The notes under the pieces were generated by a model. It saw nothing but the letters and a program-made list of their open reading frames with translations, was not told the origin of the DNA and ran no database searches. This document shows positions 1 to 64,000 of a stretch of DNA of 64,000 bases, piece after piece (the stretch's first letter is position 1; every line of letters starts with the position of its first letter). Source of the DNA: Candidatus Spongiisociaceae bacterium (GTDB taxonomy: Bacteria; Actinomycetota; Acidimicrobiia; Spongiisociales; Spongiisociaceae); the NCBI GenBank assembly GCA_965262915.1, contig OZ253564.1, forward strand, positions 1,568,001-1,632,000, in the 5' to 3' direction. The position numbers and the translations under genes were made by a program.

Positions 1-1
1 C

Positions 2-142
2 CATCCGCAGGAGTTTGCCCGCCTCCGGAAGGGCGAGCGCAAGCTGATCGGCTTCTTCGTAGGACGGGTGATGCGCCAGACCCGCGGCAAGGCCGACCCG
101 AAGTTGGCGAGCACCCTCATAAGGGCCCGCGCCGGGCTCTGA
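2..142 (+). CDS. gatB: Asp/Glu-tRNA amidotransferase subunit B, C-terminal end (truncated by window)
   Basis: Frame from base 2 reads ...[23 protein letters not shown]..., the GatB/YqeY C-terminal motif; TGA at 140-142. Confidence 0.85.
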
Positions 143-351
143 GTGGGTAGGGCCGCGGCGGCTCAAAGCCGCACGGGTCGCCGTCGCTCTCCTGAGGGTG
201 TGCGGATAGGTGCTCACCTGGGGAAACACCGAGTGCGACGGTTGATGAGTACAAGGGCGGTGACCAAGGGTTCTTCGAGCTGGAGCCGGGTAGGGTCTCT
301 TGACAGGAGCGGTTACGGTCCGCCTATCCTCGCACCCTCTAAGCTGGGCGC

Positions 352-564
352 GTGGCTGAGTCCTGGGATTCCTGGCTGGTCGAGATCGACCGGATCGTCG
401 AACGGGTGAACGCATTCGTTCCGGTCGAGTTGGTGCTGGTGGTGGCGGTGGGCGCCACCGCGATGGTGGTGTGGTGGTTGATGCGAAAGCTGGGCCGTTT
501 GGCCTTCTACGCCGGAGTGGTGGGGGTCATCGCGTGGTGGTGGTACTTCGGCATACCTGACTGA
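352..564 (+). CDS. small membrane protein, hypothetical
   Basis: 70 aa with two hydrophobic helices; GC-rich third positions. Confidence 0.6.
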   Translation: MAESWDSWLVEIDRIVERVNAFVPVELVLVVAVGATAMVVWWLMRKLGRLAFYAGVVGVIAWWWYFGIPD

Positions 565-580
565 GACCGGCCGGCCGGTG

Positions 581-1030
581 TCAGCCCACGATTGCCTGGG
601 CTGCCCAGGCCGCTGCCAGGCCCCAAGCTCCCGCCACTACGTCGTCAGCGGTGATCCCCCAACCCCCGGGCAGGCCTTCCGCTCTCCTCACCAAGGGGAA
701 CCTCTTGGTGATGTCGGCGACCCGGAAGACCAGGAAACCGATCAGGGCCGGCCCGACCGACACGCCGATCGTGGCCAGAAAAGTCCCGGCCGCCTCGTCG
801 ACCACCACCCAGCCGGGATCACCCTCTTCCGCGAACTGGTGGCTCGCCCACACCGAGAGCACGGTCACCACCACCGCCGCTGCGAGTTGGGCCACCCAAC
901 CGACCCGGGCCAGCAGAAGGGCCGGTGCCAGAGCCACCAGCCCACCCACCGTTCCCGATCCTGCGTCCACCCCCCGCAAACGCCGGAGGATCAGCCCGCA
1001 CCCGAACCACGAAGCGATCAGCCGCGCCAT
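581..1030 (-). CDS. pgpA: phosphatidylglycerophosphatase A family protein
   Basis: WFGCG, DPGWVVVDE, FRVADITK and GGWGITADD motifs; start placed at MARLIASW. Confidence 0.85.
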   Translation of the reverse strand: MARLIASWFGCGLILRRLRGVDAGSGTVGGLVALAPALLLARVGWVAQLAAAVVVTVLSVWASHQFAEEGDPGWVVVDEAAGTFLATIGVSVGPALIGFLVFRVADITKRFPLVRRAEGLPGGWGITADDVVAGAWGLAAAWAAQAIVG

Positions 1031-1106
1031 GCGATGAGGGTAGTTCGGCCCGATCCTCGCGCGCCGAGGGGAGGAGAGGGTCTCAGTGGCCGCTACGCTC
1101 GAATGC

Positions 1107-3049
1107 ATGCAGCCGGCCGACCTTGCACTGATCACGCGCGTGTCCGATCCTCAGATACATCCGGACGGCCGCCGGATCGCCTTCGTCGTGACCACCATCG
1201 ACCTTGGGGAGGACCGGTACCGGTCGGCGTTGTGGCTCTGGGACGGCGATGTGCGGCAGCTGACCTACGGTTCCAACGACTCGGCGCCACGCTGGTCGCC
1301 CGACGGCCGTACGTTGGCCTTCGTGCGGAAGGGGAGTGAGCGTAAGGACCCGACCCAGTTGGCCGTCATGCCCTCCGACGGCGGGGAGGCACAGGTGATC
1401 ACCGACTTCGAGTTGGGCGTGCGGGGTCCGATGTGGTCTCCCGACGGCGGCCTGCTGCTTGTCACGGCTACCGAATGGACCTCCGAGTGGGCAGGCTTCG
1501 ACAAGGACGAACGGGCCCGGCGACCCCGGAGAATCACCGGGTTCGACACCCGGCTGGACAACCGGGGCTGGCTGCACGACCGACGCGACTACGCGTACGT
1601 GATCGATCCGGGCGGCGGGGCGGCGCCCCGCCGAGTCGGGACTTCCGACGAGTCGGAGTCCGGTCCGTTGTGGTCACCGGACGGAGCCAACGGTCGGGCG
1701 GTCCTGGTCACCCAGCCGTGACCAACCGGAGGTCTCTCGAGAGCGGTTCCGAGGTGGTCGAAGTGGAAGTGGATGGGGGCGCGGAGACGATACGGGCGCG
1801 GCGGTCCGGTTACTACCTGGCGGATTACGACCCGCAGGGCGCGCTGCACGCGATCGGGAACCCCGGACCCGAATATCCCTACGTGTTCTCGCTGTGGCGG
1901 CTCGACGATCCGCCGGTTGACGTTACCGGCCACATAGACCGGAGCATCGACGGCTTCGCCACCCCGTCCGCCATCGACCGCCCCATCTGGCTGGATGAGG
2001 GTTTCCTCTGCGGGGTGATCGACCGGGGTCGGGGCCATGTGGCGGCCTTCGATGCACGCGGGCGCACCCGGACGGTGCTGGGCGGCGACCGCTATATCAC
2101 CGGAGTCTCGAGGTCCGCGTCCGGGAGGCTGGCTTTCACCGCCACCGACCCGACCTGTCCGGGCGAGTTGTACGAGCGGGGTCCCGATGGCGAGGAGTGC
2201 TGTCTGACCGACTTCAACGGGGAGTTCCGGTCCGGCGGTGGATTGGTCCGTCCCGGGTTCTCCACCGTCGAGAGCGCTCCGGGAGTGGAGGTGGACACCT
2301 GGGTCTACGTGCCGCATGGCGAGGGTCCGTTCCCGGTTCTGCTCAACATCCACGGCGGCCCGGCTTCGGAGTACGGGTTCTACTTCTTCGACGAGTTCCA
2401 GGTCTACGTCTCGGCCGGTTACGCGGTGGTGGCTTCCAACCCGCGCGGCTCGGAAGGGCGCGGTCACGACTGGCTGCGGGCGGTGACCGGCGACGGCTGG
2501 GGCCGGGTCGACATGGAGGACATCACCGCGGTTGTCGACCGGGCACTCGGGACCGACCCGCGCCTCGATCCGTCCCGGGTAGGGATCATGGGAGGTTCCT
2601 ACGGGGGGTTCCTGACCGCCTGGGCCATAGCCCGCGACGACCGCTACCGCTCAGCGGTGGTGGAGCGGGCCCTGATCGACTGGGAGTCGTTCGGGGGGAC
2701 CTCGGACATCAACCGTGACTTCGCCGGGCTGTACCTCGCTCCGGCCACGCCCGCCGATCACGAGGCGCTGTGGGAGGCCAGTCCCATCGCCGCCGCCGGC
2801 CGGATCACCACGCCCACCCTCATCATCCACTCGGAGAGCGACCTGCGCTGTCCGATCGGCCAAGCCGAGCAACTCTTCACGGCCCTTCTGCGAAACGGGA
2901 TCGACACCGAGATGGTCCGCTTCCCCGACGAGGGCCACGAACTGAGCCGCAGCGGGGCGCCCCGCCATCGTGTCGAGCGCTTCGAGCACATCCTCGCTTG
3001 GCACGCCCGCCACCTTGGGCAAGCCAGTTCCGGGAAGGCCGGTACCTGA
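1107..3049 (+). pseudogene. S9 family peptidase (acylaminoacyl/dipeptidyl peptidase), split by a frameshift near 1690-1721
   Basis: N-half has WD40/PD40-like WSPDG repeats and stops at 1721; C-half in another frame has IHGGP, GGSYGG (catalytic Ser), DLRCP and EGH. Confidence 0.8.
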
Positions 3050-3156
3050 GGGGCGGTCGGTACTGTGGAAGACAGCGACCTCCGGACAAGGCCTGATGGA
3101 GGGACTGGCGCGGCGGTGCCTGTCCGCGGATCGGCGAGCGCTCTAAGATGACATGC

Positions 3157-4068
3157 ATGGATACGGCGAGATACATCTGGATGGACGGACGGCTGGTGAA
3201 CTTCGAGGACGCCACGGTCCATGTACTTACTCACGCCCTGCACTACGGCACCGGAGTCTTCGAGGGTATCCGGGCCTACGAGGCTGCGGGGGGTACCGCC
3301 GTATTCCGCCTCCGGGAGCACATCGACCGGATGATTCGCTCCGCCAAGGCGTACCAGATGGACGTGGGGTACACCGCGGAGGAGCTGGTCGAGGCTTCCA
3401 AGGAAGTGGTGCGAGCCAACGAATTCAGATCGGCCTACATCCGCCCGATCGTGTTCCTCGGTCTCGGCGCTCTGGGTCTGGACCCGAGGAACGCCAAGGT
3501 CCAGGCCGCCATCATCACGTGGCAGTGGGGCGCATACCTGGGCGAGGAGGGGATCCGCAACGGTATCCGCGTCAAGGTCTCGTCCTGGCGGCGCTTCTCC
3601 CACGACGCCTTCCCCAACGCCAAGGCCACCGGGACCTACATCAACTCGATCCTGGCCAAGCGAGACGCGGTGGCCGACGGCTACGACGAGGCGCTGATGC
3701 TCAACTCCGACGGGGCCATCTCGGAGGGGTCCGGCGAGAACCTCTTCCTGATGCGGGACGGGGTCATCTACACGCCACCGCTGTCCGCCGGCTGCCTCGA
3801 CGGGGTGACGCGCAACTCCGTGATGACCCTGCTCTCCGACGACGGTTACCGCGTCGTCGAGAAAGTGATCCACCGTTCGGACCTCTACTACTGCGACGAG
3901 TTGTTCATGACCGGGACCGCCGCCGAGGTGACTCCCGTCCGCGAGGTGGACAACCGCCCGGTCGGACCCGGCCATCCCGGCCCGATCACCCGGAGAGCGC
4001 AGCAGATCTATGCCGATGCCTACAGTGGCAAGCTCGATGCCTACACGCACTGGCTCGACTACCTCTGA
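3157..4068 (+). CDS. ilvE: branched-chain amino acid aminotransferase
   Basis: LHYGTGVFEGIRAY, AKATGTY, EGSGENLF, GTAAEVTP. Confidence 0.95.
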   Translation: MDTARYIWMDGRLVNFEDATVHVLTHALHYGTGVFEGIRAYEAAGGTAVFRLREHIDRMIRSAKAYQMDVGYTAEELVEASKEVVRANEFRSAYIRPIVFLGLGALGLDPRNAKVQAAIITWQWGAYLGEEGIRNGIRVKVSSWRRFSHDAFPNAKATGTYINSILAKRDAVADGYDEALMLNSDGAISEGSGENLFLMRDGVIYTPPLSAGCLDGVTRNSVMTLLSDDGYRVVEKVIHRSDLYYCDELFMTGTAAEVTPVREVDNRPVGPGHPGPITRRAQQIYADAYSGKLDAYTHWLDYL

Positions 4069-4110
4069 GAGCCTGTCCGGGAAGCTGGCCCGCCTGCTGT
4101 CCCGGCCGGG

Positions 4111-4650
4111 TTGGCAAGGCGCCTGGTCCACCTGATGGGGCAGCAGCCGAACATCGAACTCGTGGCGGCCGAGCGTCCGGTGAAGGACCTGGAGCGGGCG
4201 GCCGAGCGCCGGTGGACACCGTGCCGCCCCGGAGAGATCACATCGCCGTCGGACATGCCCTCGGGAGGGTCGTTCGGGCGACCCGGCCCCGATACCGGGT
4301 GGGGACTGCGGATGATCAGGGCGGCTTCCTTCGACCGGGGTCGGCGGCCGCGCGACCTGGAGAACCTCCTGTGCGCCTTGGTGGGCGCCCGGGCCTCCCA
4401 CGCCCGCCGGGGACCGGCCCGCGAGGATGTGGAGGTGGCTCTGTCCCTGGTGGGTCTGGATGAAGGCTACACGGCGCTCGGTGGATCTCCCGACCGCCTG
4501 GAGCAGCGCCGGGAGAGATGGTTGGACGCGCTGGCCCACGATCCGTGGCCGGGCAGATCGGCGCTGGAGGCCGTCCCGACCGACCTGCTCACCGACACGC
4601 CCTCCCGGGTCCGGGCCCGCCTCCTGGCCGATCCCTCCCTGGTCGGCTGA
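4111..4650 (+). CDS. hypothetical protein (start uncertain, possibly ATG 4135)
   Basis: Co-oriented ORF between ilvE and the FAA hydrolase; FGRPGPDTGWGL motif; typical codon bias. Confidence 0.65.
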   Translation: MARRLVHLMGQQPNIELVAAERPVKDLERAAERRWTPCRPGEITSPSDMPSGGSFGRPGPDTGWGLRMIRAASFDRGRRPRDLENLLCALVGARASHARRGPAREDVEVALSLVGLDEGYTALGGSPDRLEQRRERWLDALAHDPWPGRSALEAVPTDLLTDTPSRVRARLLADPSLVG

Positions 4651-4752
4651 GGTAACGGGCCGCCGTGGATACCTCGACCCCGGAAGTCGCACGCACGCCC
4701 CGCTCCGGGCGGCAGGAACCGCCCGCCCGGCCGGTTCCGTTGGGATGACCCG

Positions 4753-5514
4753 ATGAAGATCGTCCGGATGCAGACCCCGGAGGGGATCCGTTACGGCGGC
4801 GTGGAGCCGGAAGGGATCCGGATCTACGACGGGACGCCGTTCGTCGCCTGGCAACCGACCGAGGTGGTGATCGACTTCGGACAGGCCCGGCTGCTGGCGC
4901 CCGTGTTCCCCACCAAGGTGGTGGGTGTGGGTGGCAACTATCCGTTGCACGTCGAGGAGATGGGGCGTCGGTTCCCCGACCTGCCCAGCCTGTTCATCAA
5001 GCCCTCCACCTCCGTTATAGGACCCGGCAAGCCGATCGTGCTGCCCGCCCTGTCCGGCGAGGTACATCACGAGGCCGAGTTGGCGGTTGTCATCGGCAAG
5101 GTGGCCCGCAAGGTGGCGGTCGAGGACGCCTCCGGCGTGGTCCTCGGTTACACGGCCGGCAACGACGTGACCGCCCGGGATCTCCAGCGCGAGGACGGCC
5201 AGTCGACCAGGGCCAAAGGCTTCGACACTTTCTGCCCGCTCGGACCTGCCATCGAAACCGAGTACGACCCTCTCGAGGACTTCTCCCTGGAGTGCCGGGT
5301 CAACGGCGCCGTGCGGCAGGGTACGTCCATAAATGACATGATCTTCGGGGTCGCCGAGCTGATCGCTTTCGTGACATCGGTGATGACGCTGCTGCCCGGT
5401 GACGTGATCATGACCGGCACGCCTTCCGGGGTCGGGCCCGTCAGGCACGGCGACCTGGTCGAGGTCGTCCTGGAGGGGGTCGGCACGCTCTCGAACCCGG
5501 TGGTGGCCGAATGA
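4753..5514 (+). CDS. fumarylacetoacetate hydrolase family protein
   Basis: HEAELAVVIG, NDVTARDLQ, KGFDTFCPLGP, GDVIMTGTP; usual neighbour of gltX in actinobacteria. Confidence 0.92.
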   Translation: MKIVRMQTPEGIRYGGVEPEGIRIYDGTPFVAWQPTEVVIDFGQARLLAPVFPTKVVGVGGNYPLHVEEMGRRFPDLPSLFIKPSTSVIGPGKPIVLPALSGEVHHEAELAVVIGKVARKVAVEDASGVVLGYTAGNDVTARDLQREDGQSTRAKGFDTFCPLGPAIETEYDPLEDFSLECRVNGAVRQGTSINDMIFGVAELIAFVTSVMTLLPGDVIMTGTPSGVGPVRHGDLVEVVLEGVGTLSNPVVAE

Positions 5515-6977
5515 TCTCCGGGCAGGTCCGCCTCCGCATCGCCCCTTCGCCCACGGGTTACCTGCACATAGGAAACGTCCGGGCGGCCCTCTTCAACTGG
5601 CTGTACGCCCGGCGTCACGGCGGCGTGTTCATCATCCGCATCGACGACACGGACCGGGCCCGCTCGGACGACCGCTACATCGAGGACGTCGTGGAGGGTT
5701 TCCGCTGGCTGGACCTGGATTGGGACGAAGGGGTCGAGGTGGGGGGTCCGCACGGAACCTACCGGCAGTCCGACCGTTTCGGGCGTTACCGGGCGGCGGC
5801 CGAGGCTCTGCTCGACAACGGCCGGGCCTACTACGACTTCCGCTCGGCGGAGGATCTGGAGGAACTGAGGGCCCGGGCCCGCCGGGAGAGGAAACCCCCC
5901 GGCTACTACATCCGGCGCCCTCCCGGCAGCGATCCCGCGGACCACCGGCGCCGCCTGGCGGCCGGGGAGCGGGGCGTGGTGCGTTTCTCGACACCGGGCC
6001 ATGCGGTGGGGTTCACCGACCTGGTCCGGGGCGAGGTCCGCTTCGAGGCGGACGCCATCGACGACTTCGTGATGCTCCGCTCGGACGGCTCCCCCACCTA
6101 CCACCTGGCCTCGACGGTGGACGACATCGACTACCGCATCACGCATGTGGCCCGCGGCGAGGACCTGCTCTCGTCGACCCCCAAGCACATCCTCCTGACC
6201 GAGGCGCTGGGGGGTGACCACCCGGTCTACGCCCACCTGCCGCTCCTGTTCGGTGCGGACGGGCGGAAGCTCTCCAAACGCCACGGCGACACCGCGCTCC
6301 GGGCCTACCGGGAGGGCGGGTACCTGGCTTCGGCGATGTTCAACTACCTGAGCCTGCTGGGCTGGTCGCTCGATGCCGACACCGAGATCTTCGGCCGGGA
6401 CGAGGCGGTCGCAGGCTTCGACCTGACCAATGTCCAGAAGAGCGCGGCGGTGTTCGACCCCGAGAAGCTGGGCTGGATGAACGGCGTATACATGCGGGCC
6501 ATGGCCCCCGAGACCTTTGTGAGCATTGCCGTCGACTCGGTCGAGGAGGACCTGGGTCGGGCTCTCGACGACGACGAGCGAGGCCGCCTGGCCGGTCTGG
6601 CGCCGCTGATACAGGAGCGGGCCAGGCTCACCACCGAGATCGGTCCCGCGGCGCGCTTCCTCTTCGCCGACATCACCTACGACGAGAAGGCCTGGCGCAA
6701 GGTCATGAAGGCCGACGCCGGTCGGGCCCTGGCCGCGGCCCGCGCAGCACTCGAAGCCATCGAGGACTGGACCACCGAGCGCATCGAACAAGCGCTGCGG
6801 GCCATGCTTGCCACCGAGAGCCTGAATCCCCGCAAGGGCTGGCAACCGATCCGGGTGGCGATCACCGGTTCCAACGTCTCACCACCCCTGTTCGAGAGCC
6901 TGGCCGCCCTCCCCCGAGATGTCGCCATCGCCAGGATCGTCGCAGCCTTGGAGCGTCTTGGCGGGACAGACGGTTGA
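5511..6977 (+). CDS. gltX: glutamate--tRNA ligase
   Basis: APSPTGYLHIGN (HIGH) and KLSKR (KMSKS) motifs, SPPLFES anticodon-binding domain. Confidence 0.96.
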   Translation: MISGQVRLRIAPSPTGYLHIGNVRAALFNWLYARRHGGVFIIRIDDTDRARSDDRYIEDVVEGFRWLDLDWDEGVEVGGPHGTYRQSDRFGRYRAAAEALLDNGRAYYDFRSAEDLEELRARARRERKPPGYYIRRPPGSDPADHRRRLAAGERGVVRFSTPGHAVGFTDLVRGEVRFEADAIDDFVMLRSDGSPTYHLASTVDDIDYRITHVARGEDLLSSTPKHILLTEALGGDHPVYAHLPLLFGADGRKLSKRHGDTALRAYREGGYLASAMFNYLSLLGWSLDADTEIFGRDEAVAGFDLTNVQKSAAVFDPEKLGWMNGVYMRAMAPETFVSIAVDSVEEDLGRALDDDERGRLAGLAPLIQERARLTTEIGPAARFLFADITYDEKAWRKVMKADAGRALAAARAALEAIEDWTTERIEQALRAMLATESLNPRKGWQPIRVAITGSNVSPPLFESLAALPRDVAIARIVAALERLGGTDG

Positions 6978-6996
6978 TCCGGCCAGACCGGTCGCG

Positions 6997-7240
6997 GTCA
7001 GAATCCTTTGAAGGGATCGACGGTCTCAGTGTCCGTCGATCCCTGTCCTGGGTTCAAGTCCCGATAGTAAGCCGGGTGCAGCCACCTTCAACAGTGGCTT
7101 CGATGATCATGGCATCCCATATTGAAATGACATTCGAGGATACCGCTTCAAGGGGCGCGCGATTCCGCGGCTAACAGCAGCTCCTTCATGCCAAAGGTTG
7201 GTGGCGAGTCGACTCCATCCTGAGCGGAGGTCACTGCTTC
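6997..7240 (-). pseudogene. PIN-domain (VapC-like) toxin remnant
   Basis: Minus-strand fragments SIWDAMIIEATVEGGCTRL and DLNPGQ...VDPF across a frameshift resemble the VapC C-terminal consensus. Confidence 0.55.
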
Positions 7241-7271
7241 TTCCCGTGTTGGCCGATGCGGAAAGGACTTA

Positions 7272-8873
7272 TTAGTCCTGTTTGAGAACGATTCGTTGAT
7301 TAGCCGGAAACGGTCCTTTGAAGACCTGCTTGTCCCGTCCCGGCCACCACACGATGAACTCGTCTATCTGCTCGAAGTCGCCCAGGCCGAAATGCAACAC
7401 CTCCCAGGACTTGCCGGGCGAACCCGTCGAGCCATGGAGGACACGTCGGTCGAGAACCGCCCCGTCGATGCGCGCTTCTACCTCGGCGCCATAGGCGTAG
7501 CCCGAGCGGGGTTCGAGCGCAACGTGCATCCAGTTTCCGGCGTTCTCGGTGCGGTTCTCGAGCAGCCTGAAGGTCGCCGGGGACTGGTAGAACTGTACGA
7601 GGTCCAGGTCACCATCGCCGTCGTAGTCGGCCACGGCCGTCCCGCCCCCAGCCGGTCGCGGCCGCGAGTCAGGATCATCAATGTGCATGACCAGATCCAT
7701 CGTGTAGCCCGCCTGCTGGTCGGCCGTGAATATGAAGTCGGCCTGGCGCGGCGCGTCGGGTACCGTTTCTCCCAGGCTCATACTGATGAGGTCCTCCGGT
7801 GTGGAGAGGAGCGCCGAGTTGGTTACGAAGATGTCGAGGTACCCGTCGTGGTTGAAATCCTGAGCCTGGGGGGACCACGCCGAGTGGTAGAGGGTCGCCT
7901 CCCGAATCCCGGTCGACAGCGCTGCGTCTTCGAACGGGCCGTCGGGACGACCGAGCCAGAGCTGGTCCGGGCCTAGGTCCGCCACATAGAAGTCCCACAA
8001 TCCGTTTCGGTCGAAGTCAGCTATTGCATTGCCCATGCCGTGGTTGTACACCGCAAGACCTTCCCGAACCGCAATGTCCTCGAACTCCCCGGAGCCCTCC
8101 TGGTTGATGTACAGAGCGTTCGCGGCGAAGTCCTGCGTCATGAAGACGTCTAACCAGCCGTCACGGTCGTAGTCGATGAACGCGAAGCTGTGCACTGCGC
8201 CCGCGTCTCGGGCCCCCGGCGCCGGCTCGACCGCTTCCCACGAGCGGCCGTCGACATTACGGAACAGGAAAGTCGAGCTCCATTCGGTGGGGTGCAGGAG
8301 CGAGCATCCGTAATCGCTGTCCGTGAACTCGCAACTCTTCGGCTCGGGCAGCAGCGTATGACCACCGATGATGTCGAGATCGTGGTCACGGTCGAAGTCG
8401 AACAGGGCGATGGCCGGGATCCCGTAGGACTGTCCCAATTCGGGCTGCATCGGGGGCGTGACGCCCGTGAGTTCTTCGAACCGGAGGTTTCCCGCGCCCA
8501 TAAGGATCGTTACGGCCGGCGGCGCATGGCCGATCACGATGTCGACATTGCCGTCGCCGTCCAGGTCGCCTGTGGAGCATGACATCGCGATGAAGGTGGT
8601 GACCGGCTGGAGATGGTGGGCTACGAAGGTCCCATCGCCGTTGTTGAGGTGGATGTCGATGCCCGGGTCGATGCCCGGGTCGGTAATCGGTCCCAGCAGC
8701 AGATCCGGTCTTCCGTCCGCGTTGAAGTCATCGAAGACGATGCATCCGAAGTTCTTGTAGGAGAGCCCTGCGTCAAGCGTGACATCGATGAACTCGATGG
8801 GCTCTACCGGGTAATTGGGGGTGGCCAGGGTGTCGCTGGTGGCGTCGGCGCAGGCGACGATTGTCACGGCCAT
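7272..8873 (-). CDS. FG-GAP repeat / CRTAC1 (ASPIC-UnbV) family secreted or lipoprotein (start may be further upstream)
   Basis: Repeated D(F/Y)(N/D)xDGxxD Ca-binding loops; C-terminal LHFGLG...VWWPG ASPIC/UnbV motif; lipobox-like IVAC. Confidence 0.85.
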   Translation of the reverse strand: MAVTIVACADATSDTLATPNYPVEPIEFIDVTLDAGLSYKNFGCIVFDDFNADGRPDLLLGPITDPGIDPGIDIHLNNGDGTFVAHHLQPVTTFIAMSCSTGDLDGDGNVDIVIGHAPPAVTILMGAGNLRFEELTGVTPPMQPELGQSYGIPAIALFDFDRDHDLDIIGGHTLLPEPKSCEFTDSDYGCSLLHPTEWSSTFLFRNVDGRSWEAVEPAPGARDAGAVHSFAFIDYDRDGWLDVFMTQDFAANALYINQEGSGEFEDIAVREGLAVYNHGMGNAIADFDRNGLWDFYVADLGPDQLWLGRPDGPFEDAALSTGIREATLYHSAWSPQAQDFNHDGYLDIFVTNSALLSTPEDLISMSLGETVPDAPRQADFIFTADQQAGYTMDLVMHIDDPDSRPRPAGGGTAVADYDGDGDLDLVQFYQSPATFRLLENRTENAGNWMHVALEPRSGYAYGAEVEARIDGAVLDRRVLHGSTGSPGKSWEVLHFGLGDFEQIDEFIVWWPGRDKQVFKGPFPANQRIVLKQD

Positions 8874-9363
8874 GGCGAGAAGCGAAACCGCCGGACGCCG
8901 CCAACCCGTACGCCATCCTCTGCTATGCGACGAGATCACAGCGAAAAGGCCGCGATCACAAATAGGCTGATGATCTGCCGGTCCTGGCGCAGACGGGCTC
9001 ACAGCGCGGCTTGCCGATCCGATCCCAGCGATACGGGTCTTCTTCAAGATGATTCCTAACGTCGCATCAGGAAACAACATACAGGTCGACGCGGACGGTT
9101 TCGATTATCAGCGCGCCTGGCTCGAACCTTAGACCGTATCCCGGTCTGATGTCAGGTACGTCTCTCAGCCGGCGTCGGCAGCCGGATCGACGGCGACATC
9201 GATGATCATGTCTTCTTGTCATCCCACGACGCCGCGGCGTTCCATCTCGGGTAGGACATCCTTGGTGTCGACGTCGAACAGCCATGGAGAGAGCCGAAAC
9301 CGCCGACCCCGGCCAACCGGTGCGCCATCCTCTGCTGCCCGGCGAGATCACAACGAGAAGGCC
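8870..9363. repeat. collapsed relic of a tandem duplication (mosaic of dmpG 3' end, SBP upstream region, permease fragment and FG-GAP leader)
   Basis: 9037-9278 resembles 12421-12661; 8958-9030 resembles 9688-9760; 8870-8952 resembles 9282-9363. Confidence 0.85.
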
Positions 9364-9382
9364 ACGCTCGACATCACGCGGC

Positions 9383-10435
9383 TCACAGGTTGCGCTGACG
9401 CCTGACCTGATCGAGGGCGACAGCGACGATCAGCAACCCTCCGGTGACGGCAAACTGCCAGCCGGGCCGGGTGGCTTTGATGATGAGCCCCGTCTGCAAC
9501 GTGATGGGTATGAACGCACCGATCACCGTGCCGAGGATGGTGGCTGCGCCACCGAAGAGGGACGTGCCGCCGAGCACCACCGCGGTGATCGCATCAAGCG
9601 CGGTGAAGGCGTGGCCGCCCAGGTTGGTCGCCGCAAATCTGGCGACGTCGAGCAGCCCGGCGAGACCACAACAGAAGCCGACCAGCGCAAACAGGCTGAT
9701 GATGTGCCGGTCCTGGCGGAGCCCGGCCCGCAGCGCGGCTTGCCGATCCGATCCCAGCGCAACAGTCCGTAGGCCATACCTGGTCCGTTTCAGCACGATC
9801 CCGCCGCTGATCGCCACGACGGCCATGATGATCACCATGGCCGGGATCACGTCGAAGAGCTCCAGGGCGGCAAACTCGCTCTGCAGCTGCCGGGGGATGT
9901 ACTGGATGTTGATACCACCGGTGAGACCCAGCGCTGCGCCTTGGAGAACGCCAAACATACCCAACGTGACGATGAACGAGTTGACGTGCAGCTTGGTGAC
10001 GAGCAAACCGTTCACGATCCCGATAAGGGTGCCGACGACAATCGCCGCACTGAAGCCGACGATGAGGGCGATGGTGAGATTCGGGTAGATGCGCTGTGAC
10101 ACCTGCTCCGTGGTACCCGCCAGGTCGACGATCAGCCTCGCCGCCACGATCTGGCACACCACGATGTTGGTACCCACCGACAGGTCCAGTTCACCGGCAC
10201 CCAACAGATACGTCATGCCGACCGCAACGATGATCAGAACCGAAGCGTTGGTAGCCATGCTCCTGAAGTTGGTGAACCTCAGGAACACGCCTTCGGTCAG
10301 CACCGCGAAGATCACGATGGTGAGGACCAGGAACACAGTAACCCAGAAGACGCTGCTCCTGGTCAACAGCCAGCGCACGACCCGCTGGCCCCGGCTTTGC
10401 TCCTCCTGCGTACGCGGGTCGGCTGCCACCGCCAT
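9383..10435 (-). CDS. monosaccharide ABC transporter permease (RbsC-like)
   Basis: ELDLSVG, SFIVTLG, LDAITAVVLGGTSLFGG motifs. Confidence 0.93.
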   Translation of the reverse strand: MAVAADPRTQEEQSRGQRVVRWLLTRSSVFWVTVFLVLTIVIFAVLTEGVFLRFTNFRSMATNASVLIIVAVGMTYLLGAGELDLSVGTNIVVCQIVAARLIVDLAGTTEQVSQRIYPNLTIALIVGFSAAIVVGTLIGIVNGLLVTKLHVNSFIVTLGMFGVLQGAALGLTGGINIQYIPRQLQSEFAALELFDVIPAMVIIMAVVAISGGIVLKRTRYGLRTVALGSDRQAALRAGLRQDRHIISLFALVGFCCGLAGLLDVARFAATNLGGHAFTALDAITAVVLGGTSLFGGAATILGTVIGAFIPITLQTGLIIKATRPGWQFAVTGGLLIVAVALDQVRRQRNL

Positions 10436-11205
10436 CAGCCGCTGGGCCCGTCTGATTCCCCGATGGCCGCACCCATCATGATGTCGATGACGCTCCGGAC
10501 CGACAGGTCCTCTGCCGGCTCTATCGCCACCACTCGGCCGTGCCTCATGACGGCGACCTTGTCAGCGAACTCCAACACCTGCCGGAGGTCGTGAGACACG
10601 ACCACGACGGCGACGCCCGAAGCGGCGGCTGCTTCCATTGCGTTGTAAACCATGGCCGTCTGCTGTGCGCCGAGGGCCGCGGTGGGCTCGTCCATCATCA
10701 TGCAGCCATAGCCGTAGGTCAACCCGCGGGCAACCGCCAGCGACTGGCGCTGCCCGCCCGAAAGGTTCCGTACCGGCTCGGTGATCTTGGGGAGCGATAT
10801 CTGGAGACGGCTCAGCCGCTCCTCCGTTTGTCTGGCGGCGGCTTTACGGTCCAGAAAACCGAGCTTTCCGGCAAACCCGCCCACCACCGGCTCATGTCCC
10901 AGAACGAGGTTCTCGGCCGCGGTGAGGTCAGGCGCCAACGCTAGGTCCTGGTAGACGATGTGAACACCACGTTCGTGAGCATCACGGACGCTGTGGAAGT
11001 TGACGACCTCACCCTCGAACTCAACGTGCCCTTCGTCCGGAACCAACTCTCCACCCAGGACCCGGACCAGCGTCGTCTTACCGGCACCGTTGTCTCCCAC
11101 CAACGCCAGCATCTCGCCGGAATGGACCGCCAACGTTGTCCCGTTCAGGGCGCGGATATGCCCGAAGTCGACGACGACATCGCGAGCTTCCATGAGCGGT
11201 TGCAC
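10435..11205 (-). CDS. monosaccharide ABC transporter ATP-binding protein
   Basis: GDNGAGKT, LSGGQRQ, MMDEPTAALG. Confidence 0.93.
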   Translation of the reverse strand: MQPLMEARDVVVDFGHIRALNGTTLAVHSGEMLALVGDNGAGKTTLVRVLGGELVPDEGHVEFEGEVVNFHSVRDAHERGVHIVYQDLALAPDLTAAENLVLGHEPVVGGFAGKLGFLDRKAAARQTEERLSRLQISLPKITEPVRNLSGGQRQSLAVARGLTYGYGCMMMDEPTAALGAQQTAMVYNAMEAAAASGVAVVVVSHDLRQVLEFADKVAVMRHGRVVAIEPAEDLSVRSVIDIMMGAAIGESDGPSG

Positions 11206-11229
11206 TCGTTCCGCCTCCCTCAGGCTCGA

Positions 11230-11290
11230 CCGACGGAGCGTCCCGTCGGCTGAGAGGGCGCGCCTCTCAGCGCGCCGCTAAGACGGCGCC
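11230..11290. other. three consecutive stem-loops between SBP and ATPase genes (possible mRNA stabiliser)
   Basis: CCGACGG..CCGTCGG, CTGAGAG..CTCTCAG, GCGCCG..CGGCGC. Confidence 0.5.
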
Positions 11291-11312
11291 CCATGCTGTC
11301 AGGCCTGGGGCG

Positions 11313-12434
11313 CTAGCACTCGGCGACGTAGAACTGCTGCACGATCGCCGGATCGCTCATGTTGTCGCGATCCACCCAGATCGACGCGACGGCGACAGCC
11401 CGCTCCAGGCTATCGGGGTCGATCTCGCCCCGGATGATGCCGATGAGCGTGTTGACCGATTCGACACCCATCTGATAGGGCTGCTGACCGACCAGACCGT
11501 CGATGACTCCGGATTCGAGGTCAGCGAGAAAGTCGGGGAACAGGTCCCACGTGATCACGTCGACCTGATCCTCGAGCCCGGCGGCCGCAATGGCCGAGGC
11601 GGCGCCCTGCGCGGTGGTGCCGTTGCTTGTGTAGACGGCCACCAGGTCCGGGTTGGCCTCGATGATGGCCGCGAGGCCGTTAGCCGCAGTGGTCGCATCG
11701 TTGTCGGACCAAACGGTCGGCAGGACAGTCAGATCCGGTCGCAGCTCCAGGATGCCAGGCGCCCCGAACGTGCCGCTGAGGAAACCGTTGATACGCCTCG
11801 AGTTCCCATGACCCGGGCTGATCCCGATGATCGCCAACGATCCGTCCTGTGCAGCACTCTCCGCCATCTTCGAGGCGGCGAGCGCTCCGCCCAGGAACGG
11901 GTCAGTCGCCCTTCCCTGGACCGCGACCGGCGGATCCACGATCACGTCGAAGGTGACAACGGGGATTCCCTCGTTGATCCTGGCCTCGATCCAAGGGTTC
12001 GCGGCCGAGAAATCGTGGGGGACGTATGCGATCCCGTCCGGATCTTGGAGCAGCACAGCATCGAGGATAGGCTGCTGCACGTCCAAGCCCCACGAGTCCG
12101 CCGCCTGGACCGAGTACGTCACGCCTCCCGCTGCTTCAGCTGCGGCCTGGGCGCCGCAGGCAAAGGTCGTGTAGAAGCTGTCGTGGAGTCCCGGGATCAA
12201 TGCGAGGTGGATGTCTTCGGCCGGAGCGGCCATTGTCGTGGCCGCCGTTGTCGTCGTGGCGGAGGTGGTGGCCGGCGCCGCGGTCGTGGCCGGCGCCGAG
12301 GTGGTGGCCGGGGCAGAGGTGGTGGCCGGCGCAACTGTCGTCGTCACTTCGGCATCATCACCACAGGCCGCCGCTACCAGAGCAAAGGCGAGCAAGACGG
12401 CCAACAGCGGAACGGTACGAGTCCTCTTCAACAT
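11313..12434 (-). CDS. sugar ABC transporter substrate-binding lipoprotein (RbsB-like)
   Basis: Lipobox AAAC, Thr/Ala-rich APATTS linker, GQQPYQMG motif. Confidence 0.9.
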   Translation of the reverse strand: MLKRTRTVPLLAVLLAFALVAAACGDDAEVTTTVAPATTSAPATTSAPATTAAPATTSATTTTAATTMAAPAEDIHLALIPGLHDSFYTTFACGAQAAAEAAGGVTYSVQAADSWGLDVQQPILDAVLLQDPDGIAYVPHDFSAANPWIEARINEGIPVVTFDVIVDPPVAVQGRATDPFLGGALAASKMAESAAQDGSLAIIGISPGHGNSRRINGFLSGTFGAPGILELRPDLTVLPTVWSDNDATTAANGLAAIIEANPDLVAVYTSNGTTAQGAASAIAAAGLEDQVDVITWDLFPDFLADLESGVIDGLVGQQPYQMGVESVNTLIGIIRGEIDPDSLERAVAVASIWVDRDNMSDPAIVQQFYVAEC

Positions 12435-12547
12435 GATTCCTTGCCTTCCATCAGAAACAACCTGCAGGCCGACGCCGACGGTTTCAGTTATCAGCGGGCC
12501 TGGCTCGAACCTTAGTCCGTATAGCGGTTGATTGTCAGGGGCGTTTC

Positions 12548-13552
12548 TCAGCCGGCGTCGGCAGCCAACTCGATGGCGACATCGATGATCATGTCTTCTT
12601 GTCCCCCCACGACGCCGCGGCGCCCCAGTTCAAGGAGGATGTCCTTGGTGTCGACATCGAATCGCTGTGCAGCGCGTTTGGCGTGAAGCAAAAAGGATCC
12701 GTACACGCCTGCATAACCCAGCAGCAATCCGTCCCTGTCGATAATGCCCTGCTCCGGCTGCATGGGCCGCACGACGTCCTCGGCGACATCCATGACTGCC
12801 AGCGGATCGATACCCGTCGCCACGCCGGTCTTCTCGAACGCGGCAATGAGGATCTCGGTGGGGCAGTTTCCGGCACCTGCGCCGAGACCGGTAGTGCAGC
12901 CGTCTATCTGGTCGACACCTTCCTCATAGGCGGCCATCGAGTTGGCGACCCCCAGCGACAAATTGTTGTGGGCATGGATACCAACCTGGACATCGAGATT
13001 GGCCTTGAGGGCCGCGACACGGGATCTGGCGTCGTTGATCGTCATGGCCCCCGCGGAGTCGACGACATAAACGCAATCGGCTCCATAAGACTCCATGAGC
13101 TTTGCCTGCTCCACCAGCTGTGGGGCAGTGATCATGTGAGCCATCATCAGAAAGCCGACGGTCTCCATACCGAGCGTCTTCGCCAGATGGATGTGTTGTT
13201 CGGAGATGTCGGCTTCCGTGCAATGAGTAGCGATGCGGGCCACGCTTGCGCCGATATGGGCTGCCTCTACGAGATCGTCCTTGATGCCGATGCCGGGCAG
13301 CATGAGGACGGCGATCTTGGCGCTCTCGGCCTCATCCACCGCAACACGCAGCAGGTTCCTCTCGCTGGTGTGGCTGAACCCGTAGTTGAACGACGATCCG
13401 CCGAGGCCGTCGCCGTGGGAGACCTCGATGACGGGCACACCGGCGGTGTCCAACCCGCGGACCACCGCCCTCACCTGGTCTTCGGTGAACTGATGCGCCA
13501 AGGCGTGTGATCCGTCCCGCAGGGTCGAATCGGTGAGCCTGAAGCCGCTCAC
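12548..13552 (-). CDS. dmpG: 4-hydroxy-2-oxovalerate aldolase
   Basis: [40 protein letters not shown]. Confidence 0.95.
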
Positions 13553-14478
13553 GACGAAGCCGCCTCGTCGTTGAGGTTGTGGGCGATGGCCTCGCCGACT
13601 CGGATGGCGGCTGCCGTCATGATGTCGAGGTTGCCTGCGTACGGTGGGAAGTAGTCGGCGGCCCCTTCCACTTCGAGCAGAGCGATGACACGCGCGGGAA
13701 CGGGACCGCCGGGGGTGATGTAGCGCCCCTCGTCGAACACCGGGTCGGCCTTGAGGCGATAGCCGGGCACGTAGTCGCTGACCTGATCCACCATGTCGAG
13801 GATCGACTTGGTCACCGTGGCCTCGTCGAAGCCTTCGGCGAGGCCACAAAAGACCGTGTTGCGCATGATGATCGGTGGCTCTGCCGGATTGAGGACCATG
13901 ATCGCCTTCCCAACGGCGGCGCCTCCTACCTCCTCGAGTGCCCGCGACGTGGTCTTGGTGAACTCGTCGATGTTCTGTCTCGTGCCGGGTCCGGCCGATT
14001 TGGAAGCCACGGTGGAGACGATCTCCGCGTAAGGCACTTCAGCCACCGCGCACACGGAGGCGACGATCGGGACGGTCGCCTGGCCACCGCACGTAATCAG
14101 GTTGACGTTCGGTGCGTCGAGATGCTCGGCGAGGTTCACTGTCGGCACGACGTTGGGTCCCTGTTTTGCCGGTGTGAGATCTATCGCTCTGAGCCCGGCG
14201 GCTGCGTACAAGGGAGCGTTGTGCTGGTGCACCCGGGCGGTGGTGGCCTCGAAGATTATCGCGAAATCATCGGCCTGCTCGATGAGCCAGTCGGCGCCTT
14301 TATGGCTGGTCTCGACACCGAGCTCCCGAGCCCTCGCCAGACCATCCGAGTCGGGATCGATGCCCACCATGGCCCTGAGATCGAGCGCATCGGAGCGTTT
14401 GAGCTTGTACATGAGGTCTGTGCCGATGTTCCCGGAGCCGACGATGGCGACAGGTGCCGGGAGGGTGCGGGATGTCAC
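13549..14478 (-). CDS. dmpF: acetaldehyde dehydrogenase (acetylating)
   Basis: [33 protein letters not shown]; overlaps dmpG start. Confidence 0.95.
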
Positions 14479-15224
14479 GGCGAGTTACCTTCCCGCGACG
14501 TGGGCTCGCCGGCGAAGTCGACCAGGACGCCTTCGTATGCTTCGCGCAATACTGCGGCGTCGACCCCGATGAAGAGAATGTCTGCGCCCTTCTCCCGCCA
14601 CCACCTCGCGTTGGCTCCGGTCGCGGAGAAGACGCCAACCGAGACTCCCTCGCTCTTCGCGATCCGGATCACCCCTTCGATGGCGGCCACGACTTCGGGA
14701 TGCGCTGTCTCGCCGGGATGGCCGAGGGCCACCGACATATCGTACGGACCCAAGAACACGGCGTTGACGCCTTGAGCCTGCATGATCTCCAAGGCGTTGG
14801 CCAGACCGCTCACACCTTCGATCATGCAGATCACTTCGATTTCGTCGTCGGCATCCTCGACGAACCCGGCTCGTGCACCGTAACCGCCGGCGCGGACGAA
14901 CGGATTGAAGCCGCGGCCGCCACTGAACTTGGCGACCTCGACTGCGTGCGCCGCCGCTTCGGCCTTGGCGATGTGGGGGACTACGATGCCGGTGACCCCA
15001 ACGTCGAGCGCCCTCCCGATGGCCTCCGAATGGCTCGAGTCCACGCGAACCAGGCAGTCGGCGCCGAAGGCACGGGCTGCCGCGACCAATGGCGGGAGAT
15101 CGGAGACGGTCATCGGGCCGTGTTCGAGATCGATGAGCACGCCGTCGAAGCCTGCCGTGAGGACCACTTCGACGATCTCCAAGCGGGGGATTGACACCAA
15201 CGAGACGGTGCGCACTCTTGCCAT
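14475..15224 (-). CDS. HpcH/HpaI aldolase family protein
   Basis: [22 protein letters not shown] motifs. Confidence 0.9.
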
Positions 15225-15240
15225 CAGCCCACGCCGACAC

Positions 15241-16416
15241 TCATTCGACCCGCTCCTCGGCTTGGACACTCGCGACAGTCGAGATGTCAGGTGAGAACCC
15301 GTGCCCGACGTCATCGGGCACGGCCATCCATCCCTCCTCGTCGAGTCTGTCCGCGGGGTCGAAATACGGATCCACGAATGGGTTGCCGGTGGCGTCCCAC
15401 TCTATGAGGAACCCGTTGTCGAGCGACGCCACCAGGTGCGTGTTGACGTGCATCGACATTGCGCTGTTGAGCGAGTGGGGGACGGCTAGGGCGCCATAGG
15501 CGCTGGCCATGGCTGCGATGCGCCTGGCCTCGGAGAGACCTCCGCACCAGCAGGCGTCCGGCTGAACGACATCGACCGCTCCCGCCGCCAGTAGGTCGCG
15601 GTACGCATATCGGGTGTATTCGGTTTCGAACCCGGCGATTCGTACGCCGTAACGATCTCGAATCCGGCTGGCGTGCCCGTAGTGGTCGGCGCTCACCGGT
15701 TCCTCGAGGAAAAAAAGGTCAGCGTCCTGGATCCGGTCGAGGAAGTTGATGGCAGTCGGCGCATCCCACTCGGTATTGGCATCGATCATCAGCAGCGAGT
15801 CTTCGCCGATTGCCTCCCTCACCGCCATGACCCGTTCGGCGTCCTGGGCCAGTGAGTAGGTGTCCGGGCGATCCCAAACTCTGGACCATTTCCTCTCTTG
15901 GCGGCCGACCTTCATCTTGAATGCACGGAAGCCCCGTTGCCGGTTGCCGGATACTTCTGCGACGAGCTGCTCCAGATCCTTGTCCGGCGCATAGAAGGCC
16001 GCGCTGGCGTACGGCATGACCTTCGATGACATCCGGCCCAGCACGTCGACAAGCGGCAAGTTGGCGCGGATGGCGAGGATGTCCCACAGGGCGATATCGA
16101 TGCCGCCCATCGCGGCGACAACCGCTCCCCGCCTACCGTGCTGGGCGGTGTGCTGGTACATCTTCTCCCACAGATAGTGGATCGCGGACGGATCCTCTCC
16201 GCGCACCAGCGGGAACAACTCGTAGCGGAGGATCGCCGAAGTGACCGAAGCCGGCCCGCCCCACACCGCAGGTTCGCCCCATCCTTCCAGGCCGTCCCCT
16301 GTCGTGAGTCGTACCCACATCGCTTCGCGCGCTCGGACACGATGGCGTGCGTCGGAGAATTCGGGAATCGCCTGTCGCAACGTGAAGACATCCATCGCGA
16401 CGATGTGGTCAGTCAT
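15241..16416 (-). CDS. mandelate racemase/muconate lactonizing enzyme family (enolase superfamily, likely acid-sugar dehydratase)
   Basis: GIDIALWD, KMKVG, MIDAN, LEEP, QPD..CGG, PH motifs. Confidence 0.9.
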   Translation of the reverse strand: MTDHIVAMDVFTLRQAIPEFSDARHRVRAREAMWVRLTTGDGLEGWGEPAVWGGPASVTSAILRYELFPLVRGEDPSAIHYLWEKMYQHTAQHGRRGAVVAAMGGIDIALWDILAIRANLPLVDVLGRMSSKVMPYASAAFYAPDKDLEQLVAEVSGNRQRGFRAFKMKVGRQERKWSRVWDRPDTYSLAQDAERVMAVREAIGEDSLLMIDANTEWDAPTAINFLDRIQDADLFFLEEPVSADHYGHASRIRDRYGVRIAGFETEYTRYAYRDLLAAGAVDVVQPDACWCGGLSEARRIAAMASAYGALAVPHSLNSAMSMHVNTHLVASLDNGFLIEWDATGNPFVDPYFDPADRLDEEGWMAVPDDVGHGFSPDISTVASVQAEERVE

Positions 16417-17218
16417 TGTCCCTCCATTCGATCGGGCGTGGCCATGAGGCTGCGGCGGCAGCGGCTTCGACCGACCCTGAGGCGGCATGGCCCGGCCAGA
16501 GTTCGTCTGCTGCCGCCAGCAACCTGGACACGGACCGAATCGTCTCGTAAGCGTCGAGTGCGGTCGTCGGCACTGCACCTTGCTCGAGGTGGATTTCGGT
16601 GAGGAGAAGATCCCCGAGCAGGGCAACTCTCCGATCGGCGCATACGTCTCCGACGAGAGCGACCGACCCCTTCGTATGACCACCGACTCTGAGCAACTCG
16701 ACGCCGTCGGCGAGGTTCTCCCTTTCGCCGTCCCACGCAATGAGCCGGCTCTGGGATTCGAGCTTGGCGAGTGTCGCCCGAGTGCCGGGGGTGATCTGCC
16801 AGGTAGGGATCACATTCATAACGTACGGAGAGTCCAATACTTCCAGCTCGTGGGCGTGGACCCAGACCTGGGCGCGTGGCAGCCAGTCGAGTGCCCCTGC
16901 GTGATCATGGTGAAGGTGCGATACCACGGCCACGTCGATGTCCTCGGCCCCGAGCCCGTGAGCCGCGAGCGCTCTGCGCACAGAGGCTTCATCTCCGGCC
17001 GCGTAACCGAAGCCGGGACCTATGGCCTCGTCGACGAATCGGTGGGTGATCTCGATGTCGGCGACGAGCCCACCATCGAACAGGATCTTCTTCTCGCCCG
17101 CCTCGACGAGGAAGGCCCAAACCCCCAACTCGGTGCGAGGCTGCTTCACGAGGCCGGCCATGAAGCCCGGTACGGTGATTTCGCCGATTCGCAGCGGGGT
17201 GATGGTGCAGTAGGTCAT
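16409..17218 (-). CDS. MBL-fold hydrolase, N-acyl homoserine lactonase-like
   Basis: SHLHHDHAG, GGHTKG, LGD, WPGH metal motifs. Confidence 0.85.
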   Translation of the reverse strand: MTYCTITPLRIGEITVPGFMAGLVKQPRTELGVWAFLVEAGEKKILFDGGLVADIEITHRFVDEAIGPGFGYAAGDEASVRRALAAHGLGAEDIDVAVVSHLHHDHAGALDWLPRAQVWVHAHELEVLDSPYVMNVIPTWQITPGTRATLAKLESQSRLIAWDGERENLADGVELLRVGGHTKGSVALVGDVCADRRVALLGDLLLTEIHLEQGAVPTTALDAYETIRSVSRLLAAADELWPGHAASGSVEAAAAAASWPRPIEWRDND

Positions 17219-17237
17219 GTGCGGCCTCGAAATGGCT

Positions 17238-17999
17238 TCAGATGACCGTCATGGTCATCGCCCCGTCAACGGAGAAGGCGTGGCCGTGCACGAACGAGGC
17301 CTCGTCGCTGCACAGCCAAGTTACGGCGGCTGCGATCTCGGCGGGCCGGCCAAAGCGCCCGATGGGAAGTTGGCGAAGCATCCATCCCTCCGCCTCCGGG
17401 TTCTCTTTCCAGAACTCGACGTTCATTCCGGTGGCGATGTGGCCCGGACAGACGCAGTTGATGCGGATGCCTTGTGTGGCGTACTCCGCCGCCGCCGCTC
17501 TGGTCAGTCCGACGACGCCGTGTTTGCTCGCCACGTAGGCGCTCACGTTGGCGAGCGCGACCAGACCGAGAGCCGACGCCGCGTTGACGATTGAACCCTT
17601 GCCGTTGTCCAGCATCACCTCGAGCTGGTATTTCATGCACAGAAAAACGCCGGTGAGGTTGACGGCGACTGTGTTCGAGAACTCGTCGGACGTGTGCTCG
17701 TGGAGCGGTTTGCCGAGGCCGCCGACGCCTGCATTGTTGAACGCAAAGTCGAGGCCTCCGAGTTGCCGGGTCGTCTGTTCCACGGCGCCGCGCACATCGT
17801 CTTCAGCAGTTACGTCGGCTTCTATGCCGATGGCCCGGATCCCCTTCGACTCGAGAAGTTGGAGCGTCGTGTCGATTCCTGTCGGGTCGCGGTCGACGAC
17901 GGCGACCCGACAGCCCTTCTCCCCGAACCGAGCAGCGGTTGTCTGGCCGATCCCGGATCCGGCTCCAGTAACAAAGGCGACTGGTTCTCCTTCGAACAT
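17238..17999 (-). CDS. SDR family oxidoreductase
   Basis: TGAGSGIG, NNAG, YVASKHG. Confidence 0.93.
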   Translation of the reverse strand: MFEGEPVAFVTGAGSGIGQTTAARFGEKGCRVAVVDRDPTGIDTTLQLLESKGIRAIGIEADVTAEDDVRGAVEQTTRQLGGLDFAFNNAGVGGLGKPLHEHTSDEFSNTVAVNLTGVFLCMKYQLEVMLDNGKGSIVNAASALGLVALANVSAYVASKHGVVGLTRAAAAEYATQGIRINCVCPGHIATGMNVEFWKENPEAEGWMLRQLPIGRFGRPAEIAAAVTWLCSDEASFVHGHAFSVDGAMTMTVI

Positions 18000-18028
18000 G
18001 AGTGCTCCGATCTGGCGGACCTACCGAG

Positions 18029-18127
18029 GAGAGTGCTGAGCAATCCACCGGCGGCCCGTCGGTCAACGATAAAATACCCGGTCAACGAGCGACGGGCCAA
18101 CAGCAATCGTCATTGTTCAGCCTTCTC
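18029..18127 (+). mobile_element. 99-bp MITE-like element, copy A
   Basis: Ends GAGAGTGCTGAGCAAT / ATTGTTCAGCCTTCTC; flanked by 4-bp CGAG on both sides; homologous to 25151-25249 and 63884-63982. Confidence 0.75.
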
Positions 18128-18271
18128 CGAGAACCACGATAATCAGCAACGTGAACACGGCCCGGCAAATGGTACAGTTGTCACAACCACGGAGCGTCCG
18201 GCGTGATGCCGGCTGAGCGGGGCGGAGGTTGGTTGGTGAGCGATACCGGGGGTGGTACCGAGGCTGCCGAT

Positions 18272-19771
18272 ATGGGTCGCCGCTACCGCATTGCCATCGG
18301 CGGGATACTCACGGAGAGCAACGACTTCTGCGGACAGCCAACTGACATCGCCGCCTTCGAGCGTGGCGTTTTCGCCCGGGGCGATGCCGTGCTTGAGCTC
18401 GAAAGTTCCAGCGTTGGAGGGATGCTCAAGGGGCTTCGCGAATACGGCGCCGACATAGTGCCGCTGTTCTTCGCCGCAGCCCACCCGGGTGGGGCGGTGA
18501 CGTCGGAAGCGTACTCGAGCATGCGAGCGGAGTTGCTCGGTGCTCTCGAGCAGGCCTTACCGGTCGACGGTGTGCTGTTACCCCTTCACGGCTCGGCGGC
18601 CGCGGAGGACGTAGACGACCCGGAAGGCGACATCGCCGGTGCGGTGCGATCGCTGGTCGGACCAGCGGCCCCGATTGTCGTGTCTCTCGACCTGCACGCG
18701 TCGATTACCGTCGCCATGATGCGCCACTGCGATGTCCTCTTGGGCTGTGAGACGTATCCGCACACGGACTACGACAAGACCGGCGAGCGGGCGGCGCGAA
18801 TGATCCACCAGATTCTCGATGGTGCGATCAACCCGACGATGGTGATGGCCAAGGCGCCGATGATCGTAGGTGCAGTGAACACTGCGACTGCGGGACCGGG
18901 ACCGTTTGGTGATCTCATGCGGGGCGCCAAGGCCTTCGAGGGACAAGGCGGCGTGATCTCGACCAGCGCGTTCCTGGTCCATCCGCATCTCGACCGACCG
19001 GAGATGGGCAGTGGTGCACTCGTCATCACCGACGACGACGTCGAGATCGCCACCGAGATCGCCACCGACCTCGCCGCTGATTTCTGGCGGCGACGTGCCG
19101 ACATCGAGCCTTCCCTGTTCTCACCTGAAGCTGCGGTCCGGCGCGGGCTCGAAGCGGAGGGCGGGCCGGTGATCCTGGTCGAGGCCGCTGACTGTGTAGG
19201 CGGGGGCGCCACCGGAGACAGCGTGGCCACCCTCGCGGCCCTCCTCGATGCCGGGGTTCGTGAAGAGTGCTTGGTCCCGGTCGTCGATCCGGGTGTCGCC
19301 GCGGTCTGTCACGACGCCGGAGTCGGCGCGGAGGTCACCGTCGCTATCGGACATTCCGTCGATCCTCAGTGGGGCGACCCGATCGAAGTGACCGGCACGG
19401 TCGACAGGCTGAGCGATGGCCGCTTCACCTACGTGGGCGGGGCGTTTGAAGGGGAGGCAACGATGGGACCGTCGGCCGTGCTCTCCATAGGCGCGATCCG
19501 GGTCCTCGTCATGACCCATGGTACCTACGACTGGTGTGACGAGCAGTTCCGGGCGGTTGGTCTCGATCCGAGCGCCGCGAAGTTCATCGTTGCCAAGAAT
19601 CCGATGAACCATGTCATGACCTACGGTGACATCGCAACGGAGATCGTCGTCATCGACAGCCCGGGTCCGACTCCGGCGACGGTACGGGGCCTCCCGTTCC
19701 GTCGTCTCGACCGACCGGTCTACCCGTTCGACGAGGACATCCCGGATTTGGAGCCGTTGATTCTCCAATGA
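18272..19771 (+). CDS. M81 family metallopeptidase (MlrC-like)
   Basis: TESNDF, LHGS, LDLHA, TYPHTD, DCVGGGATGD motifs. Confidence 0.9.
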   Translation: MGRRYRIAIGGILTESNDFCGQPTDIAAFERGVFARGDAVLELESSSVGGMLKGLREYGADIVPLFFAAAHPGGAVTSEAYSSMRAELLGALEQALPVDGVLLPLHGSAAAEDVDDPEGDIAGAVRSLVGPAAPIVVSLDLHASITVAMMRHCDVLLGCETYPHTDYDKTGERAARMIHQILDGAINPTMVMAKAPMIVGAVNTATAGPGPFGDLMRGAKAFEGQGGVISTSAFLVHPHLDRPEMGSGALVITDDDVEIATEIATDLAADFWRRRADIEPSLFSPEAAVRRGLEAEGGPVILVEAADCVGGGATGDSVATLAALLDAGVREECLVPVVDPGVAAVCHDAGVGAEVTVAIGHSVDPQWGDPIEVTGTVDRLSDGRFTYVGGAFEGEATMGPSAVLSIGAIRVLVMTHGTYDWCDEQFRAVGLDPSAAKFIVAKNPMNHVMTYGDIATEIVVIDSPGPTPATVRGLPFRRLDRPVYPFDEDIPDLEPLILQ

Positions 19772-20247
19772 GGCAAGATACTGCTAGCCAGAAACCTCCC
19801 GTGAACCTCCGCGTGTTTGGATCCCGCCGGATCCGGCTTCTTCTCCCACATCGAAGGCGAGTTATCGCGCTTTTAATGTTTGTGGCGCTGCTCGCCCAGG
19901 CGTGCGGCGGCGACAACCCCGGTTCGGGTGCGGTAGCGACGACAGCGGGCGCCGGAACCACCGCCGGGGCGTCGGCTTCCGCCATCTCTCTGGAAGAGGT
20001 GGTCTCTCACTGTGGGGTCGACGAGATCCGCAGTGGTCTCGAGGACCGGACCGAGGAGGAGTTGGTGGCCACCTACAACTCGTTGCTGATACAAATCTCC
20101 CACCGGCACGAGTCTCGTGAAGCTATGCCGGCCCATGTGGTTGTGCTGGGCGAGGAGGGTGCGCGGCTCTTCCATGATGGCGACGCCCTCGGCGGCGCAG
20201 CGCATATGGACGCGGCTGTCAACTGTGTGCTGGTGCTCGGATCGTGA
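19768..20247 (+). CDS. hypothetical lipoprotein (start uncertain)
   Basis: Hydrophobic stretch ending in lipobox AQAC, then Thr/Ala linker. Confidence 0.6.
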   Translation: MRQDTASQKPPVNLRVFGSRRIRLLLPHRRRVIALLMFVALLAQACGGDNPGSGAVATTAGAGTTAGASASAISLEEVVSHCGVDEIRSGLEDRTEEELVATYNSLLIQISHRHESREAMPAHVVVLGEEGARLFHDGDALGGAAHMDAAVNCVLVLGS

Positions 20248-20780
20248 GGGTCGCCGGCGCGGTAGCCGAGATCCTGAGACGGGAAGGCGTCGAGTTCATC
20301 ACCGCCAAGGAGAACACCTATTCGGTCTACTGAGCGCGATCGGCCCAGGTCCTTTCGCCAGGAAGCGCCCGAGCCGTGGTCGCGCGAGTCGGGCTTCGTC
20401 ACCCTGCACGCAAATCCGAACGAGCCGTCCCACCGTCTCATCGGAGTGGAACAGCTGAAGCGTATGACACCCACCGCATAGCTCATCAACACCGCCCGGG
20501 GCCGACTGATCGACCAGGAGGCATTGACCGAGGCTCTGCAGACGGAATCATCGTCGGCGCCGCTCTCGACGTTTCTAGAGACGGAACCTCTCGGGGAAGA
20601 CGAACCACTCCGACCTTCCCAACGTCATCTGCTTTCCCCACATCGGTACCGCCACCACACAGACCCGCCGTCGAATGCGGGAGCCGGCGGTACGCAACCT
20701 GGTTGTAGCCCTGGCGCCGGTGAGACTCCGCCCGCAGCGGTGAACCTGGACGTGTTGACGCCGCCCTCATCGGTGTAGCC
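20244..20780 (+). pseudogene. fused remnants of a TPP-binding enzyme N-terminus and a D-2-hydroxyacid dehydrogenase C-terminus
   Basis: AVAEILRREGVEFI, then FVTLH...(stop)LINTARG...GAALDV...PHIGTAT with stops and frameshifts. Confidence 0.7.
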
Positions 20781-20783
20781 TCG

Positions 20784-21881
20784 GTGCAGCGAGACGGGAG
20801 AACCATGTTCGACGGCGAGCCGGTCGCTTCGATACCAGGGGGCCGGATGGGTGCGGCCCGGGTATGGGACGTCCGGGGTTCGTTCGAGCCGGCAGAAGCC
20901 TTGGCGGCGCTACCGGGCGCTGTGAGCGTTGAGGACGCGGCCCGGTCGCTGCTGTCCGGAATGCTATTGGTACGCCGCTTCGAGGAAACAGCGGTAGAGC
21001 TGATGAGGCAGGGCCGCATCGTCGGGGCTGTCCATACCAGTATCGGGCAGGAGGCGACCGCGGTCGGGATCTGCTCGGCGCTGGCGCCGCAGGACCTGAT
21101 CACGGGCACCCACCGATCGCACGGTCATCTGCTGGCGAAGGGATCATCGCCGAAAGCTCTGATGGCGGAGCTTTTCGGAAAGACAACGGGGGTAAGCCGA
21201 GGGCGAGGCGGGTCGATGCATGTTGCTGACATCGAAAAGGGCTCTCTGGGCGCATCGGGGATTGTCGGTGGCGGTCTCCCCATTGCGGTGGGAGCAGCAT
21301 GGGCTCGGCGGCTGCAGGGTGAAGACCTGGTGAGCCTGGCCTTCTTCGGTGACGGCGCCGCCAACCAGGGAATGGTCCATGAGGCGATGAATCTGGCCGC
21401 GGTCTGGCGGACGCCGACGATCTTCGTTTGCGAGAACAACGGTTACGCCATCTCGACACCGGCCGAGGACACGGTGGCCGGCGAACACGTTGCGTACCGT
21501 GCCCTGGCCTACGGCTTCGACGGATGCATTGCCGATGGACAGAACGTGTTCGAGATGCTGGCTGTGGCAACTGCGGTCACGACGTTGGTTCGCAGCCGGC
21601 AGGCACCATTCCTCATCGAGGCGAAGACCTACCGGTACCGTGAGCACGCCGAAGGAATCTCATTGGCTTACCGCGATGACTCCGAAATCGAAGACTGGAA
21701 GAGTCGACGTGATCCGATCGCCACGTTCGTCGCGACCACAGATGAGTTGGGCATTCTGTCTCCGAACGACGTTGCGGAGATCGAGGACCGGATCAACGAG
21801 GTGATGAGCGAGGCCGTGGCGTTCGCCCAAGACAGTCCTGCGCCCGATCCCTCGGAGCTATACCGTTACCTCTATGCCTGA
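20784..21881 (+). CDS. TPP-dependent 2-oxoacid/acetoin dehydrogenase E1 alpha
   Basis: IGQEA, THRSHGH, GRGGSMH, GDGAAN...ENN TPP motif, TYRYREH. Confidence 0.92.
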   Translation: MQRDGRTMFDGEPVASIPGGRMGAARVWDVRGSFEPAEALAALPGAVSVEDAARSLLSGMLLVRRFEETAVELMRQGRIVGAVHTSIGQEATAVGICSALAPQDLITGTHRSHGHLLAKGSSPKALMAELFGKTTGVSRGRGGSMHVADIEKGSLGASGIVGGGLPIAVGAAWARRLQGEDLVSLAFFGDGAANQGMVHEAMNLAAVWRTPTIFVCENNGYAISTPAEDTVAGEHVAYRALAYGFDGCIADGQNVFEMLAVATAVTTLVRSRQAPFLIEAKTYRYREHAEGISLAYRDDSEIEDWKSRRDPIATFVATTDELGILSPNDVAEIEDRINEVMSEAVAFAQDSPAPDPSELYRYLYA

Positions 21882-22872
21882 TCCTGCGCCATCCACCGAC
21901 AGGCATCTGAGCTACCTCGACGCCATCCGGGAGGCACAGCTCGAGGAGATGCGCGCTGACCAAAACGTGGTGATCCTGGGTGAGGACGTGCGTTCCGGCT
22001 TCTATGGAACGACGCACGGGCTCGCCGCCGAGTTCGGCGATGACCGGGTGATCGATACTCCCATCTCCGAGGCAGGTTTCGTCGGCGCCGCGATCGGGGC
22101 CGCCATGTCGGGCCTGCGGCCGATCGTGGATCTGGAGATGGCGCCTTTCGTGTACGTATCGATCGATCAACTGGTGAGCCAGGCGGCCAAGAGCCCGTAC
22201 ATGTTCGGTGGCCGGATACGGATCCCGATCGTTGTCAGGGCGGCGATGTTCTACGGGGCGGGCCTCGCCGCACAGCATTCTGATCGTCCGTACCCCATGT
22301 TGCTCGGCGTGCCAGGGCTCACGGTCGTCACCCCGGCGTCGCCAACCGACGCGAAGTATCTGCTCAAGGCGGCAATCCGCGACGACAATCCTGTCGTAAT
22401 TCTCGAGGACGCCGGGCTGTGGTCGGCTCGTGAGTTCGTTCCCGAGGAGGATCCAACGCGCTCGCGACAGGTTCTGGGCGTCTCCCGGATCGTTCGGCGG
22501 GGCTCCGATGTCACCGTCGTGGCGGTGGCTCGAATGGTGCGCGAAGCCCTGCGGGCGGCCGAGCGCCTCGAAGATGAAGGGGTGTCGGTGGAGGTCATCG
22601 ATCCCCGCACCTTGAATCCGGCGGACTGGGACACGATGTTGGCATCTGCAGAACGCACCGGGCGCCTGGTGGCTGTGGACCCGGCTCATCGCACGGCCTC
22701 ATTTGCGAGTGAATGCGTGGCCCGAATCGCCTCAGAGGCTTTCGACGCTCTGCGGAGCCCGCCGGTCATCGTGGCGACACCGGATGTGCATCCCCCGTTT
22801 GCGCCCACGATGGAGCGGGGCCTGTACCCCGATGCTGACTCGATCGCCGCCGCATGCCGGTCCGTGTTGTAG
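21874..22872 (+). CDS. TPP-dependent dehydrogenase E1 beta
   Basis: GEDV, DTPISEAG, AAQHS, EVIDPRTLNP. Confidence 0.92.
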   Translation: MPDPAPSTDRHLSYLDAIREAQLEEMRADQNVVILGEDVRSGFYGTTHGLAAEFGDDRVIDTPISEAGFVGAAIGAAMSGLRPIVDLEMAPFVYVSIDQLVSQAAKSPYMFGGRIRIPIVVRAAMFYGAGLAAQHSDRPYPMLLGVPGLTVVTPASPTDAKYLLKAAIRDDNPVVILEDAGLWSAREFVPEEDPTRSRQVLGVSRIVRRGSDVTVVAVARMVREALRAAERLEDEGVSVEVIDPRTLNPADWDTMLASAERTGRLVAVDPAHRTASFASECVARIASEAFDALRSPPVIVATPDVHPPFAPTMERGLYPDADSIAAACRSVL

Positions 22873-22881
22873 GAGACAGGC

Positions 22882-23127
22882 GTGGTCGATTCGATAGAAG
22901 TTGTAATGCCTCAGTACGGCATGGGGATGATGGAGGGAATCATCGCGACGTGGCGCGTGACGGTAGGTGACATTGTGACCCGGTGGCAGGTGATCGCCGA
23001 CGTGGAGGTGGAAAAGGTAGACGTCGAGCTCGAGGCGCCGGCTGCCGGTCAGATCACAGAGATATGCGTCGCCGAAGGAGAGTCCGCCGTCGTGCAGCAG
23101 GTTGTGGCGCGCATCGCACCGCAGTAG
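22882..23127 (+). CDS. stand-alone lipoyl-attachment domain protein
   Basis: MPQYGMGMMEG...VEVEKVDVELEAPAAG lipoyl motif; 81 aa only. Confidence 0.85.
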   Translation: MVDSIEVVMPQYGMGMMEGIIATWRVTVGDIVTRWQVIADVEVEKVDVELEAPAAGQITEICVAEGESAVVQQVVARIAPQ

Positions 23128-23219
23128 CGGCGCGGCGGTGAGAAAAGCAGGCCCCTCGAGGCTTTGCCAGGGCCTGACCCCATACTCCTGACGCCATAGC
23201 TATGGAGGCTTCGCGCGCC

Positions 23220-24452
23220 TCAAACGAGTGCTTGGTCGAGGGCGTCGATGAGGCGGTCGATCTCGTCCTTGGTCGTGTAGTGGATGAAGGACATCCGGAG
23301 GACGCCGTTCTCAGGGGTTATCCCCATCCCCTCCAACAGGCGGGGGGCGTAGAAGTCGCCGGCGCCGACCATCATCTTCTGCCCGGTGAGGGCCGCCACC
23401 ATGTCGGGGATGGGGCGTAGCAGTGGGACGATCGAGACGGTGGGTGTGCGCCGGGTTGGATCGACCGGACCGGCTACCCGCACGTCGTCCCGCCCGGTCA
23501 GGTAGCTCAGGAGAGGACTCAGGAGGTTCGTCTCGTGGGCGCGGAAGAGGTCGTGGACGATCCGACCCCGCTCCACGGGGATGGCCTCGGACTCCTCGTG
23601 ATACGTGTATATAGCGTCGAGGTAGTCGATGATCCCCGCGCAGGCCGCAATCTGGGCGTGGTCGGGCCCGGCTGGTACCAGTTTGTTACGGGGCTGGGCG
23701 GCGACGAAGTAGTGGCCCTCGTTCCCCAGGCGGTCGGCCAGTTCCCGCCGAACGACCATCACCCCTTGATGGGGACCCCACGTCTTGTAGGCGGAGAACA
23801 GGTAGACATCCACTCCGAGGGCTCCCACGTCCGGTAGGCCGTGAGGGGCGTAGGACACCCCGTCGACCACCACCTGAGCGCCCACGGCCGACGCTCGGGC
23901 CACGACCTCGGTGACCGGGTTGACGGCGGCCACGACGTTGGAGGCGTGGGGGAAGGCCACCAGGCGGGTACGTTCGTTCACCAACTCGTCGAGATCGGCG
24001 AGGTTGAGGGTTCCCGTGATGGGGTCGACTCGCCATTCCCGCACCGTGATCCCCGTGGCCTCCAGGCGCCTCCACACTCCGGCGTTGGCCTCGTGGTCCT
24101 GGGTGGAGGCGACGATCTCGTCACCGCTCTGCCACATGTGACGGAACGCACGGGCGAGGACGTAGGTGTTCTGGGAGGTGGAAGGTCCGAAGTGGATCTC
24201 GTCCGCTCCCACCCCCATCCACGCCGCCAGGCGCTGGTACGAGTTCTCCATGGCGGCGGCGGCCGCGACGGAGAGCGGAAAGGTGTGGTCGGGCTGCACC
24301 TTGGTGTGGCGGTAGAAGTCGGTGAGCCGATCGATCACCTGCCGGCAGACATAGGAACCGCCGGCGTTCTCGAAGTGCGCCCATTCCCTCAGGCGGGCAT
24401 CGGAGAAGGCAGGGAACTGGCGACGGGCGTATTCGACATCGAGGGGTCCCAC
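23220..24452 (-). CDS. aminotransferase class V, cysteine desulfurase-like
   Basis: FENAGGS, DHEAN, DGVSYAPH, FSAYKTWGPH (PLP Lys). Confidence 0.9.
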   Translation of the reverse strand: MGPLDVEYARRQFPAFSDARLREWAHFENAGGSYVCRQVIDRLTDFYRHTKVQPDHTFPLSVAAAAAMENSYQRLAAWMGVGADEIHFGPSTSQNTYVLARAFRHMWQSGDEIVASTQDHEANAGVWRRLEATGITVREWRVDPITGTLNLADLDELVNERTRLVAFPHASNVVAAVNPVTEVVARASAVGAQVVVDGVSYAPHGLPDVGALGVDVYLFSAYKTWGPHQGVMVVRRELADRLGNEGHYFVAAQPRNKLVPAGPDHAQIAACAGIIDYLDAIYTYHEESEAIPVERGRIVHDLFRAHETNLLSPLLSYLTGRDDVRVAGPVDPTRRTPTVSIVPLLRPIPDMVAALTGQKMMVGAGDFYAPRLLEGMGITPENGVLRMSFIHYTTKDEIDRLIDALDQALV

Positions 24453-24575
24453 AGGTTTCCTCCGGCTCGGGGTCCACCCGCCGGAGTTTGCCAGATCAGG
24501 GTGACGTCGCACGGGTGCCCTACGTCGAGAAGGCCATATCATGAGTTGCCGCTGCACCCTCCGTTCCGAACGGGC

Positions 24576-24980
24576 TCAGGTACTTTCGAGCACGACGACC
24601 GGGATGACCCGTGATGTCCTGGCTTCGTACTCGGCGAACTGGGAGTAATCCCGTTTCTGGCGACTCCAGATACGGTCCCTCTCGTCCCCCTGGGCGACAC
24701 GGGCTATGACCCGGACCGTCTCGGTCCCGACCTCCACCTCCGTTCGGGGATTCGCCACTAGGTTGTGGTACCAGTCGGGGTTGGTGTCGGCCCCGGCCTT
24801 GGAGGCGAAGACCGCGTAGTCACGCCCCACGTCCTGGTACGCGAGCGGGGTAACCCTTCGGGTACCCGTCCGGGCGCCGACATGGTGGAGAAGCAACAGC
24901 GACCGGCCTTCGAACATACTGCCCACCTTGCCGCCGTTGGCCCGAAACTCCTCTATCACACCCTGGTTCCAGTCGCTCAT
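24576..24980 (-). CDS. F420-dependent nitroreductase (Ddn family)
   Basis: WNQGVIEEFRANGG, GARTG, ASKAGA..PDWYHNLVANP, RVIPVVVL. Confidence 0.92.
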   Translation of the reverse strand: MSDWNQGVIEEFRANGGKVGSMFEGRSLLLLHHVGARTGTRRVTPLAYQDVGRDYAVFASKAGADTNPDWYHNLVANPRTEVEVGTETVRVIARVAQGDERDRIWSRQKRDYSQFAEYEARTSRVIPVVVLEST

Positions 24981-25023
24981 TCCACCTTCCTTCCTCTAGT
25001 CTGCCCGGCGACTATCCCGGTCC

Positions 25024-25090
25024 CGAGTCGAGAATGGCACAGTCCTGGAATTACCCGAACACGGGAAGCCCGTCGCTGAGTTCCTGGCAG
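25024..25090 (+). pseudogene. possible Phd/YefM antitoxin remnant
   Basis: RVENGTVLELPEHGKPVAEF resembles the Phd beta-hairpin motif; no intact ORF. Confidence 0.35.
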
Positions 25091-25150
25091 GATCGGAGTG
25101 AGTGCGATTCCCCGGCCCGGGGAGGAATCGATCTGGGTGGACGGGTTTAT

Positions 25151-25249
25151 GAGAGTGCTGAGCAATCCACGAGCGGCCCGTTGCTCAACGAGAGAATGCT
25201 TGGTCGGCGAGCGACGGGCCACGAGCAATCGTCGTTGTTCAGCGTTCTC
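25151..25249 (+). mobile_element. 99-bp MITE-like element, copy B
   Basis: GAGAGTGCTGAGCAAT...GTTGTTCAGCGTTCTC; abuts the TAG stop of the ORF ending at 25250. Confidence 0.75.
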
Positions 25250-25519
25250 CTACAGCGGGGTGAGCCTCCGGGGCTCCGGCGGACCCTTGGGGGGACCCGG
25301 GTGGCCTTCGTGGCGACCTTCGATACGGGCGAAGCTCTTGCCGTTAGCCACCACCTCGCGGGTCAGGTCGCCGAACTCCGCATCTACCCGGTCGAACCGT
25401 CTGTCGATCCGGTCGAACCGCTTGTCGATCCGGTCGAACCTCCTGACCTGGGAACGCCACAGCAGCGTACCGATGCCGACGAGAATCGCAGGGTTGATCC
25501 AGAATGCAATAGATTCCAT
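25250..25519 (-). CDS. small TM plus coiled-coil protein, paralogue 1
   Basis: N-terminal TM helix, RFDRID heptad repeats encoded by 21-bp tandem repeats, ARIEG end. Confidence 0.65.
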   Translation of the reverse strand: MESIAFWINPAILVGIGTLLWRSQVRRFDRIDKRFDRIDRRFDRVDAEFGDLTREVVANGKSFARIEGRHEGHPGPPKGPPEPRRLTPL

Positions 25520-25601
25520 ATCGATAGTGTACATCGTTGCCGGGTCGTGACAACCCCCTTGACCACAGCTTACGCGGAAGTTCCGAGGACTGGTGTGGGC
25601 C

Positions 25602-25814
25602 CTATTCGGCGGCCGACAGCGCCCATGGGCGACCTTCGATGCGGGCGATGCTCTTGCCGTTCGCCACTACCTCGCGGGTCAGATCGCGGAACTGCATGTT
25701 GACCTCGGTGAACTGCGTGTCGATCCGGTCGAACTTCTTGACCAGGAACCTCCAGAGCAACGAGCCGATACCGACGACCAATACGGGGTTGATCCAGAAA
25801 GAAATCGAGTCCAT
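25602..25814 (-). CDS. small TM plus coiled-coil protein, paralogue 2
   Basis: FWINP.L.VGIG.LLWR and DLTREVVANGKS.ARIEG shared with paralogue 1. Confidence 0.65.
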   Translation of the reverse strand: MDSISFWINPVLVVGIGSLLWRFLVKKFDRIDTQFTEVNMQFRDLTREVVANGKSIARIEGRPWALSAAE

Positions 25815-25970
25815 ACCGATAGTCTATAGGTTTCCCGGGCTGTTTCAACCCCCTTACCCCGATCGCAGACGGCTTCTGTGGCACACCTACCTCCCAGCTC
25901 GTCAAGCGATGAGTTCCGGTAGCGTCCGTTAGGGTGGACCACTGATCGAAGGGGGAGACACATCGTCGAT

Positions 25971-26849
25971 GTGTGGGACCGGATGAGTGGAGGCTTGCTC
26001 GGTGTTGCGGCCGGAGACGCTCTCGGCGCGACCGTCGAGTTCATGACCGCCGCCGATATCCGTCGCAAGTTCGGGGTCCACCGCGAGATCATCGGTGGTG
26101 GGCCCTTCGAATGGCGCCCCGGCCAGGGAACCGACGACACCGATCTCACCTGGGCGGTTCTGGCCGCCTATCTCGACGGTACCTACACGCTCGAACGAGC
26201 AGCCGCCAACATGCTCGACTGGTTCCACTCGCGACCCCCAGACGTCGGTGGGGCCACCGCCCAAGCCCTCTCGCGCCTGGACCGGACCGGCGATCCGCGA
26301 ACGAGTGGAAACACCGGAGAGTTCTCCTGCGGGAACGGGTCTCTGATGCGCTGCATCCCCACTGCGCTGGCCCGACGCGACGACACCATCCGCCGCCGGG
26401 AGATGGTCGAGATATCGGCGGTCACCCATGCCCACATCCAATGCACGGACAGTTGTGTGGCCTACGGCGAGATCGTCAACGCCCTCCTCGAAGGGGCGGA
26501 GGTTCCGGATGCGCTGGCCGCGGCGCGCGCCTCGGACCTGCACCCCAAAGTCCAAAAGGCGCTCGACATCGATCCGCGGTTACCTGTGGACCGTCTACGT
26601 ACATCCGGTTACGTGATCGACTCGCTGGGCTGCGCAGTCTGGGCGATCCAGCAGGACGCAACCTTCGAGGAAGTCATCGTAGCCCTGGTAAACCGCGGTC
26701 GCGACACCGATACCACAGGAGCCATAGCAGGAGGCCTAGTCGGTGTCGTTCAGGGAATTGAGGCCATACCCCCTCGCTGGCGGCAGAAGCTCGAGTACCA
26801 CGACCGCTTGGTAGCCGCCATCCCTCACCTGGCAGCCCTTCGCAGGTGA
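25971..26849 (+). CDS. ADP-ribosylglycohydrolase family protein
   Basis: GDALGA.VEF, TDDT, GNGSLMR, VTH, DTDTTGAIAG. Confidence 0.93.
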   Translation: MWDRMSGGLLGVAAGDALGATVEFMTAADIRRKFGVHREIIGGGPFEWRPGQGTDDTDLTWAVLAAYLDGTYTLERAAANMLDWFHSRPPDVGGATAQALSRLDRTGDPRTSGNTGEFSCGNGSLMRCIPTALARRDDTIRRREMVEISAVTHAHIQCTDSCVAYGEIVNALLEGAEVPDALAAARASDLHPKVQKALDIDPRLPVDRLRTSGYVIDSLGCAVWAIQQDATFEEVIVALVNRGRDTDTTGAIAGGLVGVVQGIEAIPPRWRQKLEYHDRLVAAIPHLAALRR

Positions 26850-26937
26850 CGCGAGGCTAGAAGGCCCGCATAACGCTCCTACCTCTTGTAGACGGAAGCC
26901 ACCCGGTATCTAGGCTCAGGACGGCTAGTCTTTAGGC

Positions 26938-27705
26938 ATGGCTCAACTACAACTACGTCCGCACAGCGTCGGTGACATAATCGACGCGTCGTTCACCGTC
27001 TATCGCAAACGCTTCGGCCCGATGATCGGCATCGCCTTGATGCTGGTCTTCATCCCGTTCGTCGTAGGCGTCATCGGGGGGTGCACGATCACAGAACTGC
27101 AGACATCGTGCGACACGGCCATAGGTTGGATCGGTCAGATCGCGTCCCAGATCGGGATGGTCATCGCTGCTGCCGCCGCCATGCCGGTGGCTGCCGAGGC
27201 GTATGTCGGCACATCCGCCGACTGGAGACCATCCGCTGCGGCTGGGCTCCGGAGGATCATCCCGATCGTCGTCGCGACCGTGGTTGTAACCGTTGCTGTC
27301 GCTATCGGCTTCGTATTGGTGCTGGTACCCGGGATCTTCCTGGCTGTCTCGTTCGCCGTGTTCACTCCCGTTCTGATGATCGAGAGGGTCGGTCCGATGG
27401 AGAGCCTCGGGCGGTCCTGGCGCTTGGTCACCGGGGAACGTTGGCGCCTGTTCGGTGCGGGGCTGTCCATGATCATCATCTCGGTCATCGTGTTGGGGAT
27501 CATCGGCTTCGTTCTGTATCTCGTATTGTCGGGGCTTGGCGGGCTCAGTGAAGGGGATGCGTCCTACTACACCCAGCAGATCGTCACTCTCCTGAGCATC
27601 CCGCTCAGCGCCGCGGTCGGGGCGGTACTGTACGTAGACCTGCGGGTACGGAAGGAAAACCTCGACGTTGAGGGGCTGAGTTCCCTGCTGGCCCGCAGAG
27701 ACTGA
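26938..27705 (+). CDS. integral membrane protein (glycerophosphoryl diester phosphodiesterase membrane domain-like)
   Basis: LRPHSVGDIID, SLGRSWRLV, LYVDLRVRKE; several TM helices. Confidence 0.75.
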   Translation: MAQLQLRPHSVGDIIDASFTVYRKRFGPMIGIALMLVFIPFVVGVIGGCTITELQTSCDTAIGWIGQIASQIGMVIAAAAAMPVAAEAYVGTSADWRPSAAAGLRRIIPIVVATVVVTVAVAIGFVLVLVPGIFLAVSFAVFTPVLMIERVGPMESLGRSWRLVTGERWRLFGAGLSMIIISVIVLGIIGFVLYLVLSGLGGLSEGDASYYTQQIVTLLSIPLSAAVGAVLYVDLRVRKENLDVEGLSSLLARRD

Positions 27706-27974
27706 TCGGTACGATCCGAACCACAACTGGAAACGATCCGAGCCACCGTATGCTCCGTCCGGGGGTACTCGACAACGTGGACCCCCACGGGCGAGATCAG
27801 AGGCCTACAGTTGACCGATGCCCAGCCCCATTGCCTCCGCGCTGGCGTAGTATCCCATCGTGCGACTCCCCACTGGTTGAGTTCCCCGATCACACCAGTG
27901 ATCCCGTCAGCGGTTTCAATCGGAACCAACGGCCGGCGCTGTCCAACAAGGGCGTAGAATCGCCTCACAACGTA

Positions 27975-28048
27975 GGCCCCGTCGTCCAGCCGGCCTAGGA
28001 CGCCGGCCTTTCAAGCCGGAAACGCGGGTTCGAATCCCGTCGGGGCCA
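27975..28048 (+). tRNA. tRNA-Glu(TTC)
   Basis: Acceptor GGCCCCG/CGGGGCC, anticodon arm CCGGC-CTTTCAA-GCCGG, T-loop GTTCGAATC; CCA not encoded. Confidence 0.95.
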
Positions 28049-28261
28049 CGGCGGGATGTTCGCCACCAATGGGCTGTGATGTTCGCCACTTAGCCGCTGA
28101 GGGGGTTGCAGGCACCGGTTTTGGGGTGTTCGGGCGGTGCCGGGTGGTGGTTCAGCTGGTTTCGCGGTGGGGTGGGATGGTTTTGCCGGCCCGGGGTGGG
28201 GGTGGGTGATGTTCGGGACGTGGCGGGTCGGACCCTTCCGGGTTGCCGCGTCGTGGTGCCC

Positions 28262-28519
28262 CTAGCGAGCGGGGACTGTCACCTGCCCTACTACCTGACC
28301 GTTGAACGTCTGCGCGACTGTGACATGATCCGGCAGCGACGGGTCTAGGCGGACGATGAAGCCGCCTTCGAGGGCGTACCCGTCGGGGAGTCGTGCTGCC
28401 AAGGCGTCAAGCTCCGCCATAATTGCTTCGTCGTGTGCCCCCGCTGCGGCTTCGTCGGACAACCGCGACAAAGCGGCTTCCATCTCTTCCCAGGTTTCTA
28501 CGTGTTCACGGGTAGCCAT
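28262..28519 (-). CDS. putative antitoxin/partner protein (LPDGY...DP.LPDH family)
   Basis: Acidic 85-aa ORF downstream of toxin-like gene; homologous to 29448-29717. Confidence 0.6.
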   Translation of the reverse strand: MATREHVETWEEMEAALSRLSDEAAAGAHDEAIMAELDALAARLPDGYALEGGFIVRLDPSLPDHVTVAQTFNGQVVGQVTVPAR

Positions 28520-28569
28520 CCCCGAATCGTAACACCGGCGGCGGCTCCGGGGTTGCTGTGGTTCGCTCA

Positions 28570-28812
28570 CTAGCGTAGATATCGTCGGTCCGTCCGGTCT
28601 GATATGACATGGGCGTGGTAGACAACCAATTCGCTGCCACGCCATTCGGCAAGAACCATGGCTGGGCCTTGAGATGTCGGTCCGACATAGCGTATTCCGC
28701 TCTCGCCCCGTCGGGTGGTTATGGCCGCATAGCCGAATGGGTGGTCAATAGCCCACTGGATGTCACCCTGGGTCAGTCCCTGCCTGAACGCGGATTGTAG
28801 GTAACGGGCCAT
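28570..28812 (-). CDS. putative RelE/BrnT-fold toxin
   Basis: SAFRQG...DI...YVG...LVVYHA pattern of small actinobacterial RelE-like toxins. Confidence 0.65.
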   Translation of the reverse strand: MARYLQSAFRQGLTQGDIQWAIDHPFGYAAITTRRGESGIRYVGPTSQGPAMVLAEWRGSELVVYHAHVISDRTDRRYLR

Positions 28813-29447
28813 GTGATAAGGGGAAGATTACCCGCACGTGCGGGGGGCTGCGCCCGCGGCTAGCGGGGTCGGAGACGGTCGGATCGGGGGGGCGTTCACG
28901 GACCAGGTCGCGGACGGCGACTGTGGCTGCGGTTGGATGGCGCAGGCCCCTGCGGGAATGTGGAAGTCCCCCCCACTGTTAATGTGGAAGTCCCCGTGGG
29001 AGTGGTCGTATCACCGCAGGTCAGGGATGGTGGCGAACATCCCTCAGAGGGATGTTCGCCACTAATGGGCTGTGATGTTCGCCACTTAGGCGCTGAGGGG
29101 GTTGCAGGCACCGGTTTTGGGGTGTTCGGGCGGTGCCGGGTGGTGGTTCAGCTGGTTTCGCGGTGGGGTGGGATGGTTTTGGCGGCCCGGGGTGGGGGTG
29201 GGTGATGTTCGGGACGTGGCGGGTCGGACCCTTCCGGGTTGCCGCGTCGTGGGGGGTTAGCCTGCCTGGGGTGGTCCCCTGCTGTGCTGGTTCGGGTTGT
29301 GTTCCGCTGGCAGCGGCGACTGTTCGACGGTTGCCTCGGTGATGTGTGGGGTGTGTTCGGGTGTACTGGTGGGGTCGGGCCGGGCGTGGGTGTCAGGCTA
29401 TGCGGCTTGGGTTGATCCGTCCTGAGAGACGATAAGGGTCGGGGCTG

Positions 29448-29717
29448 CTACCGGCGGACGGGAACCCTGCACATACCGGAGGGGACACCGTTCACAAGAG
29501 CGGGTATGTAAAAATGGTCGGGCAGGCCCGGGTCGGTGCGTATCACATGGTTGTGTTCGTCGAGTACGTACCCGTCGGGTAGTTGGCTGGCTAGATATTC
29601 GATGACGTCCACCCCATGGTCGAACTCGCCCGCTTCAGCGGCCCGGGCCAGCTCCCGGTACCGCTCCTCCTCTTCTTCTTCGCTCAGGGTATCGGCCGCG
29701 TGTGATGTCATCGTCAT
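29448..29717 (-). CDS. putative antitoxin/partner protein
   Basis: AAEAGEFD...LPDGYVLD...RTDPGLPDH; homologue of 28262-28519. Confidence 0.6.
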   Translation of the reverse strand: MTMTSHAADTLSEEEEEERYRELARAAEAGEFDHGVDVIEYLASQLPDGYVLDEHNHVIRTDPGLPDHFYIPALVNGVPSGMCRVPVRR

Positions 29718-29784
29718 GCGGCGCAGCATACCCCATCCGATACGCGAAAGGGTCTCCCCGCCCCCCCGGGGGACGGATAGCGGA

Positions 29785-30006
29785 CTAGTACCGTCTGCAT
29801 ATATCTGCGTGGAACACGACAATGTCCCCGCGATGGTCATACTCATAGAGCACTTCGATCAAGTCCATGTTCGACGCGAACCCGACTTTCGATATCACCA
29901 GCTGACTTCCCCTAAGTTCCGAAACGGAGATGGGGCTGTCTAGTACCCTTTCGATGTCCCAGCGTGTGTAACCGTGCTTGAACGCCGAGTTCTTATAGCG
30001 GACCAT
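29785..30006 (-). CDS. putative RelE/BrnT-fold toxin
   Basis: SAFKHGYTRWDI...VGF...LIEVLY...IVVFHA. Confidence 0.7.
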   Translation of the reverse strand: MVRYKNSAFKHGYTRWDIERVLDSPISVSELRGSQLVISKVGFASNMDLIEVLYEYDHRGDIVVFHADICRRY

Positions 30007-30469
30007 GCTCACCTTCGTCCCACCGGACACCAACTCGGTCGTCTCCAGACGACATCCAGGCTCGTAACAGATTAGGGACCACGGTGGAACCGGTCCAGAC
30101 ATGGTCGGGCACATACTGGACCAGGGGTTCCGTCAGAACCCGCGGGTGGATGGCGCAGGCCCCTGCGGGAATATGGAAGTCCCCCCACTGATAATGTGGA
30201 AGTCCCCATGGGAATGGTCGTATCACCGCAGGTCAGGGATGGTGGCGAACATCCCACGGCGGGGTCTTCGCGTGTTGGTGGGTGTCGGGTTCGCGGGTTA
30301 GGGGGTTCGGTCGGGCTTTTGGCTGGTTTGGGGGGTTTTTGGGGGTCTGATGGGGTGTGTGCGGTGCTGCGGGGTGCCGGTTATGGGTGTTGGTGGTGTT
30401 GGCGGCTGGTTGTGGACGCGTTTGGTTCGATGGGTGGGTCCCGTCGATGGGGGATGGGTCGGGGTTGGT

Positions 30470-30775
30470 TTATGGGGGTGCCCGGCTGGGTGTGGGATTG
30501 GTCGGGTGTGGGGTTGGTGTGGCTGATGCGGTGGTGTTGGGGGTTGTCTGGTCGCGGTGGGCCGGGGTGGTGTGGTTCCGGTTCTTGGGGCGGCAGGCGC
30601 GTCGGGTGTGTTTGAGGTTGTGGATGACGGCGGCCATGGGCGCGGCGAGTGTGTGAGCAGCGAGACCGAACGCGCGGCAGGATGCTCTGTTGAAGCTGCC
30701 GTCGTCTTTGATCATGCCGTTGACGCCTTCGACGGGGTTACGTCCGGCGTAGAACGACCCGTCGGTTCCGTCCAC
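30470..30775 (-). pseudogene. DDE transposase C-terminal fragment (IS4/IS5-superfamily type)
   Basis: Y-AG-R-NPV-E-GVNGMI-K fits the Y(2)R(3)E(6)K signature; low-complexity tail ending RAPP. Confidence 0.75.
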
Positions 30776-31132
30776 TAACCTGTACCGCTACCCGCCTGTC
30801 GCCAAGATATGTCAGGTCATCGGGGCAACACCCTCCCGGTGGGTACCCCCAATACCGATGGAAACAAAAACCCGAACAACGCTGACAACAACAAGTAGGA
30901 GAACGACAATGCGGGGACGGCGTGTCACAGGGTATCGATACAGTTGATCGCGATCAGCAATCTGGGGAGGTCGGTCAGGTGTTTCGGAACTTCTGGAAGT
31001 GGTTCACCGGCTTATACCCGGCTACGGTAGTAGCCGTGCCTGCGTTGGCATTCGACAGTGTCCGTCTTGACATATGCAGTACTGCACGACACAAAACCGC
31101 TACTGGTGACATGCGACATATAGACTCACAGC

Positions 31133-31867
31133 ATGGCTGACCGCAGCGCTATCGAGTGGACGGATGCTACCTGGAACCCCGTGACAGGATGTTCCCAGAC
31201 GTCGCCGGGTTGTGACAATTGCTACGCGTTGACACTCGCTGTACGTCTGAAGGCCATGGGTAATCCACGGTACCAAGTAGACGGAGACCCGAAACGAAGC
31301 GGACCCGGCTTCGGACTCCAACTCCACCACGACCTACTGGACGTTCCCCACAGGTGGAAACGCCAGCGAACCATTTTCGTGAACTCGATGAGCGATCTCT
31401 TCCATCCAGACGTTCCCTTCGATTTCATTACTGAGGTGTTCACCGTCATGAACGAGACCCGACGGCATCGCTTCCAGATTCTGACCAAACGTTCCCACCG
31501 GATGGCACGAACTGCTGTAGACCTCGATTGGTCAGACAACATCTGGATGGGGGTCAGCGTCGAGAATCGACGTTACACGTTTCGTATTGACCACCTGAGA
31601 GAAGTTCAAAGCCATATCCGATTCCTATCTCTCGAACCTCTAATCGGGCCGCTTCCCGCTCTTGACCTGACCGGGATACATTGGGTAATCGTAGGTGGTG
31701 AGAGCGGGTATAAGGCACGGCCTATTGATCCTGCTTGGGTTCGCGACATCCGTGACCAGTGTGCGGACGCTTCAGTACCGTTCTTCTTCAAACAGTGGGG
31801 GGGCCGTACATCTAAGGCTGGCGGTCGACTGCTTGACGACCGTACGTTTGACGAGATGCCTGTTTAG
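31133..31867 (+). CDS. DUF5131 / phage Gp37-Gp68 family three-Cys (radical SAM-like) protein
   Basis: IEWTDATWNPVTGCSQTSPGCDNCYA, FVNSMSDLFH, WVIVGGESG, FFFKQWGG. Confidence 0.93.
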   Translation: MADRSAIEWTDATWNPVTGCSQTSPGCDNCYALTLAVRLKAMGNPRYQVDGDPKRSGPGFGLQLHHDLLDVPHRWKRQRTIFVNSMSDLFHPDVPFDFITEVFTVMNETRRHRFQILTKRSHRMARTAVDLDWSDNIWMGVSVENRRYTFRIDHLREVQSHIRFLSLEPLIGPLPALDLTGIHWVIVGGESGYKARPIDPAWVRDIRDQCADASVPFFFKQWGGRTSKAGGRLLDDRTFDEMPV

Positions 31868-31882
31868 GAAACTAGTCCCCAG

Positions 31883-32725
31883 ATGAGTGATCGGCTGTTC
31901 GACCCTGGCCCTGAGACGCGAACCGAAGTGCGGATCAAGTCACTGACAGAACCCGTCTGGAGCGAGAACAAGGCTTTGCTGATCGCGCGGTACCTGCGGT
32001 TGTTTGTGCTCATCACTCGCCATGGGACATATCTTGATCCTTTCGCTGGTCCACAGACAGATCGCTCTGAGCTAGCTTGGACCGCTCGGATGGTCCTGGA
32101 TAGTGAGCCGAAGTGGTTCCGCCACTTCTATCTGTTTGGCATTGATCGGCAGAAAGAGAAACGACTGCAGTGTTTGGCTGCGGAACACAGCGATCGTGAT
32201 GTGCAGGTTTACCTAGGGGACTCCAATCTTGTACTTCCGGAGGTTCTTCCGGTTGGTTCTATCCGTGAACGCGAGGCGACGTTTTGTCTGCTGGACCAGA
32301 GAACGTTCGAATGCGAATGGCAACTGTGTGAGCATGTGTCCCGTTTGCGGCCAGGATCGATGAAGGTGGAGCAGTTCTATTTTCTAGCAAACTATTGGAT
32401 GTCTCGTTCCCTGTCTGGTATCAAGACGGATGACGGCGACCGTGGAGTCAGGGCATGGCTTGGGCGGGATGACTGGAGAGAGTTTCAAGCGATGCATCCG
32501 TTGTCAAGGCGAGACTTGTTCGTTGATAAGTTCAGGGAACTTGGTTACCACTCTGTCAAGTCGTGGCCGATCTACGGGAATATTAGAGGGCATATCGCAG
32601 TGATGTATTACATGATCCACTCTACAGATCATCCGGAAGCCCCTAAACTGATGCGCCGTGCCTATTCTCAGGCGGTTGCCCCACCAGTACTGATCGACCG
32701 TCAACTTGATCTAATACTGGACTGA
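31883..32725 (+). CDS. three-Cys-motif partner protein (TcmP-like, SAM-binding)
   Basis: WSENK...YL, YLDPFAGP, GDSN, FCLLD, YYMIHSTDH; adjacent to DUF5131; lower GC than backbone. Confidence 0.85.
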   Translation: MSDRLFDPGPETRTEVRIKSLTEPVWSENKALLIARYLRLFVLITRHGTYLDPFAGPQTDRSELAWTARMVLDSEPKWFRHFYLFGIDRQKEKRLQCLAAEHSDRDVQVYLGDSNLVLPEVLPVGSIREREATFCLLDQRTFECEWQLCEHVSRLRPGSMKVEQFYFLANYWMSRSLSGIKTDDGDRGVRAWLGRDDWREFQAMHPLSRRDLFVDKFRELGYHSVKSWPIYGNIRGHIAVMYYMIHSTDHPEAPKLMRRAYSQAVAPPVLIDRQLDLILD

Positions 32726-32729
32726 AACC

Positions 32730-32806
32730 ATGATTACACAGTTACTAGTGTATTGGACTAGAGGTAAACTGGATATACTCCGGCGTTATCTTGATGCCTT
32801 CACAGA
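32730..32806 (+). pseudogene. second TcmP-like N-terminal fragment
   Basis: YWTRGKLDILRRYLDAFT, after which similarity is lost. Confidence 0.55.
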
Positions 32807-33714
32807 GTTGGGATCATCGTCCAAGCATTCCGGCCGACAAAGTGTAGACCTTGCGGTGCGATCACAGCTACCGAACGGGGACATACAGACGGCGGTGTTC
32901 CATTTGGCGGAGTTTATGAGCACGCCAGCTTCAGCTGTTCCGGACCGAAGCGATCTGAATGATCTCCCAGAACATGGGTTCGGTTGGCGCACGAGAGTAG
33001 TACTAACCGCCGGTAGGTACAACGTTCCGGTATGTCGTCCAGAGCGGGCATCGGTGTCTTCGTATCAGATGACGTTGCCACCGGCGCTACAACTCGAGCG
33101 ATGCCGTGGCTGCGTTCACAGATCGTTACCAATATGCACATGCCGCCCGTCCAGAACCCCGACCCAATATAGCCGAAGCAGTCAACACAATCCTTACATG
33201 CCTATGCCAAATCCGGGATGACTACCACCCGCAGGCAGATCCAAGGGCGGCCTGGAGTCGCACTGCTGGCTGACCTGATCGACATGCGGTAACCCAGACC
33301 CTACTCCCCAACACCTTCGAGGAAACATGCTCAGGACGACTGAGCGTCTCGGGCGTTGCCGATGCGGTCTCATCTACTGAGAGTAAACTTGAAGTCCCCC
33401 CTGTTTCCGACTTGAAGTCCTACCTGGACCCCCTGCGAAGTGCTTGGTCAGGGGTGGTGGCGAAGACCCCACGGCGCCACGACGCCGTCGCGAGGTCTTC
33501 GCGTGTTGGGGGTGTTGGGTGCGCGGGTTAGGCGGTTCCGGGGTCGGCCCAAGCCACGCCGCGGGGGTGCCGACGTGCGCGGTCGCGGGCGGCTTGTTGC
33601 GTGGCTGGCCACGACGCCGCCGCGCTGTGCCGAGCGTGGATGATGGTGGTGTAGGCGGTAGTTCTGACCCGTCCACATCGCCGGGACCCACCCGTTGAAC
33701 CAAACTATCAGAGC

Positions 33715-35429
33715 CTATGAGTCGCCAAACAGTTCTGCATACTTGGGCAGACCGGCCTCCGAGTGGAATGCAACGCCCTCAAATCTGTCAACGAACACGA
33801 CTAGCTTGTTCCTGGAAATAGCTAGTCCACCGTAGACTGTCACATTAGGGGCTCATCGCGTTTCAGTGGGGAGTGACGGTCGCGAGTAGGTCCCAGTTGG
33901 GTTTCCCGGCGTAGAGAAGGGCCCGTATTCGGTAGTTCGCGAAGTTGGGTAACCCGAACGCTGCTCGTTTGATCCGTTTGATTAGGTTGTTGAGGGCTTC
34001 GGTGGCGTCTGTTGGTTACCTTCGAGATGTGCCAGTTGGTGATCTGGGGGGTCCAGCGGGCGATGGTGCGACCCAGCTTGTTGATCTCGGGTGGGCAGGA
34101 TTCGTCCTGGAGGTCGTCTGCGAGCTGGAGGGTGTATCGGAGAGCAAGGACCGGACTCTCGATCCCGTAGATGCCCCGTACCGTTTCGGTTGCGTGCCAG
34201 GCTGTGCGTACCTCGCCGTGGGGGTCACCGGCATCGAGGAGGCCACGCAGCCGTGTTTGACCGCGGTCGCTGATCCTCTCATGCGCGGCGGTGAGGAGGC
34301 GGCGTATCCGATACAGCGGGTCATCCTTGCGGCCTCTGTGTCCCAGGGTCTCGTTTTGGACTCTTCGTCGTAGGTCGTCGAGACGCTGGTTGGCTAGGCG
34401 GATGACACCGAACGGGTCCGCTACCCCGGGGGCGTGGGGCAGCACCCTGTCATACGCCTTCCGATACGAACCGGACATGACCCGACACCGCCCAGCGGAT
34501 AGCCTCACACCATTCGGTGGGCTGCGCCCGGAACCAGGCTGCGGCGCTTTCTGCCGTTCTACCACCGACTATGTCGAACCGGCTGGTGGCCTCCCACGTC
34601 GACGACAGAGGTGCACCAGACCTTGGTACGCCACCGGCCTTTCCGCCAGAACAACGCTTCTTGTCGATGCCCACAGCTTGGACCTCGCCTATCCGGTCGG
34701 TGTCGGCCCCCAGGAGGGCTTCGCCCCAGCGGCCGACCTCGTTGTTCACCGTATGCCACCCACAACCAAGCTCTGCGGCGACCTCGTCGACCGGGCGACC
34801 CCGCCCACCCACCCCGATGGTCACCCACCTCGCCGCTCGGGATGTCAACAACGCCCGTTGGGGACCAATCGTGGGGTCTTGCTCGATGAACGATCTGAGC
34901 GCACAGTCGGTGTTCGGACATGTCCAACGGCGTTTCCGCCACCGCAGCCGAACCGGACGGCCGAACGCCGGTAAATCCACCAACACCACCGTCCGCTCAC
35001 CCTTGGACCACACCGGGCCACCACAGGCCTCACAGGACGGCCGGGGCTTGCGAGACCCGATCACCACCCCAAGCGGTGCACCCTCGCCCGAGTCGTTGAT
35101 CCCTACCAGGTCAACGTCGCCTAGGCCTACCAACTTCTCGCACATGCGCGCAGGGATCAGCTTCCACAGGGGTCCTCCTGCCTCGGATGTCGCTTATCAA
35201 CAGCCGATTATGGAGGACCCCTCCTCACTTCTGGTGGATTCCGATCCCCCCTGGCAGATCCCCTACTCCCCACCCATTCGCGAAGAGCCACATTAGGTCG
35301 CTCTAGTTCTCCCAAGCCGATCTCGTGCAAATCTGGCATGCTCATTGTCCAGAGGGGGTTGCCCAGCACTAAGGCGACATCTACTGGAGTGACACCGTGC
35401 CGACAGGCTGGCTCATCTATGTGAACCAT
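33715..35429 (-). pseudogene. RelE/BrnT-like toxin gene interrupted by ISL3
   Basis: Removing the IS and one TSD restores an 88-aa frame MVHIDEPACRHGV...ERPNVTVYGG...VAFHSE...FGDS*. Confidence 0.75.
33850..35289 (-). mobile_element. ISL3 family insertion sequence, transposase frameshifted
   Basis: Ends GGCTCATCGCG / CGCGAAGAGCC; 8-bp TSD ACATTAGG (33842-33849, 35290-35297); zinc finger CEAC..CPNTDC, DPFGVI, RRRVQNETLGHRGRK. Confidence 0.93.
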
Positions 35430-35455
35430 AACGCGTTAAACCGTGGACGATGTAT

Positions 35456-35743
35456 TTATGCGGCTACGGTGGCTAGGAACTGCTTGACTGCGGCTCTACG
35501 GTCTGACGGTATGAGCATCAGGAGCCACTGGCGGTCTTCCACGGGGCGATGGGATATCACCCCAGCCGCCTGATCCGGGTGCAGTTCGTTCAGTAAACGG
35601 CGCCAGTCCTCATCGGCATAAGTGTCGAAGTAGGCGTTTGCTATTTGTCTGCCCTGCTCCAAGGCGCCTGGGGGTGCTGGAACGAGAGTGTCTGGTGTAG
35701 CAGCCTGCGAGATGCGCTTGATGATGTCGTCGTTATACTGCAT
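35456..35743 (-). CDS. hypothetical partner of the interrupted toxin, MgtE N-domain-like helices
   Basis: LLNELHPDQAAGVI...RQWLLMLIP..RR; immediately upstream of and co-oriented with the toxin. Confidence 0.55.
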   Translation of the reverse strand: MQYNDDIIKRISQAATPDTLVPAPPGALEQGRQIANAYFDTYADEDWRRLLNELHPDQAAGVISHRPVEDRQWLLMLIPSDRRAAVKQFLATVAA

Positions 35744-36058
35744 TATTCATAGATTGTAGCATGGCTTGATAGGGCCAAGGGGAGGTGACGCTAGGTCTGG
35801 TGCTGCACAATTCGGAAGAGACGTCCTGCTGCTGGCCCTGATACTTGAAGGTCGTGCCACCCCTGGCCGGGAGCGTGCAGGGAACCACTGACCCAGAGCT
35901 ATCCGTTCACTTCTCGGTTGTCGAGACGACGAGGCGACGTCGTTCCTAGTTCTGAGGTGACGCCGTCCAGAGTTGCCTTCCGGAGTGTCTGTTCAGGAGT
36001 GGTCGCGAACACCCCACAGCACCGCCGCCGCCACCGCCGCGCCGCCGTGCCGTGCCGA

Positions 36059-36105
36059 GGGGTCTTCGGGTGGGTGTGGTTTAGGGGGGGGTGCTCTGCC
36101 CCGGG
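36059..36105. mobile_element. left-end remnant of a fifth cassette
   Basis: GGGGTCTTCG end plus a minus-strand GRAPP-encoding tail; no matching right end found. Confidence 0.5.
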
Positions 36106-36336
36106 AGATCCGCATCCTCGAAGAACTTGGCATGATCAACCCCCAACCCGCCCCTAACCAGCGGGAAGTCCGACGCTTCTACCAAGCAGACCACACCCAC
36201 CCAATCCGGGCAGTCATCGACGCCACCATCACCGCCTGCACCCAAATCGTAGAGAGCAGCACCTGAACACAGACAGCCGAACCCGGCCAACCACCCGAGG
36301 CCGAGCAACGCCAACGGCCAGCCAACCCGATCCTGC

Positions 36337-36482
36337 TGAGGTTGACCCGGTTTGGTGGACACTCTAAGACTTGGGGATTGCCCCAGGAAGGAGTGTTCAG
36401 AGTATGCCGAGAACGAGAGCGCCGTACCCGGTTGAGTTCCGGGAGGAGATGGTTCGCCTGGTCAGGGCGGGTCGTAGCCCTT
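36337..36482 (+). mobile_element. IS3 family left end with truncated orfA
   Basis: TGAGGTTGACCCGGTTTGGTGGACACT end; MPRTRAPYPVEFREEMVRLVRAGRSP from 36404. Confidence 0.8.
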
Positions 36483-37195
36483 CCCGAAGGACCGGGATAG
36501 GTGCCACACGCTTACGTTGCCGATGTGGCGACCAGGCACTTCGGGCCGGCGGACCGAGAAGTCGTACACTCGGGCCTCGTGCCAGGACTGCATGCTCCGT
36601 TCGACGAAGCTGGCGGCCCGGGCTCTGGTATAGGGGGCGGTCGCCCAAGGTAGGAACCGGGCCAGTTCGGTCTTGGAAGCGTTGACGGCCCGGTAAAGGG
36701 CGTCGATGTCCCGTCTCCTGAAGGGGCGTAGTACGGACCGTTCCGTGTGGCGGTCGATGGGCGGCAGGGTTCCCGCGATGATCTGCTCATGTCCGGTCGT
36801 TCCTGGATGGGCAAAGCTGTATCGAGGAGGTTCGGCTCCGGAGACTAGCTAGGCGCAATCCTGCTGAACCGAATGGAACGGGTGGGGGACTCTCTCGATG
36901 ACTACACCACCCGTACCCTGGTCCTGCACGGCACCGAGGACAGCTCCGTCCCCCTTCTGCCAGTGGGCCACTGGGCGCACTTCCGTCCGTAGATCGGAAG
37001 GTCTATCGAAGTATCAAGCATGGATCGATTGACGAACCCCTAGGAGTGGCGCTGCTCAATGACATCATCACCCGGGTACGTGAACAGGTCAGAAGTGGGC
37101 TCCAGAAGACAAAATCACCAGAGCCTTGGGGCCATTGGGTACGATAAGAAAACTAGTAGGATAGATTGGATAACAGGAGATAAGGAGGACTTCGT

Positions 37196-38104
37196 TTGTA
37201 CACGGTCACCGGAGCCACGGGCTATACCGGCCGGTACATAGCCGCTCTGCTCCTCGAGCAGGGACACGCCGTCCAGTCCATCACCGGACACCCTGACCGC
37301 CCCAACCCTCTCGGTGACCGGGTGCCGCTGTTGCCGTTCAACTTCGAGCGGCCCGACCTGTTGGAGCGGACATTGCGTGGCACCGACACGCTGTTCAACA
37401 CCTACTGGATACGGTTCGCTCGTGGCGACCGCACGTTCGGGCGATGTGTCGAGGAAACCCGGACCCTATTCCGGGCTGCCAAGGCTGCAGGTGTGCGCCG
37501 CGTGGTGCATGTCAGCATCACGAACCCGGACCATCAGTCGTCGCTGCCCTACTTCGCCGGGAAGGCCGAGGTCGAGGATGCGCTGCGTGCCTCTGGGCTC
37601 TCGTACGCGATAGTGCGACCGACGGTGCTGTACTCCACTGAGGACGTGCTGCTGAACAACATCGCCTGGTGTCTCCGCAGGTTTCCGTTCTTTCTCCTTC
37701 CCGGGTCGGGGACCTACGGCATCCAGCCCGTATTCGTGGAGGACCTGGCCGCATTGGCGGTCGCGGCGGCTCGCGACGACCGGAACACCGAGATCGACGC
37801 GGTGGGCCCCGACGTGTTCGAGTTTGGAGGGATGGTGCGGTTGATCCGGGACAAGCTCCCTACCCGGTGCCTGGTGCTGCCGGCGCCCAAGCTGGTGACC
37901 TACGCGGCTGCCCGGGTCCTGGGTGTGTTCCTCCGGGATACCGTCCTTACCCGGCACGAGATTGCAGGGCTGTGCTCTGGGCTGATGGTCTCTCGCGCGG
38001 ACACGCCGCCTCCGGCGCCGACCCGGCTCGCTGACTGGCTGGATCGACACGGGGCAGAGCTCGGAGTGACCTACGCTTCCGAGTTCCAGCGGCATTACCG
38101 CTAG
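37196..38104 (+). CDS. NAD(P)-binding epimerase / NDUFA9-like atypical SDR
   Basis: VTGATGYTG, VHVSI, YFAGK, IVRP, IQPVFVEDLA. Confidence 0.88.
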   Translation: MYTVTGATGYTGRYIAALLLEQGHAVQSITGHPDRPNPLGDRVPLLPFNFERPDLLERTLRGTDTLFNTYWIRFARGDRTFGRCVEETRTLFRAAKAAGVRRVVHVSITNPDHQSSLPYFAGKAEVEDALRASGLSYAIVRPTVLYSTEDVLLNNIAWCLRRFPFFLLPGSGTYGIQPVFVEDLAALAVAAARDDRNTEIDAVGPDVFEFGGMVRLIRDKLPTRCLVLPAPKLVTYAAARVLGVFLRDTVLTRHEIAGLCSGLMVSRADTPPPAPTRLADWLDRHGAELGVTYASEFQRHYR

Positions 38105-38408
38105 AGGCCTGGTCTGCAGTGGGCGTCAATGTCGCCGAAGAACAGGATCGGGATGGCAAGGCTGACGCGAGACGGCAGGTGGCCGGCGCGCATGCTTACC
38201 GTCGGCCATGCCTGTGCCACTAGCTGGCCGAGGCGAGGGATCTGCGCGTTGCTGCCCATCTATGCAAAACCCTTGCACCGTTTGATTCGAGAACTCGCGC
38301 CATCTCGAATGGTACTGAAGGCAATCGTCCGGAAAGGATGCCAGCTATGGCCTTATGAGTTCTCGCCACGTGGTTACAGCGCGAGTTTCTGGTATCTTGC
38401 GGGTCTGA

Positions 38409-38480
38409 TCGGGAGTGGTGTAATCGGCAGCACGACAGGTTCTGGCCCTGTTAGTAGGGGTTCGAGTCCTCTCTCCCGAG
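38409..38480 (+). tRNA. tRNA-Gln(CTG)
   Basis: Acceptor TCGGGAG/CTCCCGA, anticodon arm ACAGG-TTCTGGC-CCTGT, GTTCGAGTC. Confidence 0.95.
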
Positions 38481-38506
38481 CGTTTGGTATCATTGCCGCA
38501 CGCAGT

Positions 38507-38579
38507 GGCCCCGTCGTCTAGGGGCCTAGGACGCCGCCCTCTCAAGGCGGTAACGCCAGTTCAAATCTGGTCGGGGCTG
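38507..38579 (+). tRNA. tRNA-Glu(CTC)
   Basis: Anticodon arm CCGCC-CTCTCAA-GGCGG, GTTCAAATC, acceptor GGCCCCG/CGGGGCT. Confidence 0.95.
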
Positions 38580-38586
38580 CGGAAGA

Positions 38587-38641
38587 CGGCCCGGTCGTCG
38601 CTCATCCGCCGAGGATGAACGGACCGGGCCGCTCGTATTTT
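38587..38641 (+). terminator. probable terminator after the tRNA pair
   Basis: CGGCCCGGTC...GACCGGGCCG hairpin followed by a T-rich stretch. Confidence 0.5.
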
Positions 38642-38712
38642 GAAGGCACGCGGACAGGTGGGCCGGATCCTCGCGAGACGCATCCTCGCGAAAACTGTTC
38701 CTGGCGAGGCGG

Positions 38713-38741
38713 TTGACGTTGTCACACCGGTACCCGATAGT
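38713..38741 (+). promoter_or_regulatory. sigmaA-type promoter candidate
   Basis: TTGACG-N17-GATAGT with no convincing downstream plus-strand CDS. Confidence 0.5.
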
Positions 38742-38747
38742 TGGTGA

Positions 38748-38970
38748 TACCAGACACCCGAGCGGCTTCGAACCAGGCGTCAGTCGACCATCCGGGGATT
38801 ATCGATTCAGGAACCCGGGCACCCGTGCCGGGCGGGGAGGCGCACGTTCCGATCCCAGGCAAGGTGGTGGTGGGGGTGGGCCCTGAGGAGGGGTCGGCGC
38901 CGGCGATTTTCGCGACCCGTCACCCGGTGGTCCACGGGTCCTGAGACCCTGCCTGCCCGGGCAACCCCAT
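38748..38970 (+). ncRNA. Ms1-like RNA candidate
   Basis: Ordered blocks CAGACACCC, GGAACCCGGGCACCC, CCCAGGCAAGG, GCGACCCG resemble actinobacterial Ms1 RNAs as recalled; own promoter; not searched. Confidence 0.5.
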
Positions 38971-39018
38971 CACGTTGTCCGCCGCTGACGCAGAAGCCGC
39001 GCTCCGGATGGCAGACGG

Positions 39019-39726
39019 TCAGGCCTTCCCGTAGACGGGGACCGCGGCACCCGACATGACCCCGGACTCTCCGGTCAGGATGTATTCGGCCACTGCGGCG
39101 ATCTCGTCGGGGGTGGGCCACTTGACGTAGTCCGAGTAGGGGAGGGTCGCCCTGGTCGCGGGGGTGTCGATCACGGACGGGAGGATAACGTTGACGGTGA
39201 TGTCGGCCTCCTCCAGTTCCAGAGCCGCCGTCTTGGCCAAGGATACCACGCCGGCCTTGGCGATGTTGAAGGCCGCCTGCCCGGGCGGGGTGTCCACCGC
39301 CGCCCGGCCTCCCACCAGCAGGATGCGTCCGCCGCCGCCCGCCTCCAGGTACGGGATGGCGGCTCTGACCGTGCAGAAGGCCGAGCGCAGGTTGAGGTCG
39401 ATCATCCGGTCGAACCGTATGTCGTCCGTGTCGGCTACATCGCGCCCCCCGGCCCAGCCCCCCACCAGTGCCCCCACCACGTCGACCCGCCCGAACCGTG
39501 AGGCGATCGATGCCATGAAACCATCGATCTTCTCCCGCTCGACCGCGTTGACCCTCCTCAGGACCAGCCGGTCCTCGTCGTAGGGGAAGCGTTCCTCGTA
39601 TTCGACCGCCTCGTCGGGGATCAGGTAGGTGGCGCCGATGCGGTAACCCTTGGCGAGCAGCCGTGTGGTCAGCGCGGTGCCCAACCATCCGGTGGCGCCC
39701 GTGAGTACGGCTACAGGATCGCTCAT
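39019..39726 (-). CDS. SDR family oxidoreductase
   Basis: TGATGWLG, FNIAK, NVILPSVIDTP, SGAAVPVYG. Confidence 0.88.
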   Translation of the reverse strand: MSDPVAVLTGATGWLGTALTTRLLAKGYRIGATYLIPDEAVEYEERFPYDEDRLVLRRVNAVEREKIDGFMASIASRFGRVDVVGALVGGWAGGRDVADTDDIRFDRMIDLNLRSAFCTVRAAIPYLEAGGGGRILLVGGRAAVDTPPGQAAFNIAKAGVVSLAKTAALELEEADITVNVILPSVIDTPATRATLPYSDYVKWPTPDEIAAVAEYILTGESGVMSGAAVPVYGKA

Positions 39727-39765
39727 GGCCGCTAAGGATAGAGTGGCCGATTCCGGTTGCGTTCC

Positions 39766-41046
39766 TCAGCCGGACTTATCGACGATCCACACATCGGCCA
39801 CGTTCGTGCCGGTCTTCCCGATCCGCAGCAGGGCCCCGGCGCGTTCCAGATACGGGTAGGAGTCGCAGCCGGCCAGGTGCCGGCGGGCAACGTCGGGATC
39901 CGTCACCGTCCTGCCGTCCACGTACCCGCCCGCCGCGTCGGTGGGGCCGTCCACCCCGTCGGTGCCGACCGCCAGGAAGCGGTGGGTGGATCCGGCGATC
40001 TCGACTCCCGCGGCCACGGCGGCGTGCTGGTTGCGGCCGCCGCGCCCCTGTCCGGTCACCTCAACGGTGGTTTCCCCAGCCAGGACCCGGACGGTTCCCT
40101 CGGGCGTGGCGGCAAGGGCTCGGCCGACCGCTTCGCAGGCCGGTCCCGACAGGGGATCCTCGCCGAGCTCCGCCTCCAGCCCGGCATCGGTGAGATAGCC
40201 GGCGGCGGCCCTCCCGGCGGTGATGCCGTCGGCGAGGATGAGGGCCGGGCCCGCCCGGGACCGTTCCCGCCCGGCAACGGCTGGGGTGCGGGCCGATCTG
40301 CGGGCCCGCTCGGCCGCCGTACCCCGGATGGAGAACCTTTCGAACACCTCGGAGACATCGAGCGCGGTACGGGGGGCGGCCACGGTCGGGCCGGAAGCCA
40401 CAACCGCCGGGTCGCCGCCGACATCGGAGACGACCAGGGTGGCCACATTGCCCCGGCACCGAGCGGCCAGGCGTCCCGCCTTGACCTTGGACACCGCCTG
40501 CCGTACCCCGTTGATCACCTCGATAGGGGCGCCGGAGCGGATCAGCCGGTCGTTGAGGTCGCGCACGTCGTCGAGGTTCAGACCGTCGCTTGGTGCTTCG
40601 AGCAGCGCCGAGCCTCCTCCTGACACCAGGGCCAGGAGCAGCTCGCCCGGCGCCACCCGCTCGACCAGGGCGATGGCCGCATGCGCCGCCCGGACGCTCT
40701 CGCCGTCGGGGATCGGGTGGCCGGCCACGATCAGTTCCGCCCATCCGGGGACATCCCCCGCCTCGTCGGTCACCACCAATCCTCCCGAGATCAGGGAACC
40801 GAGCGCCTGGTCGGCTGCCCGACTCATTCCGACGGCCGCCTTCCCGAAGGCCAGCACCGCCACCCGTAGCGCCGCCAGCGGTTCTCCGTCCACCACCACG
40901 CTGTCCTCGCGGCGGATCAGCGCCTCCCGGACCAGACGGGCGGGTTCCACCGCGTCCAAGGCGGCGTCCAGCGCCTCCAAGAGGCGGAGCGTGGCGGCGG
41001 GGTCGGCCGTCCTCAGATCCCCAAGCCGGGCAGCGGCGGGTCCCAT
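39766..41046 (-). CDS. glycerate kinase type 2 (DUF4147/MOFRL)
   Basis: AFGKAA, LVSGGGSAL, ASGPT, GRGGRNQ, GTDGVDGP, TGTNVAD. Confidence 0.92.
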   Translation of the reverse strand: MGPAAARLGDLRTADPAATLRLLEALDAALDAVEPARLVREALIRREDSVVVDGEPLAALRVAVLAFGKAAVGMSRAADQALGSLISGGLVVTDEAGDVPGWAELIVAGHPIPDGESVRAAHAAIALVERVAPGELLLALVSGGGSALLEAPSDGLNLDDVRDLNDRLIRSGAPIEVINGVRQAVSKVKAGRLAARCRGNVATLVVSDVGGDPAVVASGPTVAAPRTALDVSEVFERFSIRGTAAERARRSARTPAVAGRERSRAGPALILADGITAGRAAAGYLTDAGLEAELGEDPLSGPACEAVGRALAATPEGTVRVLAGETTVEVTGQGRGGRNQHAAVAAGVEIAGSTHRFLAVGTDGVDGPTDAAGGYVDGRTVTDPDVARRHLAGCDSYPYLERAGALLRIGKTGTNVADVWIVDKSG

Positions 41047-41801
41047 CAGGGGGTGATCCTCTTGAACTCCTCCGCCGCGGTTAGGTCGGCCCCCGATCCC
41101 GCCGCTCGTGCCCGGGCGTGGATCTCGACCCGGAACGCCTCGGTGGCCTCCCCCGTACGTCCGGCGCCGTCCATGGTCGTGGTGGCTTGGCTGGAGTGCT
41201 TGAGCAACGCCTCCACCTTGCGATCGACGAAGCCTTCCACGTCCTCCCGGTGATCGGGCCGGTCGGCGGCCCACAGGAGGAGGGCGCCGGGGCGGTGATG
41301 GTCGATCCCGCCACCCAGCTGCTCGGGGAAGAAGAGATGGTCCCGGGCCGCCACCACCCCGTCCACGACCGCCCAGCCGGTGGCCCGGTGGTCGGGGTGC
41401 AGCATGTAGCGCCGCCACGGGTCGTGGGACAGCAACACATCGGGGCGCAGCCGGCGGATCCACGCGCACACGTCAGCCCGCAACTCCATCGAGTATTCGA
41501 GTTCGCCGTCCACGTGTCCGAGGTTGAAGGTGTCGACGACTCCGAGTGCGTCGGCCGCCCGCCGCTGCTCCTCGGCCCTGGTCCGGGCGAGTTCGGAAGG
41601 CGAGGCCGAGGGATCCCAGGATCCTTTGGATCCGTCGGTCAGGACCAGCACCGTTATGTGGGCGCCGCCCGCGGCCCACTTCGCGAGGGTGGCGCCGGCC
41701 CCGAACTCGGCGTCGTCGGGATGGGCCCCCACAGCCAGTACCCGGCGCGGTGGCGTCAGGTTGGTAGATGACCGATCCATTCCGGTGCGGTAGTCGACCA
41801 T
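41046..41801 (-). CDS. PIG-L family deacetylase
   Basis: AHPDDAE, HPDHR, HSSQ motifs. Confidence 0.92.
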   Translation of the reverse strand: MVDYRTGMDRSSTNLTPPRRVLAVGAHPDDAEFGAGATLAKWAAGGAHITVLVLTDGSKGSWDPSASPSELARTRAEEQRRAADALGVVDTFNLGHVDGELEYSMELRADVCAWIRRLRPDVLLSHDPWRRYMLHPDHRATGWAVVDGVVAARDHLFFPEQLGGGIDHHRPGALLLWAADRPDHREDVEGFVDRKVEALLKHSSQATTTMDGAGRTGEATEAFRVEIHARARAAGSGADLTAAEEFKRITP

Positions 41802-42430
41802 GAAACGAGCCTAGGCCGGTGCTGAGTAATCCGCGACTCGCCGTCCTTCGAGGGTAGATGCCCGGGCAGTGGTGCGACGGGCAAAGGGAATCGGGATCGT
41901 CCGCACTCTTCCTGCGCGGTCAGCCACCCGGAACGGAGGCGGTAGAGGTCTTACGATCCGGCAATCCTGCGGCTCTCAGCCCATCGGTTCGATTGGTATT
42001 GTACGAAAGGCGAATTCGGAGGTTAGGTAGTTGGCCCCATGTTCGTCGTGTTGCCAAAAGAGCCGATCTCCCCGGGGTTGGCTTGCCAGCGGCGAAGTAT
42101 TTTGCAGTTCCTGCAAGCCTGGACCGGAGGTCGCTGGGGCCCGCCTCAAACTCGATCCAGGCTTGGGCCGCTCACAATCACCGGCAACCCGACGGCGTAG
42201 GAAGCGGCCAACCATCCCACTACCAATCCTGTCATCCGCCTCTGCGGGAGGGACGACCAGTTGTCGGCTCGGCGAGGCCAGGTCGGTCGTCGATTATCGA
42301 CCGAACCTGCACCAGTTGGCGGCGTTGAGCAACCCATACGCCGATTTGACGGACATGTAACCAACGAATCCCGACGTAGATGGGCTGTCGGTGCTAGAAA
42401 AGGGGGTAGCGAACGCAGGAGGTTAGGTAG

Positions 42431-43306
42431 GTGTATCCATCCGCATTCGACTACTCGGCTCCCGAGTCCCTCGACGAGGCGCTGGCCACCCTCGGCGAGG
42501 TAGGGGACGAGGGTCGGGTTCTGGCCGGAGGTCAGAGCCTCATCCCGATGATGAAGCTCAGACTGGCGGTGCCCGACCACCTCGTCGACATCAACGGTGT
42601 GTCCGAGTTGTCATACATAAGCGAATCCAACGGCGATCTGGCCGTAGGCGCCCTCGCCCGCCACGCCGATATCGCCGCGTCCGATCTGGTGAGCCGTACC
42701 AACAGCACCATGGCGTCGGCCGCGCCGTGGATATCCGATCCCCTGGTGCGCAACCGGGGCACCTTGTGCGGTTCGGTGGCCCACTGCGACCCCGAGGGCG
42801 ACTGGAACTCGGTCATGCTGGCGGTGGGCGCCTCGGTGGTGGCCCGCTCGTCGTCGGGAGAGAGGGTGATACCGATCTCCGACTTCGTGGTGGACTTCTT
42901 CACCAACGCTCTCGACCCGGGGGAGATGGTCACCGAGGTGAGGGTGCCCAAATACTCGGGTCCGGCTGGTGGCGCGTACCTCAAGCTGGAGCGCAAGATC
43001 GGCGACTACGCCACCGTAGGTGTGGCGACCCATCTCGTTCTCGACGGCTCGGGCAACGTGGCGGAGGCCGGCTTGGGCCTCACCGCCGTTTACGGGCACA
43101 ACCTCAAGGTGACCGAGGCCGAGGCGATGATGGTGGGACAGACTCCCGGAGACGAACTCTTCTCCGAGGCCGCGGCGATCGCAGCCCGGACCTGCGATCC
43201 GGACAGCAATGTGAGGGGTCCGGCCGAGTACAAGCGGGCGGTGGTCGCCGAATACACCCGGCGCGGCTTCGCCCAGGCACTGGCAGCGGCGCGAGGGGAG
43301 GGCTGA
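42431..43306 (+). CDS. coxM: carbon monoxide dehydrogenase medium (FAD) subunit
   Basis: AGGQSLIPMMKLR, VRNRGTLCGS; first gene of an M-S-L operon. Confidence 0.9.
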   Translation: MYPSAFDYSAPESLDEALATLGEVGDEGRVLAGGQSLIPMMKLRLAVPDHLVDINGVSELSYISESNGDLAVGALARHADIAASDLVSRTNSTMASAAPWISDPLVRNRGTLCGSVAHCDPEGDWNSVMLAVGASVVARSSSGERVIPISDFVVDFFTNALDPGEMVTEVRVPKYSGPAGGAYLKLERKIGDYATVGVATHLVLDGSGNVAEAGLGLTAVYGHNLKVTEAEAMMVGQTPGDELFSEAAAIAARTCDPDSNVRGPAEYKRAVVAEYTRRGFAQALAAARGEG

Positions 43307-43767
43307 TGCAGATCACCACCACCGTAAACGGGACCAGCGAGACCAGGGATGTCGAGCCCCGTCGCCTGCTGGTCGACTTCATCCGTACCGACCTCGGCCT
43401 GACCGGCACCCACATCGGCTGCGACACGACTTCGTGCGGGGTCTGCACGGTGCTGTTCGACGGCCGGCCGGTCAAGTCCTGCACGATGTTCGCTGTCCAG
43501 GCCGACGGCAGGGAGATCACCACCGTGGAGGGCCTCGGGCAGAACGGGGGCCTGCACCCGGTCCAGGCGGCGTTCAAGCAGCATCACGGACTGCAGTGCG
43601 GCTTCTGCACGCCGGGCATGATGCTGGTGGGCGCCTCACTACTAGAGAGCAACCCCACGCCGACCGACGACGAGGTTCGCTGGGCGATCTCCGGCAATCT
43701 CTGCCGCTGTACGGGATACATGAACATCGTGACTGCCATCCAGGCAGCCGGTGGAGAGGGGAGCTGA
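43306..43767 (+). CDS. coxS: carbon monoxide dehydrogenase small (2Fe-2S) subunit
   Basis: GCDTTSCGVCT, QCGFCTPG, NLCRCTGY. Confidence 0.92.
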   Translation: MQITTTVNGTSETRDVEPRRLLVDFIRTDLGLTGTHIGCDTTSCGVCTVLFDGRPVKSCTMFAVQADGREITTVEGLGQNGGLHPVQAAFKQHHGLQCGFCTPGMMLVGASLLESNPTPTDDEVRWAISGNLCRCTGYMNIVTAIQAAGGEGS

Positions 43768-43768
43768 C

Positions 43769-46141
43769 ATGACGACAGTTCGCGAGCTACGCACCAGCCC
43801 CGAGGTGGGCGGGGTCGGCCACTCGGTGCTTCGCAAGGAGGACGACCGGTTCATCAGGGGCGCCGGCAACTATCTCGACGACCTCACCCTTCCCGGCATG
43901 CTGCACATGGCTATCCTGCGGTCCCCCGTGGCTCATGCCCGGATAGTGTCCATCGACTCCTCGGAGGCGATGGCCCTCGACGGCGTGCTGGCGGTCGTTA
44001 CCGGTGAGGCTCTGGCGGCGCACGGGCTGGCCTGGATGCCGACTCTGTCGGGCGACACGCAGGCCGTTCTTGCCACCGACAAGGTTCGGTTCCAGGGCCA
44101 GGAGGTCGCGGCGGTCATCGCCACCCATCCCTACATCGCCCGCGACGCCCTCCCGTTGATCGATGTCGACTACGAGGAACTCGAGGCGATCACCACGCCC
44201 CAGCAGTCCCTCGGCACTGACACCCTGATCCGGGACGACAAGGAAGGTCAGACCGACAACGTCGCCTACACATGGGCGGCGGGTGATCAGGACTCCACGG
44301 ACTCCGCCTTCGCGGCCGCAGCCAGGGTGGTGAGCCTCGACACCCACTACCCGCGGTCCCATCCGGCGCCGCTGGAGACGTGCGGGGTGGTCGCGGATGT
44401 CAACTCGATCACCGGGCAGTGCAACATCTACATGACCAGCCAGGCGCCCCACGCCATCAGGACGGTATTCGCCCTGGTAGCGGGGCTCCCGGAGGAGAAG
44501 ATCCGGATCATCACGTGCGACATCGGCGGAGGCTTCGGCAACAAGGTGCCGGTGTATCCGGGGTACGTGGTGGCCACGGCCGCCTCGCTGTTGATCGGCA
44601 AGCCGGTCAAGTGGATCGAGAGCCGCACCGAGAACCTGATCTCCACCGGTTTCGCCCGCGACTTCCACATGCACGCCGAGTTGGCGCTGGACGGGGACAA
44701 CCGGATCACCGCCATGCGGGCCGACATCCTCTCCGACCAGGGTGCTTTCTTCTCGGACGCGCAGCCCAGCAAGTTCCGGGCCGGATTGTTCCACATCTGC
44801 ACGGGCAGCTACGACTTCCCATCCGCTCATGTCACGGCCAAAGGCGCCTACACGAACAAGGCGCCCGGCGGGGTGGCCTACCGGTGCTCGTTCCGGGTGA
44901 CCGAGGCCTCCTACCTGATCGAGCGGTTGGTGGACAACGCCGCCCATGAGGTGGGGATGGACCCGACTGACTTCCGGGCCCTCAACTTCATCAACGCCGA
45001 CCAGTTCCCCTACCTGTCGCCCACCGGGTTCGTCTACGACTCGGGCGATTACCACGGGGCGATGGACCTGGCGAAGGAGATCATCGACTACGACGGTTGG
45101 CGGGCCCGCCAGGCGGAGCAGAACGCCGATCCCGACGCCACCAAGCTGATCGGTATCGGGGTGGCCTCCTTCACCGAGGTGGTGGGCGCCGGTCCCTCCC
45201 GCGAGTACGACATCCTGGGCCTCAAGATGTTCGACTCGGCCGAGTTACGGGTCCATCCGACCGGCAAGGCCATCCTGAAACTGGGTGTCCAGACCCAGGG
45301 CCAGGGGCACGAGACCACCTTTGCCCAGATCGTGGCCGAGGAGCTCGGGATCCCGTACTCGGACATCAAGGTCCAGTACGGCGACACCGACAACACGCCC
45401 TACGGCCTCGGTACGTACGCGTCTCGCTCCACCCCGGTGGGCGGGGCCGCCACGGCGATGGTCTCCCGCAAGCTGCGGGCCAAGGGCCAGAAGCTGGCCG
45501 CCCACCTGCTGGAGGCCGCCGAGGAGGACCTCGAGTGGGAGCCCGGCAAGTTCACCGTGCGTGGCACCGACCAGAGCGTCACCATCCAGGATGTGGCCTT
45601 CGCCGCCTACACCAACCATCCGGAAGGTATGGAGGCAGGTCTCGAAGGCGTCACCTACTACGACCCGCCCAACATGACCTACCCGTTCGGCACCTACATC
45701 GTGGTGGTGGAGGTCGACACCGGCGACGGGACGTGGAAGGTGCTGGACATGGCGGCGGTGGATGACTGCGGCGTGCGCATCAACCCGATGATCGTGGACG
45801 GCCAGATCACCGGCGGCCTTACCGAAGGGTTCGCCAAGGCCAACATGCAGTGGATCACGTTCGACGACGACGGCAACTGCATCGGGTCCAACTTCATGGA
45901 CTACCTGGTGCCGACGGCGTGGGAGACGCCCAAGTACAAACTGGGCGAGACCGTCACCCCGTCGCCCCATCACCCGATCGGGGCCAAGGGCGTGGGCGAG
46001 TCGGCCACGGTGGGTTCGCCGGCCGCTTTCACCAACGCGGTGATCGACGCTCTCTGGTCCAGGGGCGTGTCCAACATCGACATGCCGGTGCTTCCGCACC
46101 GCGTGTGGGGCGCGCTCAACGGTGTGGAGGCGGGTCCCTGA
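43769..46141 (+). CDS. coxL: aerobic carbon monoxide dehydrogenase large subunit, form I
   Basis: Form I active-site motif AYRCSFR; GGGFGNK, QGQGHETT, TYASRS. Confidence 0.95.
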   Translation: MTTVRELRTSPEVGGVGHSVLRKEDDRFIRGAGNYLDDLTLPGMLHMAILRSPVAHARIVSIDSSEAMALDGVLAVVTGEALAAHGLAWMPTLSGDTQAVLATDKVRFQGQEVAAVIATHPYIARDALPLIDVDYEELEAITTPQQSLGTDTLIRDDKEGQTDNVAYTWAAGDQDSTDSAFAAAARVVSLDTHYPRSHPAPLETCGVVADVNSITGQCNIYMTSQAPHAIRTVFALVAGLPEEKIRIITCDIGGGFGNKVPVYPGYVVATAASLLIGKPVKWIESRTENLISTGFARDFHMHAELALDGDNRITAMRADILSDQGAFFSDAQPSKFRAGLFHICTGSYDFPSAHVTAKGAYTNKAPGGVAYRCSFRVTEASYLIERLVDNAAHEVGMDPTDFRALNFINADQFPYLSPTGFVYDSGDYHGAMDLAKEIIDYDGWRARQAEQNADPDATKLIGIGVASFTEVVGAGPSREYDILGLKMFDSAELRVHPTGKAILKLGVQTQGQGHETTFAQIVAEELGIPYSDIKVQYGDTDNTPYGLGTYASRSTPVGGAATAMVSRKLRAKGQKLAAHLLEAAEEDLEWEPGKFTVRGTDQSVTIQDVAFAAYTNHPEGMEAGLEGVTYYDPPNMTYPFGTYIVVVEVDTGDGTWKVLDMAAVDDCGVRINPMIVDGQITGGLTEGFAKANMQWITFDDDGNCIGSNFMDYLVPTAWETPKYKLGETVTPSPHHPIGAKGVGESATVGSPAAFTNAVIDALWSRGVSNIDMPVLPHRVWGALNGVEAGP

Positions 46142-46154
46142 ACTTTAGGGCTCG

Positions 46155-47048
46155 GTGACCATCCTCCGGCAGGCGGCTCGCCTGCAGGAGGATGGGCGGG
46201 CCTTCGCGCTGGCGACCGTCACCTGGTCACGCGGGCCGTCGTCCGGCAAGGGCGGATCGAAGGCGATCATCCACCCGGACGGCCGGGTGGAAGGCTGGTT
46301 GGGAGGTGCCTGTGCAGCCCCGACCGTGGTTCGTCACGCTCTGGAGGCCCTCGGCGACGGCTCGGCACGGGTGCTGATGCTGGGCGAAGGTGACCTCCGG
46401 CCGGGTGTGACGGACGTGGCGATGGCCTGTGACAGCGAAGGCGCGATGGAGGTGTTCGTGGATCCGATCCTGCCGTCTCCCCACCTGATGGTCGTCGGGA
46501 CCTCACCGATGACGGACACCTTGAGACGGATCGCCGAAGCGGTCGGGTGGCGGGCCGAAGTGGTCACCGAAGTCGGGGACATCGGCGGGGCCGGCAAACG
46601 CTCCTACATCGTGGTGGCCACCCAGGGTCACTTCGACGAGCCCGCTCTGGAAGCGGCCCTCGCCACTCCGGCGGCGTATGTGGGTCTGGTGGCTTCCCAG
46701 AAGCGAGCATCGTCGGTGATCGCCTGGCTGCGGGAACGGGGGGTGTGTGAAGGGGCGCTGACGAGGGTGCATGCCCCGGCGGGTATGGATCTCGGTTCGA
46801 CCACCCACGAGGAGATCGCCGTCTCGGTGATGGCCGAGCTGGTGGCCTTCAAGGCGGCCGGAGCGGGAGCCCAGGTGGTGGACGTAGAGATGCCGCCCCA
46901 TGTGGTAGACCCGGTGTGCGGCATGTCGGTGGACATCGCCGCGGCGCGTTTTGTCAGCCACTACGCCGGAGCCGAGGTCTACTTCTGCGCCGCGGGCTGT
47001 CAACGAGCCTTCGAATCCGATCCGTCGGCCTACGGAAGGCCTCGTTAG
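46155..47048 (+). CDS. XdhC/CoxI-CoxF family maturation factor with C-terminal YHS domain
   Basis: GWLGGAC, YVGLVAS, APAGMDLG, EEIAVS; DPVCGM...YFC..GC. Confidence 0.88.
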   Translation: MTILRQAARLQEDGRAFALATVTWSRGPSSGKGGSKAIIHPDGRVEGWLGGACAAPTVVRHALEALGDGSARVLMLGEGDLRPGVTDVAMACDSEGAMEVFVDPILPSPHLMVVGTSPMTDTLRRIAEAVGWRAEVVTEVGDIGGAGKRSYIVVATQGHFDEPALEAALATPAAYVGLVASQKRASSVIAWLRERGVCEGALTRVHAPAGMDLGSTTHEEIAVSVMAELVAFKAAGAGAQVVDVEMPPHVVDPVCGMSVDIAAARFVSHYAGAEVYFCAAGCQRAFESDPSAYGRPR

Positions 47049-47103
47049 GGACCGATCCGATCCTTGACTCTCTCCAGCCGTACAGGCAACGCAAGGTTGT
47101 CAC

Positions 47104-47460
47104 CTACAGCCACCAGACCCAGGACTCTCCGGTAATGGGTGGACAGGCGACGAACTTTGACAGCGCAGCGATGACATTGCCGGGATAGGCGAGCGAGGCC
47201 CGGTTGAACCGGGTCGGGTTGGTGAAGATCACCCCCGCGTGGGCTGTGCCCGCGCTCGCCCGGCGAGTCATGAGAAGCGAGAAGACCCCTAGGTTCTCGG
47301 TAACCAGCACTCGGTCGGTGGCGGCGGCGTGGTCCAGCAGATCCGCGTCACTCAGTCCCCGCAGGGATGGTTCACCCGCCACGGCGATGACATCGATACC
47401 CTTCTCGGAGAGCGCCCCGCCAATGGTCGGCGAGTGCATCTCATCGAGCAGGAGCCTCAC
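47104..47460 (-). CDS. DUF5615 PIN-like toxin
   Basis: LLLDEM, SDADLL, RVLVTEN, HAGVI. Confidence 0.85.
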   Translation of the reverse strand: MRLLLDEMHSPTIGGALSEKGIDVIAVAGEPSLRGLSDADLLDHAAATDRVLVTENLGVFSLLMTRRASAGTAHAGVIFTNPTRFNRASLAYPGNVIAALSKFVACPPITGESWVWWL

Positions 47461-47879
47461 TTCCTGAGTAACGCCTGCCGGCGGGCCCAGGCAGCCTCGG
47501 CTTCGTCGGCGGCCCGCGCCCTTTCAGCGAGTTCGGCATCGATCTCGTCGGTGTAGTCCGCGTAGTAGGCGAGGCCTGCATCGACCATCGCAATGCTGAC
47601 TGCCATCAAGTCGGCCGCTCGGGCTCTTCGCTGCTCGACCGGAACGTCTCCGCCGACGATCGCGCCGATGACATCGGCCACTTCGGGCCCGCCGGCCAGC
47701 GCGGCCCGCCTCCCGGTCGGGCCCTCCCGGAAAACAACGGCGGGGTGGGCGTCCATTCGCAGTCCCTCGTCGATCAGCCGTTCGGCGAGTGCCGAGACCG
47801 CCTGCCGGCGTGACGACGCTCGCGCTTTGAGACGGTGGTAGGCGGCATCGTTGGAGAATCGAATGGACACAACCGGCAT
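47457..47879 (-). CDS. cognate antitoxin (RHH plus DUF433-like)
   Basis: EGLRMDAHP.VVFREGPTGRRAALAGGP, YYADYTDEID; overlaps toxin start. Confidence 0.8.
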   Translation of the reverse strand: MPVVSIRFSNDAAYHRLKARASSRRQAVSALAERLIDEGLRMDAHPAVVFREGPTGRRAALAGGPEVADVIGAIVGGDVPVEQRRARAADLMAVSIAMVDAGLAYYADYTDEIDAELAERARAADEAEAAWARRQALLRK

Positions 47880-47922
47880 GACTACAGTGTAGTCAGTTGT
47901 ATTCACACCCTTGAAGGTCGAT

Positions 47923-48402
47923 TCAGCCCTTCCCGACCTCTCCGGCCAGCACTTCTTCTAACGAGAGCGGCGTGGCATGTTCTCGGGCCAGTCGGCGAGT
48001 TGGATAAGCGTCCCGTGGGCGCTGGACGGATAGATGGATCACTCGCTCCAGACACCCGGATCGTCGTAGAGCCCGACCACCTTCAGCCCGCCGGGCGGCG
48101 TCGCTCACCGACGACACCTTGAAGGTGAGGTGGTGCACGCCCTCGCCTCTCGACTGAAGGAACCGCCGGAGGAAGCAATCGTCCGAGACGGGGGCGAGGG
48201 CTTCGATCTTGGCGCCGCCCGGCAGCCGGTAGTGGATCCACCTGAAACCCTGCCTGGCGTTGTCGGCCCCCGTGATGAAGGTACCTCCCAGTAGCTGGAA
48301 TAGCCGAGCCGCCGCCCGGAGGTCGTGCACTCCCGGGGCGACGTGGTCGAGGTAGTCGATCAGATCGGTCAGCGGTTCCAGGTGTTCGGGAAGGTCGAGC
48401 AT
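47923..48402 (-). pseudogene. VOC family (methylmalonyl-CoA epimerase-like), C-terminus frameshifted
   Basis: LDHVA, RGEGVHHLTF in frame; expected IYPSSAHGTLIQL lies in another frame after a TGA. Confidence 0.7.
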
Positions 48403-48559
48403 GGTTCCAACATCTCCGGGATGGCGCGAGAATCCGACGCCCCCGCGTCGGGAGGCACCGGATCTCACTGTCTGTCGGGTCCGACCGACCGGGCGGCCGG
48501 ACGATATTTTCTGTCTAGCTACTGGCGGGCATACCCTCGGTTGGGCCGATGTGCCTCTC

Positions 48560-48700
48560 GTAGACCTCGTCGAGCCCCCTGCGATGTCGGCTATGTACAC
48601 TGTGTCCCCGCGCCTGGCCAACCGCTCGGCGATGCCCCGTCCGATTCCTCTCGCGCCACCGGTTGCCAGAGCCCCGATAGGGCGACCCGCTACCCACTCA
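48560..48700 (-). pseudogene. SDR N-terminal fragment
   Basis: TGGARGIGRGIAERLARRGDTVYIADI, then similarity ends. Confidence 0.6.
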
Positions 48701-48748
48701 TGGCCCCTCCGCCGGCAGCCGCAGTCATTAGCGCAGAGTGGTCAGCCG

Positions 48749-49357
48749 TCACCTGACCCCTTCCGTATCCAAACCCCGCTCGGTCAGCCAGGCGCCTCTG
48801 GGATGGCGGGCCGCCACCGAGAGATCGGCCGGCCGGTCGATATCGAGGGCGAACCCGAGCGAGGCGAGCACGACGGGAAGGTGGCCGCTGTGCAGATGGC
48901 GGTGGAAGCTGGCCACACCGTAGGAGAACGGGAAAGGGCCCGAACCGCCCAAGGCCGGGGTTCCCCCGTCGTACGAGAAGGCTACGACATGGCCGCCGGC
49001 TCGGACCGGCTCCAAAGCCCTGCCCACCTCTACCGCTGTGAGGCAGGGTAGGTCGGAGTGCAGGATCAACCACGGTCGCCCCGCCGCGTAGCGGACGGCT
49101 TCTGCGGCCGCTCCGTCCAGACCCCCGCCCGGCGGATCGGCCAGGACATGGAGGTTCCGGGAGGCCGCCCACTCCCTCACGTCGGGCGAGGATGAGACGA
49201 TCAGCGGCACCGGGCCCGCCCGCTCGACCACGCCGGCGGTGCGGGAGGCCAGGGCCCGGGCGAGGAGGGCCCGGGCCGTAGGATCCAGCGCGGCCGCCAG
49301 CCTCCGGAAGGCGTCCCGGAAGGATCGGATGGGCAGCGCGACCACCGGGTCCTGCAT
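48749..49357 (-). CDS. cofC: 2-phospho-L-lactate/PEP guanylyltransferase (F420 biosynthesis)
   Basis: LPIRSF....RL, HSDLP, DGGT, FSYG..SF.RH, LDIDRPADL. Confidence 0.85.
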   Translation of the reverse strand: MQDPVVALPIRSFRDAFRRLAAALDPTARALLARALASRTAGVVERAGPVPLIVSSSPDVREWAASRNLHVLADPPGGGLDGAAAEAVRYAAGRPWLILHSDLPCLTAVEVGRALEPVRAGGHVVAFSYDGGTPALGGSGPFPFSYGVASFHRHLHSGHLPVVLASLGFALDIDRPADLSVAARHPRGAWLTERGLDTEGVR

Positions 49358-49365
49358 CCTTGACC

Positions 49366-50601
49366 CTACGCCCTCGTGGTCTGCGAATGCCCGAGTCGGG
49401 GCAGCGGCCGCTCGTCGATCGGTATGTGGATGACCGCCGCGGCGATGCTCAAGGCCACTCCCAACCACCAGACGGGATCGTAGGACCCTGTCCGGTCATA
49501 GATGTAGCCGCCCAACCAGACGCCCAGGAAGCTCCCGACCTGGTGCGACACGAACACGACGCCGAAGAGTGTGGCCAGGTACCGGATGCCGAAGACCTGC
49601 CCGATTATCCCGGTCGTGAGCGGCACCGTGGACAGCCAGAGAACCCCTATGACCCCCGCGAACAGGAAGACGGTCACCTCCGTCTTGGGCGCCAGCAGCA
49701 TCAGCGAGATCACCACCGCCCGGAGGGAGTAGATGCCGCTCAGGCCCCGCTTCTTGGACCAGCGCTGGCCGAAAGCTCCGCTGCCGAACGAACCGACGAT
49801 GTTGAAGGCGCCGATCAACGCAATGGATATGGCACCGACCGACGGCGCCAGTCCGACGTCCTGCACGAAGGCCGGGAAGTGGACAGTGATGAACGCCACG
49901 TGAAAGCCGCACACGAAGAAACCGCTGGTGAGCAACACGAACCCGCGGTGGGTGCGCGCCTCGGTCAAGGCTTCGCCGAGGGTCTGGTCGGTGGTGCGCT
50001 CGCCACCGGCCGCCGTGCCGTTTGGCAGCGCGAAGGCGAGAGGGATGATCACCAGCAGGATGGCCGCCAGGAGGACCAGGGCGGTGTACCAGCCGAACGC
50101 GGTGATGAATCCCTGACCTATGGGTGAGAACAGAACCTGGCCGAGCGAACTGGCCGCCGTACCGAGTCCGAGTGCCAGCGAGCGCCGTTCGGGCCCCACC
50201 GCTCGGGCCATCGCCGCCAGAGCCAGCGAGAAGGCGGTGAAGGCCACCCCGAGACCCACCACGACCCCGGCGGTCAGCTGTAACATCGCACCGCTGCTGG
50301 ACGCCGCCATACCCCATGTGCCGAGGGCGTACACGACCGTTCCACCGGCCAGGACGTAGCGGGGGCCGTACCGGTCGGCGATCGCCCCGGCGACGGGCAT
50401 CCCGATCCCCCACACGAGGTTCTGGATGGCGAGGGCCAGAGCGAAGGTCTCCCGGCTCCAGTCCTGGGCGACCGTCATCGGTGCCAGGAACAGTCCGAAG
50501 ATCGAGCGCACCCCGAAGCCCACTGTGGCGATCAGACAGCCGGCGACTATGACGATCACCGGCGTCCGCCAACGCTGCGGGCGCGTTCTCGAAACGGTCA
50601 T
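49366..50601 (-). CDS. MFS transporter
   Basis: About 12 TM helices; GAIADRYG motif A; FFVCGFH, HQVGSFLG. Confidence 0.92.
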   Translation of the reverse strand: MTVSRTRPQRWRTPVIVIVAGCLIATVGFGVRSIFGLFLAPMTVAQDWSRETFALALAIQNLVWGIGMPVAGAIADRYGPRYVLAGGTVVYALGTWGMAASSSGAMLQLTAGVVVGLGVAFTAFSLALAAMARAVGPERRSLALGLGTAASSLGQVLFSPIGQGFITAFGWYTALVLLAAILLVIIPLAFALPNGTAAGGERTTDQTLGEALTEARTHRGFVLLTSGFFVCGFHVAFITVHFPAFVQDVGLAPSVGAISIALIGAFNIVGSFGSGAFGQRWSKKRGLSGIYSLRAVVISLMLLAPKTEVTVFLFAGVIGVLWLSTVPLTTGIIGQVFGIRYLATLFGVVFVSHQVGSFLGVWLGGYIYDRTGSYDPVWWLGVALSIAAAVIHIPIDERPLPRLGHSQTTRA

Positions 50602-51116
50602 ACACTCTCTCGTCTGCCGGAAGGCCCCGTCGGAGCAGATCAGCGCAGGATGCTACTTCGCCATTGTGGCGGGGTCGGCGGCCGACGCTGTTACTTCACG
50701 ACGGTTTGGCCGATATCGTCCCGGCGCTTGTGGATGGATGCAGGCAACTACACAATTTGCAGGCATTACTTTCGGATTGTGAAGATCCGGTATCGGGGCT
50801 GCTTCACACCGTAGGTTCGCCATCGGGATAGAGGCAACGCTCAACGATCTGGCGCCGCGTGTGGCGACCGTCGTCGACGACTAACCCGGCTCTCACATAT
50901 TCAGCGTAGTTCTACGGACTCAAGAACCACTCGTCTTCCTCCAGGGTTGTTCGTGCCGAACACTTGTCACCTCGATTCTGCGACGGCGTGCCGGCATCGG
51001 CGGCTGCGGTGGACGAACACGTCTGCAATGTACATAATCGATACGAACCGCTCCCTTCGAGTGGTCTGCTGTTAACGAGGAGGAGCTATGGCTCGATTCA
51101 GGGAACTCCTGATGGC

Positions 51117-52250
51117 ATGAGGGAAACTGCCGACGGCAGCGAGATCGGGGTCGCGATTGTTGGTGCCGGGTTTATGGGTGATACCCATGCGTATGGATAT
51201 CGGCGGGTGCGTAGCCTGCGAGTCCCCCCGGCAGTCCTCCCCAACGTTCGCACGATTGTCGATATCGATGCGAGGGCGGCGCGGTCGTTGGCGGCGCGGT
51301 GGGGTGTGCCGGAGTGGTCGACGGATTGGGAGGGGGTGGTTGCGGACGACGGGATCGATTTGGTGGATGTCTGTACTCCTCCTGATGTGCACCGGGAGAT
51401 CGGTGTGGCAGCGGCCGGGGCGGGTAAGAGCGTCTACTGCGAGAAACCGGTCGGCCGGAACGTGGGGGAGACTGCGGCTTTGGCGGCTGCGATTCGGGAT
51501 GGTGGTGTGTTTGGTTATGTGGGTTTCACGTATCGGTGGACACCGGCGGTTGTGCTGGCCAGGAGCCTCATCGCGGGGGGACGGATCGGTGAGATCCGTG
51601 AGATCCACTTCGGCTATCAGTCCTCGCCCTGGGCCGACGAGAACCGTATCTGGACGTGGAGATTCGCAGCGGGTGTGGGTGGTGGTGGGGCTTTGGCGGA
51701 TCAGGGGTCGCATGCGTTCGATATGGCCCGGTTCTTGGTGGGGGAGGTGTCTCGTGTTTCGGGTTACACGCGGATAGCCGTGCGGCAGCGGCCGGATCCT
51801 GATGCGGTGGCGCCTGGCGCCATGCTCGAGGTCGAGAACGACGACCAGTGGGCGGCGTTTGTGGAGTTCAGGAACGGGGCCTATGGGACTTTGCATGGAA
51901 GTCGGGTCGCTCACGGCACCGCGACCGAGTTCGGGTTCGAGGCCTACGGTGCGTTGGGGGCGCTTCGGTGGAACATTCAGAGGATGAACGAGTTGGAGAT
52001 CTACGAGACCTGCGATGATGCTCTGGACGGTTTTCGTACGGTCCGTATCGGTCCTGAGCATCCGATTCACGGCGACTACGTTCCCCGGCGGGGCCATTCG
52101 GTGGGTTTCAACGACTTGAAAGCGATTGAGATCGCTGGGTTGTTGACGGCGCTGGCTGAGGGGAGATCCCCGGAGCCGAGCATGGAGGATGCTCTCTCGG
52201 TTGCTCGGATCGTCGATGCTGTGCCACTGCGGAGATGGGTGGATCTGTAA
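51117..52250 (+). CDS. Gfo/Idh/MocA oxidoreductase, copy 1
   Basis: VGAGFMG..H, YCEKP, GGALADQGSH. Confidence 0.92.
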   Translation: MRETADGSEIGVAIVGAGFMGDTHAYGYRRVRSLRVPPAVLPNVRTIVDIDARAARSLAARWGVPEWSTDWEGVVADDGIDLVDVCTPPDVHREIGVAAAGAGKSVYCEKPVGRNVGETAALAAAIRDGGVFGYVGFTYRWTPAVVLARSLIAGGRIGEIREIHFGYQSSPWADENRIWTWRFAAGVGGGGALADQGSHAFDMARFLVGEVSRVSGYTRIAVRQRPDPDAVAPGAMLEVENDDQWAAFVEFRNGAYGTLHGSRVAHGTATEFGFEAYGALGALRWNIQRMNELEIYETCDDALDGFRTVRIGPEHPIHGDYVPRRGHSVGFNDLKAIEIAGLLTALAEGRSPEPSMEDALSVARIVDAVPLRRWVDL

Positions 52251-52880
52251 ATGGACACCGGCTAGGGAGCGATGCTATGACAAGGTTATCCTCGATGGTC
52301 GGTTCAATGGCGGGGCCGGTTTCCCCTGACGACTTGGCAACTCTCCAACGGGCCGGTGTGGCGACGACGGTGGACGGAATCAATCGTCTTGGTTTCCCGG
52401 TGTGGGCTACTTCGGTTCGGCCTTTCGGTGCCGGCAAGGAGGCTATTGGTAGTGTCGGTAGGCCGGTGATGCGTGCTGGGGTCAACGTGTCACCTGGCGA
52501 CGTTGTCGTTGTTGCAGCGGCCGCGCCGGTCCGCACCGAACGCGAGGTTGGTTTACGTTTGGCTGCCGAGGGCGGCACGATGCCGGGGAGGGTCGCGGGA
52601 CATCTCGACGGTATCGACTTCGATACCGGCAGCGGGTAGCGGCCAGGAGGTTTCTCCGGCTCTTATTGCGAGCCCTTTCAGGGGCGACTGGGGTCGTTTT
52701 GGTCTATGGTTGATTCATCGGTTCGGCGATAAACGTCCGGACGGAGGAGGATGCTATGAAGAGGCAATCGCGTATCCGAGTGATCTTTGCGTTAGTTCTG
52801 GCTTTTGCTTTGGTGGCCGCCGCTTGCGGTGGCGACGAGGAGCCCGCTACGACCACGGCGGCACCAGCCCCGGCACCTAC
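51148..52880 (+). repeat. direct repeat copy 1 (Gfo + RraA + intergenic + SBP signal peptide)
   Basis: Near-identical to about 60684-62750 apart from two deletions. Confidence 0.92.
52277..52639 (+). pseudogene. RraA/HMG aldolase family, internally deleted copy
   Basis: Matches 61813-62502 but lacks the WGEM and DGSAR core and the DGDGVVVVP motif. Confidence 0.88.
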
Positions 52881-54477
52881 TGAGGCTCCCGCATCCACTG
52901 AGGCGCCGGCATCCACTGAGGCGCCGGCATCCACCGAGGCGCCCGCATCCACGCCGGATACGACCACTGCGCCGACTCCTGCTCCTCCCGAAGCGCCGGT
53001 TCGGCTCCCACTGCTGACTGTGGCGGTTGGAATGGAGGATTCGACACTCGCAAGCTGGTGGGGTTTTCAGCCTGAGCGCGGAATGGTGCTCAGACAGATT
53101 CATGAACCACTTGTCGATCGCGACCCCGTGACCAACGAGTTCATACCGATGCTGGCAACCGGTTGGGAACAGCTCGATGACGAAACGTGGGAATTCGAAC
53201 TCCGACAGGGTGTCACTTTCCACGATGGTTCGCTGTTCGATGCTGAGGCGGCTGCCTTTGCCCTGAACTATCTCTTTTCCCCGGAAAACGAGTTGCAGAG
53301 CTGGCAGCGACACCGCACCGAGATCGAGGCGACCGTGATCGGCGACTCCAAGATCCGGGTGACCACCGTCGGACTCGTGCCGTTGTTCCTCCAATGGATC
53401 TATGAGAACGGCATCCCATCGATGCGTCAGATCCTGGAAGAACCGGAGCTGTACGAGTCCGTACCGATCGGCACCGGGGCCTACAAGTTCGTGAAGTGGG
53501 AACGTGGTATTTCCATAGAGCTTGCAGCCAACGAGGATTGGTGGGGGCCGAGCGCAGACGACTCCCCCGGTCAAATCAACTTCGACACCGTCATTGTCCT
53601 CATTCGTCCCGAGCCACGGACCAGGATCGCGGCGGTGGAGGCGGATGAGATGGATGTTGCCTGGGACGTGCCATTCGAGGAGTGCCAAGCGCAGCTCGGA
53701 GCGAGTTGCATCACCGCTCCCGGGGACAACGTGGTCAACGTGCGGTTCGACTCGCAACATCCTGTGATGTCTGATCCTCGCATCAAGGAAGCGATGGCAC
53801 TCGCGCTTGATAAGGAGGCAATCGGTCTGCGCCTGTGGGGGTCTCCACCCATCGGTTCGATGGACGTGCCCGGTGCCTTCGGCTATAACCCGGATCTGGA
53901 ACCCTGGCCCTACGACCCGGAGAGGGCCAAGGCTCTCGTCGAGGAGGCGCGCGCAGATGGGGTTCCGGTTGATATGGAACTGCGTGTGAGCGGCCGCGCG
54001 GCCTTTTTCGCCTCGGTAGAGGAACTCACCGAAATCGTCCACTTCAGTCTGCAGGAGATCGGCCTGAACGTGGCGTTCGAGATGCTGGAGACGCCCGAGC
54101 ATGTCCCGCTCTTCATCGAGCGGGCTGAGAACCTGTCACCGGAGCGCAACTATCTCTTCGTCTCGAGACGGGGCGGCGGAGGTGCGTTCGACTCGAGAAA
54201 GTTTGCCGATACCTGGTATCTGTCCACAGGGTGTTGTGGCGTCGAGCCACATGCGGACGTTGACCAGATCATCCAGACAATCAACGACTCTCGTGATCGC
54301 GCCGAGCAGGATCGGCTGCTCCAGGAGCTTCACCGGATGTTCCGATACGACATGGAGAAGGTCTTCTACATTCCGATCACCCAACTCAGCAAGTTCCACG
54401 GGGTCGCTGCGCATCTCGAGTGGACCCCTCGGCCGGACAGCCAGATGCTTTTCCGGGAGATCGTTGTCCGCCCGTAG
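52756..54477 (+). CDS. peptide/nickel ABC transporter substrate-binding lipoprotein (family 5)
   Basis: Lipobox AAAC, LRQGVTFHDG, PIGTGAYKF, YDPERAKAL. Confidence 0.92.
   Translation: MKRQSRIRVIFALVLAFALVAAACGGDEEPATTTAAPAPAPTEAPASTEAPASTEAPASTEAPASTPDTTTAPTPAPPEAPVRLPLLTVAVGMEDSTLASWWGFQPERGMVLRQIHEPLVDRDPVTNEFIPMLATGWEQLDDETWEFELRQGVTFHDGSLFDAEAAAFALNYLFSPENELQSWQRHRTEIEATVIGDSKIRVTTVGLVPLFLQWIYENGIPSMRQILEEPELYESVPIGTGAYKFVKWERGISIELAANEDWWGPSADDSPGQINFDTVIVLIRPEPRTRIAAVEADEMDVAWDVPFEECQAQLGASCITAPGDNVVNVRFDSQHPVMSDPRIKEAMALALDKEAIGLRLWGSPPIGSMDVPGAFGYNPDLEPWPYDPERAKALVEEARADGVPVDMELRVSGRAAFFASVEELTEIVHFSLQEIGLNVAFEMLETPEHVPLFIERAENLSPERNYLFVSRRGGGGAFDSRKFADTWYLSTGCCGVEPHADVDQIIQTINDSRDRAEQDRLLQELHRMFRYDMEKVFYIPITQLSKFHGVAAHLEWTPRPDSQMLFREIVVRP
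52879..52950 (+). repeat. 4 x 18-bp tandem repeat (TEAPAS linker)
   Basis: ACTGAGGCGCCGGCATCC units. Confidence 0.9.
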
Positions 54478-54734
54478 TAGAACTGAGAGAAGTGGTTGGT
54501 GCTCTCGGTCGACGAGTTGACCCTGGTGCCCGGCGGTCGTAACGGCCGACGCTCTCAGCGAAAGGAGTGTCGGTCGGTGACGAGAGCCGACCCGAAAGGG
54601 GAACGGTCGCATCGTGGCAGCAACAGGCATGTTGACGGCGTGTCCCCCGGCCGGTCGGTGCGACGGTGCCACTGTGGGCTGCCAGTCCGAAGTGATCCGC
54701 TCTGGTGGTACGCCTGCTTAGCTGATCGCTAGAA

Positions 54735-55652
54735 GTGGCTTGGCTCCGCCCATTCGGCCGGCGGACGCTCCAGTCCGGGGTGGGTCTCCTCTTCCTCATT
54801 CTCTTTGTCTTCGTTGTAGGCAGACTGCTTGGAGATCCCGTAGATCTCATTCTCCCCGAAGTAGCGCCGCAGGAGTCTCGAGATGCCCTGAGGGCGAGCC
54901 TGGGTCTTGACAAACCGATCCACGAGCAGGTGTGGGAGTACGCAGGGAGGCTGGCTCGCGGCGAATTCGGCGATTCCTACTGGCAGAAACGGCCCGCCAG
55001 TGAGGTCATCCTGGAGCGCGTGCCGAGAACGCTTTACCTTGCAGGCGTGTCAGTTGCGTTGGCCGGAATCGGAGGGATCGGTTTGGGCCTCGTCGCCGCA
55101 GTGCGCCCTAATACGTGGCTTGACAAGTTGATCCGTTTGTGGAGTGTCGCTGGTATTTCGATTGTGGGTTTCTGGCTGGGATTGATGTTGATCCTGGTGT
55201 TGAGCGTAGAGCTGAGGCTCTTTCCGACAGGTGGCTATGGGGGGTTACATCACGTTGTCTTGCCCGCAGTGACGTTGGCTTTTCGATCTGCGGGACAGGT
55301 TGCACAAATGACCCGAGTGACGGTGCTCGGTGAGTACACAAAGCCATACATTGCAGCGATGCGCTTGCGCGGTTACTCGGAAGCCCGAATCCTTGGACAC
55401 GCGCTCCGCAATGCCGCGGCCCCGGTGATAACCATCTGGGGCGACGAGGCGGCCAATCAGGCGAACGGTGCCGTGGTGGTCGAGGCGGTATTTGCCTGGC
55501 CAGGTCTCGGTCTCTTGGTGATTCAGGCTCTGACCCAGCGGGATCTCGTATTGGTTGAAGCCGGCGTCTTCACGATGGGGCTCATCATCGTCCTGGTGAA
55601 CGCATTGGTCGATGCCCTTTACGGTCGCCTGAACCCCCGGCTTAGAACGTGA
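54735..55652 (+). CDS. ABC transporter permease (DppB-like)
   Basis: LGLDKP, LPAVTL, HALRNA, VEAVFAWPGLG. Confidence 0.92.
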   Translation: MAWLRPFGRRTLQSGVGLLFLILFVFVVGRLLGDPVDLILPEVAPQESRDALRASLGLDKPIHEQVWEYAGRLARGEFGDSYWQKRPASEVILERVPRTLYLAGVSVALAGIGGIGLGLVAAVRPNTWLDKLIRLWSVAGISIVGFWLGLMLILVLSVELRLFPTGGYGGLHHVVLPAVTLAFRSAGQVAQMTRVTVLGEYTKPYIAAMRLRGYSEARILGHALRNAAAPVITIWGDEAANQANGAVVVEAVFAWPGLGLLVIQALTQRDLVLVEAGVFTMGLIIVLVNALVDALYGRLNPRLRT

Positions 55653-55662
55653 GAGGGAAGGT

Positions 55663-56574
55663 GTGAACGAGAGGCCGCTCGTCGAGGGGCGGTGGGTAGT
55701 CCGGGCTCTCAGGATGATCCCGAAACTGGATTGGATCCTGCTTGCGGCAGGTATATGGATGACCCTTGTGTTGGTGGCCACCTTGGTCGGCGAGTGGATC
55801 GCGCCGTACGACCATGCACAACAGAGCATTATGGTACGAAACCTCCCTCCAGGATCGCCGGATGGCCAGGGAGGTACCCACGTATTGGGAACGGATCTGC
55901 TGGGTCGTGATCTCTTGAGTCGGATAATCGCGGGAGCGAGGGTTTCTATGGTGGTCGGGATCCTCGGCGTTGGGACGGCGGCCTTCGTGGGTACCCTACT
56001 GGGAACCTTGGCAGGCTACGCACGAGGGCGAACCGAGGCAATTGTCATGCGTATTGTGGACATACAGATGGCAATTCCCTTTCTCTTATTGGCGCTCGTA
56101 TTCCTTTTTCTGTTCGGGCGTAGTTTTCTCAATGTGGTGGGGATCCTGGCTCTGTTGAGATGGCCGGTATTCGCCAGGACGGCGAGAAGTCTTGCCCTGA
56201 ACCTGAGGACCACGGAATTCGTGGAGGCTGCAGGAATGCTTGGCTACTCGCACGCGCGAATCCTCGCAAAGCATATGTGGCCGAACATGGCGTCACCTCT
56301 CATTGTGCTCGCAACGCTGGAGATGGCCCGCCTGATCATCGCAGAGGCGACGCTCAGCTTCCTCGGGATGGGGGTGCAGCCTCCGCACACGTCTTGGGGT
56401 CGGATGATTGCACAAGGCCGTAACAACATCTCATCGGCATCGTGGAACGTTGTGTATCCGGGTCTGGCGATCTTGTTCACCGCCGGGAGTACCAACATGC
56501 TGGCGAACTGGCTAAGAGAGATCACCGATCCGCTGAGAAAGCGGAGCCGTCAGGACTCACGGCGCGGCAATTAG
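55663..56574 (+). CDS. ABC transporter permease (DppC-like)
   Basis: LGTDLLGRD, EFVEAA, LSFLGMG..PP..SWG. Confidence 0.92.
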   Translation: MNERPLVEGRWVVRALRMIPKLDWILLAAGIWMTLVLVATLVGEWIAPYDHAQQSIMVRNLPPGSPDGQGGTHVLGTDLLGRDLLSRIIAGARVSMVVGILGVGTAAFVGTLLGTLAGYARGRTEAIVMRIVDIQMAIPFLLLALVFLFLFGRSFLNVVGILALLRWPVFARTARSLALNLRTTEFVEAAGMLGYSHARILAKHMWPNMASPLIVLATLEMARLIIAEATLSFLGMGVQPPHTSWGRMIAQGRNNISSASWNVVYPGLAILFTAGSTNMLANWLREITDPLRKRSRQDSRRGN

Positions 56575-56575
56575 T

Positions 56576-57649
56576 GTGAAGCGAATGCGAGCAGGAGACC
56601 AGGGCACCGGAGGGGCAGGCGGCGCGGCATCGAGAGGCGAGTTGCAGGCGCGTGAACGGGCTACTGGATCTGCAACGGTGGAGATTCGAGACCTGACCGT
56701 TTTCTACCGCACCGGTCGGGAAAGGGTGTTAGCCGTCGATTCGGTGAATCTCGATCTCGTGCAAGGCGAGACATTGGCCCTGGTCGGCGAGTCGGGCTGC
56801 GGAAAGACCACGCTCGCAGCCACCATTGCCGGCGCGCTGCCGGAGACGACGGCGGAGGTGAGCGTCGGCATGTTTCGCATGGCCGGTATCGATTTCGGTG
56901 CAGATACGGGTCTGAGCCATCCGATGCGGCGGGATGCACGAATCGCGCTCATCTCGCAGGATGCAATGGGGTCGCTCGATCCGTGCTTCTCGATAGGGAC
57001 CCAACTGTCCGAGACCTATAGGTTGTGGCACGACGTGACGAGGCGCGAAGCTCGATCCCGAGCTGTGGAGTACCTCGACTACGTCGGCCTTCCGGATGGC
57101 CCGCGGCTCCGGAAACATTTCCCGCATCAGTTGTCGGGAGGTATGCGACAGAGAGTGGCCATTGCGCTGTCTCTGATGATGGACCCGACGGTACTGGTAG
57201 CCGACGAGGCGACCACTGCCCTGGATGTGACGATTCAGTCCGAGATCGTTGATCTGCTCCTGTCGATTCAGGAGGAAACGGGAATGGCGATTCTCTTCAT
57301 CACTCACGATCTCGCGCTGGCGGGCGAGGTGGCGGACCGAATAGCGGTCATGTACGCGGCCCGCATCGTCGAGCGTGGTACCGCTGACGAGGTCATGCAC
57401 GAGAAGGCACACCCCTACACCCGCGCTCTGATGGGTCTGATACCGAGAGGTCCGGTCGACTCACATCCGCTGACGTCTATTCCCGGCGCTCCTCCACTGC
57501 TGACGGATCGCTCGGACAAGTGCCGGTTCGTAGAGCGATGCGCAATGGCGATGGACATATGCCGGAGCCGGCAGCCGGGCCCCACTCGTTTGTCCGACGG
57601 GCAGATCGTGGAGTGCCATCTCTACGGCGAAAATGAGAGCGCAGGATAG
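56576..57649 (+). CDS. ABC transporter ATP-binding protein (DppD-like)
   Basis: GESGCGKT, LSGGMRQR, HPYT, C-terminal Cys cluster. Confidence 0.92.
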   Translation: MKRMRAGDQGTGGAGGAASRGELQARERATGSATVEIRDLTVFYRTGRERVLAVDSVNLDLVQGETLALVGESGCGKTTLAATIAGALPETTAEVSVGMFRMAGIDFGADTGLSHPMRRDARIALISQDAMGSLDPCFSIGTQLSETYRLWHDVTRREARSRAVEYLDYVGLPDGPRLRKHFPHQLSGGMRQRVAIALSLMMDPTVLVADEATTALDVTIQSEIVDLLLSIQEETGMAILFITHDLALAGEVADRIAVMYAARIVERGTADEVMHEKAHPYTRALMGLIPRGPVDSHPLTSIPGAPPLLTDRSDKCRFVERCAMAMDICRSRQPGPTRLSDGQIVECHLYGENESAG

Positions 57650-57659
57650 GCAGTTGGTG

Positions 57660-58709
57660 ATGGCCCAGACCTCGCGATCGCCGATTCTTCAAGTGCGGAG
57701 CGCAAGCAAGGCCTTTGCGGCGCGTGGGAAGGGAGGGCGTCGCGTACTACAAAAGGCTGTTGATGGAGCTTCCGTCACGTTGGACGAAGGCAACACCCTG
57801 GGCATAGTCGGTGAATCGGGATCGGGCAAGACGACGCTCGGAAGGATGATCGCCGGTTTGGAGAGGCCGGACGAGGGGGAAATCCTCATTGGCGGTGAGC
57901 GGGTCGAGAACCTGGCGCAGAAGCGGAACAGTCGCGTGCTCAGCACGCTCGTGCAGATGATCTTTCAGGATTCGTCTTCGGCCCTCAACCCCAGGATGAC
58001 CGTGGGGGCAATTCTCCAAGAGGTGCTCTACGTCCATCACGGTCGGGTAGGCGTCGGGCGGCGTCGGGACGGCGTGGGTGAGCTCCTCGACAAGGTGGGG
58101 TTGCCCGAGGGAATCATCGAGAGGTACGCGTGGGAGCTGTCGGGAGGCCAACTACAACGTGTGTGCATTGCGAGGGCCTTGGCGGTCAATGCCAAGATCC
58201 TGGTCTGCGATGAGCCGGTATCGGCATTGGACGTATCCATACAGGCCCAGGTCCTCAACTTGCTCGTGTCTCTTCAGGCAGAGACGGGGATGGCGCTCGT
58301 GTTCATCAGCCATGACATTGGCGTGATTCAGTATGTGAGTCAACGGATAGCGGTGATGTATGCAGGGAGAATCATCGAGGAAGGCCCGACCGTGGAAGTC
58401 GTGCAGCGTCCGGTACATCCCTACACGCAAGTTCTACTGAGAGCCGTGCCGAAGGGTCTGGAGGGACGGCGACCCAGGGCGATGCGTTCCGGAATGAAGA
58501 TCCAACGCATGATTGCGGGAACGACCGCCGACTGGTCGGGTTGCGCTTACCGCGGGAGATGCGATCGCGCGACAGAGATATGTGCACAGGAAGTACCGCC
58601 CTGGGTTTCCGTGAATAATGGGAGGCGTGCATTCTGTCATCATCCCGGAGAGGCCCGTCGCCCACGGCTTCCTCTCGGCGAACAAGAGGACACCCGAGGG
58701 CAGGGGTAG
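57660..58709 (+). CDS. ABC transporter ATP-binding protein (DppF-like; start may be 57633)
   Basis: GESGSGKT, LSGGQLQR, DEPVSALDVSIQAQ. Confidence 0.92.
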   Translation: MAQTSRSPILQVRSASKAFAARGKGGRRVLQKAVDGASVTLDEGNTLGIVGESGSGKTTLGRMIAGLERPDEGEILIGGERVENLAQKRNSRVLSTLVQMIFQDSSSALNPRMTVGAILQEVLYVHHGRVGVGRRRDGVGELLDKVGLPEGIIERYAWELSGGQLQRVCIARALAVNAKILVCDEPVSALDVSIQAQVLNLLVSLQAETGMALVFISHDIGVIQYVSQRIAVMYAGRIIEEGPTVEVVQRPVHPYTQVLLRAVPKGLEGRRPRAMRSGMKIQRMIAGTTADWSGCAYRGRCDRATEICAQEVPPWVSVNNGRRAFCHHPGEARRPRLPLGEQEDTRGQG

Positions 58710-58826
58710 CGCCAAGCGTCAGAAGAGCGGCTAGGGCTCGCACCTATCTGCCGGCTGCTGTCGAGCGTCGGAGGGCTTGGGGGCCACTCGTCGAGACGGG
58801 ATGGGCCGGCACGACCGGCAACGAGA

Positions 58827-59762
58827 CTAGAAGACGGCGAGGGGAGTCACAGGAGATCCTGTTCCGTACCGGATACGGAGCGGAGCTATCAAAAAGAGGA
58901 AGCTCCAACGTCCCCGATCGAGGCAGGCTGTTCTCAGCTCGCTGAAACTGCAAACGTCTACGAGACACAAGCCCATCGCGACGCTCCCGACCTCGTGGAT
59001 GGGCTGCTCCACCGCTGCATACCCGGACGGAACGACATCATTCGCGGCATCTGCGGCGACCACGGCCACTTGCCGGTCGCGCAGCCAGGGCAGGCAGGCA
59101 GCGTGAAGTCCGGGACGGAGCAGCGGCTCCGAGTGCGGTCCTTCGGCGATGCGCCGCTCCCACCATCCCGTACGCACCAGGAGCGCATCACCCTCCTCGA
59201 CGCGCACACCCTGCGCTTTCTCCGCCTCCTCCAGCATCGACGGAAGGACGGCATCGCCGGCATCCAGCCAGTCCTTCCCCGCGAGTCCTGCGATGTCGAG
59301 CAGAACGCCCCGGGTGATGATCCCCTCGCGGAGAGCGTCTATCGACAACTCTGTGGCGCCTTGCTCGGTGGTGACGACGGCCGCGTCGCGCCCGTTGTAG
59401 ATCCGTCCCCTCCATATGGAATGGCTCAGCGCGTCGATGTGGGTGACAACGTGGGAATGGAAGACCAGCCCCACAAAATCGACTGCTCCCGGCCTTTCCG
59501 GGTTGACGCTCTCGCCGCTGCGGATCATGAAATGTAGCGGCGGGTATGGCACATCCGGGGCGGCTCCCTGTCCTCCGATGAGCGTGGCGCAGGAGACAGC
59601 CATGCCTTCGCGGACGGATTGCAGAGCCGAGAGTCGTTTCTCGGGACTGATGAAGTTCAACGTGCCGCGCTCGTCGTCTCGCCCCCAGCGTCCCTCATTG
59701 CTCAATGTATCGAAGTAGCCGAGCACATCCGCTTCTGTGGGAATCGCTCGAGAGGTCGGCAT
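58827..59762 (-). CDS. cyclase family (kynurenine formamidase-like) protein
   Basis: RWGRDDERGTLN, THIDALSH, GVLLD, GTGSPVTPLA. Confidence 0.9.
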   Translation of the reverse strand: MPTSRAIPTEADVLGYFDTLSNEGRWGRDDERGTLNFISPEKRLSALQSVREGMAVSCATLIGGQGAAPDVPYPPLHFMIRSGESVNPERPGAVDFVGLVFHSHVVTHIDALSHSIWRGRIYNGRDAAVVTTEQGATELSIDALREGIITRGVLLDIAGLAGKDWLDAGDAVLPSMLEEAEKAQGVRVEEGDALLVRTGWWERRIAEGPHSEPLLRPGLHAACLPWLRDRQVAVVAADAANDVVPSGYAAVEQPIHEVGSVAMGLCLVDVCSFSELRTACLDRGRWSFLFLIAPLRIRYGTGSPVTPLAVF

Positions 59763-59843
59763 GGGCTTCTTCGCAGACTGTTGGATTACTTGTGGCGTGC
59801 CAGGAGTGAATATAGTTGACTCTGCGCGGGGAGGGCGGCGGAG

Positions 59844-60656
59844 TTGGACAGCGATCTGCGAGGTAAGACGGCGCTGATCACCGGCGGTTCGACGGGGATC
59901 GGCCGGTCCATAGCGCTCGCGCTCGGCGCCGAAGGTGTCGCGTTGGCCGTGGCGAGTCGCAATCCCGACCAGGGAGCCATCGAAGAGATGAGAGCGCTCG
60001 GAGTCACCGCTCTCGCGATTCCCGCCGACCTCAGCACCGAGAAAGGCGCAATACACGCCGTACGGACGACCATCCGGTCACTTGGAAAGCTCGACTTGCT
60101 CGTCGTCAATGCCGCGACCGCCCATCACGAACCGGTGACGAAGGTCACGACCTCGAATTGGGAATACACGCTTCGGACCAACTTGACGGGCGTGATGTGG
60201 CTATGCCGGAAAGCCGGCGCCGCCATGATCGAACGCGGTGCCGGCTCTGTGCTCGTCGTAGGGTCGACCGCCCAGTACTTTCGCGCTCCGGCGCAGTCGG
60301 CCTATCACGTGAGCAAGACCGCACTTGCCGCGTACGCTTCCGCGCTCGCCGTGGAGTTGGCGCCACACGGCATAAGGGTCAACATGCTGGTGCCCGGCAG
60401 CTTTCCCACCGCGCTCAACGCGCCGTTGCGAGAGAAGGACGGTGAACGACTACTGGCCGATATCCCGTTGGGTCGGCAAGGCGAGCCCTCCGAGTGCGGA
60501 CCGGCGGCGGTCTTTCTGCTCTCCGATAGGCTTGCCTCATACGTCACGGGTGCCGAGCTGGCCGTAACCGGGGGCATGCACTTGAGACCCTTCGTACGGA
60601 TCAGCCGCCGGGAGTTGAAGGCGTTGAACGAACCCGACCTCGCCGAGGCCACATGA
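59844..60656 (+). CDS. SDR family oxidoreductase
   Basis: TGGSTGIG, YHVSK, GIRVN. Confidence 0.9.
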   Translation: MDSDLRGKTALITGGSTGIGRSIALALGAEGVALAVASRNPDQGAIEEMRALGVTALAIPADLSTEKGAIHAVRTTIRSLGKLDLLVVNAATAHHEPVTKVTTSNWEYTLRTNLTGVMWLCRKAGAAMIERGAGSVLVVGSTAQYFRAPAQSAYHVSKTALAAYASALAVELAPHGIRVNMLVPGSFPTALNAPLREKDGERLLADIPLGRQGEPSECGPAAVFLLSDRLASYVTGAELAVTGGMHLRPFVRISRRELKALNEPDLAEAT

Positions 60657-61786
60657 AAGAGACCAAAGACGGGCGCGAATTGACGGTCGCGATCGTTGGT
60701 GCCGGATTCATGGGTGATACGCATGCGTACGGGTATCGGCGGGTGCGTAGCCTGCGCGCCCCTCCGGTCGTCCTCCCCAACCTTCGCAAGGTCGTAGACA
60801 TCGATGCGAGGGCGGCACGGTCGTTGGCGGCGCGGTGGGGTGTGCCGGAGTGGTCGACGGATTGGGAGGCGGTGGTTGCGGACGACGGGATCGATTTGGT
60901 GGATGTCTGTACTACCCCCGATGTGCATCGGGAGATTGGTGTGGCTGCTGCCGAGGCGGGTAAGAGCGTCTACTGCGAGAAACCGGTCGGTCGGAACGTC
61001 GGGGAGACGGCGGCTTTGGCGGCTGCGATTCGGGATGGTGGTGGTTTCGGTTACGTGGGTTTCACGTATCGGTGGACACCGGCGGTTGTGCTGGCCAGGA
61101 GCCTTATCGCGGGGGGACGGATCGGTGAGATCCGTGAGATCCACTTCGGCTATCAGTCCTCGCCGTTCGCAGATGCCAACCGGCCCTGGTACTGGAAATT
61201 CGCAGAGGATGCCGGCGGTGGTGGGGCTTTGGCCGATCAGGGGTCGCATGCGTTCGATATGGCCCGGTTCCTGGTGGGGGAGGTGTCCCGGGTTTCGGGT
61301 TACACGCGGATAGCCGTCCCGCTGCGGCCGGATCCTGAAGGGATGGTGCCTGGCGCCATGCTCGAGGTCGAGAACGACGACCAGTGGGCGGCGTTTGTGG
61401 AGTTCACCAACGGGGCCTATGGGACTCTGCATGGAAGCCGGGTCGCTCACGGCACCGCGACCGAGTTCGGGTTCGAGGCCTACGGTGCGTTGGGGGCGCT
61501 TCGGTGGAACATTCAGAGGATGAACGAGTTGGAGATCTACGAGACCTGCGATGATGCTCTGGACGGTTTTCGCACGGTCCGTATCGGTCCTGAGCATCCG
61601 ATTCACGGCGACTACGTTCCCCGGCGGGGCCATTCGGTGGGTTTCAACGACTTGAAAGCGATTGAGATCGCTGGGTTGTTGACGGCGCTGGCTGAGGGGA
61701 GATCCCCGGAGCCGAGCATGGAGGATGCTCTCTCGGTTGCTCGGATCGTCGATGCTGTGCCACTGCGGCAATGGGTGGATCTGTAA
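60653..61786 (+). CDS. Gfo/Idh/MocA oxidoreductase, copy 2
   Basis: Near-identical to 51117-52250. Confidence 0.92.
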   Translation: MKETKDGRELTVAIVGAGFMGDTHAYGYRRVRSLRAPPVVLPNLRKVVDIDARAARSLAARWGVPEWSTDWEAVVADDGIDLVDVCTTPDVHREIGVAAAEAGKSVYCEKPVGRNVGETAALAAAIRDGGGFGYVGFTYRWTPAVVLARSLIAGGRIGEIREIHFGYQSSPFADANRPWYWKFAEDAGGGGALADQGSHAFDMARFLVGEVSRVSGYTRIAVPLRPDPEGMVPGAMLEVENDDQWAAFVEFTNGAYGTLHGSRVAHGTATEFGFEAYGALGALRWNIQRMNELEIYETCDDALDGFRTVRIGPEHPIHGDYVPRRGHSVGFNDLKAIEIAGLLTALAEGRSPEPSMEDALSVARIVDAVPLRQWVDL

Positions 61787-62750
61787 ATGGACACCAGCTA
61801 GGGAGCGACGCTATGACAAGGTTATCCTCGATGGTCGGTTCAATGGCGGGGCCGGTTTCCCCTGACGACTTGGCAACTCTCCAACGGGCCGGTGTGGCGA
61901 CGACGGTCGAGTCCCTGGGGGTTCCGCAGGGCTATTACCAGATGATGTCCCCGGAGATGGTTCGGCGCACTTCACAGCTGTGTATTGCGGGTCAGGCCGT
62001 CACCGTCGCGAATGGTCACAATGACAACCTGATGATGCATGTCGCTCTTGAGGTCGCTGGATCGGGCCAGGTGCTCGTGATTACCGGAACCGGTCCGATG
62101 GGAGTCTCTTGGGGGGAGATGGTGACTGTGGGCGCTATGGCGAAGGGGATCACCGGTGTGATCGTCGATGGTTCGGCGCGCGACGTGGACGGAATCAATC
62201 GTCTCGGTTTCCCGGTGTGGGCTACTTCGGTTCGGCCTTTCGGTGCCGGTAAGGAGGCTATTGGTAGTGTCAATAGGCCGGTGATGTGTGCGGGGGTCCA
62301 CATGTCACCTGGCGATGTCGTGGTAGCTGATGGTGACGGGGTGGTGGTCGTGCCGTACGGGCAGGTCGCCGCTGTTGCAGCCGCCGCGTCGGTCCGCACC
62401 GAACGCGAGGTTGGTTTACGTTTGGCCGCCGAAGGCGGGGCCATGCCGGGGAGGGTCGCGGGACATCTCGACGGTATCGACTTCGATATCGGGAGCGGGT
62501 AGCCACCAGGAGGTTTCTCCGGCTCTAATTGCGAGCCCTTTCTCGGGGGCGGCTGGGGTCGTTTCGGGCTATGGTTGATTCATCGGTTCGGGGATAAACA
62601 TCCCGGACGAGGAGGATGCTATGAAGAGGCAATCGCGTATCCGAGCAGTCTTCGGGCTACTGCTGGCTTTCGTATTGGTGGCCGCCGCTTGCGGCGCCGA
62701 CGAAGAGCCCGCTACCACCACGGCGGCACCAGCCCCGGTAGTCACCGAGG
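60684..62750 (+). repeat. direct repeat copy 2
   Basis: Matches 51148-52880. Confidence 0.92.
61813..62502 (+). CDS. RraA / 4-hydroxy-4-methyl-2-oxoglutarate aldolase family
   Basis: DNLMMH, WGEM, DGSARDV, PGDVVVADGDGVVVVP. Confidence 0.9.
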   Translation: MTRLSSMVGSMAGPVSPDDLATLQRAGVATTVESLGVPQGYYQMMSPEMVRRTSQLCIAGQAVTVANGHNDNLMMHVALEVAGSGQVLVITGTGPMGVSWGEMVTVGAMAKGITGVIVDGSARDVDGINRLGFPVWATSVRPFGAGKEAIGSVNRPVMCAGVHMSPGDVVVADGDGVVVVPYGQVAAVAAAASVRTEREVGLRLAAEGGAMPGRVAGHLDGIDFDIGSG

Positions 62751-63883
62751 CACCGATGACACCGCTCACGCTGCGTCTGGGACGCTTTCCGGGCGGAGCC
62801 GGGGCCGCTTTCGTCACCCAGTTCATGATCAATGAGGATCTGGTTCAGGAAGCCGGCCACGAGTTCGGTTACGACCTCGACGTCGAGTGGCTGAACATGG
62901 CCAATGCAGTCGCCACTGCGCAGGCGCTGCTGTCCGGCGAACTGGACATAGGACCGATGGGAAGCGCAGCCTACATAGCGTTGGTCGTCGAGGAACAGGC
63001 GGTGACTCCCATCGCCGTCGCGGAGGGGAACTATAAGTTCGTCATTTCTGTCAGGGGTGACTCCGACATACGGAACCCGCAGGACCTCGTTGGCCGGAAG
63101 GTGGGAACCATCTTCGGTACCGGCCTGGTCGACGCACTCTCAGCGATGATCGAACCCATCTTTGGCACCGCTGATCCGGAAGAGGCCGGTATGGAGCTCG
63201 TCAACGTCGCCGGCGTTGCCGCGCTGGCCCAGGTTGCCGAAGGACTGGACGCCGCGATTGCAACCGTGCCTGCGTGGCTGGCCGCTCGAGAGGAGCTCGG
63301 CGTATCGGCCATCTACAACTCGTACGGATATACCGAGGACCACTACGACGGACCTCTTGGAACCGGAGCAGGAATCCTGATTCCGGAAGCCGAGAACTCC
63401 CCCTTCTGGCCCGACGGGTTCGTCAGCCATCGCGCTATCACCGTGGCTACCGACGACATCATCGCAGAGCACCCTGGTGCGGTTGCGGCCTACCTCCTTG
63501 CGACCCATCGGGCCATCGAGGAGCTCCAGGGACGCACTGCTGCCAACGTCGCGTCGCTTTCGGCGGCGGACTGGGGCCTCCAGCCGAAGACGGCTTCTCA
63601 GCTCGTCACGAACGAGATGCTCCTGCGGCGTGGTTGGGCGTGGCTTACCGAAGGGGAGGCCGACGTGATGACACTGCAGGGAGTCCTACTCCTTGCGGCA
63701 GGTGCGCTCTCGAGCGAGGCCGAATGGGATGCCATGGCAGCGAGTCTTGCCAAGGGCGGTGAGGTGGCCAAGATGGCCTATGACGCCGCCGGCGGTGTTC
63801 CCACGGCGGATGTGTTCGTGGAAGAAGGAATCGACAAACGTGGCCTCCCCACTTGGGAGGCAGACAGTTGGACGGCGCCCTAG
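62621..63883 (+). CDS. ABC transporter substrate-binding lipoprotein (SsuA/NMT1-like)
   Basis: Lipobox AAAC; LLSGELDIG, SDIRNPQDLVGRKVG motifs. Confidence 0.8.
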   Translation: MKRQSRIRAVFGLLLAFVLVAAACGADEEPATTTAAPAPVVTEAPMTPLTLRLGRFPGGAGAAFVTQFMINEDLVQEAGHEFGYDLDVEWLNMANAVATAQALLSGELDIGPMGSAAYIALVVEEQAVTPIAVAEGNYKFVISVRGDSDIRNPQDLVGRKVGTIFGTGLVDALSAMIEPIFGTADPEEAGMELVNVAGVAALAQVAEGLDAAIATVPAWLAAREELGVSAIYNSYGYTEDHYDGPLGTGAGILIPEAENSPFWPDGFVSHRAITVATDDIIAEHPGAVAAYLLATHRAIEELQGRTAANVASLSAADWGLQPKTASQLVTNEMLLRRGWAWLTEGEADVMTLQGVLLLAAGALSSEAEWDAMAASLAKGGEVAKMAYDAAGGVPTADVFVEEGIDKRGLPTWEADSWTAP

Positions 63884-63982
63884 GAGAAGTACTGAACAAT
63901 GACGATTGCTGTCGGCCCGTCGCTCGCTGACCTGGCACTTTGCTTTGACCGACGGGCCGCTGGCCGATTGCTCAGCACTCTT
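63884..63982 (-). mobile_element. 99-bp MITE-like element, copy C
   Basis: Reverse-complement homologue of copies A and B; flanks CTAG / CTGG; begins right after the SBP stop codon. Confidence 0.75.
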
Positions 63983-64000
63983 CTGGACGGGCTCGTTTCC

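Follow-up and report, generated by a model that had tools for sequence, protein, structure and literature searches.

The window analysed herein, a 64,000-nucleotide stretch of a contig of Candidatus Spongiisociaceae bacterium, contains an intact tRNA-Glu(ttc) gene, behind which four units (U1-U4) lie head-to-tail (Table 1); their inverted ends measure 12-14 bp, and 5-bp words mark the junctions. While ARAGORN placed this gene at 27975-28049, the Rfam span ends at 28048; since this base is the discriminator A, the word ACGGC begins at the discriminator. As originally predicted, ACGGC recurs after U2 and U3 and ACAGC follows U4, the words reading in order ACGGC, TCAGA, ACGGC, ACGGC (plus 16 nt) and ACAGC (plus 38 nt). 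The abutted ends of U1 and U2 (I12) form a perfect 16-nt palindrome. The end pattern GGGRTSTTCGCS, with at most one mismatch, was matched 22 times in the 64-kb window versus 6.57 ± 2.33 times in shuffled sequences, a count reached in none of 100 shuffles, and 13 of these matches, including all seven exact ones, fell within 28053-36070. The polarised array of units bounded by terminal inverted repeats (TIRs) at tRNA-Glu was thus borne out for U1-U4 by their borders, their ends and this chance control.

Table 1. Features of the array behind tRNA-Glu(ttc), in positions of the window.
Feature	Position	Strand	Description
tRNA-Glu(ttc)	27975-28048	+	Target gene, intact; Rfam RF00005, 67.9 bits
ACGGC	28048-28052	+	tRNA-proximal copy of 5-bp target duplication (discriminator + 4 nt); sequence
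U1	28053-29043	+	Non-autonomous, type-A, 991 bp; ends GGGATGTTCGCCAC ... GTGGCGAACATCCC
U1 L-TIR	28053-28066		End motif copied again at 28076-28089
U1 cargo, two small ORFs	28570-28812; 28262-28519	-	
U1 right-end subterminal repeats	28958-28971; 28982-28995		ATGTGGAAGTCCCC
U1 R-TIR	29030-29043		
TCAGA	29044-29048	+	U1/U2 junction word, unlike tRNA word
U2	29049-30255	+	Non-autonomous, type-A, 1207 bp; ends GGGATGTTCGCCAC ... GTGGCGAACATCCC, as U1
U2 transposase-tail remnant	29269-29280		With RGPP; 90% identical to P0061 tail
U2 cargo ORFs	29785-30009; 29448-29717	-	
ACGGC after U2	30256-30260		Sequence
U3	30261-33470	+	Type-B, 3210 bp, ACGGC at both flanks; ends GGGGTCTTCGCG ... GGCGAAGACCCC
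U3 transposase fragment	30470-30775	-	C-terminal 101 codons; Y-x2-R-x3-E-x6-K, RAPP-stop end
U3 cargo, DUF5131	31133-31867	+	PADLOC PDC-M41B, E 1.6e-110
U3 cargo, TcmP	31883-32725	+	PADLOC PDC-M41A, E 1.8e-4
U3 cargo, 163-aa ORF	32730-33221	+	No assigned family
ACGGC after U3	33471-33475		Sequence
16-nt spacer	33476-33491	+	From ACGGC after U3 to U4 left end
U4	33492-36015	+	Older type-B unit; ends GAGGTCTTCGCG ... CGCGAACACCCC; ACAGC next
ISL3-family IS	33841-35288	-	1448 bp, secondary insertion in U4; Pfam and NCBIfam ISL3 matches
U4 95-aa ORF	35456-35743	-	MgtE_N-like match
Doubtful "U5" remnant	36059-36085	+	Left-end-like stretch GGGGTCTTCGGG...

U1 and U2 carry paralogous pairs of cargo ORFs, those of U1 matching no Pfam or NCBIfam family, and the two units are 97% identical over the first 211 nt of U2. 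Of the mobility traces foreseen in the original prediction, the Y-x2-R-x3-E-x6-K peptide with RAPP (30473-30484; 209 nt between the transposase stop and the left terminus) in U3 and the RGPP of U2 were found, but U1 holds no RAPP/RGPP transposase-tail remnant. The L-TIR of U4, GAGGTCTTCGCG, shows one change, and the ISL3 element within U4, whose transposase is broken over two frames, is unrelated to the cassette family; 33840 was joined to 35289, with nine shared letters, in contigs of all four runs from four studies. A fifth unit supposed to begin at 36059 appeared doubtful, as GGGGTCTTCGGG lined up in the left-end alignment with the internal third repeat and not with the terminal one, 27 nt separate RAPP (36086-36097) from the supposed end in place of some 209 nt, and no right end follows. 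PF00589 integrases were absent from the array, all 31 matches in the genome lying elsewhere. PADLOC models matched seven of the ten cargo proteins tested (type IIG R-M twice, HKD+Snf2, SoFic, PDC-S48, PDC-M41B and, weakly, PDC-M41A), and the cargo consists mostly of defence genes.

While the window holds no autonomous element, a tblastn search with the U3 fragment detected three full-length copies elsewhere in the same genome, which carry these ends as predicted. Their open frames of approximately 595-625 codons each have an ORF of 317-340 codons upstream; the transposase comprises about 600 aa, and the gene of the partner (about 317 aa) overlaps its start by 4 nt. The order within the element is left end, transposase, partner, cargo and right end, with the transposase read towards the left end; in seven copies, 208-211 nt separate its stop from the terminus. 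The left end has a TIR of 12-14 bp, repeats the end motif 23 bp further in and includes approximately 210 bp of G/T-rich, conserved sequence; the right end carries the inverted TIR along with a pair of subterminal direct repeats spaced 23-24 bp apart. Comparison showed that deletion derivatives, such as U1-U4, retain the ends and carry exchanged cargo. U1 and U2 may have been mobilised in trans, as originally proposed; for their type-A ends, the cognate P0061-like transposase, 39% identical to the resident transposases, was not found in this genome.

The transposase combines D217, D340 and E515 with the Y-x2-R-x3-E-x6-K signature and shows weak Pfam/NCBIfam likeness to IS1182/IS4-type domains, DDE_Tnp_1_6 matching 11 and DDE_Tnp_1 five of 18 members at E ≤ 0.01. 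Among 104 family members, D217 was conserved in 104, D340 in 103, and both E515 and R511 in 99. Membership of a described family such as Tn3 or ISKra4 had been named as contrary to the original prediction; the transposase fell below the curated cut-off of every NCBIfam/Pfam family, including IS1182 (25.8 bits versus a cut-off of 270), IS5, Tn3 and ISKra4, and DDE_Tnp_1_6 gave 22.9 bits versus 25.1. RAPP is C-terminal in 53 of 172 family proteins, RPPP, RGPP or RSPP is terminal in 11 more, and RAPP or RGPP lies within the last 13 residues in 11 of the 172; P599 is kept in 93% and P600 in 91% of the 104 members. The linker preceding the near-invariant RAPP-stop (30-93 aa, median 47) has no conserved sequence. 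RAPP and RGPP are described as robust ribosome-arrest motifs avoided by proteomes (PMC10951233, PMC12992588). Elsewhere in the long ORFs of this genome RAPP occurs 46 times, which is low among its permutations, yet present.

When the ends were tabulated against tRNAs in this genome, the left end was located 5 nt past the acceptor stem at tRNA-Glu, tRNA-Met and tRNA-Arg, corresponding to 3 nt past the tRNA end called by ARAGORN, and at the same 5-nt offset at one tRNA 3' fragment, always in one orientation. The fragment, not called by ARAGORN, is a remnant made up of T-arm, acceptor and CCA and precedes a single element (C1:476302-479044). Elsewhere in Acidimicrobiia, the left end is placed alike behind Leu, Ser, Tyr, Gly, Lys and tmRNA genes, and the rule extends in other genomes to at least eight further tRNA/tmRNA species. 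A scan of genome contigs yielded 22 loci in other genomes, 13 of which have a tRNA or tmRNA gene downstream of the transposase, the first one convergent in 13/13 and 143-337 nt past the match end in six loci; six loci (L007, L009, L011, L012, L015 and L028) have the element starting 5 nt beyond the acceptor stem, and L013 has it starting 6 nt beyond. The transposase gene was present in 8 of 401 sampled genomes of the class, and four of the eight distinct places outside the own genome showed the identical junction type (Gly, Lys, Leu-taa and tmRNA); by coordinates, approximately 205-225 nt separate the tRNA/tmRNA from the end of the transposase match. Overall, the 5-nt offset was found in approximately 16 independent junctions covering at least 11 tRNA/tmRNA species and several genomes, and a 6-nt offset in one. 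Comparison thus showed that insertion occurs in one orientation, with the left end towards the tRNA, so that the transposase gene converges on it, and that the transposon has its first base 5 nt beyond the final base of the acceptor stem, the target being a tRNA, a tmRNA or a tRNA 3' fragment.

Matching 5-bp duplications surround both single elements and whole arrays. In this genome, ACAGC/ACAGC flanks the 28-kb Met array, GCTCC/GCTCC the 26-kb Arg array, ACGGC/ACGGC both U3 and U1+U2, and ACGCA/ACGCA units E2-E4 of the Met array, with ACCAA/ACCAA and ACTTA/ACTTA as further matched pairs; in other genomes we found ACACT (L015), ACAGC (L007 and G002), ACACA (G007) and, around a 7.4-kb element with a perfect 12-bp TIR, ACCGA (L028). 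As the duplicated 5 bp run from the discriminator to +4, the mature tRNA sequence remains unbroken, and no tRNA part is duplicated beyond them, in line with the original prediction. Empty-site alleles exist as well: the syntenic tRNA-Glu is empty in 7 and occupied in 5 of 12 relatives, and the distance to the next tRNAs is about 785 nt in G018 and G010 versus 10.36 kb in this genome. Within arrays, the words on the two sides of most single units differ, as for U1 (ACGGC/TCAGA) and, in the Met array, E1 (ACAGC/ACGCA), E3 (ACAGC/ACAGA) and E4 (ACAGA/ACGCA), and the odd words match the discriminator + 4 of no other tRNA in this genome. The decay gradient agrees with the suggestion that older units were displaced outward, but these unequal 5-mers mean that whole composites or recombination must have acted too.

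The partner gene lies directly upstream of the transposase gene in L007, L008, L009, L014 and the distant L011, and also in a Streptomyces plasmid module, the Streptomyces relative lacking both RAPP and an adjacent tRNA. The absence of an integrase thus holds for the window and its array, but the autonomous copies carry a conserved integrase-like partner gene. In both PDB searches its best match was the XerC-like tyrosine recombinase 4a8e (E 0.38 and 0.019, box I region); hhalign against the genome's 14 PF00589 integrases gave 64.5% probability (E 6e-5), and 9% (E 0.0037) with a larger alignment. No Pfam match was obtained for 16 family members or 10 relatives named "integrase" by JGI. Throughout 108 relatives, R212, R263 and R265 are invariant, GAGL replaces the first catalytic Arg and L294/L297 the Tyr. 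The partner therefore appears to resemble, weakly, a tyrosine recombinase devoid of the catalytic Tyr.

Taken together, the data support the proposed DDE family, with its fixed tRNA offset, 5-bp duplication and polarised arrays carrying toxin-like and defence cargo, and an undescribed site-specific DDE transposon family is likely to have given rise to the array. If instead the partner were an active recombinase with an unusual active site, the units would be integrase-mobilised islands, the 5-mer the crossover region and the abutted ends with their 5-bp spacer attP-like core sites. Integrases classically target tRNA 3' ends, junctions like GTGGCGAACATCCC-TCAGA-GGGATGTTCGCCAC resemble inverted core arms about a short spacer, and the alignment of the partner to tyrosine recombinases covers boxes I and II, with its three arginines kept. 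However, its 108 relatives lack Tyr, His and the first Arg at the catalytic positions, PF00589 does not match it, the duplication spans only 5 bp, and the usual overlap of tyrosine recombinases is longer (6-8 bp); moreover, the 5-mer varies by site (17 junction words), whereas two recombining partners need matching crossover regions, and there is always a DDE enzyme whose triad is conserved, which makes this explanation very unlikely. Random insertion followed by survival in harmless, recombination-prone "safe havens" seems the least probable account. Flanks of tRNA genes are established island hot spots, and some copies and solo ends do lie elsewhere: a reversed array (C1:686348-692299), continuing into a degenerate unit, has no tRNA within its 10-kb locus, and solo ends occur at 537249 and 766925. 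Counting, together with these, against the favoured family, no tRNA was seen within the flank at 9 of the 22 loci or at four of the eight places of the class sample. Selection for harmlessness, however, would permit any intergenic position and either orientation, and the offset at tRNAs is exact and the convergent orientation invariant.

That the transposase itself recognises the tRNA gene, for instance through likeness of the T-loop GGTTCGA to the GTTCGC core of the end repeats, is possible but rather doubtful; the partner would then have a different task, e.g., regulation, control of excision or architectural binding of the ends. A number of IS families favour sequences resembling their own ends, the left ends hold two or three (G/A)NTTCGC(G/C) copies, GGTTCRAnTCC occurs 17-24 nt upstream in every target, and the right-end subterminal repeats, as candidate subfamily-specific sites of the partner, are part of the element and not of the target. 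The end motif nevertheless differs in distant members (GTTAGCGA in L011 and L012, GTGCACAA in L054, GGCC... in L063) while the tRNA/tmRNA target at +5 stays, which argues that target choice is independent of the end sequence, and the T-loop is out of register, lying 30 nt and not 23 nt from the first end motif. An already described family, such as Tn3-derived miniature elements, ISL3 (GGCTCTTCGC-type ends) or IS1182, is hardly to be expected. The elements do share with the Tn3 family ends starting with GGGG and a 5-bp duplication, their TIR resembles the resident ISL3 ends GGGCTCTTCGCG, and IS1182 is the best NCBIfam match; but the TIRs measure 12-14 bp and not approximately 38 bp, resident ISL3 copies duplicate 8-9 bp in contrast to 5 bp, and the transposase matches neither Tn3 nor ISL3 models and falls far short of the IS1182 cut-off. 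Among 72,556 plasmids there was one weak match, annotated "hypothetical protein", the sole source name found for the enzyme was "transposase", and no description of the family was found in the accessible literature.

The undescribed DDE family favoured here would insert at one fixed spot past tRNA ends, pile up there and carry anti-phage defence genes. Comparison shows that, because the tRNA sets the target, later arrivals land between it and earlier copies, giving head-to-tail arrays; the unequal 5-mers may be leftovers of earlier target sites moved along in multi-unit composites. The RAPP-stop behind its unconserved linker would stall the ribosome, either keeping the new enzyme beside its own left end (cis action) or throttling its synthesis. 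The DDE enzyme (D217, D340 and E515) would perform the chemistry, and the partner, presumably a catalytically dead tyrosine-recombinase-like DNA binder, may choose the target, reading the tRNA gene at its T-arm/acceptor portion and positioning the transposase, a role that could be likened to that of TnsD in Tn7.

In the genome under study (G000; 5.06 Mb, 64% G+C, a single contig), the last base of tRNA-Glu(ttc) is the discriminator A at 28048, and the units behind it, as summarized in the table, all start with GGG(G/A)T(C/G)TTCGC and end with its inverse. The seven exact matches to this end pattern in the 64-kb window (C1:1568001-1632000) were all confined to the 8-kb array, and 22 matches were obtained in the window when up to one mismatch was allowed, against 6.6 ± 2.3 in shuffled sequences (0 of 100 shuffles reached 22). 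The coordinates, ends, and 5-mers described in the original prediction were thus borne out by the sequence and the shuffle control, with the sole exception of a fifth unit, U5, which was doubtful.

Positions of the cassette units behind tRNA-Glu(ttc) and of two further arrays in the same genome, with the sequence that follows each unit and the subterminal direct repeat of its right end
Feature	Position	Next sequence	Right-end subterminal repeat
ACGGC	directly at the tRNA-Glu discriminator, before U1		
U1	28053-29043	TCAGA	ATGTGGAAGTCCCC
U2	29049-30255	ACGGC	ATGTGGAAGTCCCC
U3	30261-33470	ACGGC + 16 nt	ACTTGAAGTCC
U4	33492-36015	ACAGC + 38 nt	GAGGTGACGTCC
Short left-end-like stretch (U5)	36059		
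Met array	C1:1661584-1689799		GGAGGTGACAGAYTCC
Arg array	C1:4155525-4181769		GAGGTGACGTCC

The terminal match between the two ends of a unit was limited to 12-14 bp. Alignment of the left ends revealed ~210 bp in common, including the terminal inverted repeat (TIR), a second copy of the end motif 23 bp inside the terminus, a third motif, GGGGTGTTCGGG, at ~70 bp, and, shortly ahead of the transposase stop, a conserved hairpin. Common to the right ends are a 27-bp terminus and a pair of subterminal direct repeats 23-24 bp apart, the sequence of which is subfamily-specific. Scanning for promoters and terminators and RNA folding of the left end detected nothing besides the conserved hairpin, ~30 nt past the stop codon, and the folding gave z = -3.0 over all 247 nt. 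A 33-nt hairpin segment of U3 (30420-30452, just past the transposase stop) recurs inverted in U4 (33673-33705) with 88% complementarity.

A genome-wide map of the ends combined with ARAGORN placed the beginnings of two further arrays at tRNA-Met(cat) and tRNA-Arg(cct) (the Met and Arg arrays). At all three tRNAs the left TIR starts 5 nt past the acceptor stem, with the transposase gene oriented convergently to the tRNA. The spacing was identical for a single element (C1:476302-479044) behind GCGGGTTCAACTCCCGCAGGAGGCACCA, which is a remnant comprising T-arm, acceptor, and CCA and no whole tRNA. Since this tRNA 3' remnant is targeted at equal spacing, the recognised feature seems to reside in the last ~25 nt of the tRNA gene. 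The remnant itself (C1:476270-476301; locus L006, 1270-1301) may be an old copy of an integrase attachment site, because fragments of a PF00589 integrase lie ~4 kb upstream (C1:472230-472690). A reversed three-unit array (C1:686348-692299), which runs into a degenerate unit, had no tRNA within its 10-kb locus, and solo ends were located at C1:537249 and 766925. A match to the Rfam family Ms_IGR-7, an Actinobacteria sRNA, at C1:686222-686340 (locus L005, 2222-2340; 44.9 bits, with a gathering score of 45) adjoins the outer side of the right end of the reversed array.

The same arrangement was observed in other genomes. A contig scan yielded 22 loci, nearly all titled as Acidimicrobiia metagenome-assembled genomes; 13 of them carry a tRNA or tmRNA downstream of the transposase within the flank, the first one being convergent in 13 of 13, and nine had none in the flank. 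The tRNA (Met, Leu, Ser, Glu, Met, and Tyr) was found 143-337 nt past the match end in six loci. The element starts 5 nt past the acceptor stem in L007, L009, L011, L012, L015, and L028 and 6 nt past it in L013, and this offset is kept although the end motifs are wholly changed where the transposases are ~30-35% identical. In a class sample of 401 genomes, the transposase gene was present in eight, G000 included. Four of eight distinct foreign places showed a convergent tRNA-Gly, tRNA-Lys, tRNA-Leu(taa), or tmRNA with an identical +5 junction; as computed from the coordinates, it lies ~205-225 nt beyond the end of the transposase match. The other four showed no tRNA or tmRNA. None of the conclusions drawn depends on the unpublished genome G022. 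Assuming ~50 tRNAs per 3-5 Mb genome, we estimated that a tRNA 3' end in one orientation would fall in a given 40-nt span by chance in ~1 per several thousand loci. The predicted rule of insertion at a fixed offset and in one orientation thus held at several tRNAs and in several genomes, and did not extend to the reversed array, the solo ends, or the nine and four places lacking a tRNA.

Equal 5-mers were found to flank the single element at C1:476302-479044 (ACCAA), the whole Met array (ACAGC), the whole Arg array (GCTCC), the reversed array (ACTTA), U3 (ACGGC), U1 and U2 jointly (ACGGC), and units E2-E4 of the Met array jointly (ACGCA). They were likewise present in other genomes, around a 1.3-kb unit in L015 (ACACT), around a 7.4-kb element with perfect 12-bp TIRs in L028 (ACCGA), and in L007 (ACAGC), G002 (ACAGC), and G007 (ACACA). 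Since the word always starts at the discriminator and varies between sites, the 5-mer represents duplicated target DNA and not a recombination core. Most single units inside arrays have unequal flanking words, which counts against a simple serial model. Derivation of these odd words from the other tRNAs of G000 was rejected, none of them being equal to the discriminator plus 4 nt of any such tRNA; they may instead be carried over from composite moves of several units or arise from recombination between arrays.

Relatives share the syntenic gene upstream of tRNA-Glu(ttc), and the unoccupied site anticipated in the original prediction was found in seven of 12 genomes, in which the native ACCAN... 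follows the tRNA; the site is occupied in the other five (G000, G001, G002, G006, and, by a truncated unit, G007). Because the tRNA-Gln/tRNA-Glu(ctc) pair lies ~785 nt on in the relatives G018 and G010 versus 10.36 kb in the window, essentially all of 28053 to ~38.4 kb is judged to be acquired, a stretch within which the distal border of the array is not fixable. In a comparison of the tRNA-Glu arrays of congeners for age polarity, the ends were common and almost no units were.

Signs of excision were sparse. In G002 (locus L067, G002:C2, 190-210), tRNA-Glu is followed by ACAGC-T-ACAGC just before the left TIR, then by the unit and ACAGC; this single case is only suggestive of an excision footprint left by a later tRNA-proximal element. 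Runs of ACGGC after some right ends were dropped as general excision scars because ACGGCACGGC and its complement are common, occurring 15 and 18 times genome-wide. Read-derived contigs (contigs only) contained no joint skipping a whole unit and hence no direct sign of excision. Contigs of four of four runs connect a U3-type right end with a U3-type left end, 14 other letters lying in between; this joint may come from a different locus or strain, from a tandem copy, or from the junction of a circle.

A tblastn search of the genome with the transposase peptide of U3 (30470-30775, minus strand) recovered the full-length homologues that had been foreseen: three long copies near 1.66, 1.68, and 4.16 Mb, along with several tails. 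The long copies are open frames of 595-625 codons, each having ahead of it on the same strand an ORF of 317-340 codons (the partner) with a 4-nt overlap with the transposase start. In Pfam, the reference transposase matched only DDE_Tnp_1_6, at 22.9 bits and below the cut-off of 25.1; in NCBIfam, it matched IS1182 (NF033551) at 25.8 bits (E 4.5e-6; cut-off 270) over residues 440-555 only. Among 18 members, DDE_Tnp_1_6 (PF13751) matched 11 and DDE_Tnp_1 (PF01609) five (E <= 0.01). For the family transposase, neither Tn3 models of Pfam and NCBIfam nor PF01610 (DDE_Tnp_ISL3) gave a match. The alignment of 104 full-length relatives revealed nearly invariant D217 (104/104), D340 (103/104), and E515 (99/104), together with R511 (99/104), Y508 (87/104), and K/R522 (87/104) of the signature Y-x2-R-x3-E-x6-K. 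Since the DDE triad and the signature are kept and no curated family threshold is reached, the enzyme is assigned by these residues to the IS4/IS5/IS1182 superfamily as a divergent member, at superfamily level only.

A word-indexed search of 5.8 billion proteins gave 26 relatives, none of them named, and a full HMM search of 1.84 billion representatives gave 1321 at E <= 0.001, of which 269 reached E <= 1e-30; the sole source name across ten family clusters was 'transposase'. Among 72,556 plasmids, one weak relative annotated as 'hypothetical protein' was detected, and a scan of JGI metagenome contigs and viral contigs with the transposase alignment detected no relatives.

All intact transposase copies end in R-A-P-P-stop. 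In 172 family proteins, the C-terminus was RAPP in 53, RPPP in seven, RGPP in two, and RSPP in two, and another 11 had RAPP or RGPP within the last 13 residues; many of the remaining proteins are fragments. The two tail prolines are kept in 93% and 91% of the 104 full-length members, about as well as E515. Sequence conservation is absent from the linker that joins the last conserved helix (..HNL..) to RAPP and in which T, P, A, and D abound; it comprises 30-93 residues (median 47), enough to span the ribosomal exit tunnel. In seven copies, 208-211 nt separate the transposase stop from the left terminus; one of these is a deletion derivative retaining no more than '...PTRAPP'. Within the long ORFs of G000, RAPP and RGPP are among the rarest permutations of their residues.

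RAPP and RGPP are described as robust, EF-P-resistant arrest motifs that are avoided in proteomes (PMC10951233; PMC12992588). The arrest peptides ApdA, ApdP, and others carry R-A-P-P at the extreme C-terminus followed by the stop, as does the family transposase; whereas those peptides are small secreted or membrane leaders regulating a downstream gene, the tail here belongs to an enzyme of 600 aa that is followed by no gene. PMC12992588 does not contain the word 'transpos' and mentions no transposase. The RAPP-stop tail would be the first arrest motif tied to a transposase in the literature searched. We propose that stalling may tether or throttle the transposase, and the tail makes the old question of the cis-preference of transposases directly testable.

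The identity of the partner was more equivocal. No Pfam or NCBIfam family was found for it; PF00589 matched none of 16 members and none of ten distant relatives (E <= 1), and a genome-wide PF00589 search of G000 did not match the partner genes. The PDB profile search twice placed the XerC-like tyrosine recombinase 4a8e on top (E 0.38 with 16 sequences and 0.019 with 43), both alignments spanning 'GAGL(R)...G.G..R.VP', and hhalign against the 14 PF00589 integrases of G000 gave 64.5% probability (E 6e-5) over the whole catalytic domain, which dropped to 9% with a 108-sequence partner alignment. Protein-atlas neighbours of the partner were found at 0.98, one cluster having PF00589 in 26% of its members. 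Many of the 340 relatives obtained by profile search are labelled 'integrase' by one source (JGI), and none of ten relatives so named matches Pfam. The hhalign and PDB alignments show L/I/M in place of Arg-I, G/R in place of Lys, P/I in place of His-II, and L in place of Tyr, so that only Arg-II (R265) is kept; family-wide, no His is found, L294/L297 stand at the Tyr position, and R212, R263, and R265 are invariant. As judged from these alignments, the catalytic R-K-H-R-H/W-Y set is missing across the partner family, whatever the fold.

The partner gene immediately precedes the transposase in L007, L008, L009, and L014 and in the distant L011 (47% and 32% identity), and the conserved module consists of these two genes, transposase and partner. 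Streptomyces clavuligerus plasmid pSCL3 (locus L066, 2568-5296) encodes a partner-like protein of 322 aa and a transposase-like protein of 579 aa (27% identity), both annotated as 'hypothetical protein', with no RAPP tail and no tRNA nearby. Since pSCL3 carries the two-gene module, the superfamily as delimited by sequence reaches beyond Acidimicrobiia; the tRNA rule may not. Because the target is constant while the end motifs diverge, we favour the partner, as a putative DNA-binding subunit, for the role of target selector, with the chances for and against about balanced.

U1 (28262-28812) and U2 (29448-30009) carry paralogous two-gene cassettes encoding proteins of ~74-89 aa each, with 36% and 40% identity. 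Searches of Pfam, NCBIfam, and Pfam at lenient thresholds gave no family match for this cargo, for which reason the pairs would be toxin-antitoxin-like by layout alone. The cargo of U3 is a DUF5131/TcmP pair, the DUF5131 protein matching the PADLOC candidate PDC-M41B at 1.6e-110. Unit E1 of the Met array carries an HKD+Snf2 helicase and a type IIG restriction-modification enzyme, and the Arg array an MmeI-like type IIG enzyme, a DEDDh-BRCT protein (PDC-S48), and a SoFic-like protein. With PADLOC models matched by seven of the ten cargo proteins tested, the defence part of the toxin and defence cargo proposed in the original prediction was upheld, and its toxin part is putative. U2 and U3 are regarded from their sequence as deletion derivatives of autonomous transposons, because both keep remnants of the transposase tail. 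A type-A transposase (P0061-like), cognate to the U1/U2 subfamily, was not found in G000, and mobilisation in trans, as put forward in the original prediction, is therefore hypothetical.

The gradient of decay fits growth of the array at the tRNA end. The TIRs of U1 and U2 are perfect and their left ends 97% identical; U4 shows a mutation in its TIR, has spacers, and harbours a secondary ISL3 insertion that four other sampled populations lack. The tRNA-proximal unit is the intact one in both the Met and the Arg array, and the distal Arg array contains right ends without left ends as well as IS30-like, IS110, and ISL3 insertions. The ISL3-family IS in U4 (1448 bp, 33841-35288) is highly multicopy by depth; since contigs from four runs of four studies join 33840 directly to 35289, with nine shared letters, its insertion in U4 is recent or strain-specific. 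A short ORF at 36405-36490, in the decayed distal part between the array and tRNA-Gln, starts with MPRTRAPYPVEFREEMVRLV..., which we take to resemble the N-terminus of an IS3-family OrfA.

These features can be combined into one reaction scheme. A catalytically dead relative of tyrosine integrases, encoded by the element, would read the T-arm/acceptor DNA of any tRNA or tmRNA gene and hand the site to the IS1182/IS4-like DDE transposase, which the C-terminal RAPP behind a linker of tunnel length would hold on the ribosome; a transposase so held would act only on the element encoding it, and the outcome would be a self-growing archive of defence genes behind tRNA genes. Taken as a whole, a two-protein homing transposon with a dead-integrase selector, a RAPP-held cis-acting transposase, and a defence archive is a tentative and rather doubtful reading. 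The family would represent site-specific DDE transposition, in which the dead integrase-like partner and the arrest-motif tail would be new if confirmed.

Tn7-like elements, with their requirement for three to five proteins or a CRISPR effector, are almost the sole known examples of site-specific 'safe-harbour' transposition in bacteria; the conserved machinery here comprises two genes, homing to a site that occurs ~50 times per genome without harm. Should the targeting rule be confirmed experimentally, these elements would constitute a new transposon family of 1321 cluster representatives and a new case of a recombinase fold co-opted for DNA targeting. They would also explain how defence islands assemble beside tRNA genes where no integrase is nearby, and, being compact, would be candidates for inserting DNA at programmable or universal sites.

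The full-text literature searched contained no account of such an element, and membership of a described family, a possibility raised in the original prediction, was not supported for Tn7, Tn3, ISL3, or IS1182. Tn7 and Tn7-like elements insert downstream of glmS under the direction of TnsD/TniQ, and some CRISPR-associated relatives use tRNA genes. Shared with them are the single orientation, the fixed distance downstream of a conserved gene that is left undamaged, the 5-bp duplication, a cargo often consisting of defence genes, and a separate DNA-binding target selector, here proposed. Unlike them, the present family has no TnsA, TnsB, TnsC, or TniQ (no Tns protein was found among the scanned cargo ORFs of Met E1 and the Arg array) and relies on one IS4/IS5/IS1182-type DDE enzyme with Y-x2-R-x3-E-x6-K; its ends are GGGG and not TGT, its proposed selector is integrase-like, and it uses many tRNAs and tmRNA instead of one site. 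With IS1182/IS5/IS4 (the Pfam DDE_Tnp_1 clan), the transposase shares D...D(R/Q)(G/H)Y...Y-x2-R-x3-E-x6-K, a C-terminal NL motif, and weak Pfam/NCBIfam matches in the C-terminal catalytic part, whereas its scores are far under the family cut-offs. The partner gene, a Cys-rich insert (CPQC...CC), the RAPP tail, the fixed tRNA target, and the cargo arrays are extras, none of which is known from IS1182/IS5/IS4.

Integrase-driven genomic islands and tycheposons also form tandem arrays at tRNAs; tRNA islands employ tyrosine or serine recombinases and duplicate a tRNA segment, and casposons employ Cas1 with duplications of ~14-15 bp. The tRNA 3' end as target, tandem arrays, variable cargo, and a preserved tRNA are common to all of them, whereas a DDE enzyme, short TIRs, and a 5-bp duplication from the discriminator distinguish the present elements from tRNA islands and casposons. 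Integrons resemble them in polarised arrays of promoter-less-looking cassettes growing at one fixed end; however, IntI, attI, and attC are absent here, and each unit has its own inverted ends and 5-bp duplication. The Tn3 family and its miniature elements have the 5-bp duplication and ends starting with GGGG in common, but the transposase of about 1000 aa and the inverted repeats of about 38 bp typical of Tn3 were not encountered. ISL3 elements have a DDE_Tnp_ISL3 transposase and an 8-bp duplication, and only the secondary IS in U4 is ISL3. The IS1202 group is reported to insert 5 bp from XerC sites (PMC10132070). This group, including ISAjo2, likewise consists of small DDE elements that keep to one orientation and lie 5 bp away from the binding site of a tyrosine recombinase, with a 5-bp duplication, and in both cases the transposase is thought to read a protein-DNA complex of tyrosine-recombinase type. 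ISAjo2 differs in its TnsB-like transposase, its TGT/ACA ends, and its use of host XerC, whereas the present elements combine an IS1182/IS4-like transposase, a dead integrase-like protein of their own, and the end of a tRNA gene as target. The closest known system is thus Tn7 by function, the IS1182/IS4 group by enzyme, and the IS1202 group by logic.
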